A stretch of 64,000 bases of DNA from Glycera tridactyla (lineage: Eukaryota): contig OZ286472.1 in assembly GCA_965644265.1 (NCBI GenBank), forward strand, positions 39,556,001-39,620,000. The letters are read 5' to 3'. The position numbers and the translations under genes are program-made. Below are positions 1 through 64,000 of the stretch, one piece after another. The stretch's first letter is position 1; every line of letters begins with the position of its first letter. The notes beneath the pieces are model-generated. The model was not told where the DNA came from. It was given only the letters and a program-made list of their open reading frames with translations, and searched no databases.

Positions 1-223
1 GTTTCTATGTGCGCCATGAGTTGCAGGTCAATGAGATCTAAATGTTCCGTTCCCTGCAGGCATCACTTACACAAACCCTGAGTACAAGTGGTATACAGTA
101 CATACAATTGGATATACATGAGCTGTAGAGGTGGTTCTTAATAGATGCAGAGCAGAATCGGATGATCTATTACTTATAGTTGTGTAAGCGAGTATGGTTG
201 GGCACACTCAATCAATGGACAAT

Positions 224-1490
224 CAGCCCAATAGAATTCATGTAATACCAGACATGCCTGATGCACATATTCACAGCCCAATAGAATTCATGTACAGTCG
301 AACCTCCCTATAACGACCACCCTCGGTCGCACGTCAGAGTGGTCGTTATTGGGAGGTGGTCGCTATAGAGAAGTTCTGATGAAAAATACGTTGTGTTCCG
401 TCTCTACACGCTACGGTGGCGGCCATTACTGTAAACATCACAAAGAACCAAGATACCCGGATGTATGAACGAAACTCGCAATTTTTTGAACAAGAAGACA
501 ATTTTAGTGGTTCTAGAAGGTCATCTTTCGATCTGCAAAGATGATTTGAAGAAATATGAAGAACTTTCGTTTGGAATTGAAAAAGGTAACGATTTGAGAG
601 CGGCGAGCAAGTGAGCAGATCTGAGCACATGTCACGGTCTCGAGTTTGGCCGGGCGGTCTCTGGAGGAGGGAGACCGGCCGCTGCTAGCTAGTAGGCGGG
701 GGAAGTGAGTTTATCTGAGCGGCGAGCAAGCGGAATCTGAGCACATTTCACGGTCTCGAGTTTGGCCGGGCGACAGTGAGTGGTCGTTATCAGGAGGTCC
801 GCGAACCAAACATGGCGGTCGCTGGACGGAGGCTGGAGGTGGTCGCTATATGGAAGACAATTATAGTGAAAAATACGTCGGTTGCGGTCATAGGCGGTCG
901 TTATGAGGAGGTGGTCGCCCTCTGGAGGTGGTCGTTAGAGGAGGTTTGACTGTAATGCCAGACATGCCTGATGCACATATTCACCTCACACTCAGCCCAA
1001 TAGAATTCATGTAATACCAGACATGCCTGATGCACATATTCACCTCACACTCAGCCCAATAGAATTGATGTAATACCAGACATGCCTGATGCACACATTC
1101 ACAGCCCAACAGAATTCATGTAATGCCAGACATGCCTGATGCACATATTCACCTCACACTCAGCCCAATAGAATTGATGTAATACCAGACATGCCTGATG
1201 CACATATTCACAGCCCAACAGAATTCATGTAATGCCAGACATGCCTGATGCACATATTCACCTCACACTCAGCCCAATAGAATTCATGTAATACCAGACA
1301 TGCCTGATGCACACATTCACAGCCCAACAGAATTCATGTAATGCCAGACATGCCTGATGCACATATTCACCTCACACTCAGCCCAATAGAATTGATGTAA
1401 TACCAGACATGCCTGATGCACATATTCACAGCCCAACAGAATTCATGTAATACCAGACATGCCTGATGCACATATTCACCTCACACACAG
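224..1490 (+). repeat. Minisatellite of alternating 50-bp and 59-bp units, interrupted by a MITE at 295-952
   Basis: Unit CAGCCCAATAGAATTCATGTAATACCAGACATGCCTGATGCACATATTCA (50 bp), with or without CCTCACACT (59 bp); about 10 copies at 953-1490 and 1.5 copies at 224-294. Confidence 0.95.
295..952. mobile_element. Non-autonomous Tc1/mariner-superfamily (pogo/Tigger-like) MITE, 658 bp, TA TSD
   Basis: TIRs CAGTCGAACCTCC...GGAGGTTTGACTG, TA on both sides (293-294, 953-954), many internal GAGGTGGTCG motifs. The empty site GAATTCATGTAATGCCAGAC is present in neighbouring minisatellite units. Confidence 0.92.
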
Positions 1491-2974
1491 CTTACCACAT
1501 ATACAGTAGCTTCATACCATCTTACACAGCTCTATGTCGCCTTTTTCTTCAGCTGTATTTTGGGCAGGTGAATGGGGATTTTCACCTGCCCTTCACAGCA
1601 TTCATACCTGCTCTCCTGCATATAATTGTAGACTGAATAACAATCATGCACCAGCACATTGGGAAGGCAGACTGACAAAATTACCTGCTCTAACAGATAG
1701 TGTCGGAATCATCCCTTGTCTCAGAATCGATTAAATGGTCAGCATTTTAAATCAATTAATTCGATCAAATAAGTTTCGCTTGGATGATACCATGCTGATA
1801 TGAAATTCATGGACACTCTGAAAGAGAGTTCATGATCAATGGAAAGTCTGGTTAAGTCAATAGCTGCAGCAGTAGGAGTGGCAGAAACAGGACTAGAAAC
1901 ACCGATTAGGAAACACCTGCACTTGTCTGATGACATCAACAGCACTGCTACCCACCCAACCACCACCCTGACCATCCACCGATTATTACCACCATCCACC
2001 AATACCCATACCACGCCACCACCACTATACCCAAGGAGAAGGCACAAGCTCAGCTGTTAGAAGTTACAAAATGAGAATGAAAGATAGACAAATAAATCTT
2101 GAAGAAAGATGTCCTGGACTTGATTATTCTAGGAAGAATACATTTAATGATCCCCTAGATCCAGGGACTTTCTGTATTTTCCTATAGGCTAACTCCTAAT
2201 GGTAACTTACATACTCTTCTCCTACCAATTTGACATTCATTGCATAACAATCACTATTATCCATGTCTTGAGGACCACATCTTCTTAGATTGTGGTTCAT
2301 CAGATCAGTGAATCTTGGTGAAATGGTGTTAAATTACTTCATTATTCCTTCCATGAAACTTCGACCAAGTTTAGATCAATGATAAGTGTCAAGCATCAAA
2401 ATCAGGAAAGTTGGTGTGCAGACTTAGCAGCTGTCTGATAGTGAAGAGATCTCCATCCACAGGCTGAGACCTCCAAAATGACTGTCCGTTCTTACCACAA
2501 TACGCTATGAGTCATCTAATAGCACTCTGGCACAAGACCATGCAAATTTCTCACCTGAAACAGAGAAAGATGCATCACATGATACAGATGAAAATATTGA
2601 ATTACACTAAGTCATCCAATCCAGTGCATGTCAACTGGGATATCAAATGCTGGCCATGTGTATGCACATGGAAGAACTATGCTATCCATTGTACTGGCAG
2701 AGGTGCTTCTTTCCTTCAGCATTCTCAGTTTGATATGACTTAAGGCGGTTGGATGGACATTGAAACCTAACAAACAAATCCATAGTCTAAAACATATTAT
2801 CACATGGATATGTCATTTTCAGTGAAGTAACAGGTGTTGAGTAATGCGTATGTTACTTAACAGTTGGCTGGGGAACTTCTTTTTCTGGCACTGCCTTCTT
2901 GTGATTTTGACAGGCATTTTTTTTCTCAACAATTGCTCACTTAAATGTGTTTACTCGCAATAAAGACACGGAAA

Positions 2975-3148
2975 ATGCCTTTTTTTCGCTCTTTTGGGAT
3001 ATTTCGTGGCCAGGTACAGGTAAGTACATGTGCACTGGTCCCCTGTCACTGGCCATCCAGAAAGTAACATTGCAGATGAACTTGACGACCATGAACGAAG
3101 TTTTTCGCATAAATCTCAGCCCTTCGTTCATGCGACTCTTCTCTCTAG
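2975..3148 (+). CDS. Possible first two coding exons (2975-3019, 3076-3148) of the Crypton gene
   Basis: ATG at 2975; GTAAGT donors at 3020 and 3149; TTGCAG acceptor at 3075. Phases 0 then 1 join in frame to the 4109 exon (MPFFRSFGIFRGQVQ|MNLTTMNEVFRINLSPSFMRLFSL). No recognisable protein motif. Confidence 0.3.
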
Positions 3149-3236
3149 GTAAGTGTCATGCTATCGCATGAAAGATCATTTTGAAGTGTTTTATGACTTT
3201 TTCGCTATCATTCTTTGTGAATGAATGCCAATGATA

Positions 3237-3715
3237 GCGTGCGCTCACGCATTCGTTCTTTTAGCCTGCCGCTGTCAATTAGACATAAAGTCTAGCCTGG
3301 ACTATAAGTAGTCCCCGGCCCGCGCTCTTTGCGAAGCCTCCCGAGTGCCGGAATTGCATGTTTAGCCAACGTATCCTTCTATATAGAAGCAAATAGACGG
3401 AAATAAAATCAATTTGGCGATTTACAACTGCTATTTGATGATTTGACGTGTGTACATGCATGCGCTCACGCGTCCGGCAGTGTCAGGAGTGTGCGCTCAC
3501 GTGTTTGGTCACCCTAGACATGGAATAGTCCCCGGTTCCCGGTGCCTGCAAAGCCAAACTGACGCATTATTTGCATGTTTAAGCAGAGTACCTTCGCATA
3601 TAGAAGCAAATAGACGGAAATAAATCGCAATAGACCTTTTAGTAGTGTTTTGGGAAGAATCCATGCGTTCTGCATTTGCGCGCGTGTGCTCGCGCGTCCG
3701 CCGGTGCCTGTCAAA
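3237..3715 (+). repeat. Diverged ~230-250-bp direct dimer
   Basis: GTGCGCTCACG...TAGTCCCCGG...TTGCATGTTTA...TATAGAAGCAAATAGACGGAAATAAA occurs twice (about 3240-3410 and 3490-3625). Confidence 0.75.
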
Positions 3716-3720
3716 TCCAA

Positions 3721-3929
3721 GTGTGTATGTGTGTGTGTGTGTGTGTGGGGGGGGGGGGGGAGAGTTTTCTTCTCTCTCTCTCTCTGCTTGTCTCTCTGCC
3801 TGTCTATCTCTCTCTCTGCCTGTCTATCTCTCTCTGACTGTCTATCTCTCTCTTTGTCTCTCTCTCTCCTCTCTCTGTCTCTCTCTCTCTCCTCTCTCTG
3901 TCTCTCTTTCCTCTCTCTGTCTCTCTCTG
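3721..3929. repeat. Compound microsatellite (GT)n - G run - (CT/CTGT)n
   Basis: Seen directly; it explains the spurious low-complexity ORFs at 3514-4013. Confidence 0.95.
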
Positions 3930-4108
3930 CCATTTTACTTGAAATATCAGGTGTTGAGTTATGCGTGCATTACTTCACAGATAAGTGAGAACAAATATGT
4001 GAAGATATGGTAGCCAGGAGGTAATTTTGGTAGCCACTGGCTTAATATTGGTAGCAATTGGCTAAAAAAAGAAACACTGAACTGAATCATGTATCCCTTC
4101 TTTTGCAG

Positions 4109-4201
4109 ATGATGATCTGGATGAATTTGATGGCGTTCTCGATGCATTAATAGAAGATGATGAGGCAAGAGAAAAAAACAGCAGCCTGCCTAAAGAGAAC
4201 G
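4109..4201 (+). CDS. Phase-1/phase-1 coding exon upstream of the Crypton ORF (acidic, DDDLDEFDGVLDALIEDDEAREKNSSLPKEN)
   Basis: Acceptor CCCTTCTTTTGCAG|, donor |GTAAGC at 4202, open frame, phase compatible with the next exon. Confidence 0.6.
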
Positions 4202-4477
4202 GTAAGCATGAATTGGATGGTTAAGCCTAAAAGAAATGGCCATGAAGGAAAATCACAATACCAAACAATGTATCATTCTGTAGAGAGACTAAATGCCCGT
4301 TAAGTAATAGCGCAATACTCAACACATGATATTTCACTGAAAATGACACATCAATGTGATAAACCACATCCTGGCAAGCTGTGAAGTATTACACGCAATA
4401 CTCAACACCTGACCAATTCACCTGAAAATTCTTCATAAATGCGAAACAAAGCCTGAAAAAATGCTTTCTTTTCACAG

Positions 4478-4594
4478 GTGGTGCACCAGTGACGAAAAAA
4501 CCCAGGTTACAACCAGAAATGCGACCAAATACATCAGCAGCATCAAATCCACCTGGCCAGCCTACAGAAACTGTTGACGTACAAGAAGCGATCG
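4478..4594 (+). CDS. Phase-1/phase-1 coding exon (GAPVTKKPRLQPEMRPNTSAASNPPGQPTETVDVQEAI), KKPR NLS-like
   Basis: Acceptor CTTTCTTTTCACAG|, donor |GTGAGC at 4595; splices in frame to TTCTTTTCTTTCCAG|4889. Confidence 0.62.
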
Positions 4595-5291
4595 GTGAGC
4601 ATTTCACTGAAAATGGCACATCCATGTGATAATAGCTAACTGTTAAGTAACACAGGCATTACTCCGGATACTTAAATGAAAATTGTCGTAACTGAAAAGA
4701 AGAATTGGATGCAGGCTCATACTCATTTTCTTCTTGTTATCCTTCTTGAGGTCAAATCTTGTTGGAAAGTGGACATCCTCAGCTGTGAAGTATCACACGC
4801 ATTACTCAACACCTGGAACTTCATTGAAAATAACACGAAATGCGCATGCCTATAGCAATGACTTAAAAAATTATTCTTTTCTTTCCAGTGGGTGATCCGG
4901 ACATACAGACACCCAGAAATCTACCACAGACATGCTCAGAGGCCCCATCGGAATTGAATCTAGATGACCTCCGTACAGAGACCACTGGACACATTCGAAG
5001 AGCGCTCAGCGCCAGCACGAGGCGCAGAATTGATGCCAGCGTGGAAAAATTCCAGCATTTCGTCGCACAAAGAGGGGATAAGAGGCCCCTACAGGACATC
5101 CCAATTGAGATGTTGGATCACCTCCTTGGCCTCTTTCTGATTGACCTGAGGAAGGTGGAAAATGATGAGTACAAACCAGCATCCATAAGATCGTACAGAA
5201 GCTGCATAAGGAAATATCTTGCGGAAACAATCCCGAACGTGGATGCAGAGAAGGACTTGAGCAATGCAGAGAAATGCCAGTACGCTAAATT

Positions 5292-5569
5292 CAGGGATGT
5301 GATTGGTTCACAACCAAAAACACTGAAAACCTGACCGGGAGCACTTCTACCAAGATTTTGTTGGTCAACAAATCCAAGCAACTAGTGACTGAAGGCTAAT
5401 AGAACTTCATACAAACATTGTGCTCCATCTCCACTAATAATGGTCCGATTTTCATGATCTAAAAACCAAAATAATCAGCAAAGATCGCCCTTTGTTGCCA
5501 TGGGTATGTCTTGCTGATTCTCAGCAAAAACACGGAAATCCGCGGATCCGCGGAAGAATCACACCCCTG
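5292..5569. mobile_element. 278-bp TIR MITE with CAGGG ends and 6-bp TSD (hAT-like), inserted in the Crypton ORF
   Basis: CAGGGATGTGATT...AATCACACCCCTG (12/13 inverted match); TAAATT at 5286-5291 and 5570-5575. Excision restores the frame: EKCQYAK-LKELKSKGKGN. Confidence 0.9.
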
Positions 5570-5913
5570 TAAATTGAAAGAACTTAAGTCAAAGGGTAAA
5601 GGCAACATACCCAATAAAGCGCAAGAGCTCAGCCCAGAAAACGAAGAGCAACTGTGGGATTCAGGGGCATTGGGGGACGGATCCGCAGAGGTCCTGGTGA
5701 ATACCATCTGGTACTTAACGACAAAACTTATGGAATTCAGGGGCCAGCATGAAAGTAGACAGTTATGTATACAAGATTTGACACTGATTGATGGTGATGT
5801 GCAGGGGGGAAGTTCCATGAGAGACTCACTAAAACCAGAAATGGCAACACCAACATGCCCAGGGAGTTTGCCCCCAAAATGTTTGAAAATGTTGAGAACC
5901 CAGCACGATGCCC

Positions 5914-6519
5914 AAGTTGCCGGCCGGTGTGACAACTAGAATGCTAGACTGCGTGTCAAACGCATGGCTTCCTCAAATTCACACGTCACCTTTACCAGTG
6001 AAAATACCATAGAAATATCGAACTCACAGTGAAAACGATAACACGATTAAATCCGCGGATATCCATTTGTATATAATCCATGTATAAATCCTGAGAATCC
6101 ATTGAATATTCGCCAGAAACCGTGCAGATGTCAAGAGAGCAGCTTCATCTCTGTGCGCCGCCATCTTGGATCTAACCTCCTTGTTGGCTTTCGTTTGCCG
6201 GGAAATTCCTACATCTGTGGTTCTCAGTCACATGACCTAAACGTTCTATCTTAAGAACGTATACATGGGGGAAGCCCTGGCTCTCCTCTTCACAATTGTG
6301 TTTCGTTTATATCAATACTCATAGTGAAAGCCCTCCAAATAAATTCTGAAGTATGTCAACTCATTTTTTCGCGATATTTTGGGCTAGAGGCGTAAATTGG
6401 CGTCCCATGCGCACGTTGACAGGCGTAAATCGGCGTCCTATGCACCAGGAGACTATGCATAAATCGGCGTCCCATGCGTACGCGGGGTAGGCGTAAATTG
6501 GCGCGTATGCAGTAAAGGG
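5914..6519 (+). mobile_element. One-ended piggyBac-like non-autonomous fragment in the Crypton ORF
   Basis: Ends TATGCAGTAAAGGG|TTAA (6520-6523), with four subterminal GGCGTAAATYGGCG(TCCYATGC)-type repeats (two imperfect). Internal sequence matches 48190-48560 in reverse complement and 23620-24020. The Crypton frame reads RCP before and VKLYILHRP after. Confidence 0.8.
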
Positions 6520-7622
6520 TTAAATTGTATATATTGCATCGGCCAGCTGACTGTAAGACAGAGGCATTTTTTCTTGGAGTGAACAGTAATGTGAAAGCGA
6601 AACGCTGGTACTTGGATAGTCCCATGGGTGAGAATAGAATAGGACACATGATGGGGCGGATATCAAAAATTGGTAAATTGACAGGGAGGTTCACAAACCA
6701 CAGTGTACGTCGCACAATGTGCACACAATTGTTCCGGGAAGGATATTCCCCCATTCTTATAGCCCAACTTTCTGGGAATAAGAATGTTAGCAGTTTGGCT
6801 AGATATACTACTGCATCAAAAAATCAACAGCTCCAAATGTGTCGGTCCCTCCAAAGTCCGAAATCCAACACAACGATTATGCCGAATACATGGAATGCAC
6901 CCCAAATTGCAGAGACTGATGAAACCCCAAACAAACAGATGACGGTATGCAACGCAACTACCTCAAACCAGCTGGTCCCACCATCACAGGTGAACAAGAT
7001 GATTGCGGTCTCAACACAAGAGGTCCGCGGCATGTTCGCTGGCGCAGTGTTCAATGGTCCAGTAAATATCAACTTTGCATCAGCATCATGAATGACACAT
7101 CTGAAATTAACACTCATGCGTACTCCTGAATGTATCCGCTCACTTCTGTATGATGTTTTAGCAGGTTTCACGTCCATTTCTTGTGAATAAAGCCATGTTT
7201 GTTCCAGCGTACTTCCATGTGTTGTCATTGCGTGTCAACTAGGCATCTAACTAGCTCTAGACTGGACTACTTCACCAGGTCAAAACTGGGCAGATCACTG
7301 CACAACGTGGTGCTTTGCCCGAGAATATAGTTCTGACTTTTGCGCTTCGAATACTACGATTTCTCATTTCTGCCGAAAGTTCCACCATCAACAAAACCTC
7401 GTTGAATTCTATTTTAGTTTCAATGGCATCGCTTTCTAGTCTCTTTCACCTCTGAAAACTTGATTCCAAGGTCAGTGGCAGCTCCGACTTTCGGCGGCTC
7501 ACTGGGACCAGGCAACTTGTATCACTACGCTTTGTTTTCGTTCGTTGCTCGGCAGTAATTTTCAATTCTTCTGGTCTCAAATCCTCCCCAAACACATTTC
7601 ATCATCAAATCCATGTGATAAA

Positions 7623-7765
7623 AGCAAGATGAAATGGCCGTTAAGTAATGACACATTACCAAAGGAGGTGCGAAGTTGCCGAATGTCACTCGGCCGAGTG
7701 ACATTTGGCAAACTTCGCACCTCGTTTGGTAATGCGTTATTACTTAACGGCCATTTCGTCTTGCT
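7623..7765. repeat. 143-bp near-perfect palindrome with no loop
   Basis: Arms AGCAAGATGAAATGGCCGTTAAGTAAT...GTCACTCGG|CCGAGTGAC...ATTACTTAACGGCCATTTCGTCTTGCT. Confidence 0.92.
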
Positions 7766-7838
7766 ATATTAAGTCAGAACAAACTTCAAAAGACTTGTCT
7801 GTAGGTTATTCCATTCTCAACGCATCAGCATCACACAG

Positions 7839-8259
7839 TAGGGCTGGGACGAAACACATTGGTCACGATACGAAACATTTCTAGAAACACACCTCGCGAA
7901 ATGAATGACGAAACGAAATGCCATGCATCCCTCTTTGAGGAGTCTGGTGTGGTCCTCCTGGTTGTGAGTGACATGAGCAAGCCACCCATATTTTGGTGGC
8001 CTTGAAATATTGCCAATTACTATCATATATAAAGACATTTCTAGTAAAAAGTTCATCAAATCTCCATCATTCGGGCTCTACGCAATGTTTTTTTTAAAAC
8101 AAGGTGAATTGTTTGTATTTATTGGCATTTGTGAGTACTCATCGGCCATGTTTCTTTGTATTTCGAAACACTTCGAAACACACCTCCTAGTTTCGAAACG
8201 ATTGTTTCTTTTGCAAACGATCGATATTATCGAAATTTCGGTGAATCGTCCCACCCCTA
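7839..8259. mobile_element. hAT-type MITE, 421 bp, 8-bp TSD
   Basis: TIR TAGGGCTGGGACGA / TCGTCCCACCCCTA; perfect TSD TCACACAG at 7831-7838 and 8260-8267; repeated CGAAAC subterminal motifs. Confidence 0.92.
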
Positions 8260-9265
8260 TCACACAGGCCAGATCATTACTTGAGTACCCCACTTGGATT
8301 TCCAAGATCCCATTTCCCAGACACATATGTGAGTACATTTGCTTTATCTGTTATATGAAATTCCAAGTCTTAAACCATTGACCCTCAGAGGTAATTTCTC
8401 AACGCTGTAAGACACCCCCAGAAAACCAGAGTCCGTCAAACTTCAGCCAGCCACAACTGAGGCCAGTTGTTGAAGCCTCACATAGGCCCTACTTGCTATG
8501 TGAAATTCAAAACTACAAATCAATGTCCTTTAGAGGCAAGTAGACGATGGTATTGTCCAGATTGAGTGGGAATCCCAAACCGAAAACAGTACCGTCTCCG
8601 ACGGAAAAAAACACGAACCAATGTCCTTCATAGGTAAGCCCCCAACACTATATTAGAGCCTCCACAAAACAGAGAGTACCTCGAAGAGCAGCAAGCAATG
8701 ATGGAGGTCAGCTGGAGAAGCTGGAAGGCACAGGTAGCAATCATGGAAAACAAGGTGAAGGGCAGGCCGAAGATGAGGCCTGATTACAGACAGTTATGTG
8801 GATAATAACATGATGGGCAAATCACTCTAATCCATTAGTCCGGCTGTAATCAGGGGATAATCCCTGTTAATACAATCAAACACCAATGCCATCAATGAGC
8901 AGTATAACAGATGGAGTTCACCACATGCATTTCTCGTCATCGGTTTCAGGGTGGGGTGCATGCTAGTGAATGGGCACTGATAATTTTGCCTTTGGTCAAC
9001 AGCAGAACAAATGGAGACCTGCCCTAAATGTTTGCTTGTATATCTAGCCTTCCCTCAAACATATGCCTTGTATACCAAGAAAACTAAAGAATACAATTCT
9101 ACCCTAATCTGCATTTTCACTCGAGACAGGAATTCCGTGAACTATATTACCCTCTTGGAGTATGACAGGAATGACATAAACACATTTGACATCAATACAA
9201 CTGAGTCAATTTAGATGTGAGGTCAGACCTTACTAAGAAACAGCTCAGTTCAATATAAAGATGTA

Positions 9266-10365
9266 CAGTCAAACCTCCCTCTAATGACCACCCTCAGTCG
9301 CACGTCAGAGTGGTCATTATTGGGAGGTGGTCGCTATAGAGAAGTTCTGATGAAAAATACGTTGGTGGCGGCCATTACTGTAAACATCACAAAGAACCAA
9401 GATACCTGGATGTATGAACGAAACTCGCAATTTTTTCAACATAAAGACGATTTTAGAGGTTTTAGAAGGTTATCTTTCGATCTGTCAAGAGGATTTGAAG
9501 AGATATGAAGAACTTTCATTTGAAATTAAGAATAGTAACGATTTGAGAGCAGCGAGCAAGTGAGCTGATCTGAGCACAAATCCCGGGCTCGATACAGACG
9601 ATTGGCGCAGACGAATGTGAGCAGATAGCAGTGTGGCTGAGCTCATTTCACAGTCTCAGGTACGGACAATCCAGGCCGGCCACTGGGCGGTCGTTAGAGG
9701 GGGTTGGCGGCCAGATATGAGCAGATTTCACGGTGTTGACTTTGGCCGTGCGGTCGCTGGAGGAGGGAGACCGGCCGCTGCTAGCTGCTTGGCTGAGCTC
9801 ATTTCACAGTCTCAGGTATGGACAATCCCGGCCGGCTACATGGTTTGGCTGGGCGGTCGCTGGAGGAGGGAGACCGGCCACTGCTTGTTTGTTGACGGGG
9901 AAAGTGAGTTCATCTGAGCGGCGAGCAAGCGGAATCTGAGCAGATTTCACGGTGTCAAGTTTGGTCAGAAGGTCGGTGGAGGAGGGAGACCGGCCGCTGC
10001 TTGTTTGTTGACGGGGAAAGTGAGTTCAACTGAGCAGCGAGCAAGCGGAATCTGAGCAGATTTCACGGTGTCAAGTTTGGTCGGAAGGTCGCTGGAGGAG
10101 AGAGACCGGCCGCTGCTTGTTTGTTGACGGGGGAAGTGAGTTCATCTAAGGGGCGAGCAAGCGGAATCTGAGCAGATTTCACGGTCGTGAGTACGGCCGG
10201 CCAACCGTGAGTGTTCGTCATCGGGAGGTCCGTGAACCAAACATGGCGGTCGCTGGCTGGAGGTTGGAGGTGGTCGCTATATGGAAGACAATTACAGTGA
10301 AAATACGTCGGTCGCAGTCAAAGGTGGTCGTTATAAGGAGGTGGTTGTTATAGGAGGTTTGACTG
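9266..10365. mobile_element. Longer (1100-bp) copy of the 295-952 pogo-like MITE, with an internal tandem expansion
   Basis: TA|CAGTCAAACCTCC...GGAGGTTTGACTG|TA; both ends align to 295-952; about four 103-116-bp internal units. Confidence 0.92.
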
Positions 10366-12319
10366 TACATAGATCTCTATTAATCTCTTCTGCTCCTGAG
10401 GGTAAGATATACTCCCTGTGACTTACCCTGCTGTAGGATAATAACGATTTTTCAAATGATAAGTGCCAAACTGCAGCTGTAATTTGCGAAACAATATCAA
10501 AACATTTACATTGAGTATACTTGCAAAGTAGTTTCTGCAAAACAGTTGTTACAAATGTATCAAAGTTCACCCAGCTGTTATCGATGCCATACATAATTGC
10601 ACCAACCATCTTTATAAAACTCCATCAGATCATTAAGAGGGCGCAGAAATGTTCAACTCAAGCAAAAATAGCAGCCTCCCTATGATCACCATTAACTCAT
10701 TTGCCTGTATATGCCTTGTACGAAAAATATATGCATTTTTGTCTAACAGTCAAACTTCATGCAGCATTAGTATACATGCAAATATTTGCATAGTTGACAG
10801 TTTATCTTAATTGAATTCTGATAATTATCCTTCATATCTGTGGCGGACATGAATTTAGCACTTTGTCACAGACATGACTGGAAATACCCCGTCACTGCCC
10901 TGACACAAAGAATGTATGCGATACGGCAAAGGTACGTGTGTGCATGCATGAGTGTGCATGCATGTATGTGTGTGCATGTGCACAGAGAGAAGAAAATTGG
11001 ATGTGTCCGTGTGTTTGTGGAGAGAACACACATGACTCAGGTTGTATGCCCCCTCATCTCGGTTCATGGTTAGTTTGCTCTTTCTTATCCAAATCCCTTC
11101 TCGTATCCATCACTTGTACCTGTCTGCCTCTTTGTGCCTGCAACACCACCTAGCAGGAAACAGTTCTGAGGAGAGATCAACAAATGGTGAGTGATCACCT
11201 GGGCTGTGAGAAGCTATCTATGTTGATTTAATGTTCGATTCCAACCTGATGTAACTCTTCATGAAGCAACAGACCAAGAAAGTGGCTGCAATAAACCCCC
11301 CCCCCCCCCCAAAAAAAAAAGAAGAAAAAACAACAACAAAAACACAAAAAAACTCTATTTGGGTAGGGTCATCATGAGCATGGAAGCAAACAAGTCCTAA
11401 CTTTCAGTGTTGGTTACAATGAGGACAACATTATCAACAGCATCAGCAACAATAGAGACACATGACCTCGACTGTGACAAAGCCAAAACCTTGAGATTGC
11501 AATTGCTCAGAAAGAAAAACACCTAGTGCATTCAAAGTGGAAAACAATTAGTACTTGCAATATAGAAAAGAAAAGAAATCTTTGGGCATTGAAAATCCGT
11601 GCTACACATATCAACTGTGACATGGCGTGGAGATACCATCTTCTTCTAAAGAGAAACAAATGATGGTGTAGTGAAAGCATAAATAATACAGTGGAATGTA
11701 TATTGAGCAACCACTGTATTGAGCAACCACTCATCCAAGGCAGCCACTTTTTGATTTCCCGCTGGAGTATTTTTCACTATGATTCACCTGTATTAAGCAA
11801 CAACCTGTATGCAGCAGCCGAGGCTGGTTCCTGAAGCCAGATTCTACTGTACTTGTGATATTGAAAACAGTGAATGAACATATCTCTGACCACAATGGTC
11901 AGATCATTTCTCCCATCAGGCCCTATAATGCGAGCCATCCCACAGCACAAATACGGCAGAGGAGAGTGTATGATGGCACACAGACAGCCAGCCTGCAATA
12001 GCGCAGCATTGGATCCGTGACAGGCCATCATAAACTCGGTGCATATCATATTTTTGTTGCCCAACAAAGCATACAAATGGCCCTAGATCACTGCCTTCTC
12101 TTCATCATTAACCATAAAGTCAACCTGCCAACCTATTTCCATTCAGTCCATGAATAATGTGTGCACACCGCAGACAGACCACAAAGTCTCATCTGATGGT
12201 ACAGTGAAACCCATGCACCAGTGACTGTCCCACCAGCATGAAAAACGGCTTGCTCGAGACAGATAGAAGCTTGTGCAGTTTGTCCAGGATGATAGATGCT
12301 GGCGAATATGTATACAGGT

Positions 12320-13110
12320 ATTCGATAGAATCATTAGCTAAATGAATGCCTTGAATTTTATCAAATATTATTGACCAGACATACAGGGGAATGTGACCAA
12401 TACATATGACAGCATTTGATAGAATCACTAGCTAAATGAATACCTTGAATTTCCTCAAATATTATTGACCAGACATACAGGGGAATGTGACCAATACATA
12501 TGAGAGCATTTGATAGAATCACTAGCTAAATGAATACCTTGGATTTCCTCAAATATCATTGACCAGACATACAGGGGAATGTGACCAATACATATGAGAG
12601 CATTTGATAGAATCACTAGCTAAATGAATACCTTGGATTTCCTCAAATATCATTGACCAGACATACAGGGGAATGTGACCAATACATATGAGAGCATTTG
12701 ATAGAATCATCAGCTAAATGAATACCTTGAATTTCCTCAAATATTATTGACCAGACATACAGGGGAATGTGACCAATACACATGACAGCATTTGATAGAA
12801 TCATCAGCTAAATGAATACCTTGAATTTCCTCAAATATTATTGACCAGACATACAGGGGAATGTGACCAATACACATGACAGCATTTGATAGAATCACTA
12901 GCTAAATGAATACCTTGAATTTCCTCAAATATTATTGACCAGACATACAGGGGAATGTGACCAATACACATGACAGCATTTGATAGAATCATCAGCTAAA
13001 TGAATACCTTGAATTTCCTCAAATATTATTGACCAGACACAATATTGACCAGACAGAATGTGACCATACATATAAGAGCATTTGATAGAATCACTAGCTA
13101 AATGAATACC
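12320..13110 (+). repeat. 94-bp tandem repeat, about 8.5 copies
   Basis: AGAATC anchor at 12421, 12515, 12609 and onward; unit ATTTGATAGAATCACTAGCTAAATGAATACCTTG...CATATGAGAGC. Confidence 0.95.
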
Positions 13111-13300
13111 TTGCAATTTTCTTTGCATTTCTCTGATCAGAATAAATGAAGCTAGGAAAATGTTCATCTATAATAAAACACCATCACAACCATTGTGCAA
13201 TCAGAAATGAACCTTTATTTAGCAAATCATTTCACCAAATTGATGTCTTCTTTAGTATATATATGCCTTCTCTGATTAGCTATACCAAAAACAGTAATCT

Positions 13301-15045
13301 GAGTTGAGTTGAGTTGAGATACATTTATTTACTTTCATGAAAAACATTCACATACAATATGGTACATGATATTCAATGTTGCCGTGACAGAAATGATCAG
13401 ATCAGTAGACAGCATGTATAATAGTTATCCTCGGAGTAAATAGAAGGTAACAGTATGTTCAGTAGAAAACATATGTAATAGAAATCCTGAGAACTTCTAA
13501 TAAAAGATGATTGCTGAGGTTAAAAACTATGTTTTCACTGTTTCCAGGTGAGGACTCCAGAGAGAAGTGGAGTGAAACTAATCATCTCTTATACCGGTCG
13601 TCGAGAATTCATGCTGGAACCAACATTTCAAAGTCGCTTTCAGTGTTTGCATCTCTTCATTAAAGATCAGATTCTGCCATCATTGTCTTGTTCAGACAAG
13701 TCATTGCTATTACATACATGTCAAAGTGGTTAATAATTACTTAAAAACATCCTACAGCAATGTTGTTTGAAGCATTTTGCTGATCGATCGGACTCTGTTT
13801 TAACATCAGTTGATAACTCATTCCACATCTTAGGCCCAATATAAGAAAAGGCTTTCTGGCCAGTTGATGTTCTGAGAAGGGGTATTTCCATATTCCCTTG
13901 GGCTGCACTTCGAGTATGGTGTTCATGAGTCAGACCTAATGGTTTGCTGAGATCATGAAGATAAGGTGGTAGCTCATTCCTTACAAATTTTCTCATAAGT
14001 TCATAAATGTGCACATCTCTTACATGATCAAGACGGAGAATAGAGAGCTGAGAATGCATCTCATATGTACTTGCCCAACGGTTTTTCAGGAGTATTGTAC
14101 GTAGAGCTTTGTTTTGCATTCGCTGCAGACTCAAGGAATCTTTTAAAGAGATACCATGAACCGATTGTCTATCAATGAATTCTCTTGCCCTTGAGAGCAT
14201 ATATATCCGCTTGCTTGCCTTGTTGAGGATGTACTCTATGTGTGGAGAGAAAGTCATGAATGGGTCCATAATAACACCCAGATATTTAAAGGACTGAACA
14301 TTCTCAACCACAATGTTATCAATTTTGATCTGAAGTGCATCTGCAAGTTGAAGCTGATGTCTGGTCCCGAAATGCATGACTTTGGTTTTGCGTGCATTGA
14401 GAAACAGTTTATTAAGATTCAACCATTTTTCTACTTGCAAGAGATCAGATTGGAGAGTATCCTGGAGTCGGGTAACATCTTCACTACTGAAATATATAGC
14501 TGTGTCATCGGCATAGAGCGAGGTTTGACAGTGTTTCAGTTGCGCTGGTAAATCATTAATGTAGAGGATGAACAATAGAGGGTAGAGGGTGCTACCTTGA
14601 GGTACACCACATGTGACATTTCTGAAATCAGATTTGGTTCCTCCAACAGAAGTGCACTGTCTTCTACCAGTAATAAAGGATCTGAACCAGGTTAATTCCG
14701 AGCCAAGAACTCCACTTTTCTCTAGTTTCATCAGTAATCTACCATGATCAACAGTATCAAAAGCTTTTTTGAAATCAAGATATGCTACTGCAGTTGTTTT
14801 TCCCTTGTCAGCTTCACATATGATGTGATTGCATAATTGTAGCAAAGCACTTTCGGTGGAGAAACCTTTTCTGAAACCAGACTGGGATGTGTTCAGCATT
14901 TCATGATCATGTAGGAACTTATACAGTTGGGCATGTACAACCTTCTCCGTCAATTTGGAAATGAATGGTAGAATTGAGATAGGTCTATAATTGGCCGGGG
15001 AAATGAATGGTAGAATTGAGATAGGTCTATAATTGGCCAAAGAGG
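13301..15045 (-). mobile_element. 5'-truncated L2/CR1-group LINE with RT ORF, 3' UTR, AATAAA and (CTCAA)3 tail
   Basis: ORF 13730-15109(-): NYRPISIL, QSGFRKGFST, LDFKKAFDTV, GVPQGSTL, LYADD, FKYLGV. Tail at 13301-13318 directly after AATAAA. Confidence 0.93.
13730..15040 (-). CDS. LINE ORF2 reverse-transcriptase domain (no endonuclease; apparent internal deletion near the C-terminus)
   Basis: Canonical RT motifs including YADD. The conserved stretch expected between REFIDRQS and LQRMQNK is largely missing. Confidence 0.9.
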   Translation of the reverse strand: MANYRPISILPFISPANYRPISILPFISKLTEKVVHAQLYKFLHDHEMLNTSQSGFRKGFSTESALLQLCNHIICEADKGKTTAVAYLDFKKAFDTVDHGRLLMKLEKSGVLGSELTWFRSFITGRRQCTSVGGTKSDFRNVTCGVPQGSTLYPLLFILYINDLPAQLKHCQTSLYADDTAIYFSSEDVTRLQDTLQSDLLQVEKWLNLNKLFLNARKTKVMHFGTRHQLQLADALQIKIDNIVVENVQSFKYLGVIMDPFMTFSPHIEYILNKASKRIYMLSRAREFIDRQSVHGISLKDSLSLQRMQNKALRTILLKNRWASTYEMHSQLSILRLDHVRDVHIYELMRKFVRNELPPYLHDLSKPLGLTHEHHTRSAAQGNMEIPLLRTSTGQKAFSYIGPKMWNELSTDVKTESDRSAKCFKQHCCRMFLSNY

Positions 15046-15741
15046 GCTGAAGGGGGAACCCTGATGTTTCAATGAATGTAATGGATTTTATCTGATATAA
15101 AGGAGGCAAATGCTAGTAACTGTGAATCAAATATATACATTCAGGGATAAAAGCCCACAAATCTTTTGCCTAGTACATTTGTATAATCCTGTCAAATGCT
15201 TGTAAACGGGATAGAACTGTCATACATCAGCTCTTTTCATATCAAACTCAGATAATCATGAAAAAATATTATCATCTTTCACCTCAAGCATGACAAACAA
15301 GAACTCCAGCAAGCTGCCATGTAATATTCATCAGGACATGAATGTATAGCAGGGTAGCTGACATGTATTCTTCAAACCATAGCTGCGGTACATGTCATGC
15401 TTATGCAACAGTGACATATCATGTATCTTGGACCAGAAGCCTCTTTTATTCACTCTATATATATATCAAGACCATCTGGGTGAAGGCCAAACGAGATGTA
15501 TCATTGAAATTATCACTAAGCATCATGTGCTATTCACAAATAATTTCTATATCGATTTCTACATCCTCATTAGTCACCCTTACATGCATGGAAGTACTTT
15601 GGTAAAGCTCATCACTCCCCATGGATTCTTCAAGCCCCACATGGAGAGTCTCAACATGCATGTGTTTTGCAGTACTTTTGTCAATTTCATTACTTTGACA
15701 GTCATGGTCCTCTCATGCCAATCTTGTATACTTTCAATATA

Positions 15742-15901
15742 CAGTCGAACCTCTCTATGAAGACTGCTTCCGGTCGCATAATAAAGTGGCCTTTATAGGG
15801 ATGGTGGTCTCTAATACAGGTCATTTACGGTGACAGTGCAGGGTGGCCTTTACAAAGAGCTGGTCTTTACATACCGTTGGTCTTCAGAGGAGGTTTGACT
15901 G
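15742..15901. mobile_element. 160-bp pogo-like MITE, TA TSD
   Basis: TA|CAGTCGAACCTC...GAGGTTTGACTG|TA. Confidence 0.88.
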
Positions 15902-16476
15902 TACATGCTCAGTACAGCATGTTGAATTCCTTACCCAGCGAAAGGTCTCCTTGGCTTGGAATCTCTGTACATGCATAGAAGCTGGTACAAACACATACAT
16001 GCACGCACGCACGCACACACGCACGCGCACACGCACGCACACACGCACGTATTCAGTGGCTCCTCCTCAGTCATACAGTCATACCAGCTGTAAAGGCTCT
16101 GTCATTTCAACACGTGATAGATCAACCTCCACTTACACAATACAGCATCCACAAAAAGGTTTTCAACCATGTCAGATCAACTCTCAGACATTGACTTGCT
16201 AATAGCCTGAAAATGCCTTGTTCATATTGTTCATCTAAAGTTGCAATTCCCTGGATTCTATCCATCACATCTGACATTTAGTCAGACATACCAGCTTGCT
16301 ACTATGACGAAAATACCTACCCTATCAGTAAATCTACCATTAGGGTAGCCAAGGCACTCTGTCTACTTGATTGACAAGTACTTAATTTGATCTATGATTA
16401 TGCCCAGGAGGGCTGGAGAAAAGGTTGGAGAGGGCAGGTAAAATTACCACTCCACCAGCTTGGATGACAGCAGAAG

Positions 16477-18087
16477 AAACTAGAGAGGTGTCCATAGGAC
16501 ACAGATGCCTCTGCTGAGACCCTGACCTATGAGTGAGCGACACAATCTAAACACATAACATGTCTTCTTCATATGATGATCATGTGTACCTATTTATTTG
16601 AAAATCCTATCATGGAAGAATAAGTTATGGGCCAGACAAAAATTGACAAATCAGAGGTCACCATTTGGTAGGAACTCAATGAAATGTGGCAGATTGTGCA
16701 CGCAAAATATCATCCTCATATGATGCACCTATTTATTTGAAAATTCAATCATGGATGGCAAGGTTATGGGCCGGACACAAATCAACCAATCAGAGGCCAC
16801 CATTTGGTGGGAACTCACAGTTTTTGCTCATGACACATTGTCTTCATATGGTGATCATGTGTATCAAGTTGTATGAAAATCCAGTCACGGATGGCAAAGT
16901 TATGGACTGGACACAAATTGACTGATCAGAGGCCACCATTTGGCGGGAAATCACTCAAGCATGACGATTCTTGCTCATGACACATTGCCCCTATATGATG
17001 ATCATGTGTACCAAGTTTTATGGAAATCCAGTCACGGATGGCAAAGTTATGGGCCGGACACAAATTGATCAATCAGAGGCCACCATTTGGTGAGAAATCA
17101 CTCAAGCATGACGGTTCTTGCTCATGACACATTGCCCTCATATGATGATCATGTGTACCAAGTTTTATGAAAATCCAGTCATGGATGACAAAGTTATGGG
17201 CCGGACACAAATTGACCAATCAGCAGTGACCATTTCGCGGGTAATCACTCAAGCATGACAGTTCCTAATCATGACACATCGCCCTCATTTGATGATCATG
17301 TGTACCAAGTTCTATGGAAATCCAGTCATGGATGGCAAAGTTATGGGCCGGACACGAATTGACCAATCAGAGGCCACCATTTGGCGGGAAATCATTCAAG
17401 CGTGACGGTTTTTGCTCATGACACATTGCCTGTATATGATGATCATGTGTACCAAGTTTTATCATCAGATAGCGCCTGTAGCGTGTATGTAATCGTCGTC
17501 CACCTTGTATGTACATAGGAATCATATAACCTCGGAGATTATACTCCTCGTGGTATAACCATTCCCTGGTCGTGTGACGCTTGTATGCCATCGCTGATTG
17601 GCCATAGTACAATCGCTGTCAAAGGTCAGCTATTGTCAACTCGCAGCGTCGCGGGTTTGATTTGTATAGCGTCACGGCATACATTAGGAAAGATGCCAAG
17701 AGAAAAATCGCTGAAATTCAACAACCGCTGGTCGGATTTTCACAAACTAAACACCAAATTGTAGGTAATACATTCTTCTATCCATTTTTTGGATGATAAA
17801 TACAGAATACCCCTCGTGCCGTGGACGAGAAAGCGTTACGTGACTCGCATCCTGCCCCGGGAAGGCACTTGTGGCCTGCGGTCACTCGTGCCTTCCCGGG
17901 ACACGCTGCTTGTCACGTAACTCCTTCCCGGCCATGGCACTCGGGGTATTCTATATAATTATGAAAATCCATTCATGGATGGCAAAGTTATGGGCCGGAC
18001 ACGGACCGGACACATACACACACACACACACACACGGACAGGGTAAACACTATATGCCTTCGCCATGATACGGCGGAGGCATAAAAA
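16477..18087 (+). mobile_element. Helentron-associated (HINE/CvA-like) element with 147-bp core array
   Basis: 5' AAACTAGAG.. and subterminal ATGCCTCTGC (16505); about 6 core units (ATGATG anchors at 16995, 17142); (CA)n; 3' hairpin TATGCCTTCGCC-ATGATAC-GGCGGAGGCATA followed by an A run. Confidence 0.78.
17463..17958. mobile_element. TIR-less 496-bp insertion with TTAT duplication and terminal 147-bp palindrome (Crypton-like non-autonomous candidate)
   Basis: TTAT at 17459-17462 and 17959-17962; empty site CCAAGTTTTATGAAAATCC in a neighbouring unit (about 17159); palindrome at 17805-17951. Confidence 0.7.
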
Positions 18088-18937
18088 GCTACTGCTGAGC
18101 CCTGCATGATCATGGATTTCAGCAGACAACTGAGCAGTACGTATCGCTGGATATCAACAAATAATTTTGCCAACTGATGTGTCTTTCACAGCTTCCTTCT
18201 TTGGGATTTCCTGAACAACGTCTATTTCCTTGCCATTGTCTTAGTGTCAAAATGTAACCTGTCACATGACCTGTCACATGACACTGCACTCAGCCAACAG
18301 GTGGCATCCTGATGGTCATGTGACCATCGTCAGTTGACATACACATGTCCATTTCAACCATATTCAGGTTCGCTGTCAACCTTTGAAGTGCACCTAGCTA
18401 CTGAGGTACTTTGTGAACTCCCCGACTCTTGGTGAAACACTTGGATGGTGTGACCAGCGGAGATCGGCCAGATCAGACAGTCATAATGTCCCTAGAGAGA
18501 GCTAAATCATCACACTACACCACTAGATTTGACAATAAACCAACGGCTGAATGGGGAAGTTGTTATTCTTCATCCTTATTTCTGACCAGTGTAATACCTG
18601 CATACGCTTTCAATAAAGGAAAAGACCAACAGGATGTGGCCAAGAATCGAGAACAGTTGTATCGTTGCTGCACTGACTTCCTGAATGTTGTGGCAATAGT
18701 GCTTAAAACAGTGATACAATATTTTGATGCTCTATAGTAATTCATCAAAATCAGAGGACAAACCCCCCACGGCGAAATTCATGGATGTAATGATATATGA
18801 GAAGATGTAGTATTCTAGCATGAAAAAAACAGCATAAACCCACAAAAATACCCAGATTTCAGCAACTTATATATTTATATATTTTGTGTGGGGCAATATG
18901 TTGATTACTACACATCATTGGTATCAGATCAGATGGA

Positions 18938-20077
18938 ATGCATGACCTAACGCTGAATAGTGAAAAAATCGAACAAGTTTCATTCTTCAAATATCTTGGT
19001 ATCTTCCTAGATGATAGACTCACTTTCGAGAAACACATTGAACATATCAGTCGAAAAACGAAGAAGAAATATGGTGCAATAAGTCACATTCGATGTTTTC
19101 TAGACAAACAAACCACATTCATGCTTTACCAGGCCATGGTGTTGCCATTATTGGACTATGGAGACACAATTTACTTGCATGCTAACCAAACACTGCTAGA
19201 CAGGCTACAAATCTTACAGAACAATTTTCTGAGACTAATTTTACGATTCGGTAAGCGCCATTCTGCTACTGACATGCATACTGCCCTGAATATCACCACA
19301 CTGGCTGTTAGAAGAAATTTTCATACTTGCTGCATGATGTACAAGATTGTCTCATCACCAGGTGGTGGTCATGTTCTAAGCTATCTATTCACAAGTATAC
19401 AAGATAACCAGGACAGAGAAACAAGAGCACGAGCTAGAGGGGATTTGGTTATCTCGCGGTCCAGAACCAGATATGGTGTACGATGCTTCTCAAATGCTGG
19501 TGCGATGTCCTGGAATAAATTAAATGAAGTTACCAGACAGTCTAAAAGTTATAACATTTTTAAGACAAATTTCAAGAACTATATCAAAATTGGTGCTATA
19601 TCATTAGAGTAGATATATCATATTTGATTCTACGTCATCCCGAAGATGCCAGAATCTGACCAGGATCTGAAAGATTGTGACCAGCATCGCAAGAAGCGGT
19701 GAACCATCGTTATCATTAGTTGATTTAGCGATCGTGTTCCCTCCAAAGCACCCAGCAATTATTTTCTCTTCATATTGACAGTCTCTCGTATTGTTTATAG
19801 ATATTTTTAGGTAGATCATGCCAGACTTTAGGTATTTAGCTATTTATTTATACACTTTTCACTGCAAACACATCTCGAATCAATTTTGGGAGAGTAAGAT
19901 CTAATGAGATTTCTTAAGATCATAAGGCACTCATTCAAGTAGCTTAACGGCCGCAGGTCACAGCTGAAGGAGCAGACCCTGGTCTGAAACTCGCGAGTTT
20001 GTTTTCTTGTTCTGATTTGTAAAACTGCTGTTGTCGCCTGCATAATAAATGAAATGTCTATTGTCTATTGTCTATTG
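18938..20077 (+). mobile_element. 5'-truncated L2/CR1-group LINE (ORF2 C-terminus, 3' UTR, (GTCTATT)3 tail)
   Basis: ORF 18938-19612: FKYLGIFLDDRLTF..HI, LYQAMVLPLLDYG, TRARARGDL, F..AG..WNKL. AATAAA at 20044; tail at 20056-20077. Confidence 0.9.
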
Positions 20078-20481
20078 TTATCACATGTGTGAGATACATT
20101 TGCCAAATAGGTCAGCCCTCACCCACACAATGACATGCATATTCATATGATAATGATACTGCCATTCTTGAGGTGATTTGTGTTGAACATCTAACACTCT
20201 GATGTCAAGGATAGATTCTTTGCAGACATGCCACTGCAATTATTTTGATTAATTTGGCAGAATTTGGGGAAAAAAAGGAACAAATCTGACTGAGAAGGCA
20301 AACCTATCCGGCAGAGTATAGTAGATTTGATGAGCAACACAACCTTTTTGGAATTTTTGATTGACTGATCGATTGTTCGATTGATCAATATCACCAGACA
20401 AAATTTCTGAAACCAAATAAGCCAATCAAACAAATGCTGCTGACAAGGTCATGTTTGGTTGCACATTTGGTCACAGAACTA

Positions 20482-20655
20482 CAGTCAAACCTGTTCAAGA
20501 CCACCTCTGTGCAATGTCACCCACGTACAAAGGCCACCTTGACCTGTCGCTGTGAGAGTATTTCTACAGTAAATGACCTCTCCATAATGGCCACCTCTCT
20601 ACCAAGGCGACATTTTGATGTGACAGAGGGTGGTCTTCGTAGAGAGGTTTGACTG
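20482..20655. mobile_element. 174-bp pogo-like MITE, TA TSD
   Basis: TA|CAGTCAAACCTG...AGGTTTGACTG|TA; related to 36739-36879 and 53071-53230. Confidence 0.88.
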
Positions 20656-21555
20656 TAGCTCCCGCGACATAGGGACTGCTTCAATAGCTGCACAGACATA
20701 TGTACGGGAGAGTCGTACACCCAGCGCATCAACAACGATGGTGATTGATCAGAGCATGAAAGCGTGAGGTGCCATTTGAGCGTCACCTGGAGATAAACGA
20801 GCAGAGAAGGCAATTTTGGGACAATTCCTAGGTGGATTATATCACTTAAAGATGGGCGGATGGCAACGTGGTCTCTCTATATTACTTCCAATGTAGTATC
20901 GATTGCCGCCGGCCTGCAACACATGACCACCTCACATTCGAGGCACCAACAACGAGAACAAAACCTCCTACGATGGAACTCTCGTTTTTCTGTGAATATC
21001 CCCATCCACTGCAGCTGGACAAAACATTGATTCTTTGGTCGGAGCTTCATGAGTTGGCATGATGTATGTATGTAGTGTTCATCTAGTGCTGAATGAGCCT
21101 GTGATACATTCATTCATGGGAAATACAGTTGAACCCCTATATCAAGGCTACTTTTGGTTGCATCGAAATGTAGCCTTTATAGGCAGGTGGACTTCAAGGG
21201 TAGTACAAGCCTCAGCCTGTGATTGAATTTTGAACCTCCTCTCTTGTGCTTGCATGTGTGTGTATGCTGAGGAGGTGCATCAGTGTAGCTGTTTTTTGTA
21301 GTCACTTATCATAGCGCCACTGCTGATCCAGGACCATTGTTTTCAGATCCCAGATAGGCGCTCACACCATCTTCTTTAATGGTATGGCTCACCCATAGTA
21401 GTACTGCGTCCTCACAACCCTGCCTTGGTCACCCATCCCACGACTAGCTGCAACCACAGCTGTTCTACATTTGGGTTGAGTGTGAAGACGCTACCACTAC
21501 AACATGCAGCTCCCCCATACATGCAGCACTTCTCTGTGTAGACAAACATACACAT

Positions 21556-21556
<1 letters not shown>

Positions 21557-21613
<57 letters not shown>
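21557..21613. repeat. (CA)n microsatellite
   Basis: Seen directly. Confidence 0.95.
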
Positions 21614-21616
<3 letters not shown>

Positions 21617-22029
21617 GTAGGCACTCATATTTCACCTTCTTCCCTTGTCTGTGTGTGTGTGTGTCCGTACATGCGTGCATGTGTGTGTGTTTGTGTGATA
21701 CCTGTGTGTGCATGTCTACAAGAGTTGAGGGAAGGTGAATAATGAAAGCAAGAGGAATCTCAAAGAAAAACTTCCATGTTTTTTACATTTATTTACCAGG
21801 TCAATTTGATTTATTCTGATGATATGAGACAAGAAACCATCCGGCATTGTGTTGACTTGGTCACGGAATCCATCTTCTCTAAAGTCACAAGGAGCTGGAA
21901 GACCGTGATGGAATTCATGACCATACATATGAAACACCAATGAATGCCCTCATCCATGTTGATACATTCTTAATGATATAGTATGCCCACTACCAAGCTA
22001 TCTTAACTGAAGAAGTTGTTTATTTCGGA

Positions 22030-22290
22030 GAAGTCACAATACAGACAGAGTTTAATCAAGTTTGGTACTTTTTTGGTAAAATTTTGGCCCCTGGTGATCC
22101 TGAAAATTATGTCACATGGACAAAATCTAATCAGTTCATTGGACCCTCTCAATGGGTATGCCTGCCAAATTTCATCACATTCGGATGAGTAGTTTTGCTG
22201 CAATCATGCTCACAAGATTTGTGACAGACAGATGGACGGACAGATGGATAATACAAATTCTATATCAGGGGGGAGACATAATTCCAATTT
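22030..22290 (+). mobile_element. HINE/CvA-like 3' fragment
   Basis: GCCAAATTTCATCAC..., GACAGACAGATGGACGGACAG microsatellite, G-rich end followed by CATAATT. Confidence 0.5.
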
Positions 22291-23619
22291 CAGACAATGC
22301 CACACTTATCCAATATATATGGATACTGATGAGCCATAAATAAAAATATAAATAAAAATGTTATCTATTATTTCTCGATTTTTTCATTTATCCAACAAAA
22401 GGAAGGTGAAGATTCGAGAGTATGATGAAGATTAGAGAGTACCATGAAATCTGAGATGGGAGACCCTCTACGAGGGGTCACCTTGAACTGGAGACAGCTT
22501 CTGTATTGTAGTTAAATGTTGGATGTTTGATGCAACAACTTCACTGGAAAGTGGCAAATAAATGCTGTCAGGTGAGGGATTCACAAGTGTACAACTGAAC
22601 ATCCATAATGGAGACGATAGCTCAAGAAAATCACATTCTTTTAAAGATGAATTCTGCCTTCATAGAGAAAGAGTGCAATAAAAAACAACACTTAGTGTGT
22701 AACATTCAGTAGTGAAAGTTGACACCAAGCCGTCTGATTAAATTGATCCCTGAAAGAATCATCTTAGGACGACTCCAGTCTGCCCAATAGACAAGTTTTG
22801 CGAGCAAATTTGAGCACGATGATCACTGACATGATGTTCCTCCACTTTCCTGCCACTCAATTATTGAGTCTAATCATGGTGATTTTGCTCTCAATTATTA
22901 AAACTAATTGCGGTGGCTTTTCATTGCAATAGCTCAGTCTGGCCATTCTGCTGCCTGCGGCTTCATGCTTTATAAATAAGCAGGAACTCAGACACAAGTC
23001 ATTGATGCAAAGTGTGCTAAATTCAGATGTGTATCCAACACCCGTTCTGATACAGAGTTTTTGGGCAACATGATCATCACTGATGTTGATATTTCAAGTA
23101 GTTCATTGATAGACCTAGAGGGAAGTTGCTGGCTGGCTTTCACAGCAAGACAGCTGACCACACTACAGACAAGTGGTTTCTCAAAGTTGAAGGAAATCAA
23201 ATGGACATGTATCGGGTAATCAGAAGTTCAGCATGCCAGTGAGCCAACATACTGATTCATCGAACAAAAAAAAGATCCAATACAATATAATGAGCAAATT
23301 CATCAATTCATGATGAAATACATGCTCAATATACATACGGCTATCTGTTTATTGAGTTGTTGGAAATCTAGAGAGGTATAACATTTATCATTTATATGGT
23401 TAAATAAAATCCTGCCATGGTAATGTTGCTGGAAATACATTGTGATTGCGGAATTGTTGTAATTATCCTTTGTCTCTGGGTGAGATTCATGGTATACATG
23501 GAATGAACACCAGGGTATCCCAGCACAAATCACATTCTGCTTTACACACACGTCTGCAAATGAGCACCGCACACTTTGCAACCAATTATCCCAAGAAATA
23601 TCAGATTCACAGGAGAAAT

Positions 23620-24020
23620 GATCATATGACTAAATTTTTCCATATCCGAATCTGTAGGATCCATGCATAAATCTCTCATATCCATCCAATATTTGTCAAA
23701 AACAGTCAAATTATCAAGCGGCATCTTTATCCATATGTGCGCCATGTTGGGGTTCTGTCATGTGACATACACAGTCTAATTTCAGATCGCAGAGACAGGA
23801 GGGAAGCCCTTGTTCCCTTCTTCAACATGGCATCTTGTTTTCTTGAGATTCACAGTGAAAATCACTCACACAAAAAAAAGAATTATAGGGCCTGTCATCA
23901 TTCATGCGATTTTCTGGTAGACTTGAAAAAACGGCAGTCCATGCAGCAGGTGACTGGGCATCAATTGGCATTCCATGCATATGTGGGAAGGCGTTATACG
24001 GCCTCATATGCAGTAACGGG
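23620..24020 (+). mobile_element. Old piggyBac-like terminal fragment, same family as 5914-6519
   Basis: Ends ATATGCAGTAACGGG|TTAA (24021-24024); aligns to 6040-6519 with CpG decay. Confidence 0.72.
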
Positions 24021-24916
24021 TTAATGTGTTGGTAGTTGAATATATATAATTCCCTTCTAATATAATTCACAGTCTGGTTAGATCTGATGCTAGATGATGT
24101 TTACAATATTCAAATTGCTACACTCCAGTAAATACCATGGTATGTTCCCGTCTCTCCAGCAATCATTCACTTGGCGCATCTTCCGCAGCACCGAGAGATA
24201 AAAATCCACTTCAGCATTCGACAAAGTCGTTAAAATCTAGTGCAGCAACTTAGCTAGAAGACAGGCTCTCTAAGGCGAAGTGGGTCCATCTCAGAAGAGC
24301 TGTTGAAGTGAGCATTTATGGTATCTAAATGGTAGTAATGCTTTGGTAGTCTTCATAGTTGGAGAGAAGTTAACCCTCAAAGACAAGAACTGGCAGAAAT
24401 GGCTGAATGTTGCATTACACCTCAATTCAGAGACTCTGGAGAGGAATGAATGAGCAGATGTCAACTAGTCCTTTTGGAGAATTTGTTTACCTAGGTGGTC
24501 TTTATATAGAGCAAGTTTCTCAAACAGGTTTGACTGTAGATCATTTCTGCTAATCCTAACCTGGTTTGATACACTGCTTACAGTGAATTCAGCATTACCC
24601 TATTGTCACAATAAAGGTGTTCTCCCTTTGATGTATATATGACTATGTCAAAAAGAAAATCAGCCCTGCAAAAGTAGCTTACCATCAAAGGTGGTCCCTT
24701 GCCAGAGAGAGTCTTTCAGCTCAGGTTTCACTGTATTGTATCAATGGAATTATGCCTTTGTGAAACCAGCTTATATTCACTATGCCAATATGAAAACATC
24801 ATGTTCACCATCATTGGAGTAATACACATGTTATCATAATGTTCATGGTAGTATGTAGAATGATTTCAATTGGAAACAAGAGAAAAGATTGTAGTGGAGG
24901 TAGGAAAGATGTGGTG

Positions 24917-24924
24917 CAGGAGGA

Positions 24925-24964
<40 letters not shown>

Positions 24965-24965
24965 C
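24917..24965. repeat. (GGAGCA)n hexanucleotide repeat
   Basis: Seen directly; explains the EQEQ and CSCS ORFs. Confidence 0.9.
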
Positions 24966-26094
24966 AGGATTCATTGAAGCTCTCAAACATAGATGCTACC
25001 ATCTATGTCTCAAACCTACCTCCTCGTACCAAATGTTTCTCCATCACAAATTATACTTTCCTTTCATGCACACATCAAGAGGGACATCTCAGAGAATCTT
25101 CATCAGACACTTGAAAATGATTTGACAGTTTCCGAGTGACTGATGAGAATTTTGCACAATAATTTCCAAGTGACTGATGAGAGATTTTGTGCAATGATTT
25201 TGTGCAATAATACCCACATGACTGATGGAAGATTCTGTGTGATAATTTGCCTAAGATGAAGCAGGCCGCTGGGAGCAGGAGACCTGGGAGCAGGAGTCGT
25301 CATTAGGGAATATATTGCTCTACTTCCTTTGTAATGCCATCTTGTCATGATTAGTAGAGAATGAACCTACATCTTACTGACAATACACTATTCCAGCTTG
25401 GAACAGATGATAGATTTATCATGGAATTTCAAATCCATCAATACTAATGGAAACCTACTCCAGATCAATAACATATTTCACAGCAATATTATCACCAGGA
25501 GCATGGGCTTTGATGGTGGTTAGCTAGAATTCAGATTCAGGTATTATGTTCGTACCAGAAATGGATCACATGTCAAGAACATGAACTGACTTTACATACC
25601 AGATAACAGAGGACTGGTGCAGATACATTCTGCTGATGACCCCCCCCCCCCCCCCACCCCAATATCTACAGGCAGCTCATTTTGTCATGTGATCCAGATC
25701 CAACAGACAAGTCACATGACAACACAATTTCAGTCACAGACATGTTACGCTCATAAGAGTCATTGGATGTTCTTAGAAGGCTTATGAACGAACCATACCT
25801 GATTATGAGTACTGAAGATTTCTAGCTCAAATGTATAATCATTGATTAAATGACACCAAAAGACTTACACACCACCAGCACACACATGCAATGTCATGAA
25901 TATATCCAAAAGTATCCATATTGAAATTTGGCCTGTTCTGTTTTATATCTTGTGCAAATATGTGTCATCCATTTCAAAAGTCAGAAATCCCGTCTTGTGA
26001 CCAATAGTTATTTGTGAGAAGAATCGAAAACATGTCTGCAAAACCAGTGGTGATTGAAACTTATCGAAGAACAAATAGAAAACTATGTGAATTC

Positions 26095-26240
26095 TGGAGG
26101 TCCCAGGTTCAAATCCACAAGAAGAAATCGTATGATTTCTCAAAATGTAATTTGTACATTGGTGTATCGTGAAACACAGTTTCATTCAATCATCTCCCAT
26201 TGCGTGAATTTTCACAAAAACGGCTATGCGAATGCTGTCG
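26095..26240 (+). repeat. Dispersed repeat with a tRNA B-box-like GGTTCAAATCC (possible SINE); second copy at about 35370-35545(-)
   Basis: CTGGAG(G/A)TCCCAGGTTCAAATCCACAAGAA...GATTTCT.AAAATGTAATTTGTACATT...ATCTCCCATTGCGTG is shared by both loci. Confidence 0.5.
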
Positions 26241-26790
26241 TAGGTCGAGGATGTGACTTTGACATTCTGATTTGATCTTCAATGGATTCTCGGCAAAAAT
26301 CTGCACTATATTGCCACATTTTATGGGAACAAAATAAGCATTATGTGATAACAGCAAAGAAAGTCAGGCATGGGTCTAATATGACACTTTTTTCTGCAGG
26401 TTTCATTTCATCATGAAGATAGCATGTGCTGCTCTCCTGCACTAGGTTCCTGCAGCCGCATATTTTACAAGCTCTCACATGCATGTACACATACACATAC
26501 TGATAAATATACATGCACGCATGCCCACATGTGCCCCCCCCCCCCCCCACACACACACACACCATAGAACAATCAATTCAGATGATAGTGGCGCTCTCAA
26601 GTTTAATCATATGGATCGAGTCACTTCCAGTGTCCACCCCGACTACAATCAATACAGACTACTTCAGCCCTTCCATTCCCTGTAGATGCTATCCGAAGAA
26701 TCTGCAATATAGCTATGAAAGACGGATCTATATCAAACACCACCTTTTAAAAGCCATGATTTCCCTGATGAGATCTCTATAGCACACTTA

Positions 26791-28989
26791 AGCTGCCTTT
26801 ACATAGGGCGGGCGACTACTCGCGACTTCGCGCGATCTCAAATCCGCCCGTCGTCGCAGAGAAATTCGCGCGTGGTCGCGCGTAGTCGCCCGTCGTCGCA
26901 CGAAGTCTCGAGCCGTCGCCTGTATCTACGGGGCCGCCGCGGAAGTTTTGAAATGTTCAAAACTTTCGCGCACGATCGCGCGACTGGAATTAATTCGCCC
27001 GGAGTCGCGAGTTGGCGCGAGCAGTCGCGAGCAGTCGCGAGCAGTCACGGGCAGTCGCGCAGCTGCCGCGCGCGGTCGCAGGCGGTTTATGTNNNNNNNN
27101 NNNNNNNNNNNNNNNNNNNNNNNNNNNNNNNNNNNNNNNNNNNNNNNNNNNNNNNNNNNNNNNNNNNNNNNNNNNNNNNNNNNNNNNNNNNNNNNNNNNN
27201 NNNNNNNNNNNNNNNNNNNNNNNNNNNNNNNNNNNNNNNNNNNNNNNNNNNNNNNNNNNNNNNNNNNNNNNNNNNNGTCAGTCAGCCAACCAGCCAGTCA
27301 TCAGTCAACCAACCAACCAATCAACCAACCAACCTACCCATCAACCAACCAATCAACCAANNNNNNNNNNNNNNNNNNNNNNNNNNNNNNNNNNNNNNNN
27401 NNNNNNNNNNNNNNNNNNNNNNNNNNNNNNNNNNNNNNNNNNNNNNNNNNNNNNNNNNNNNNNNNNNNNNNNNNNNNNNNNNNNNNNNNNNNNNNNNNNN
27501 NNNNNNNNNNNNNNNNNNNNNNNNNNNNNNNNNNNNNNNNNNNNNNNNNNNNNNNNNNNNNNNNNNNNNNNNNNNNNNNNNNNNNNNNNNNNNNNNNNNN
27601 NNNNNNNNNNNNNNNNNNNNNNNNNNNNNNNNNNNNNNNNNNNNNNNNNNNNNNNNNNNNNNNNNNNNNNNNNNNNNNNNNNNNNNNNNNNNNNNNNNNN
27701 NNNNNNNNNNNNNNNNNNNNNNNNNNNNNNNNNNNNNNNNNNNNNNNNNNNNNNNNNNNNNNNNNNNNNNNNNNNNNNNNNNNNNNNNNNNNNNNNNNNN
27801 NNNNNNNNNNNNNNNNNNNNNNNNNNNNNNNNNNNNNNNNNNNNNNNNNNNNNNNNNNNNNNNNNNNNNNNNNNNNNNNNNNNNNNNNNNNNNNNNNNNN
27901 NNNNNNNNNNNNNNNNNNNNNNNNNNNNNNNNNNNNNNNNNNNNNNNNNNNNNNNNNNNNNNNNNNNNNNNNNNNNNNNNNNNNNNNNNNNNNNNNNNNN
28001 NNNNNNNNNNNNNNNNNNNNNNNNNNNNNNNNNNNNNNNNNNNNNNNNNNNNNNNNNNNNNNNNNNNNNNNNNNNNNNNNNNNNNNNNNNNNNNNNNNNN
28101 NNNNNNNNNNNNNNNNNNNNNNNNNNNNNNNNNNNNNNNNNNNNNNNNNNNNNNNNNNNNNNNNNNNNNNNNNNNNNNNNNNNNNNNNNNNNNNNNNNNN
28201 NNNNNNNNNNNNNNNNNNNNNNNNNNNNNNNNNNNNNNNNNNNNNNNNNNNNNNNNNNNNNNNNNNNNNNNNNNNNNNNNNNNNNNNNNNNNNNNNNNNN
28301 NNNNNNNNNNNNNNTTGGTTGGTTGATGGGTAGGTGGGTTGGTTGATTGGTTGGTTGGTTGACTGATGACTGGCTGGTTGGCTGACTGACNNNNNNNNNN
28401 NNNNNNNNNNNNNNNNNNNNNNNNNNNNNNNNNNNNNNNNNNNNNNNNNNNNNNNNNNNNNNNNNNNNNNNNNNNNNNNNNNNNNNNNNNNNNNNNNNNN
28501 NNNNNNNNNNNNNNNNNNNNNNNNNNNNNNNNNNNNNNNNNNNNNNNNNNNNNNNNNNNNNNNNNNNNNNNNNNNNNNNNNNNNNNNNNNNNNNNNNNNN
28601 NNNNNNNNNNNNNNNNNNNNNNNNNNNNNNNNNNNNNNNNNNNNNNNNNNNNNNNNNNNNNNNNNNNNNNNNNNNTGAACGTCGCCCGTTGTCGCGGGCA
28701 GTCTCAGAAAGTCGCGCGAACGCCGCGGGACTGCCGTGCGCAGTCGCACGAAGTCGCGCAAAATCGCGCAAAGTCGCCAGCATAAATCCGCGCGTAGTCG
28801 CGCGTTGTCGCCTGTCGTCGCATACAGCCGCGCGCGGGCGCGGGAACGTCGCGTGTTTGCGCGGGAAAGCCGCCTCTTGGCGCCAAATCAGCCCGAATCG
28901 CGCGGCATTCACACGGATTTGGTCGAAAAAATGATCGCGCGAAGTCGCAGACTGGCGCCTGCGCTCGCCCGCCCTATGTAAAGGCGCCT
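26791..28989. mobile_element. PIF/Harbinger-type element, CpG-rich, spanning N-gaps
   Basis: About 24-bp TIR AG(CT/GC)GCCTTTACATAGGGCGGGCGA; TTA TSD at 26788-26790 and 28990-28992; GTCGC-rich subtermini. The interior is mostly N. Confidence 0.85.
27093..28675. other. Assembly gaps (N runs) with two low-complexity islands; another gap at 62729-62908
   Basis: N runs; the long X-filled ORFs in the track are artefacts. Confidence 0.99.
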
Positions 28990-30876
28990 TTACAGATAAA
29001 GCTAAAACAAGGGGTTTATCACAGAATTGTCCAGCTAGGGCAAATATAACTGTGGAGGAAGTTCGTTAGACAATGCTCACAAAAAATATCACTTGATTTT
29101 GTCATGACTGACAATAGTGTGCTACTCATCACCTAATAGATAGTGGAAGGCTGGCAGTCCAGTCAAACCTGCTCTGGAGATCAACACCATACAAAGGCCA
29201 TTCACCCTATGATAGCCATCCCATGCTGTAAATATTCTATACAGTATAGAGAATCCTGCAACCTCTGATGGGAGACCACTTAATTTCTCAGGGAAGTTTT
29301 CCTCTTGGCATACAATGAGAGACCACCTTTTATGAGACCACTTTTTGGTGACATTAAGGGTAGTCTCTGGTGGTTTCACTGAAAACAAGCTCTCAACAAA
29401 TGCCTACTATCAACTGAGACCACAAGAAGTGCCTTTGGAGAAATGCTGGACTGGAAAAATACAACATTGATTTGCTTGGGCACTCCCTTACTCCGGGATA
29501 AAACTACAGAAAAACCTTTATTGGGAGACTGCTGCAAGCGTTCAGTAAGATCAGTTGTTCCGAAGATATATTGCTTATTGAAATCCAAACTTCTTTAATA
29601 AGTGCTATCATTCCTGATGCCAAGGTATCATTCCGGACTTTGATTCTGAACAAGTAAGCAAGGACAGAGTATTGCCCCTTAGCAAACTAGGGTGCAAGTC
29701 AGGCTAGCACATTAGGGCTCTTTCACAGAAAATTGAAGCAGACACTCCTGTGAAACCAGCAACACCATCCTAAATATCACCAAAGGGTGGTCTCTCATCG
29801 GAGGTGTATTTGACTATGTCAATTCGAAAAGCTGCCCTGCAAACGTGGTTTCCCATTGGCAGTGGTGTCCCGTCACATGTTCTACTGCATAGGTATCAAA
29901 CTCACATCTTCATCACTATCAGTGAAGACACATTAAATCATTGGACCAAGTTCATCTAGTGAAAAGTGGCCTAAGTACAAATCATTGAGATTCAGTCTCC
30001 ATTCTCAAATTTTGCTTTCTCCCACATTGTTGCCTAGATTTTAACAAGTAAGTTGCTCTAGTATGAGAATTAATAACACAGGCTCCATTTGTCTGTTAGT
30101 AATTTGGAATGGTTGGTGATAACGCTGCTAAAGTGGGTGTTAAAAAGAGCACCTTCAAACTACTTCACCTGAGAGGCTGCTCCATCCAAATTGATCTATA
30201 CTGCTCAGCATCTAGCTGAGTGAACCATCAACAGAAGACTCTGATGACAGACAAATTGTACCCGCTAGGATTTCGGCAAATATTTTCCTCCTACTGGGAA
30301 ACAATCGTTCAACATTTTCACATGACCTGCCATGTATTTCTTCCGAGGAATTTGGTCCTCATAAACATGACCAGGGTCATCTTAAATACAGCCTTGGTAG
30401 ATCACAAGCACCTCTCTATCCCCTCACAGTGCTAAACTATTGAAAGCTCACAATCAGCATTCATGCAGGTCAATAATGTGAATATCTTACCATCAAATAT
30501 TTGCTTTGAATTTGATATCTCATTTTATACACATGATCCACGATCAAAAGTCACAAATACTACACATTTCAGCATACCCTAACTGTGAAATTTGTTACAT
30601 CTTACTGGACACTTGTTTCCAGGGAGGAGAATCCGATTTTGTGATTTGTGGTAGTGGCAGGGCTCAGTTGTGACTTCTGCTATCTATGGAGGAATGATCC
30701 ATTTTCAGAGTTTGCTGGAATGTATCAGACCAAAGGATTGTGTATACTATGGTTTCCCAATCTACCAAATCTGGATTATCTGTAGACATCACTCACACAA
30801 ACCCCTAACACAAAGATGATGAGGAATGACAAATGTTGTCAAGTGAACTTTTTTGGTCGAAGTAACATAAATGATG

Positions 30877-31661
30877 AGTGACCAGATAGTTGGTAACTGA
30901 TGAGTGATCAAATATTTGGTAACTGATGAGTGACCAGATATTTAGTAACTGATGAGTGATCAGATATTTAGTAACTGATGAGTGACCAGATAGTTGGTGA
31001 CTGATGAGTGACCAGATATTTGGTAACTGACGAGTGATCAGATATTTGGTAACTGACGAGTGATCAGATATTTGGTAACTGACGAGTGATCAGATATTTA
31101 GTAACTGGTGAGTAACCAGATATTTGGTAACTGATGAGTGATCAGATATTTGGTAACTGATGAGTGACCAGATATATTTTTGGTAACTGATGAGTGATCA
31201 GATATTTGGTAACTGATGAGTGATCAGATATTTGGTAATTGATAAGTGACCACATATTCGGTAACTGATGAGTGACCAGATATTTATTTGGTAACTGATG
31301 AGTGATCAGATATTTGGTGATTGATAAGTGACAACATATTTGGTAACTGATGAGTGACCAGATATTTATTTGGTAACTGATGAGTGATCAGATATTTGGT
31401 AACTGATGAGTGATCAGATATTTGGTAATTGATAAGTGACCACATATTTGGTAACTGATGAGTGACCAGATATTTGGTAATTGATAAGTGACCACATATT
31501 TGGTAACTGATGAGTGATCAGTTATTTGGTAACTGACGAGTGACCAGATATTTATTTGGTAACTGATGAGTGATCAGATATTTGGTAACTGATGAGTGAT
31601 CAGATATTTGGTAACTGATGAGTGATCAGATATTTGGTAACTGATGAGTGACCAGATATTT
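30877..31661 (+). repeat. 26-bp minisatellite, about 30 copies
   Basis: Unit GAGTGA(C/T)CAGATATTTGGTAACTGAT, some units with a 4-bp TTTA or 3-bp insertion. Confidence 0.95.
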
Positions 31662-34314
31662 GCTCAATTTCTTATGTTCTGGGAAAATGGTGCTTATCTG
31701 CTCATTTTTTTGATTTGTAATCAATCCCGAAAATGAGCGCCGTTCAATTGGATAGGCACTCAGAATTGTCGATTGAATCAATCTTCGCATCAATCATCGG
31801 AACACTAGCCACACACCCACAGCCCCCCCCCCCACACACACAACTAACAAAAGGTATATAGGATATTCTTGACAAGATGATGTCAGCAAATACACAGCAT
31901 GCAGTCAGTCACCACAGGTAGCAAGCATCCCGAGGACAGCAGCTAGGATGACAACACCGGACTATGCATGGTGCATCTGTCTCCAGCAGCCTCCCACATC
32001 AGAGATGTGACAGGAGAGATGCATGCACTCCATCCTCCAATATTCATTGCATTCACAGAAGCTGCAATATGCCATCTTCATCCCATTTCTGGTGTTCAAT
32101 CCATCAGAAAAATAGGTATCCAAACATGAAAATTCCCAACTCTTGCAAATGATTTCCAATTCTAAAAGTCACTCTTTATTTTGTATACCATGTTTTATGA
32201 GCTGATATTACTATGTTATAGACCATGGAGGTGTCCAAATAAATGTGAAGAATTCTTTCCTACAAGACCAACAAAATTGTCATATCCCTTATAGTCGTAC
32301 TTGCAGGGTAATCGGTTCATGGAACAAGGATTGAAGATTTTCCTTTATTCATCAACTCATAAAGAGCAGCGACTTGTAGAAAAAACATCATGATTTCTCA
32401 TATCAATTCTATATTTTCCAAGGAAGGTATTAGATGAATATGGAAATTTCCATCCTCTGCACATACACACACACACACAAAGCACTTCTCAGAAATGCTA
32501 TCATCTTTCTCGCCTCGCTGTCTATTATGAATGTATGGCTTGCAGTGTGAACGAGCATATTCAAGTGGATCAGTGAACACCTGTGTCCAGCATGATGAGC
32601 ACATCTCAACACAACATGCTGTAGTGTGCAACTGAGGAAGCACACAAGTGTGAACAGCAACAGACATCAATGTTGCTAGTTTGTTGAACTGCGTCTCTCT
32701 CATCTCCATCCTGGGAAAAGGTGAAGAATTTGTATGGCACGTTTCATCACAACTACTTTATTCAGAATGTATTCAAATTCCACACAACACCTGCACTAAC
32801 CATCAACCAAGGGCTGAAGCATTCCTCATCGGGCTAAAGAAAAGGTTATTAGCCAAACTGACTGATAGCCGTCACTCTGAAGCAACTGAAGACAAAAACT
32901 ATATTCTCTCATATGGTTCTTGTTGTCATGAAAAATCTGATTTCTAATGCCAGGGACTCCATACAGTAGTTAGAAATTACAGTCAATGTGAGATTGCATT
33001 TGGCTGAAGATGGGATGGCACATTCAGACCAATTTGCAACTGGAAAAATTGTTCTAGTGTCAACGCAGCAACAACTTTGTGTCATCTAACATTAGCGGTT
33101 TCTGAGTTATTAAGGTCACAAGCCAGAGTGACAGAAAGTAGCAAAGGCAACAATGCAGAAGAGTTCCTGAAAGTAATCTGTGACTTGTCATGCCGGGAGA
33201 AAAAACAACAAGAGAATTGAAGAGTTAATCAAAGAGTGGCGATGAGAAAGGAAAGAAGTCTTGCATGATCCCATGCCATCCATTACGCTGTGAAAGGTTT
33301 CATGGCAAACAAACAGTCATTTGCCACGTAGCATCCTCCATTAGTGCCAGCGCAGAGAAGGCGTTATTTGATTTTCGAGGAGACTTGAAGCTTCTTACAA
33401 GGATGACATGGTAAATCTCTCATCAAGCGAATACTGAACATATGCTGGCATTGTACTTGTCAATGTTCATGTATGGATGGACGATTCAGAAATAGCTTTT
33501 AAGAAGAGAAATTATCCATGGAAACTCACAATTTGGAGTTACTGCTGGGATGAAGAATGCCCATCCATGCAGATTCATGATCTGTTCTTGTAAAAAAACT
33601 ATAAAAGCCGTTCCAATAAAAGAACATAATTCAATATGAGAAAGTGTTTTTTGGGCAACTACTTTTGACAAATATGATTAACCATTCACTGCATCGCACA
33701 CTAGAAAAAGCCAATCACTTGGTGCATGGCTTGCTTATGGGCCTCAGTCACTCAATGCATGGGACACCAAGTGCCGAATTTGACTGAAAGACATACAAAA
33801 TAACATAAAACTCTGCACAAAGTAATTCAATTGAATAGCTTATTCAACAAATATGGAGATTTACAATATGTCATATTGGTGAGGAGATTAAGGGCCATTC
33901 CCTGAAGATCTATGCAATCTTTAAATTGAGTCATGAGTCAGAACCCGACGTTTCAAATTCTTGGGACAATTTAGGCCTCAGAAATTACCTGATAAAAGAT
34001 GGTGGCTTACTGTTATGGAAATGTTGCTCTACATTTTGCTCAGGTCTGGCCAGTAAATGAGTGATAGTTTTTATTTTATTTGTACATGTACACCTCACAT
34101 GCTGAAGCCGAGGAATCTAGTAGTATTATTGTTTCAGTTGTGTTCAATGTTTCTTAGGTGATCTTATAGCAAGACTATATGGCCATGAAGTAAAAATGCG
34201 GACATCCTGTGAAATTCACACATCGTTTGGTATTGCATTTTTTCCTCACAGTCATATAGTCTTGCTTTTATTACATGGATTACGGGAGAAATCTTCTGAA
34301 GGTAGTTCTCATCC

Positions 34315-34383
34315 AGCTTTGAAGTATCACACGCAATACTCAACACCTGATACTTCACTGAAAATGGCACATCCATGTGTTAA
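34315..34383 (+). repeat. Remote copy of the ~70-bp Crypton-associated motif
   Basis: GAAGTATCACACGCAATACTCAACACCTGATACTTCACTGAAAATGGCACATCCATGTG matches 4380-4425, 4600-4632 and 4785-4835. Confidence 0.85.
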
Positions 34384-34721
34384 TACATGGAAAGATGAGA
34401 TGCTTGTTGAAGGAAGCCAAACATCTGAAACATTCCCTGGATTTGTTGGGAATCAATGCCAGTTGGAAACTTCTCACTCAAATTGTGAGAAGACGATTTG
34501 ATATATCATCATGATATCCTGTGAAAATGAGCATACATAATTCTTACAGTCATGATGAATATCTTCAAACTATGACTGATTTCTCAGATGGTGTGAACCT
34601 GTGGCATTTCAGAATGAGATAAGTGGAAATACAGATGGTGCTCTGTGTACAGTGCTCTGTGTACGGCAACGCTTACAGCAATTTTCACATTTGTGTTCCT
34701 TTCTCCATATGGAATAAATAT

Positions 34722-35275
34722 TAGATGAGGTATTTCCTCCAGATGATTCATACTTCTCTGATAATTGTGAATAAATATTACCCATGAGATACAGTAGATG
34801 AGGTATTTCCTCCAGATGATTCATATTTCTCTGATTATTGTCAATAAATATTACCCATGAGATACAGTAGATGAGGTATTTCCTGCAGATGATTCATATT
34901 TCTCTGATAATTGTGAATAGATATTACACATGAGATACAGTAGATGAGGTATTTCCTGCAGATGATTCATATTTCTCTGACAATTGTGAATAAATATTAC
35001 CCATGAGATACAGTAGATGAGGTATTTCCTGCAGATGATTCATATTTCTCTGATAATTGTGAATAAATATTACCCATGAGATACAGTAGATGAGGTATTT
35101 CCTCAAGATGATTCATATTTCTCTGATAATTGTGAATAGATATTACCCATGAGATACAGTAGATGAGGTATTTCCTCCAGATGATTCATATTTCTCTGAT
35201 TATTGTGGATAGATATCACCTATGAGATACAGTAGATGAGGTATTTCCTCCAGATGATTCATATTTCTCTGATTT
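34722..35275 (+). repeat. 73-bp tandem repeat, about 7.5 copies
   Basis: CATGAG anchors at 34783, 34856 and onward; unit ATGAGATACAGTAGATGAGGTATTTCCTCCAGATGATTCATATTTCTCTGATAATTGTGAATAAATATTACCC. Confidence 0.95.
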
Positions 35276-36369
35276 TTGAATTAATTGAGATTTTGGGAAT
35301 TTCAGGAACCAGCTGGCTCCTAATTTCAAATTTTGGTAGCCGGGGTTGAAATGTGATAGCATCCTGCTCCCCACAGATAACAATATAGAAAACTGTTTTT
35401 TTGTGTGAAATTTCCACGCAATGGGAGATACAATATGTTATGATACACCATTGAAATGTACAAATTACATTTTCAGAAATCATCCGATTTCTTGTGGATT
35501 TGAACCTGGGATCTCCAGCATGGCACCAATCGCCTAGCCTGTGAAGGAGCAAGATGACTTACACGTTGAGCTATGTGGACAACTCAGCACATTAGTTGAA
35601 CCGAGAGGACTCTTTGGGTGATGGCTTTATTCTTGGGGGAATCTGTTTCGTTCACCTCGTGTATGTTTCTGGCGTCTGCTAATGTATCTACCCATCACTG
35701 TCAAGGACACATGATCAGCAGTGGTATAATTGTGATTCCAATCAGGAATCCATACTCACCATTGTTATATACCTAATCTGTTTGCTACAAAACTGTCATT
35801 TTGATGAAGATCAGTTAGATTGCCTGATACCATGAAAAATACATTTTTTTTTCTGTGATGCAGCTGACGGTGCATTTTGGTATTCAGTGAAGTGTTACAT
35901 GTAATTCTAAGAGGAAACACTTTTTGGGTGGAATTCAGGGTGGTCTCTTTTGAAGGATTTAATCAATTTCAACAATTTGATCACCAAAGTACACATACAG
36001 CAAAGTCCTGGACCCTGGCCCTGGAACACAACTGAAAAGTAGTCATGGAGCTGGGAGTCATTTTCCACAAGATGCTACTTTGACAACAACACGGGTAAAT
36101 AGTGTGACATCATTTTTTAAGATTATGATAGTGGAACTGGGAATTAGTGATGTAATTACACCTGGGCAACCGGCTGGAGTATCCACTCATGTTTTCCTCT
36201 GCCATGGTTATCCATGATGTGATATAACCTCACCTAAAACAGAGAAAACCAAAACAGAAATTAGAAGGCTATCCCTTCCATGTGATCTGCACCATGCTGG
36301 AAGTGTACTTCAAATCCAATACCAAACTCACATACTTTGATGTTGATGACTACTGTGAACAGCAGAACA

Positions 36370-36500
36370 ACGCGAACAACGGAATGGCATTTTCGGTCCA
36401 GCAGAGCCGTTGATCCTGTGTGTTAAGTGAAAAGCGAAGTTGACATCGAAACTCGCGAGTGACCAATTCTACAAGTTCCGCTTGGACAAAAAAATCGCCT
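36370..36500 (+). mobile_element. Internal fragment of the 52055-53395 pogo-like family
   Basis: AAAAGCGAAGTTGACATCGAAACTCGCGAGTGACCAATTCTACAAGTTCCGCTTG matches 52204-52257 and 50255-50310 (reverse complement). Confidence 0.75.
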
Positions 36501-36571
36501 TCACAAGGGCTGGACAGCTTGTCTGACCCCGGGAATCAATACAGATTGTTTTTCTCATGCCACATGATACC

Positions 36572-38394
36572 AACAAGGCCACAGAGAGGCAAGATACCCC
36601 GCACACGGTAGCACAGTGGGTCACCCATATCGTACATGGGAGCAAAGTGGGTTACCCATATCGGAAAAGTTCAGTGAGATGTTCGGTTGGCTATGTAATA
36701 AGTCATTGGATCACTGTGTAGAATGTGAAAATCTAATACAGTCAAACCTGCTCTAAAGACCACCTGAGCTGTGACCGTGGTAGTATTTTCAACAGTAAAT
36801 GGCCTCTCTATAAAGACCACCTGCCCATAAAGACCGCTTTTTGATGCGACCGAAGACAGTCTTCATACAGGTTCGACTGTAGTAGCACCTGTAACCTTCA
36901 CCTTGACTTATGACTTAGGGTCACATGCATTGAAAGGGAGATGTTGCAACATTGCTTGATCATCCCAGATCAGTTTGATCTTTATCCAACAATGCTAGCC
37001 TGAGTTACTGTGTGAGATCCGGATATCAAAAATAGCTCCGGTGACCTTGACATTTGACCTAGGATCACATGTATCGAAAGAAGGTCATTACTTTGTGTAT
37101 GTTTGGTTCATATCGATCAATGCAAGCCTGAGCTGGAGTGTAAAATGAGAAAATCTATAAATAGCTCCTGTGACCTTGACCTTTGACCTAGGGTCACCTA
37201 TATCGAAAGGGAGATGTCCCATCATTGGATCACTGAGCTGTGTAAATTTGGTCAATATCCATCAAAGCTAGCTTGAGTTATAGTGTGAAAAAAGAAAATA
37301 TATAAATAGCTCCTGTGACTTTGTCCTTTAACCTGGGGTCACATGCATCGAAAGGGAGGTAGCCCACCAATGGGTGATCAATTTACGTAAGTCTGGTGCA
37401 TATCCATCAAGGCTAGCTTGAGTTAGAGAGTGAAAAAAGAAAAAATATAAATAGCTCCTGTGACCTTGACCCTTGACCTGGGGTCACATGCATCGAAAGG
37501 GAGGTAGCCCACCAATGGGTGATTACTTTATGTGAGTCTGGTGCATATCCATCAAGGCTAGCTTGAGTTAGAGTGTGAAAAGAGAAATTCTATAAATAGC
37601 TCCTGTGACCTTGACCTTTGACCTAGGGTCACATACATCGAAAGGGAGGTGGCCCACTAATGGGTGATCACTTTCTGTAAGTTTGGTATATATCCATTAA
37701 TCTTAGCTTGAGTTAGAGTGTGAAATGGGAAAATCTATAAATAGCTCCTGTGACCTTGACCCTTGACCTAGGGTCACATGCATCGAAAGGGAGGTGGCCC
37801 ACTAATGGGTGATTACTTTATGTAAGTCTGGTGCATATCCATCAAAGCTAGCTTGAGTTAGAGTGTAAAATAAGAAAATCTATAAATAGCTCCTGTGACC
37901 TTGACCCTTGACCTAGGGTCACATGCATCGAAAGGGAGGTGGCCCACCAATAGGTGATTGATTTATGTGAGTCTGGTGCATATCCATCAAGGCTAGCTTG
38001 AGTTAGAGTGTAAAATAAGAAAATCTATAAATAGCTCCTGTGAACTTGACCCTTGACCTAGGGTCACATGCATCGAAAGGGAGGTGGCCCATCAATGGGT
38101 GATCACTTTATGTGCGTCTGGTGCATATCCATCAGAGCTAGCTTGAGTTAGAGTGTAGAATAAGAAAATCTATAAATAGCTCCTGTGACCTTGACCTTCG
38201 ACCTTCGGGTACAAAAATCAAATTCTGGAATACGATTTTACATAGATCACAGTTATCAAGTTTTATGAAAATCGGACCAGCCAATTCAAAGTTATTGCAT
38301 GAAGTGTGAGCGGACGTACGGAAGTACGTACGTACGTACGGACGCCGGAGGTGAAACTATAATACCCCGCTTTTTCAAAAGCGGGGTATAAAAA
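36572..38394 (+). mobile_element. Complete HINE/CvA-like element with 145-bp core array
   Basis: Starts AACAAG; 5' subTIR ATACCCCGC (36594-36602); ATAGCTCC anchors exactly every 145 bp from 37161 to 38176; (GTAC/GGAC)n; 3' hairpin ATACCCCGCTTTT-TC-AAAAGCGGGGTAT followed by an A run. Confidence 0.88.
36739..36879. mobile_element. 141-bp pogo-like MITE nested in the first core unit of the HINE
   Basis: TA|CAGTCAAACCTG...CAGGTTCGACTG|TA; the joined flanks resemble the core unit (GAAAATCTA..TAGC.CCTGT.ACCTT). Confidence 0.88.
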
Positions 38395-40499
38395 TGAAAT
38401 GGTAGACTGGCAATCAGAACCTCAAATCCCATGGGGGGATGGATAATCCTATCTCCTCCCCCTGGGTGGCGTGAGGAAGCAGATGTCTCTTCAGACACTT
38501 CATGCTCAAAACTCCTAGATGTGAGAGAATACTGAATAAGATAAGCAGTCTTGGGGGGGGGGGGGGGAGGGGGGCCTAGGTACAGCTGTGATGGAAGTCT
38601 GAATTTCATAGGTCAAAAAACCTGTCTCCCATAAACCAATTGTGACCTTGTTGCACTGTGACCTTGACTCGAATTAATATCGGTCTTGCTAAGTCTACTA
38701 TGGATCTGTCAGCCATGTTTAAAATGAACGGCTCTGTAAAGTTTTGATATATGGCCAATTCTCCCAAATTGGGGCCAAAAAATGGCAGATAGGGTCACTT
38801 TTTCAAACAATCCTGTTCGATAAACCATTATTGCCATACAGTTTCACCACTTGTTGGGTCTTCATACCAAAAAAATCAGGGAGATCTGCTGAGCCAAAAA
38901 ATAATCATCACTGTTTTCATGAGTGGGGGTCGTCAGCCGTTGCGTATGTTACTTTTTTATAAAAATCTCTCAAAAACACTCATAAATTGCTCTGAATTAA
39001 CATTTATCATTATAAATCAATAAACTTTGTTCCAGGATGTCATTCTACACTGCTTATTTCCTTCTCAAGGTCAGTCATTCAAAGAGATTTGAGCCAGAAA
39101 TACAATGTCCGTCCTCAATCCTCAGGCGCTGTCTTTAAGTTTTTTTTTCTAAGCAATTACAATAAGCATAAGTACCAAACTCATTATTCCAATTGAATAC
39201 ATATTGATGAGATGATGGGAATAGGGTTCTGTCATTCTCTGGAAAAGTTGGGAAGTAATGAACATCATCTTATATGTATGTTATTTTATGTGACGTATGT
39301 TACTGCTGACGCCATTTTTTTACACCCGAGTTATCTCATGTAAATTTCATTCAGTAATTGCCACCAAAAGTAGCTAGTAGCTACATTTATCTTCACAGTA
39401 ATCCAAATTTACATAATATCATTGAATAGGCTTGAAAACATTTGGACTTTCCAAGTTATCTGATTTTATATGACCACTCTCAAGAAAAAATGTCAAGGAT
39501 AACATACATATTGGGTTGTAGCTTGTGCAGATTATGTCAAAATAACATACATATGCTCAAATCATCCATATTCCTATACCACAGTGATCATTTGTGACTA
39601 TCAGTGGATGAAAAAGCATGGATCATCCAAATGTTGAGCAACCGTCCAACAAGGTCAACTTTATCCTGAGATGCCTTGGCTTAGTATCACCTAGTATATA
39701 TGTATGTTATGCAAAGTTTGCATGTTACTATAATTTTTCAATTGACATTCATGCACTTTTTTATCAACTATAAACCAAATTATGAACTAAACCGGAAAAA
39801 TATATAGTGTCATGAATGCATGGGGATCACATTCAAAGGAGTGATCAATCCAAGATGGCACCTGTTGCTTGTAAAGATGCTAAAACTCTGACCATAGGTA
39901 TGTTATCCATTGACGGAAATGTCACCCTTTAAGTGCCAAATCATTTTTTAGAGGTTGTTTATCACCTTGTTGATTCTTTTGAGCACTGGGTCGGTCATTG
40001 TAACGATATTTTCAAATGATCTGATGGTGATACATGAGTTGAATCATAGCAGAAATCAGTGGGATTGAATGGTGAACTTGCACACAAAAATTGACGGAAT
40101 GGTAGTAACATACTGTGACGCAGTTCAGAGATATCAGGGAGCTATTTATCTCTAACATTTGACATGTCCCAAGGTTGTAAAATGAAGCCCTGCTATCGAT
40201 TGTTAAGACTGAGTATGTTTTAGATCTTGGGATTATCTCAATTTGATATAGCACATCACCAAAGTAGGGTGGGGTCTGGTGTTACGTTTTGTGCGGTCAA
40301 AAATAGCCAATTTTGGCCATTAAATTGCCTCTAACTTCACCAAAATTAGAGATATTCCTATCAAAATTGGACCAACTATTGTTTGAATCACATTACATCA
40401 GTCACCATGTCCAAATTCTGGTTGAAAGCTGCTGAATTTACATATGATACGTTTTTCGGTAGCTGGCCCCAATTTCAGAGAATTGGCCATATATATATA

Positions 40500-40812
40500 T
40501 ATCATCTGGAACCCGATGAAGTCCCTTCATGGACTTTCTTAACCCTGTGACCTTGGAATTTTAAACATTCACCCAAAAATCAATACATGTCTTGGAAGGG
40601 CTAAGCTGTACATTGTCCCAAATTTGAATTTATTGGTTGAAAACCTTCTGAGTTATCACTCAGAAACCCAAGGGAAACACATGCATGCATGCATGAATGC
40701 ATGGACAGAAGGACAGATTGATGCACACTCACCCAAAAACGTCATTCATTTTACAGATAACTGAGGCAAAAACATACTGCCGCGTCGATTTGATCGCCAG
40801 GGGTATAAACAA
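40500..40812 (+). mobile_element. Short HINE/CvA-like element
   Basis: CCCTGTGACCTTG, CCAAATTTGA..., (GCAT/GGAC)n tract, imperfect 3' hairpin followed by an A run. Confidence 0.5.
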
Positions 40813-41389
40813 AAAAAGAAATGCTGACAAATTTGCCTTTCAAAGTAAATACTTACCATTTCAGAAAGATCAAGGGACTAGCTGCAGAGGGATCTGTTTT
40901 TTACATGATACCTTCACAAAGAGAGTGTAAACATTTATCTTCCTATTTTCTATACACATCATCAATATCCAGAGTGGTTTACAGAAAGAAGCCCACCTTC
41001 TCACACGGCTTCCTGTTAAGGGAGCAATCATTTATCCATCACAGTTAGCTGACTTCCTGTGAGAGGGATCCCTCATTTATCTGTGTGCTTGTATCATGAC
41101 ATCAGGGATCGATACTTATTTGTGTCGCTTGATTGGTCAAAGTGCAGTGGATCAACGAAACAGAATGCCTCGCCATTCTTCTTGCCATCAACCCTCCCAA
41201 GCCATTACTTGCCAACTACCATTCTAGGTGTTCTTCCATCACACTGCAGAGACCATCATTCAAAACAGACCTTCTTCACTATATGTATTCTCAAATTTGC
41301 CATAACTGGGAAAAATCTCACTCTGACAAATGCACTCATCAATCCTACTAACATTGTTGAAAGCCCAATCACCAGGAATGTGATGTATG

Positions 41390-41690
41390 CCTTGTACATT
41401 TCTGCTGAATGTGGTGAAAGTCTCGCAAGGTCTTCTTCTCCAAAATGTGATGAATATCTTGCATGTTTCTACTGAATGCACTGAATGACTCATACATTCA
41501 TGCCAATTGTGGTGAATGGCTTGTGCATTCATGCCAAATGTGGTGAATGGCTTGTACATTTATGCCTGATGTAGTGAATGTCTTGCACATTTATGCCGAA
41601 TGCGGCAAATGACTTGAACATTTATGCCAAATGTGGTGAATATCTTCCAGAATGTGGTGAGTCTTGTGAATTTCTGCTGACTGTGGTGAA
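41390..41690 (+). repeat. Decayed ~31-bp tandem repeat
   Basis: ATGCCAAATGTGGTGAATGGCTTGTACATT(C/T) repeated with divergence. Confidence 0.75.
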
Positions 41691-44600
41691 TGTATTGGGA
41701 CTGTTACTAAATGCTATCAGTGAGCAATGACTGTAAATCAAACTCGTGTTGTACATAAAAAAGTCATCAGGCCAGATGATCTCTTCCCACCCAAAGAAGA
41801 GGGAAGGCACTGCAAACATGATTCAATTGCGCATTTCTCTGATGATACCCCGGGGTGAGACGTGATGTGATCTCTAACATGAAACAAGCAAGCAACGGAG
41901 ACAACTTTAGCTTCTACCTGCTGATACAAGACGTTATTAACCTTCCATTATCTACACTTGGGAGTTCAATCTAGGAGAGGACGTCATTCACCAAGAGAAG
42001 GCCACATCACTCCAGCTGTAGCTCTAATTATCTTTTTCACCAGCCTGTAATATGGGACTAATGAGCAGGGACTCATCTCCCCCTCTTCTCAGCTCACCTG
42101 TGCTCTTATGCAACACCAAGCAAGGCTCCTACCTGGGTGGGTGACCTAGATTTTGAAGGATTATCATTCAATATCAGACTTTGGGGACCACATATCCATC
42201 TGATCAACACCCTACATAAGCAACATCATTGTGTGAAGTAACCCATTGTGATGAGGAAGGGCAAAGGGTATGGAAATAGTGTAGGCATGCCAAGGAAATG
42301 TAGCAAACTACTGAGAAATGTGATCGAGTTATATTAGAAAACACCCTTATATCCTATGAACTATGTTTGCGGAATCCTCCCAACTAAATTGCAGCAACCC
42401 TCTGATTCTAATTTTTCATCAAATTTCAAAAGGTTTTGGATAATTGACATCATTGTGATCTGGGGCTATTGCAGAGGCTTCATGCCATGATGAAGCATTG
42501 AACTCGTCCAGAAATGTAGTGGCTAAGAATGAACACAATATGAATGTGGAATAGCCTTTTACAGATATGACCTGGGTTATCTGTTATTTGGTTTAATGAT
42601 GTCCACTTATCTATCTTTAGCTGAAATAGTCAGCCTGATCACGGAGCAATTTTCTTACATTACTGATTTATTCTAAATACCCATTTCTTGCTTGATCATC
42701 TGAGACCATTTTCTTCCAGGAGCATGATTTTGGAACTTCCAGCTTCCAAAGCTAAGCCCCAAATGGGGATTTATGAAAATCTATCAGGAATGATTTGTGA
42801 ATTCTGAAGTAATCTAAGTCTTGGATGAAGTTAGCAGTCCTTGGCTTGAGGAGAAACAGTATTTGGATCAAATTTGCAGAAATATACATCACAATTTGTG
42901 TCAAATTTGTTGGGAAAAAAATACTTGAAGAAGTATATTCCGATTTGAGTTAAATTTGTAGAAAAATGAAATAGTTTGATCTATGCTTGCAAAAAGGTAT
43001 TATCGGGATGCCAATCTTTGCTGATAAAAAAGTAATGGGGCCACTTTTCAAGAGCAATGATGGCAGCGGATGCAATGATCAAGTATGGCGGTCCTGAATT
43101 TCTAGGAGTAATGCCACAATCCTGGCTCAATTCTACTCCAAAATCTGGATGATTGCTATCTCTGTATTATGCTTATGCTGATGAGCAAGCTTAGCTTCAT
43201 TCATCAAACAGAATGATGACAAACAATGACCTGATGAGAAACAGGCCGAATCAGGAGGCATTCTGGGAAAAGCATGGGTCAATTGAGACACAATGGGGTA
43301 GAAAGTCCAGGAATTATCATACTTAAATTTAAAACTAACAAGATATTTTTCTGCCAGCTCGCACATCTCAACAAGTGATTGATGCATTGACAGTGAGATG
43401 CCATGCATATCATTGCTGTGTCCACTAGGATGCCTACAACTCAAATGTCATCCAAACTCTCTCATACTCACTAAATGCCATTGAAAAGTACAACAATATC
43501 ATCAGCATGCTGAACCCAAACTACATTAATCCCTTGTCAAAGACAGAACACATATTTCACAATTTTGGCTCATATCCACATGTTAACTATTCCTGTTTTC
43601 GCTCTTGGATCAAAAGCCAAGTAATGGATCCATATTGGTTTTGAGGCTTTTTGCCTCCACATTAACACCTGAATAGAAGCAGCGTGGTGTAATTCGACAG
43701 CAGCTGCAGCCAGGATTTCAATGTCATTTTGATTTCATGATTCAGTAAAACATCATGTGCCCAATGTATCAGATATGGCAGCAGCGTATACACTCCAATC
43801 TAACATGGAATGATCGATCAGCCCGTGACATGTCATGCCAGTATATATCATACATCATCGAGAAGCTCACCGACTACGACATGCATTCCAAGACGGATTC
43901 GATTTCTCCCCCTGTAATAATCTTTTTATCGTGTTCATCTTGTTAAATTCAGCATGAACTGGTGAAATCAGCCAGAGACAAGATATAACTGTCCACACGA
44001 TGGTGTTATCGGTTAATAATGACTTGTACATATACTGCTGCTGTCATGGAATAATGAGGCATAAATTGAAGACATGCAAACCTGTCCAAATACACACCAA
44101 ACCACATGTGCTTGCCAATATGTGAGTGAACATAAATAAATATATCAAACACATTTTCTACAGCCATTTCAGTCAATATATTTGAGCACCTGTATACTGA
44201 AATAGAAAAATGTGCATGCACATAAACAATTCATGTATGCACACACATAAATACATATTCAGTTGAACCTGTTTATAAAGAGGGCCACTGTATGATCCAT
44301 TTGAGAGATAAAATGCTGGACGAGTGTGAAGCAGCTATGTGCTTGCTAATACCATTTAATTAGTCCATGGTGAACACCCCCCTATGACTGAGAATAAGAT
44401 GTAATAAGAAGGAAATCACAAAGTACATGGATAATTGATTGTCTCCTCTAGGCATTAATTAACAACCTAAGTGGCAAGTACATGTGTAATTAAACCAACG
44501 GCTCATGAATGAGCTGTGATATGAGTTAGGGAGAGATCACCTACCATGGAAGGTTCACAAAAGCATTGATCTGGTTGAATGCAATGGCATGGTTTAACCT

Positions 44601-46445
44601 GAAAGATTATGTAAGTGTAATTCTGATCTATGAAAGCAGGATGTTCTGATCCCTACAGGCATCACTCACACATACCCTGAACACAAAACATCATTCACAC
44701 GAACCCCAGAGCCTGACATTTTGAGGGCAATTGCCCAATAAGGTACCTCAATTGCCCTTTCCAATTTACATCATGGGCACAAAATCACCCACCTACTGTC
44801 ACAAGCCAGGCATCAGTGATAGGAGTCAATGATTGTCATGATGATGTTTATTATTTCCTCATACAGTTTTTTGCCATCGTTTTCTTTTTGCAAGTTGGTG
44901 TCTGCATATAACTACTTGAATATATAAATGCAACTGATCTATGCTTCATTTCCATTTGAGAAACCTCCAACATTTTTCAGGAATGCTCATCATTTTCCAG
45001 AAACGCTCAACTTACTCGGACCACCTGGGCATGTTTGCCCACCCGCTCTCTCCAAAATGTTAGTCTCTGATAACCCTGATACAAAATGGGGAACTGGGGA
45101 GGTCATCAAGTGGAAGTACCTGTCAACTCAGCCACACCTCCACCTGCATACAATATCATGTACCTCAGCAATGGCACAAATAAGTAACTAACTGGAAGCT
45201 GACACTCAAGTTTGAAGATATGCTTTACACAAAGCAAAATTCATGAAACAATGGAATGCATTGGGTTGGGAAAATACATAACATGATAGTGTTCAGTGTT
45301 ATGTCATGTGTGGGATAGCGAACAAGCATGATATAGCTAACTCTATGTTGTGCATAGCTATGGAGACTGCATACTCTCACAATATCACACATTCTTCATC
45401 TTTTGAATTATCTCAGGAACGAAAATGTCAGACATTGACCATCTCCACGTTTCTCGGAGACGCTGAGTGCATGGGTAGGGATGGCAGGCACTGTGTTAAT
45501 CTCTTTCTGATATTAGATAGGAGAACATTTTCTTCATTATGGACAATGACATAACCCTGCAAATGCTGTACAATCATCCCTTCCACACGTGCCGCATTCT
45601 CTTTCTGGCCGACTTGCAGTCAAACCATCATATCCTTTGCATAGTAGCACAGGGCCTTATAATACAAAAGGCGACATCTGTATTTCCCCTTTTATGACTT
45701 TCAAATTTCACTACCACCTATCCCATGGCTACCGTCACAGGCAATACCACCACCAGATAACCAATAATCGCAAATGATACCTCTGGTTTGGCTAAGAAAT
45801 TTATCAAATTGTTCTTGTTTTATTTTCTCTGAGCCAACCACTGAACAGAGAGCGTGGAAACAGACCACAGCAGGAAAACTATCCTATGCCCAGTCAGCAT
45901 GCTACTCATAGACATCATGTGAACATACAGCGTTCTTCATTGCTACCTGTGGCTGGCCAATGGATACCAACTTCACCCTTTGGTTACCATTTTTCTAGAG
46001 TTAGTAACAAATGACCCCTAAGATGAAAGAGTTTTTAAAGGGCCCAGGACACACTTTGATGATGCTTAGATCTATTTTGGGATGTGTAGAGAGTTCCTGA
46101 TGAAACACCTTCATACATACACTGCTGGTTCTTGAGGGTGATATATATTATGCATTTAAATGCAGAGCCATTTTGTAAGGGAGAAGGTTAATGGTTGGTC
46201 AAGTCAAAATTGTGGTGTTCTGTCTTCTCACTCATCAATTTACACTCTCTCATCAGGAGAATGAGTTTAGGCTTTCACTGTCCAGAAATCCAATTCACTC
46301 TCCCCAGGGATTAAGGGAGAGGAACGCCATAGAACCACAGATATCCATGCAATGATATACACTGGACCAGGAGTTGTCATTGGCACTATTCAGGAGTCTC
46401 TCTCTCTCCATCTCCCTCTGAGTCTCACCCTCCCCCTTTCTCTCA

Positions 46446-46446
<1 letters not shown>

Positions 46447-46487
<41 letters not shown>
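46447..46487. repeat. (CA)n microsatellite
   Basis: Seen directly. Confidence 0.95.
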
Positions 46488-46488
<1 letters not shown>

Positions 46489-47988
46489 CCAGCCCCCCCC
46501 CCCACACACACACAAACAGAAACACCTTCTTTCTAGCGAGCAATAAACCACCATGAAAGGGTTGTTTCACACAATATTGAGGTACACGATACATTGGCAA
46601 GAAATATCTCATAAGAGTGAGTCCTCTCCCCAGCCTAGTGTCTTAATAAACCCCGAGGAAGGACACGCCACTGTCGCTGCCTGCGGGGATGGTGTGGCTT
46701 GATGGCTGGTAGGCTATCAATTATTTCAAGTGGATTCTTGAATAATTGAGAATACAAGAGTAGCAACAGGGACGAGTGAGTGAGCCCCGTGGGAGAGTAA
46801 GCCTCCACACGACAGTACTGGCCTGACATTCAGAGAACCCTCTGAACCTCACGCAGCCCTAAAATTCTAAGATTGAGATTGTCTTCCCGAAGTATACGAA
46901 TCACCACTTCTTAAACAGAACTAACCAATCATTTTACCACTTCATGTTTTGACCACTGATTTTCATCCTTTTATCACCCATCAAATGGGTGATCCTGCAC
47001 TAGTGATGGGCACATTAGCTAACAGGACAAAAGATTGGAATGTTTGGAGGTCCTCATCACCAGACCTACATTAGTATTTGATTGTGCAGATAAACTTGTG
47101 CCTTCAGAATTTCCTGACAGTCACCATCTTCAATACACTTAGGTAAACTTTATTTTTAAAGGACAATTGGCTGCCGTGACAGTCATCTCCAGAGTATCAT
47201 TTGTAATCTCTCTCCGTCAAGTGTTGACCAAACATCAAATTATCCAAGTGCTCCCCAGTTGATCCATTCCCAAAACAGGCACTGATTCGTAACACTAATA
47301 GATGTTTAAATCCCCAAATGTCCAATTTGGCTATCAGATCACAAATGCCATGCTTTCCAATGGGCCATGAATTTTGTTTATCTCTCTTTCAGCCTTGGCT
47401 AGGGTTATGACTGCATGAGGTCAAATATTTCAGGGCACTACACTATTTTTTCTTCAACTGTCCTTTGGGCAGGTGAAGTGAGTTTGCAACCTGCCCTTGC
47501 CAACACTTTCTACCAGCCCTCCTGCATGTTATCATAAATTAAATGATGGTTGTGTACCTGCCCACCAGGCAGACTGATAAAACTACCAGGATGAAGACCA
47601 ACAGTTCATATGAAAATGAGTAGTTCTATGATCAATTGTGTGTCGGAAACAATGCAGTACAGCCTATTCAGCAGGGCTAGATGAACATTACAGACAGTTG
47701 GAGCAATTTTAGTGAGGTCTGCTAAGTGTGGAAAGATTGATGAATGTAGCAGATGGGATCACTTTGATATCTCCCTTATGGCATCGAATGCATCACCCTG
47801 GTGACTAGGAGAAATCATCCGCACTTTTGGAATTGTTTAATTGAAATTCTTTCAATTGAATGATCAATCATAATTCATGTTTTGCCAACACTTGAGGGAG
47901 ACAAATTCTGTTTCAGAGAAAGCTGCTCTGAGTGACCCTTCAATGAATAATCACCTCTTTTCAACGACCCCTTTTGTTCACCAAAATA

Positions 47989-50489
47989 CAGTATGTCCTT
48001 TCTTATGCGAAAAGTCATGGGACCAAATTTTCTTCCGCTTGACCCTTTCCCGCATATGCCGCGAATTCACACATACCCCACATTCTCATAGGATGCGAAC
48101 TCACGCATACTCAGCATCAGCATAGCACGTGAAATGACGCATACCCTGCATCTTCATAGGACATGAAATGATATGATATGAACGAAACACAATCATGAAG
48201 AGGAGAGCCTGGGCTTCCCCCTCGAATACCTTCCAAAAAAGGAATGATAACGTCACATGAATCAGAGCCGTGGATGTGGAAATTTCCTGGCAAACGAAAG
48301 CCAAGAAGGCCAGACCTAGCGTAGAGGTGCACACACATGAAACTTTTTCTTGACATCTCGACCGTTTCTGGTGAATATTCGATGGATTTTCATGATTTAT
48401 ACAATCAGATATCCGTGGATTTAATCGTGTAATTGTTTTCACTAGAAGTTCAATATTTCAATGTTATTCCCGCTGTCAAACGCAATGTATGGAATCGCAG
48501 AAGACACATGTTTGACACGCAGTCTAGCATCCTAATTGTCAAAGCCCACCGGCAACTTGCGCCTCACCTTGTGAAGAAACTATTTGAAATATTGACATAC
48601 CGCCTCCACAAACATGTGGAGGATGTTCTTTTGAACATATCAGTATATGATTTATGCAGTTTTCACCAGAAGTCTTGGTGAGATGGCGGAAATTCCACGT
48701 GGAAGTTATTTGAGTTGCTATGATCAGCTGACACAGGCATCCCCTTAATTCAGCTCTCATTTGGCAAATATACGTCGTATTTTCATACTTTTTCCTCACA
48801 CCCCACATGAACAGAGCATAATGAGGAATACATCTATCTATTTCTTGGGTTATCATGGCAATCAACATTTGGTGTTCGTTGCGGAAAAATGCTCATTGGG
48901 ATGCAGTTAGCGTTCTTGTTGTCAAAGCCAGCCGCCAACTTGTGACTCAATTTATGAATAAAATATTCAAAATATCGACACGCCGTTTCCACACACGTGT
49001 AGAGGAACTTCTTGTGAATATATAAGTATATGATTTGTTAAGTTTTGACCAGTATTCTTGATGCGAGATCTCCCGCGCAAAGTTATTGATGAAAACTCAC
49101 GTTTGATATGTCAAAGTGAGTGAGAGTGGTTACACAGACGCCACACTTCATTCGACCCCCATTCAGCCAATATCCCTTGTTTTTTGCTGTTTTTTCTCCT
49201 ATACTACACAAATAGGATACAAGCAATACATTTATCGAATATTTCTTGTGTTTTTATCGCTGTTTTGGTTGAGAAAATAGCCAGCAGTCATTTTTTGGTA
49301 TTTGGTGATTTTTCTCCCCTAGAAAGTTGTGCGTGAATCGGTATTCAGTGTGTACTGTTGGATGTCACCGCGTCTCTCATCTCAGCTCTTCTGATCTGAT
49401 GTGATAAAATGGCGATTCCAATCGATAATCTATATGTACCATCGTTTTCTGCATGTTCTGTTTGCCTGATACAAATTTTTTGGTGGTTATAGTGGTGAAT
49501 TATTATGGACGCAGGGCTTCACATTAGACGCTATGCATTCTAGTTGCAGGTGTCAAAATCACGTCATGACGCAATTTTTTCATGCACAGGGTGACAGTTG
49601 ACCCAGCCCTTGGGAATATGTCATGGTAAGCTGGTGCATGTGCATTGATGCACGTCACGCCGCTGCCGTGTATGCAGGAAAGGGTTGAGACAGAAATTCG
49701 CTTAGTGCAGGATTTGATGTGGGCGATGATAATCGCGTGTAAATGAAAGACTCCCTTCACGCTTCACTGGAGAAGAATAGAGCCTATCGTCTGATAGTTC
49801 TTGCCTGCATGCCTACTAAACCAGCAGACTAACTTCTCACAAAGAAACACCTGACAACTCCCCATTGCTGAGATTGCACATACAACCATGATAAACAGCG
49901 ATAAATTCATTCGCAAAACTGGCTTGCTCGTGGTTCCGATAGCGGCTCAGTGCTCGAGAAATCTTCTTCTGCGCATTTTGTTGACATCCTGCCACTGTGT
50001 TTATAATTTCAACTTTGTAACGAATTTCGATCAAAATTTCGCAAAATTCAATATAGGAATATGACAGGCCTGGTGTAAGAGAAAAGACGATTTAGCCGTT
50101 TCCCAAAAGAATTATTCGTTTATAGCAGGATAAAGATCTATCATGCAACATGCGCAAAAGACGAGTTTGCGAGCGTATGGCTGCAAGACTTGGTCGACAG
50201 CAAAGACTGCCTGAGAGCGGCTAGGATTCATGAGCAGGGTCATTGCGGATTTCCCAAGCGGAACACGTAGAATTGCTCACTCGCTAGGTTATACATCAAC
50301 TTTGCTTTTCACTTAATACAGGTTGATGGGCGCAACGGTAATGAAAATGGTGTTCCATTGTTCGTGTTAGACTGGTTCCCGCTTAATACAGGTCGATCAT
50401 AGTGAAAAAACATTCGGGCGGACCGTGGGGTATGCACTCAAAGACAGGATTTTGCCTAGCACAGGTCCACGATAAAGCAGGTTTTACTG
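47989..50489 (-). mobile_element. Diverged pogo-like element (family of 52055-53395) carrying a nested piggyBac-like element
   Basis: TA|CAGTATGTCC..GAAAAGTCATGGGACCAA matches the reverse complement of 53340-53395; the right end GCAGGTTTTACTG matches the 52055 end in reverse complement; internal homology 49900-50050 to 52510-52660. Confidence 0.82.
48043..49684. mobile_element. Full-length (1642-bp) non-autonomous piggyBac-like element with TTGA TSD
   Basis: TTGA|CCCTTTCCCGCATA...TATGCAGGAAAGGG|TTGA (13/14 TIR match); internal direct repeat with ~390-bp offset (48560-48710 vs 48935-49090); no transposase ORF recognised. Confidence 0.88.
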
Positions 50490-52054
50490 CAGTTTTTCCT
50501 CCAAAATTAAGTCTGACAAGCATTACCTCTCTGACGCAACCAGTGATTGACCTGAATGGCAGCGATTACCTGCAACAAATGACCACTCAATGCAACCGGT
50601 GCCTTGATCACCTGCTGGGGATGGATGGAAAATATTGATTAATTCAATGAACATTTATTGGAGGCAGCATGAATTTTCAGAGGGGGCAGGTGAATTCGAG
50701 ATATACCTGCCCACCAACAAGTGGACATTTTCCGTGCCCTGTTAAATCAAATCAATTCGTGATTGAAGCGATGCGAGACTACTGACAAAGTGCACGAATA
50801 TCATGATTGATCTATGCTTAGTGGCATCTGTATTAGTTGTGTTTCTTGTTCCTCCCGAGCCGCGAGTGGTACTGTCATCCCCATTTGGAGGTCGTCAGAA
50901 GATGCGACAACGCAGATGTACCAGCCCAGATGGCCTACAAGCCAGGTTAAACATGAAGCTTGATTGAAATCGATGGGGAGGGACTCAACCTCAGAAATAA
51001 CCAGATGAGTGTACAGCCAAATGGTGTGATGCCACGATGCATCTTCATGTTGCTATAGGCAACCGCATCATCACCGGGTGTCTTCGAGACAATACTCTCT
51101 CCACATCACTTGTATACAGCTTCACCTCTCCACTGCACCAATAACAGACAGACAATGTGAACCCTTGGGTGTAAAGCAACTTCCCTCCCCCCCCCCCCCA
51201 TGTCACCAAAATAAGGTCTCAAAATAGGTGGTCTCTCATCAGATGTATATTCGACTATGTCAAATAAAAAGTGGCTCTGAAAGCACGGTCTCTCATTGAA
51301 GGTGGTCCCTCCTCAGGGGATGTCACAATGCAGGATCCAATGTAAGCATACTGATGAATGTCCTTTGTTACATGGCTATTTCTAAAACCATGCAAGAATC
51401 ATGGAAGAGATCTCTCATGTTGCTACACATTTCTATGTGAGGTCAATGCTGATGATGATGCAGATGCTGGTTGTCGTAGTAACAGACAAGTACTGGTTGG
51501 TGACAGTCACTGGCATCTAATACTGCCTACTAGCAGCCATATCTAGATAGACCTCGTTAGAGTGTGAGAGTCGGTGGCAGTGGTCTGCGTGTGTCTGCAA
51601 CCCACCCACACCACCAGGGATCCAGCTCCCATCTTCAATCATGCCAGTTTCAGATGTCCCCTTCACAAATACAAAAGTGTACAACAAACAGCAGGGGTGT
51701 TTCCACTTCTATCCCTTGAATCTATAGGATAAGTGCACACCCATTCCAAAACTTTAAGTCCACCTATTCGATAAATTACGCTTTTACTGCACCTATATGA
51801 TCAATAGAACTTTGAAATCAACAGAGCTTTCAGTGCACCAGTTCAATTAATACAATTTTTGGAGCATCTATATAATTAATAAAACTTTTTGTGCACCTAT
51901 ACAATCACTAAAACTTCCAGTGTTCCAATTTATAAAATTTGCTACATTCAAACCAATTTGGTACTCTGATGTCATTTTATTATCATTTGATTTGGTGGCT
52001 GTCAATGACAGCCGGTTGATGAAATGTATTCTCCAAATTGTCCATTACCATATA

Positions 52055-53395
52055 CAGTAAAAGCTGCTTGAGCGTGATTCTGCGCACAGCAAAATCCTGT
52101 CTACAGCACATACTCAACGGTCGGCCCGAACAGAAACCTGTCTAACGCGAAAAATGGAATGACATTTTCAGTCCCGTGGAGCCTTTCGTCCTGTATTCTG
52201 CTAAAAGCGAAGTCGACATCAAAACTCGCGAGTGAGCAATTCTACGTGTTCCGCTTGAGAAATCCACGATGACCATCCCAACATTTACGATAATGTGAGC
52301 AAATCTACATTTGCGCCTTCCACATACGATGGATTGACATTGTGAGTGGTTCTACATGTTCCACTCGAGAATCTTGAGAAGTTGTGCAGTCATAGCCAGA
52401 TTCTTCTTCTGCTCATATCACACGATCCATCTTTATCCTGCTTCAAACAATTTTTTTCAGAAAAGGCTAAATCATACGTTCTCATACTCCAGCCCCATCA
52501 TATACAATTTCCAAAAAATATCGATCAAAATCTGCTACAGAAATGAAATCACAATAACACAGTCGCGAGATGTCAACAACATGCCTCTCTCAGGCAGACT
52601 TCGGCAACATGCGGTGGCCGAGAAAGGCTTGTGGCGCTTCATAACACTAGTCTTCATGGATTCACAGGCGATATTCGTTGTCTTCTCGGGATTTATCATT
52701 CAATCTATCATATTTGAGCTGCGAGGAATCAATTGGTATGCATATTCAAGTGCTCAAACAAATATATCTCATCGAAATTCACGACGAAAGACAAGCAGCG
52801 CGGAACTAACTTGGGGAATCCCACCGCCGCCATTCTGTTTTTCACTCAACAAATTTTTCAGCCTCTCCCTGGTGGCCATAGCGGTTGACGTGTGTAGCAC
52901 TGTCACAGCGTAGGGGTTGACGCGCATAGCCCGGCACTGCAGAGCAACACTGCAGAGCATCATCTATTGTAGCGGTTGCAGGGAGGCCTTGCCATTACGA
53001 TAAACTATACTATATAGAATCACACTGTTTGCGCAGTATACTGCCCAATAATCTCAGGATTTGTCTGATACAGTCGAACCTGTCTATAAAGACCGCCTTC
53101 GGTCGTATCAAAAAGCAGTCTTTATGGGCAGGTGGTCTTCATAGAGAGGTCATTCACTGTTGAAAATACTACCACGGTTGCAGCTTAGGTGGTCTTTATA
53201 GAGAGGTGGTCTTTAGAGCAGGTTCGACTGTATATGGTTTGTTCACATATCACTAGTATTTATCACGTGATGTGAGCACAAAGGCAGCAAGGTTGTATTT
53301 TTTCAGTGACATGTGAAAATCCTGTGCAAAACGAGATCCTGTCTATAGCGGAAAAACTTGGTCCCATGACTTTTCTCTATAGACAGGTTTTACTG
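52055..53395 (+). mobile_element. 1341-bp pogo-like non-autonomous element, TA TSD
   Basis: TA|CAGTAAAAGCTG...CAGGTTTTACTG|TA; subterminal AAAATCCTGT repeats. ORF 52356-52913 shows no transposase motifs. Confidence 0.85.
53071..53230. mobile_element. 160-bp pogo-like MITE nested in 52055-53395
   Basis: TA|CAGTCGAACCTG...CAGGTTCGACTG|TA; approximately the reverse complement of 36739-36879. Confidence 0.9.
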
Positions 53396-54630
53396 TATAT
53401 AGATGCCAGATTCCAAACTGTGATTACTCACACATGATTCACGATGAGAGACCACCTCTGATGGGAGACTGCTTTTTCAGGGCAGCTTTTCCATTTGATG
53501 TACTCAAATATAACTCGGACGAGAGACTACCTGTTCTTGAGTATGAGCATCGGTAAGTATGGAAGCAGTTCTCAGGTACAACATTGGCCAGTCATTCACA
53601 CTGTGATCATATAAAGTAGAGGGACAAGACAAAGTTCAGAGGAGCAAAATATAGAGGAAGATGAGTAGGAAAAAAAGTGACATTTCTGTGAGAGATGCCT
53701 AAGAGGGATGAAAGATGAAGTCATGTTTTCATTCAACCACTAGCATGAAAGAAAGAAAGGAGGATGCTACACACAGGCAACATCTTCCCCTAGGGCGACA
53801 CTTCAAAGTAAAATCCCCATGGCCATTGGTGGTGACCATCTGCCCCTCCCCCTCCCACTAATCCCTTACGGACAATGACCACTGAACAAGGCCAAGCTAC
53901 TGAATATTGAACATTCTTGGGTGGAGTACAAACTGGAAATTTATATGCCAATATGCTTCTCTTTATGCTCTCCCCCGGATGAAAGGATCACCCAGCAATG
54001 ATGGACAAGTGCACTAACATTACTGTTTGAAGTCAATCTATCAGAATCATGGCAAAAATGCTGATAATTCTGGCAAAGTATTGTCACATATGCAAGTAAA
54101 ACATATTATTATCAATTTACAAAGAAAAGACTGTACTTAAGTCTTATGGCAAACGAATATCTTGATGATCCTTTTTTTATTTCACTTCCCGATTCTGGAC
54201 ACAGACTCAGGTCTGATGAGTGATCAATTATTTTGGATGACTGATTTTGCTTCCAGGGTAGTCTCCTAATAGAGGGGTCACAGGAATTGAGCATATTTCC
54301 CACAACAGTCTCTGAAAGAGTGGTGAGTTGAATATGCTCAGCTAATCAGTTGAACTCAATACACAGCTAAACAGAGAAGACCAGTCTATGGATAATGCCC
54401 CAATCATTTCAATAGCAAACTATTCCACACAATGCAGATCTTCATACTCATATCACCTCCAACCATCGGAATCAGAAAATGGTTCTATCCGTGGAACATC
54501 ATCAATGAATATCGGATCTTATTTCAGCATGCCATAGTTATTGAAAGAGATTTTGTTCCACATTGTAACATACTGTCAAACTTGTCCTAAGCAATTCTTG
54601 TACTAAGCAAGAACTTATCCTAAGCAACAG

Positions 54631-55228
54631 GTCTATAGACAATAGACAATAGACAAAAACTTTATTTAACCAGGCGGTAACAGTTGAAGAAGTAACAAAA
54701 GGTACATATCATCAAATAAATCACAATTAGGCCATGTGGCCTACTCTAACACTGTAACCTGGGTTCAGATGGCTCAAGATTAGAAACACATGGTTTATAT
54801 ATTAACCTCCAATGATATTGCTAGATCTGGTTATTGAATGAAGGGTAGTAGAAAGGCATGTTATTGCTAAGATTACATCACAGTTTCCTGAAAGGCGAGT
54901 ATCAGAGCATGGTATTACAGCATAATTAATAAAGACTCTATACCTGACTATTCACATTACTCAGTCAACTTCTAGTAGATAAGGTAGATACACAAGCTTT
55001 CTTGAATGATCCAACAGAAGGCAGATTTCTTGTTTCAATATCGACAGAATTCCATAGTTTCACTCCATATACAGATAACGCCTTCTCTCCTTGGTTAGTT
55101 CTAGTTCTAGGAACGATGAGATTTCCTTGTACCCTTGACCTGGTCACTCTATCATGCTGGTAGTCTAAACTAAGCAATTGTGCTGAAAAATAGTGGGAAT
55201 CAATCTTATGAGTGACGAGTTTGTACAT
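54631..55228 (-). mobile_element. 3' fragment of an L2/CR1-group LINE with (TGTCTAT)3 tail
   Basis: ORF 54965-55228(-): HDRVTRSRVQGNLIVPRTRTNQGEKALSVYGVKLWN; AATAAA and tail at 54631-54666. Confidence 0.85.
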
Positions 55229-55234
55229 AAATAC

Positions 55235-58200
55235 CTTCCTGTGCAGATCCCTCTGTTCATCCCAGCCAAATAGTTTTCACTTCAAGCATGAACTTGCACT
55301 AGGCACACCGTTTTTCAATTCGCCTGGCTTCATGTTTAGGACAAGTTCCTCTGTACCTGCTGACTGGATGCATTACTCAGGAATACCGTGGCCAAAAAGA
55401 GACGTGTGGTTTGACACTTCCACTCGTGATCAGTGTCCTAAATGACCTTCATCTAATGCATACATGCCAATGAAGCCATCTTTGCGAGTTCCTCCTACCC
55501 TCTAACTGGCCATAGCCGACACATGATGGCTGTAAAATAAGTGGGGCGAGCGCGCCTGGGACAGGCATCATGTCACGAACCAGTAACGAGGAGACATGGC
55601 CACATCACTCCCATTAGACAAATGTATTTTGATTGGCTGATTATTGATCGTTAGATCAATCGAGTCCGATTTCCGTTCGCAGATGCCCCGACATCGTCCA
55701 CAAGCCAAACATACCTTGTCTACTCTCAGGCTACGAGCATTACCCACATCATTAATAATTTACTTGAATATTCCAGCAAGTGTTCAAGGTGAAAGGATGG
55801 GGAAGGCCTCATCAGTATACAAAGTGAAATCTGGCGATTCCTGTCACCAAAGGGGCCTGATAGTATTAGTTCACCTGGGTTTACATGAGTGTTATCAAAA
55901 GTAATGTAAACAAACCATCAGGCGATGTCAACAAACCATGTTGTCACAAACCTCACATTTTGGTCATTCAAAAGGCTCACATACTATCCACAGTATGCAC
56001 CACACTTCCTACAGTATATGCTCCTTGGTTATAAATGATACATCAGCAGCTAGTCATCGATTTCACTCTGAAAAAGTACATTTCATGCGTCATATAATAC
56101 AAATGGAGCACAGAGATACAATACATATATGGTACATCACAAAGGTCATCACTAAGGATACAATCATTCTTTTCAAAGGTTGACACCCTCATCATGGCTG
56201 GCTGTACAAAGATGCTCATTTCTATACACAGTGGCTTGTTATCATTCTAGTCTTGAAGAAGAGAAGTGTTTTAGATACTTTTCTGCAGCATTTCTATTAT
56301 CTCTTAAACCAGACACAACTCTAATTTCTGGAGACATTTTGTTTCAAGAATCTACTTGTGAAGGCAGTTTCACCCATACAGCTTTGAGATCTGGGCATGA
56401 ACGAGTCTCTCTGGGTATCGATGAGAAATAAATGCCATACTCTGATCTAAAATCATTTGCCCATATATTTTTGTTCAATTCAAGATAATATGAGCACTGT
56501 TGGGAAAACCATGCATGCAACAAATATCAATAAATTCAGTACAAAATTCAGTTCTAGTCATTCACCTTTGAAGTAGGATACATATAACTCATTGAAGAGT
56601 CTGGCGAATGAGAGATTATGCATGATCAATTCCTGTACACAATAGCTATGATTACAGTGCCAGCAAAATGACCAGGACAGAGATCGAATAGGAGTGTGAA
56701 TACACTATTCCACTCACTTAACTTGGAATCATTTTCGTCTTCCAAAAATAATCCATCAAATTATGGATCCATTACTCCGATACCAGCATTATCCAGGGAT
56801 TTTCCAGGGTAGATAACATAGCTTCAAATAAACACAAAGACCATTTTGGGTGTCAATGCTGCCCGACCCCATTCTGAAATTCCTGGGTCCATCGATGAAG
56901 ATCACATACGAGGTGTTCGTTCAAGAAGTGAGAGGCATGCAGGGGGAATGCAATCTCCCTTCCCTGCACTTGTTAATTACTAGCTGTATAGAGTCAATAA
57001 ACCCATGTAAACCACAGTACTGATCTAATTAGCAATAGGTGGCAAGAAAGGCTATCTTCCAATGATTCACTGCCAGCTGGTACTGAATACACTAAGGGTC
57101 TGCATGTGCACAGAGTTTGTACCCCATGTTTGATATGATCAATCGATCTCAAAATGGTCAATCATGAATTGTAAAATGTGATCAATCTCATCAGGAATCT
57201 TTCCTCTTGATACACCAATTGTTTGGGTAATTATCATATACCGATAGTGCACAGAATGTTTCTTTATTACTTGTGTCTTGTGATGTCCCATCCTTGTATA
57301 TACTTTAATGTTTATGTATGTTTCTTTGATTATCATATAGTGTACATAATGTCTCTATATCATGTGTGCCTTGTGATGTCCCATACTTGTAAATTCATTA
57401 TTTATCTTCCAATTTTAGTTCTCATGGCATGAATGGAATATATATAGACCTGTCGGCATTCATCGATTCTGCTTTCAGCTGATCTGCATGCTTTTGAAGG
57501 GGATAGGCCATCATTTCATTGATTTTACAGAGCTTCAGATTTCTGGTAGGCCTGGGCCCGTGGCCCACATTTTCGCCTTTTTGGCCAATCAATATGAGCT
57601 ATTATGGATCCACTGGCCCAGTTTTTTTGTTGGTTTTGAACATCAATAAATGGTGGATGACCCATCATTCTGAGTTATGGCCCATGGTATTCTTAATTCA
57701 TGGGCCATATGGGCCCACTGACCTGTCAGAAAATTTGAAGCTCTGATTTTATTTTTTCGACAATTCTGACCTGGGTAATCAAGCCAGAATCTAACTTGGA
57801 GTGATGTTCCATGCAATGAACCTTCTACTTGCAATGAAAATACAGCTAATGAACACCCACGCTGCTTATAAATCTCGATTACAGTCACATGAAAGCCACA
57901 CGGCAGCACACCTGTACATCATTTCTGTGTCACGCTTGCTGTACATACAAATACACAGGCTGTATTCTGGCCAGTATTCTGGCAACTCCCCACACATTCC
58001 GATCTGCCACAGACAAGAGCTAATCAACAGCCTTCATTAGTCCTGACATGCATGCCTGCCAAGGACATTCCAAGGTCAGCCAGGCATCCCCTGACATTAG
58101 CCTGATCTGGACTTCTCTGGGACTCATCCATGAATTTACTACCAGTGATTAAGCATTGGTCATCACTAGCCAATGATCACTCATGGGCTATATTCAGTCA

Positions 58201-59589
58201 TTTGCTTCCAAATCATTTTCAATTAGCTCACTTTGAGTAATGGGAAAATTCCAAATTGTAGGTAGTTGTGATTTCCCTACGTTTCATATCTGTAATGGCT
58301 GGCCAACAGAAATCGATGAAACAAACCACCATCAAGAGTGGTGTGACATGTTAGTTAAAAAAAACTGAGCATATGGAGGTCATGTGAATATATTCTCTGT
58401 TCACAGGGTATCAGTATGGCCATTTCTCCAACTGATTATTCACCTAGATGGCCTTGAGGATTATGCATCAAACACAGATTTCAGATATCAGAAATACAGA
58501 ATTGATGACAAAAAATATGGTTCCCATGACTGGAGCGAACTAATAAAAGTTTTGGGTGAAGTCTCAAGCTAGTACTGCCTAAAGATGAAATTATATTCAT
58601 CGACAAATTTGCTGCAAGGAATTGTGCACCTGTATGGTAGAGCATCAAATGTATGGTATTCTGAAAGAACCCTGACATATGATGCCGGTTTCACTAAAGC
58701 AATTTGCCAATAATGTAAAAGCTTCAGACTGGAGTTCTGAGCCAACGTCTGTAGTTGTCTGCCAATTTGTCAGTTCATAATTTGGGTTTCAAATCTACTG
58801 AAAGCTGTTTTGCGTTTGCAATTGATTTTATTGCATTTTATTTGTAGCAAGGAAGAAGTGATTATTAGATGGATTTTTCTGGAACAGATATACTGAAGGT
58901 AGATAACACTGGTGAAATGTTCTCATCTCATCACCCTGAGATACCACTGAATGAACAAACATCCAGTATGTAGTCTATATACTTGAAAACATCGGAGATC
59001 AATTTCCTGGGAGACCTTTTGAGATATTGATTGTATTTTCGATGCGAGACTCCTATCTCATGTTACTTCGCACTGAAATGGAAATTATTTCAACTCTATC
59101 TAACACAGGCATATCTAACACAGGCATATCCCATAAAAGAAATGATCATCTGTACCAGCATTCTCTAGAATTTTTCATTATCTTCCCTGGAAGGAATTGT
59201 GTTCCCATACACTCACATTCTTTGTACCATATTGGTGAATAGAATGCAGTGCAAAACATGGAGCAAGCCATTTAGACTGGATTACCAGCACCTTCTTGAG
59301 CGATCCATCCATCCGGATTGAATACTTTCCTCAAGTACACTAAACTGTTTCAATGCTATCCAATCTACCATGAAGAATACATCCAGATCAATAATGCTTC
59401 TTGATGAAAGAATAAGTGGTCTCTTGAAATTTATTTATCTGTTCTGAAGAGAGATGGCAGAATGAACAGCATATGTTCATATATTGACTGGAACCCTCTG
59501 TATCCATCTGGATCCACATCCTTAACTGTTCGTGTTCTGTCTTTTGCATCCAGCACTTCTCTGATGTTGTTCTCCCTCTTTCTCAAGTA
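55235..59589 (-). pseudogene. Possible heavily decayed ORF of unknown identity (patchy)
   Basis: Protein-like frames broken by isolated stops at 55235-55495, 56170-56520 and 59185-59589; no recognised motif. Could be chance. Confidence 0.22.
57528..57745. mobile_element. 218-bp TIR MITE with CAGAG ends and 6-bp TSD (hAT-like)
   Basis: CAGAGCTTCAGATTTCTG...CAGAAAATTTGAAGCTCTG; ATTTTA at 57522-57527 and 57746-57751; repeated GGCCCA motifs. Confidence 0.85.
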
Positions 59590-59825
59590 TGTAATTCACA
59601 CTTATTTCAGGGAGGACCATACATCAATCAGGGTACATTAGCTGCTGTGGCTTGTGGCTAAGAGCCTGACAGGAGTCAAGATTCCTTCAATGTTGGCTGG
59701 GCCACCAAGTCTCCCTTCTTCAAGGGTATGGAATTTAAAGGCCCAAAACCCAACCTGGCATTTCACTGATGATGACCTGTCTGATTCTGTATCAGCTGTT
59801 CATGGTGTTGCTGAGTCAGTCATGA

Positions 59826-60725
59826 GTGGGATGTGTAGTACCAGACCCTAGGAGAGTCTGTACAACAAATTTGAGAAGGCTAGCCCTGGAACTGTTCGAG
59901 TTATTGGTTGGAAACCATTTTGACCTTTTTGATTTAGTGACCTTGAAATTCAAGACAACTGCCCCAAAATCAAGAGATGTCTTGCCATACCCTAGGAGTC
60001 AGTATACCAAGTTTGAAAAGATTAGCCCTGGAACTTTTTGAGTTAAAGGTCAGAAACCATTTTGACTTTTTTGCACCCAGTGACCTTGAAATTCAAGATG
60101 GCCGCCCCAGAATCAATACGTGTCTCACCAAACCCTAGAGGAGTCTGTACACCAAATTCGAGAAGGCTAGTGATTGGTCGGAATTTGAGAAGGCTAGTTA
60201 TTGGTCGGAATTTGAGAAGGCTAGTTATTGGTCGGAAACCGTTTTGACCTTTTTGCACTCAGTGACCTTGAAATTCAAGATGGCCACCCCAATATCTATA
60301 GGTGTCTTGTTAGACCCTAGCAGAATCTGTACACCAAGTTTGAGAAGGCAACTATTGAAACTTTTCACTTTATTGGTCGGAAACCATTTTGACCTTTTTG
60401 CAATTAGTGACCTTGAAATTCAAGATGGCCGCCCCAATATCAAAAAGTGTTTCATGAGACCCTAGGAGAGTCTGAGAAGGCTAGCAACAGCACTTATAAA
60501 GTTATTGTCCAGGAACCATTTTGACCTTTTGGAACTCAGAGATCTTGAAATTCTTGTCATACTCTGGGAGAGTCTGTATACCAAGTTTTAAAAGATTAGC
60601 CCTGATATGTTTTGCGTTATTGGTCGGGAACCATCATTCACCCACCCAGCCACCCACCCACCAACCCACCCAGGGTCAATTCGAAAACATAATGCCCCTC
60701 CGGTGTTACACACCGTGGGGCATAA
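59826..60725 (+). mobile_element. HINE/CvA-like element with ~143-145-bp core units; 5' end not found
   Basis: TGACCTTGAAATTCAAGA anchors at 59938, 60081, 60263, 60408; 27-bp triplication at 60156-60236; (CACC)n; 3' hairpin ATGCCCC..CGGTG-TTACA-CACCG..GGGGCAT. Confidence 0.75.
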
Positions 60726-61174
60726 CAGAGACCAGTGTTAGCATCACATTTCAATCATATAATCAAAATTGTTACACAACAAATATGTGTGTGTGCACGT
60801 AAGTGTGTGCGTGTGTGTAGGACACTGGCAAAAGAAATTCATGGTCTTGTTGCCAAATCTGAAAATCATGATATGCTTGTCATAGGACACCATATCTCTG
60901 TCATGAATACAATGTAATCTCTGATGAGAACGAACATTAAGAGTTCATTCAACCAGAGTAAAAATTGATTGACTAGTGTCACACGTGAAAGTCAACACGA
61001 GCATGTCAATGTTAAATGCACAGTAATTATTAATTAAATCTGCTTCCTGCATGCTGCTCTGCTTCAATGAGCCTGTCTAATTTTTTACACCAGAAACAAA
61101 TGACTGCCATGCATGCTCCATTGTTGTTGCCGCTGATGCCACTGCCACCAGGGTGACAGCTTGAGCTGGATGCC

Positions 61175-61560
61175 AGCAACATTCTAGCTTAACCTGCCCC
61201 TCCTCACAGTATCCTTGACGAGCTCCATCTTGATGCAAGCAATATTCTAGCTTAACCAGCCCCTCCTAACAGTATCCTTGACAAGCTCCAGCTTGATGCA
61301 AGAAACATTCTCACTTAACCAGCCCCTCCTCACAGTATCCTCGACAAGCTCCAGCTCGATGTGAGCAATATTCTGGCATAACCAGCCCCTCCTCACAGTA
61401 TCCTCGACAAGCTCCAGCTTGATGCAAGCAACATTCTTGCTTAACCTGCCCCTCCTCACAGTATCCTTGACATGCCCCAGCTTTTTTGCTTAACCTGCCC
61501 CTTCTCACAGTATCCTTGACAAGCTCCAGCTTGATGCGAGCAATATTCTAGCTTGTCCAG
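61175..61560 (+). repeat. 63-bp tandem repeat, about 6 copies
   Basis: ACAGTATCC anchors at 61206, 61269, 61332, 61395, 61458, then one shortened unit. Confidence 0.92.
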
Positions 61561-61969
61561 TCTCTCCTCAAAATAGCTTACCAATTAGAATTTGACATGT
61601 TGAAACTGAGACCAAGAGACAGAATGAGACAGATTTGGAGACCATCAGAACGAGTCAGTCTGTTAATCAGTCATGAAGGAGGGGGATGAGAAAGGAGAGT
61701 CTTCACAGAGAAAGAGAGATGGAATAAAAGGAGCTGGAGTGAGAGAGTGAAGGAGACAGAGAAGTGGTAAGAAGAGAGAGAGAGGGAGGGAGAGAGAAGA
61801 CACAGAGAGGTAGATGGCATGGAGAGGAGGAAAACATGATCAAGACAGAAGATAATGAGCGGGGAAGATGGACATTTGGGGGGGGGACGCAGAGACAAGA
61901 CAGATTTGAGAACGGAGAAAAGAGGAGAAAGAGATGGGGAGAAATTGGACAAAAACAGTCAGAAAGAGG

Positions 61970-62009
61970 AGAGAGTGAGTGAGTGAGTGAGTGAGTGAGT
62001 GAGTGAGTG
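61970..62009. repeat. (GAGT)n microsatellite ending a purine-rich tract (61730-62010)
   Basis: Seen directly. Confidence 0.9.
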
Positions 62010-64000
62010 GGAGGCAGGGAGGGAATCTGTTTGTGTATTCATGTGAAAAACCACTATCGTCCTTGGCAAAGAGCAGGGGATGGGCCCCAGTAGCAGTGCC
62101 TCCTTTCTCCATCATCTTCATTCTGACATAACACGGTGAGGTTTTTCTTTGATATATTCTTTATTCAATTTTGCTAAATGGGGGGGGGGGGGGGGGGGGT
62201 AAACAACCATATTGCCTCAATGAGCATAAACAACAATTAGCAAGTAAAGTGGATCAATATGTTAGGACTTAACAAACAGAGTTTGCCAGATGGAATCAGC
62301 ACCGAGCAGAGGTTGAAAGGATGTTAAATCCAAACCAGAAACTCTTACAGTGTATCCCCAATCATGGGTGCTATTTTTCATGTAAAAGCGTGATAACTCC
62401 ATAAAAAAAATATTCAAAAGTGCTGCAGCACTTCGATAGAATCATCCTGTAAAAGTGAAAATCACATGTGAAATGAATAAGGACTTGCACAGCAAAAAAA
62501 AGGTGATGGCTGGACGGACAGACGCCTACCATTTATTCCACAGGTTTTCTATAACGACCAATGTCATTTTGAGGGTATGATGGGGGTGTGGTGCGTGATC
62601 ACCCCCCCCCCACCACTTCGTGTGTTTCCGTGCATGAGCTGAACATCGCCGAGCGAGTTGAAACAATCGTTGCCATGGTAGAGTTACAATGTCGCACTCT
62701 TTTGCAGACGCAGAATCGGGTCTCTCTCNNNNNNNNNNNNNNNNNNNNNNNNNNNNNNNNNNNNNNNNNNNNNNNNNNNNNNNNNNNNNNNNNNNNNNNN
62801 NNNNNNNNNNNNNNNNNNNNNNNNNNNNNNNNNNNNNNNNNNNNNNNNNNNNNNNNNNNNNNNNNNNNNNNNNNNNNNNNNNNNNNNNNNNNNNNNNNNN
62901 NNNNNNNNTATAGTAATTAGAGAAAATTAAGAAGTACCGGTGGGGTGAGATCTTACTCTAAATAATCACACCAACAAAACAAATGAAGGATAATGACCCC
63001 ATTCAGAAGGGATTGTTGAGAAGTGATCGTAGTTTCTAGGATAGATGTCAGCTTCCATGATGACAAATATCCCCCCTCCTTCCATGCACTATGTACACCT
63101 AATTGACCAGTTTGCCTCTACAGGAATATGTGCCCAGTCTCCATAGCAACCCAGCAACTCCTCAAGTCACAGCAATGCAGCTCTACTGCTAGCCTGAGGA
63201 CAACTGCACTGATATCTGAGTACACCCGGAACTGGCTATCATCCCTTGAAAATAGCATCACTGGCAGGATCATCGCTAGGTCGCCATGGTTTCCAGGGAT
63301 ATCCGTGAATCGGTCCCCCGCTTGCATATGAATGCGATTCAATGACCATCATCGGATCCAATATTGCAGGAGGAAGAACACAATATTGCTATCCTGAGCC
63401 TACCACAAAAATAGCACTTACAGGTATTATAAATAAAACACGGGAGAAAACACACACTAGAAACCAGCCAAAAATTCATGGGTGGATCAAACCGAGTGTT
63501 CCTATACAATCAAACCTACAATGAGAGATCACTCAACTTGACACCACCTCTGATAGAGGATCATTTTCTCATGACAGCTTTTTAATTCAAAATAGTCAAA
63601 TCATTAGTCTCAGAAGAGACCACTTTTGATGAGAAAGTATTTTTGTGACATCTCAAACTGTCTCGCATCAAAAGGTTTCATTGTGGTGCAGGTTCACTTG
63701 ATACATACACCTTAATACTAAAATGCATCCCTTCTCTAAAGCCATAGGCCATGCACTGGATAAAAGACAATATTACCCTAAAAAACCAGTGAATAGCAAG
63801 GAATGTATATCAACTGCACATGTTTGGAGGACACTCCCCAGTTTGTTGAATATCTGTTTTATATGACCATACCATCTAGTAGTGTTAGGATGATTCGTCC
63901 AGAAATCGATGTCTTTGATTTAATTGGGTTTGATCCTACTGATTGATGCTACCCTGTCAGAATCAATTTTTTTGCCTTTCATTCTTAAGATGACAGGATG

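Follow-up and report, generated by a model that had tools for sequence, protein, structure and literature searches.

To our knowledge, no class of eukaryotic DNA transposons is less well understood than the Cryptons, and we know of no transposition assay for them. Non-autonomous Cryptons have been recognized since 2011 (PMC3212892), and in the animal families described by Kojima and Jurka (2011; PMC3212892), namely CryptonA-1N1_OL and CryptonA-1N2_OL from medaka and CryptonI-1N1_RPro from Rhodnius, gene-less copies far outnumber recombinase-bearing ones and share ends that are 98% identical with their autonomous partners. The same study compared 50 copies of animal Cryptons and reported no terminal repeats of any kind; a palindrome is unmentioned there. 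Fungal and oomycete Cryptons are described with terminal direct repeats of 4-6 bp, which the model of Goodwin (2003), as relayed in later papers (PMC3212892, PMC13465315), links to microhomology and circle recombination. In the Crypton model as given by these two papers, the short flanking repeats reflect microhomology with the target and are not a duplication. A 2026 paper on fungal CryptonA elements encoding DUF3504 (Glomhopper; PMC13465315) mentions neither a palindrome nor a hairpin, and a full-text literature search, with Repbase reports outside it, returned nothing further about the ends of Cryptons. A second system that is relevant here is Helitron2/Helentron (Bao and Jurka, 2013; PMC3627910). 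In its published layout the inverted repeats are asymmetric, the 5' arm being 0-2 bp from the end and the 3' arm immediately preceding a 3' hairpin; the 5' base is T, and the target is not duplicated.

The element described here occupies 500 bp (17459-17958, + strand) of the window, by which we mean the whole 64-kb stretch of DNA that was analysed. It is alike to the animal non-autonomous Cryptons (PMC3212892) in the excess of gene-less copies, in the lack of a terminal inverted repeat (TIR) pair at the extreme ends and in the absence of a target duplication. It differs from them in having a 12-nt inverted pair, a 157-bp palindrome and a D-T-M-Y target, and it is linked to recombinase-bearing elements by architecture rather than by near-identical ends. 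The evidence set out below makes it probable that the element is a gene-less, non-autonomous Crypton-type transposon that is moved in trans by a Crypton tyrosine recombinase.

Insertion site, ends and copies of the element

The insertion lies in a tandem array with a 147-bp unit (16741-18003, + strand; Tandem Repeats Finder period 147/294), and alignment of the units shows that a single unit is split by it. The sequence ..GTACCAAGTTTTATGAAAATCC.. is found in four sister units; in the fifth it breaks off after ..AAGTTTTAT and continues at TTATGAAAATCC. Uninterrupted sister units (..AAGTTTTATGAAAAT..) contain a single TTAT each, and the filled site reads ..AAGTT-TTAT-[CATCAGAT...TCTATATAA]-TTAT-GAAAAT. 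The unit alignment bears out the preliminary description of this locus in so far as it reported an insert in one array unit with an empty site legible in the sister units. The same description gave the insert as 496 bp, flanked by a 4-bp target duplication of TTAT that was read as a terminal direct repeat produced by insertion; the copies elsewhere in the genome contradict each of these points.

A search of the genome (2.04 Gb, 207 contigs) with the 496-bp query gave 3,303 first-look candidate places, and 40 copies out of these were scored. Most of the scored copies match the query from position 1 or 16 to position 496 with 84-93% identity, those starting at position 16 forming a subfamily with a different stretch right after the first 12 nt. 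Alignment of 31 copies with MAFFT gives a consensus of 490 bp (TTATCATCCGAT...GGGGCATTCTATATAA), to which the copies are 85-95% identical. Five pairs of copies at different loci are 98.7-99.6% alike (at least 99.2% in four of them), which indicates that several sublineages moved recently. No open reading frame of more than 59 aa lies wholly within the 500-bp element. High copy number and short length would suit a retroposon (SINE) or another RNA-mediated repeat, but no tRNA was found in the element, no Rfam family matches it at an E value below 0.6, the copies carry no poly-A or simple-repeat tail and no duplication, and the 3' end is a 157-bp hairpin; this origin can practically be dismissed. 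In keeping with the preliminary description, the copies have constant ends and show neither true terminal TIRs nor a poly-A tail.

Statistics on the ends and the target were taken from 32 copies, chosen because they match the window copy best. The four bases to the left of CATCC are T in 32, T in 31 (C in one), A in 32 and T in 32 copies, which amounts to TTAT in 31 of the 32 and TCAT in the remaining copy. Base usage just before TTAT is not significantly biased (A 15, C 4, G 6, T 7; p = 0.15). To the right of TCTATATAA there are 17 different tetramers, with TTAT in just six of the 32 copies. A left TTAT that is perfect next to a right tetramer that is loose is not what equal decay of a true duplication would leave. 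The right-hand bases are nevertheless biased: position +1 is T in 20 of 32, +2 is T in 29 of 32, +3 is A in 22 and C in eight, and +4 is T in 17 and C in 13. The target 3' of the insertion point is thus D-T-M-Y and resembles the TTAT of the element itself, with 20 of the 32 targets matching TTAT at three or four of four positions where 2.4 would be expected. A short sequence at the element end that matches the target is also a feature of fungal and oomycete Cryptons as their model is relayed (Goodwin, 2003), compared with which the match here is loose and one-sided.

The ends were placed with an empty-site test, in which the left flank without TTAT was joined to the right flank and sought elsewhere in the window and in the genome loci examined. 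Five independent paralogous empty sites match without gaps and with zero duplication at each. One is the array in the window. The other four pair the copy at L007 with L014 (93% identity over 76 of 76 aligned positions), that at L018 both with L018 itself and with the 116-bp repeat at window positions 9971-10026, that at L027 with L053, and that at L015 with L015. The junction dinucleotides, with a slash at the insertion point, are T/T, C/A, G/G, A/G and T/T. TTAT therefore constitutes the first four bases of the element, which runs from 17459 to 17958 and has a length of 500 bp rather than 496 bp; conservation falls sharply at both of these edges. The second TTAT (17959-17962, + strand) belongs to the host 147-bp unit and is the target, not a duplication, as the single TTAT of the sister units and the family-wide D-T-M-Y target indicate. 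The window copy merely landed before a perfect TTAT, so that a look-alike target adjoins its own end. The last two bases of the element are a tail of AA after the palindrome (17957-17958, + strand), which is invariant (100% conservation); the four bases that follow it vary and are target DNA. The whole unit thus inserts without target duplication directly 5' of a D-T-M-Y tetranucleotide.

The constant TTAT to the left of CATCC (31 of 32 copies), a subterminal hairpin and the absence of duplication are also what would be seen if an IS200/IS605-like single-strand element recognized a fixed TTAT in the host and inserted on its 3' side, in the way that IS608 uses TTAC. Such an element would retain TTAT in its empty sites, whereas three of the five (aaacc/atata, ggctg/gtctc and aacaa/gaacc) are without it, and the 17 variants after TCTATATAA belong to the host and do not make up a fixed right end. 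We regard an IS608-like origin as hardly credible. A miniature inverted-repeat element (MITE) of a DDE transposon was also considered and rejected, there being no TIRs at both extreme ends and no duplication of fixed length.

Insertion is often precisely at the 5' end of a copy that is already present, which creates head-to-tail pairs. When at most two mismatches are allowed, the junction GCATTCTATATAA-TTATCATCCGAT occurs 28 times in the genome, and the same pattern reversed, as a control, does not occur; fewer than one junction would be expected by chance (an estimate from a few thousand copies and tens of millions of TTAT sites). At L003 the two joined copies are only 87% alike and belong to different subfamilies, and must therefore stem from two separate insertions, one beside the other. 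The 28 junctions are integrated tandems, not circles.

Inverted arms, dyad site and palindrome

The layout of the element is TTATCATCCGAT...ATCGGATGATAA-[157-bp imperfect palindrome]-AA. The 5' arm of the inverted pair (17459-17470, + strand) reads TTATCATCAGAT in the window copy and TTATCATCCGAT in the consensus, and is 98.9% conserved in 31 copies. Its subterminal inverted copy (17788-17799, + strand) lies directly before the palindrome and reads TTTGGATGATAA here and ATCGGATGATAA in the consensus, in which positions 320-331 are the exact reverse complement of positions 1-12. This 3' arm ends 159 bp from the 3' end of the element. The two extreme ends share only TTAT/ATAA, and there are no terminal inverted repeats there. 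The earlier statement that the element is TIR-less, with ends that are not inverted, is thus correct for the extreme ends, which are not paired, but not for the first 12 nt, which recur inverted at 17788-17799.

The perfect 12-bp inverted repeat that bounds the first 331 bp of the 490-bp consensus could also be taken to mark a composite, in which a 342-bp MITE with 12-bp TIRs (TTATCATCCGAT...ATCGGATGATAA) was moved by a DDE transposase and a palindromic module adjoins it by chance. Against this, the five empty sites show that the whole 500-bp unit was inserted at once without duplication, conservation is unbroken up to TCTATATAA in about 30 copies, and the unrelated families C1 and C2 (see below) have the same two-part layout. 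A composite origin is accordingly very unlikely.

Inside the element lies an 8-8-8 dyad, GATTATAC-TCCTCGTG-GTATAACC (17537-17560, + strand), which is a candidate recombinase-binding site. An inverted site with an 8-bp spacer had been placed at 17540-17557; it is real and larger than claimed, and is a perfect 8-8-8 structure in the consensus. The spacer holds the word CTCG, as do the arms of the palindrome. Conservation of the site is 92% compared with a background of about 91% in 31 copies, which is not above the element average. Symmetry and the shared word are what speaks for a function of the site; its conservation is uninformative.

The palindrome, which could form a hairpin or a cruciform, is imperfect and 157 bp long (17800-17956, + strand). 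Its arms (17800-17876 and 17880-17956) are 79% complementary, and in the consensus 64 of 78 positions are paired. The predicted DNA fold has an energy of -53.6 kcal/mol (z = -9.3), and none of 200 shuffled sequences folds as well. A terminal palindrome of 147 bp had been noted earlier, together with the repetition of the site core in its left arm; the first proves to be longer, and the second stands, ATAC-YCCTCGTG being present in both the site and the arm. At three points in the stem there are double mismatches of TC opposite TC (or TT opposite TC), inside CTCG/CTTG words. When the two ends of the element are joined in silico, the 12-nt arms flank the palindrome and lengthen it to about 180 bp, with a 2-nt bulge exactly at the junction. 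The predicted fold of the joined ends has an energy of -81 kcal/mol, compared with -70.5 kcal/mol without the 5' arm.

The mismatches mark one strand of the palindrome. A perfect palindrome carries a word and its reverse complement equally often. On the top strand of the element, the ratio of CTCG to CGAG is 5:0 in this family, 5:1 in C1, 7:1 in C2 and 7:1 in a fourth family (L063, 8692-8849), giving 24:3 when pooled over the four families (binomial p = 5e-5). The CTCG words face each other in the hairpin as the TC-opposite-TC double mismatches, and CTCG mismatches on one palindrome strand are likewise found in both recombinase-bearing families for which the layout was read. Two direct CACYYGTG octamers flank the apex (67/84 in the 500-bp element and 68/81 in the recombinase-linked C2). 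The imperfection of the palindrome is thus conserved across families that are otherwise unalignable. Among the specific links from the gene-less family to the recombinase-bearing ones, it is the strongest.

Recombinase-bearing Cryptons of the same genome

The window itself contains a recombinase-bearing Crypton, family C1 (2797-7768, + strand), the exons of which match Phage_integrase (2.4e-8) and DUF3504 (3.9e-9). Searches of its own genome, together with 11 short derivatives that are 539-1476 bp in length, served to fix its ends. It starts with TTATCACATGGAT, the preceding base being variable, and the derivatives begin with the same sequence or one base off in ten of 11 cases, the remaining copy being degraded there. 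An inverted copy of this end, ATCCATGTGATAA, lies at 7609-7621 and is followed by a 143-bp palindrome (7623-7765) and a tail of ATA. The 3' end is GCTATA at 7768, the right flanks are variable and T is found at +2 in nine of 12. All of the C1 derivatives have the inverted copy before a palindrome of 143-151 bp and the 3' end GCTATA. C1 is alike to the 500-bp element in its 5' end (TTATCA..GAT), in the inverted copy directly before the palindrome, in the absence of duplication, in T at +2 and in the occurrence of head-to-tail forms. The tail of C1 has 3 nt (ATA) compared with 2 nt (AA) in the 500-bp element, its internal site is of the AAGTAAC type in place of GGTTATAC-N8-GTATAACC, and, unlike the 500-bp element, it is without paired CACYYGTG octamers at the apex of the palindrome. 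The letters common to the two elements are the first TTATCA and a similar final CTATA, and the sequences are otherwise unrelated.

A genome scan with Pfam DUF3504 gave at least 990 candidates, many of which have an open frame 450-650 aa long. Among the 30 DUF3504 loci examined, 23 have a palindrome of 100 bp or more no further than 1.5 kb away, and it lies downstream of the recombinase gene wherever the orientation is readable. The whole 64-kb window has two palindromes of this size, both of the Crypton type. Locus L063 holds a complete 2.64-kb Crypton with a single 540-aa open reading frame, the 5' end TTATTATATGACAT, an inverted copy before a 116-bp palindrome and a tail of AT. The layout common to two recombinase-bearing families consists of a 5' TTAT, an inverted copy, a palindrome of about 150 bp, a tail of 2-3 nt and no duplication. 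The 5' arm predicted from the 3' arm is absent in the L057-type recombinase family, and the design is therefore not universal.

To look for a recombinase-bearing partner, five copies and the consensus were compared by BLAST with the 30 DUF3504 loci, each taken with 1.5 kb on either side, and with four stretches of 10 kb around two of these loci. None of these regions yielded a recombinase-bearing element whose ends are TTATCATCCGAT/ATCGGATGATAA, and similarity was weak and confined to the palindrome (67-73%; L035/L063 and L057/L061). The match at L061 was rejected as a partner. It is a separate short relative in reverse orientation, upstream of the recombinase gene, and the homology of that gene's own family begins 47 bp beyond it. 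An element at L056 with the same first 12 nt beside a Crypton was likewise rejected as the 5' end of a partner, since an unrelated repeat of high copy number breaks into it about 95 nt from its start. The first 93 nt of the L056 element represent a very young family with at least 1,126 candidate places; none of the 40 matches listed for it lies near any of the 150 recombinase matches listed.

The link between the 500-bp family and a recombinase therefore consists of shared architecture and about six terminal letters, not of terminal sequence, and from it we infer mobilization by the recombinase. The preliminary description had proposed a second family with the same design as the 2.8-7.8-kb Crypton. 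The shared anatomy and the different sequence agree with this; the N8 site is at most a putative place of crossover.

The layout would also suit a non-autonomous Helitron2/Helentron-type element that is rolling-circle copied by an HUH Rep/helicase, with the arms and the 3' hairpin marking the start and stop of strand displacement. The published layout fits in the placement of both arms, the 5' T and the lack of duplication (PMC3627910), head-to-tail arrays occur in the element family, and Helentron-type repeats exist in the genome and, according to the label given to them earlier, compose the host array. The resemblance is incomplete in several respects. There is no 5'-terminal hairpin (z = -0.53 for the window copy and -0.24 for the consensus), and about 160 bp separate the 3' arm from the end instead of 20-30 bp, the hairpin having 157 bp and not a few tens. 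The T/T rule, which calls for insertion between two Ts or after a run of T, is not followed, as three of the five empty sites are C/A, G/G and A/G and the base before the element is not restricted to T. The hairpin that ends the host array has a 12-bp stem and is quite unlike the 157-bp palindrome, and the tandem pair at L003 consists of two subfamilies and is not a rolling-circle multimer. Further, the same design with a CTCG-biased palindrome is found on elements of 2.6-5 kb whose only gene is a tyrosine recombinase. We therefore consider a Helitron2-type origin unlikely.

The Crypton reading is preferred because the ends are constant over some 3,300 candidate places with most of the scored copies full length, and because the same design recurs in C1, in its derivatives and in the 2.64-kb Crypton at L063. 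It is further favoured by the palindromes found at most of the DUF3504 loci examined, by the CTCG bias that the palindromes of four families share, and by the combination of zero duplication, a TTAT-like target bias and 28 head-to-tail junctions against none in the control.

A candidate route of insertion and its meaning

As a Crypton, the element would leave as, or be copied into, a circle in which the tail ...TATATAA is joined to TTATCATCC. In this joined form the break point would be the 2-nt bulge that separates the long stem from the outer stem of 12 bp. The recombinase may bind at the palindrome arms and at the internal 8-8-8 site, both of which carry ATAC-YCCTCGTG, and strand exchange would take place at the break point with a target able to pair with TTAT over its first 2-4 bases. 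Such a route agrees with the Crypton model cited above, in which the flanking repeats stem from microhomology (PMC3212892, PMC13465315). The exchange may be one-sided, with a fixed cut on one strand, and be finished by replication or repair.

The exchange looks one-sided because the left junction always has the TTAT of the element and the right junction always has the bases of the target. By analogy with lambda-type recombination, a symmetric exchange with a mismatched overlap should place the version of the element on either side equally often, with half of the lineages having it on the left and half on the right. Here the version of the element is on the left in 32 of 32 copies, which is better accounted for by one fixed cut, with replication or repair completing the exchange, than by a symmetric two-strand exchange.

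In bacteria, the integron attC site and the dif-like hairpin of CTX phage are imperfect palindromes of 60-150 nt with strand-marking mismatches. Tyrosine recombinases use these as folded single strands, and the single-strand exchange is finished by replication and gives asymmetric junctions. The likeness of the palindrome described here to such hairpins is by analogy only. One-sided junctions together with a strand-marked hairpin nevertheless leave room for a folded-strand mechanism. Tentatively, Cryptons of this kind and the gene-less family might recombine through folded DNA, with the mismatched palindrome marking the strand, a cut at the foot of the hairpin formed by the 12-nt arms, and a single-strand exchange with a TTAT-like target that is finished by replication; we put this forward as a possibility that we ourselves doubt. 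If it is true, the folded-DNA route would be a eukaryotic counterpart of integron attC and CTX-phage integration, with ends that have converged on the Helitron2 layout.

What is new here is a high-copy gene-less family, a base-exact insertion rule read from empty sites, the junction counts and the CTCG bias as a signature across families. For those who annotate genomes, the family is a caution that asymmetric inverted repeats with a 3' hairpin do not automatically denote a Helitron. For the study of Cryptons, it offers a 500-bp substrate that is abundant, recently active and exact in its ends, and it supplies candidate cis signals in the 12-nt arm pair, the 8-8-8 site and the strand-marked palindrome. 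Together with the insertion rule (no duplication, insertion 5' of D-T-M-Y and a preference for resident 5' ends), this makes the mechanism directly testable.

Tandem, junction and nested forms

At G000:C18:102204976-102212736 (contig coordinates in the same genome), four matches to DUF3504, the domain marking Crypton recombinase genes, lie on one strand at a spacing of ~2.43 kb, each with a 484-amino-acid open frame; this is a whole Crypton repeated head-to-tail. At the individual loci L047:154-332, L042:429-609 and L036:473-607, recombinase-linked families show junction forms in which the 3' arm is followed without a break by the palindrome, the tail and a 5' arm; they represent either head-to-tail pairs or circle junctions that have integrated. 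A copy of the 500-bp family has also inserted into a different palindrome-ended element (L027:1357-1502 and L053:105-211), entering its palindrome by 5 nt at L027 (AACAA|GAACC). The recipient palindrome holds 2-4 CGAG words versus 0 CTCG and is therefore in reverse orientation.

Element ends and the host array

The C2-type Crypton at L063, which belongs to a recombinase-linked family, begins with a Helitron2-like 5'-terminal hairpin (TTATTATATGACAT-GCTTCGC-ATGTCATATAATAA; L063:8290-8325, - strand), whereas the 500-bp family has no such hairpin. The Crypton at L061:6794-9345 (G000:C34:18011793-18014344) has a 539-amino-acid frame and a 3' arm and palindrome of C2 type; no 5' arm matching the C2-type 3' arm is present within it, and family homology begins at ~6794, inside AATGCTAAATTGAC. 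A short element related to the 500-bp family, in reverse orientation, is located 47 bp upstream. CCAAT-box-like words occur in this relative (CCAATCAG, twice; L061:6594-6640) and in the 500-bp element (ATTGGCC; window 17594-17608); they belong to the bottom strand, fall within the 5' third and point outward through the 5' end.

The host 147-bp array terminates in a CA microsatellite and hairpin (window 18004-18090), in agreement with its Helentron-associated label in the preliminary description. The hairpin has a 12-bp stem (18053-18064/18072-18083), in contrast to the 157-bp palindrome of the 500-bp element.

A high-copy element with the same start

The element at L056:316-412 (G000:C32:55068814-55068910, - strand) shares its first 12 nt (TTATCATCCGATATAGAG...) with the 500-bp family and is otherwise different. 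It begins exactly where the tail at the 3' end of a C2-type Crypton stops, and is interrupted by an unrelated high-copy repeat (L056:1-316, - strand). This repeat has 3770 candidate places at 88-95% identity, and its inverted arms, each ~90 bp long, are separated by a few hundred bp. For the first 93 nt of the element the genome holds 1126 or more candidate places, and every one of the 40 scored matches shows 99-100% identity, with 38 of 39 at 100%; the element is therefore a relative, very young and abundant, or possibly the 5' end of a partner.
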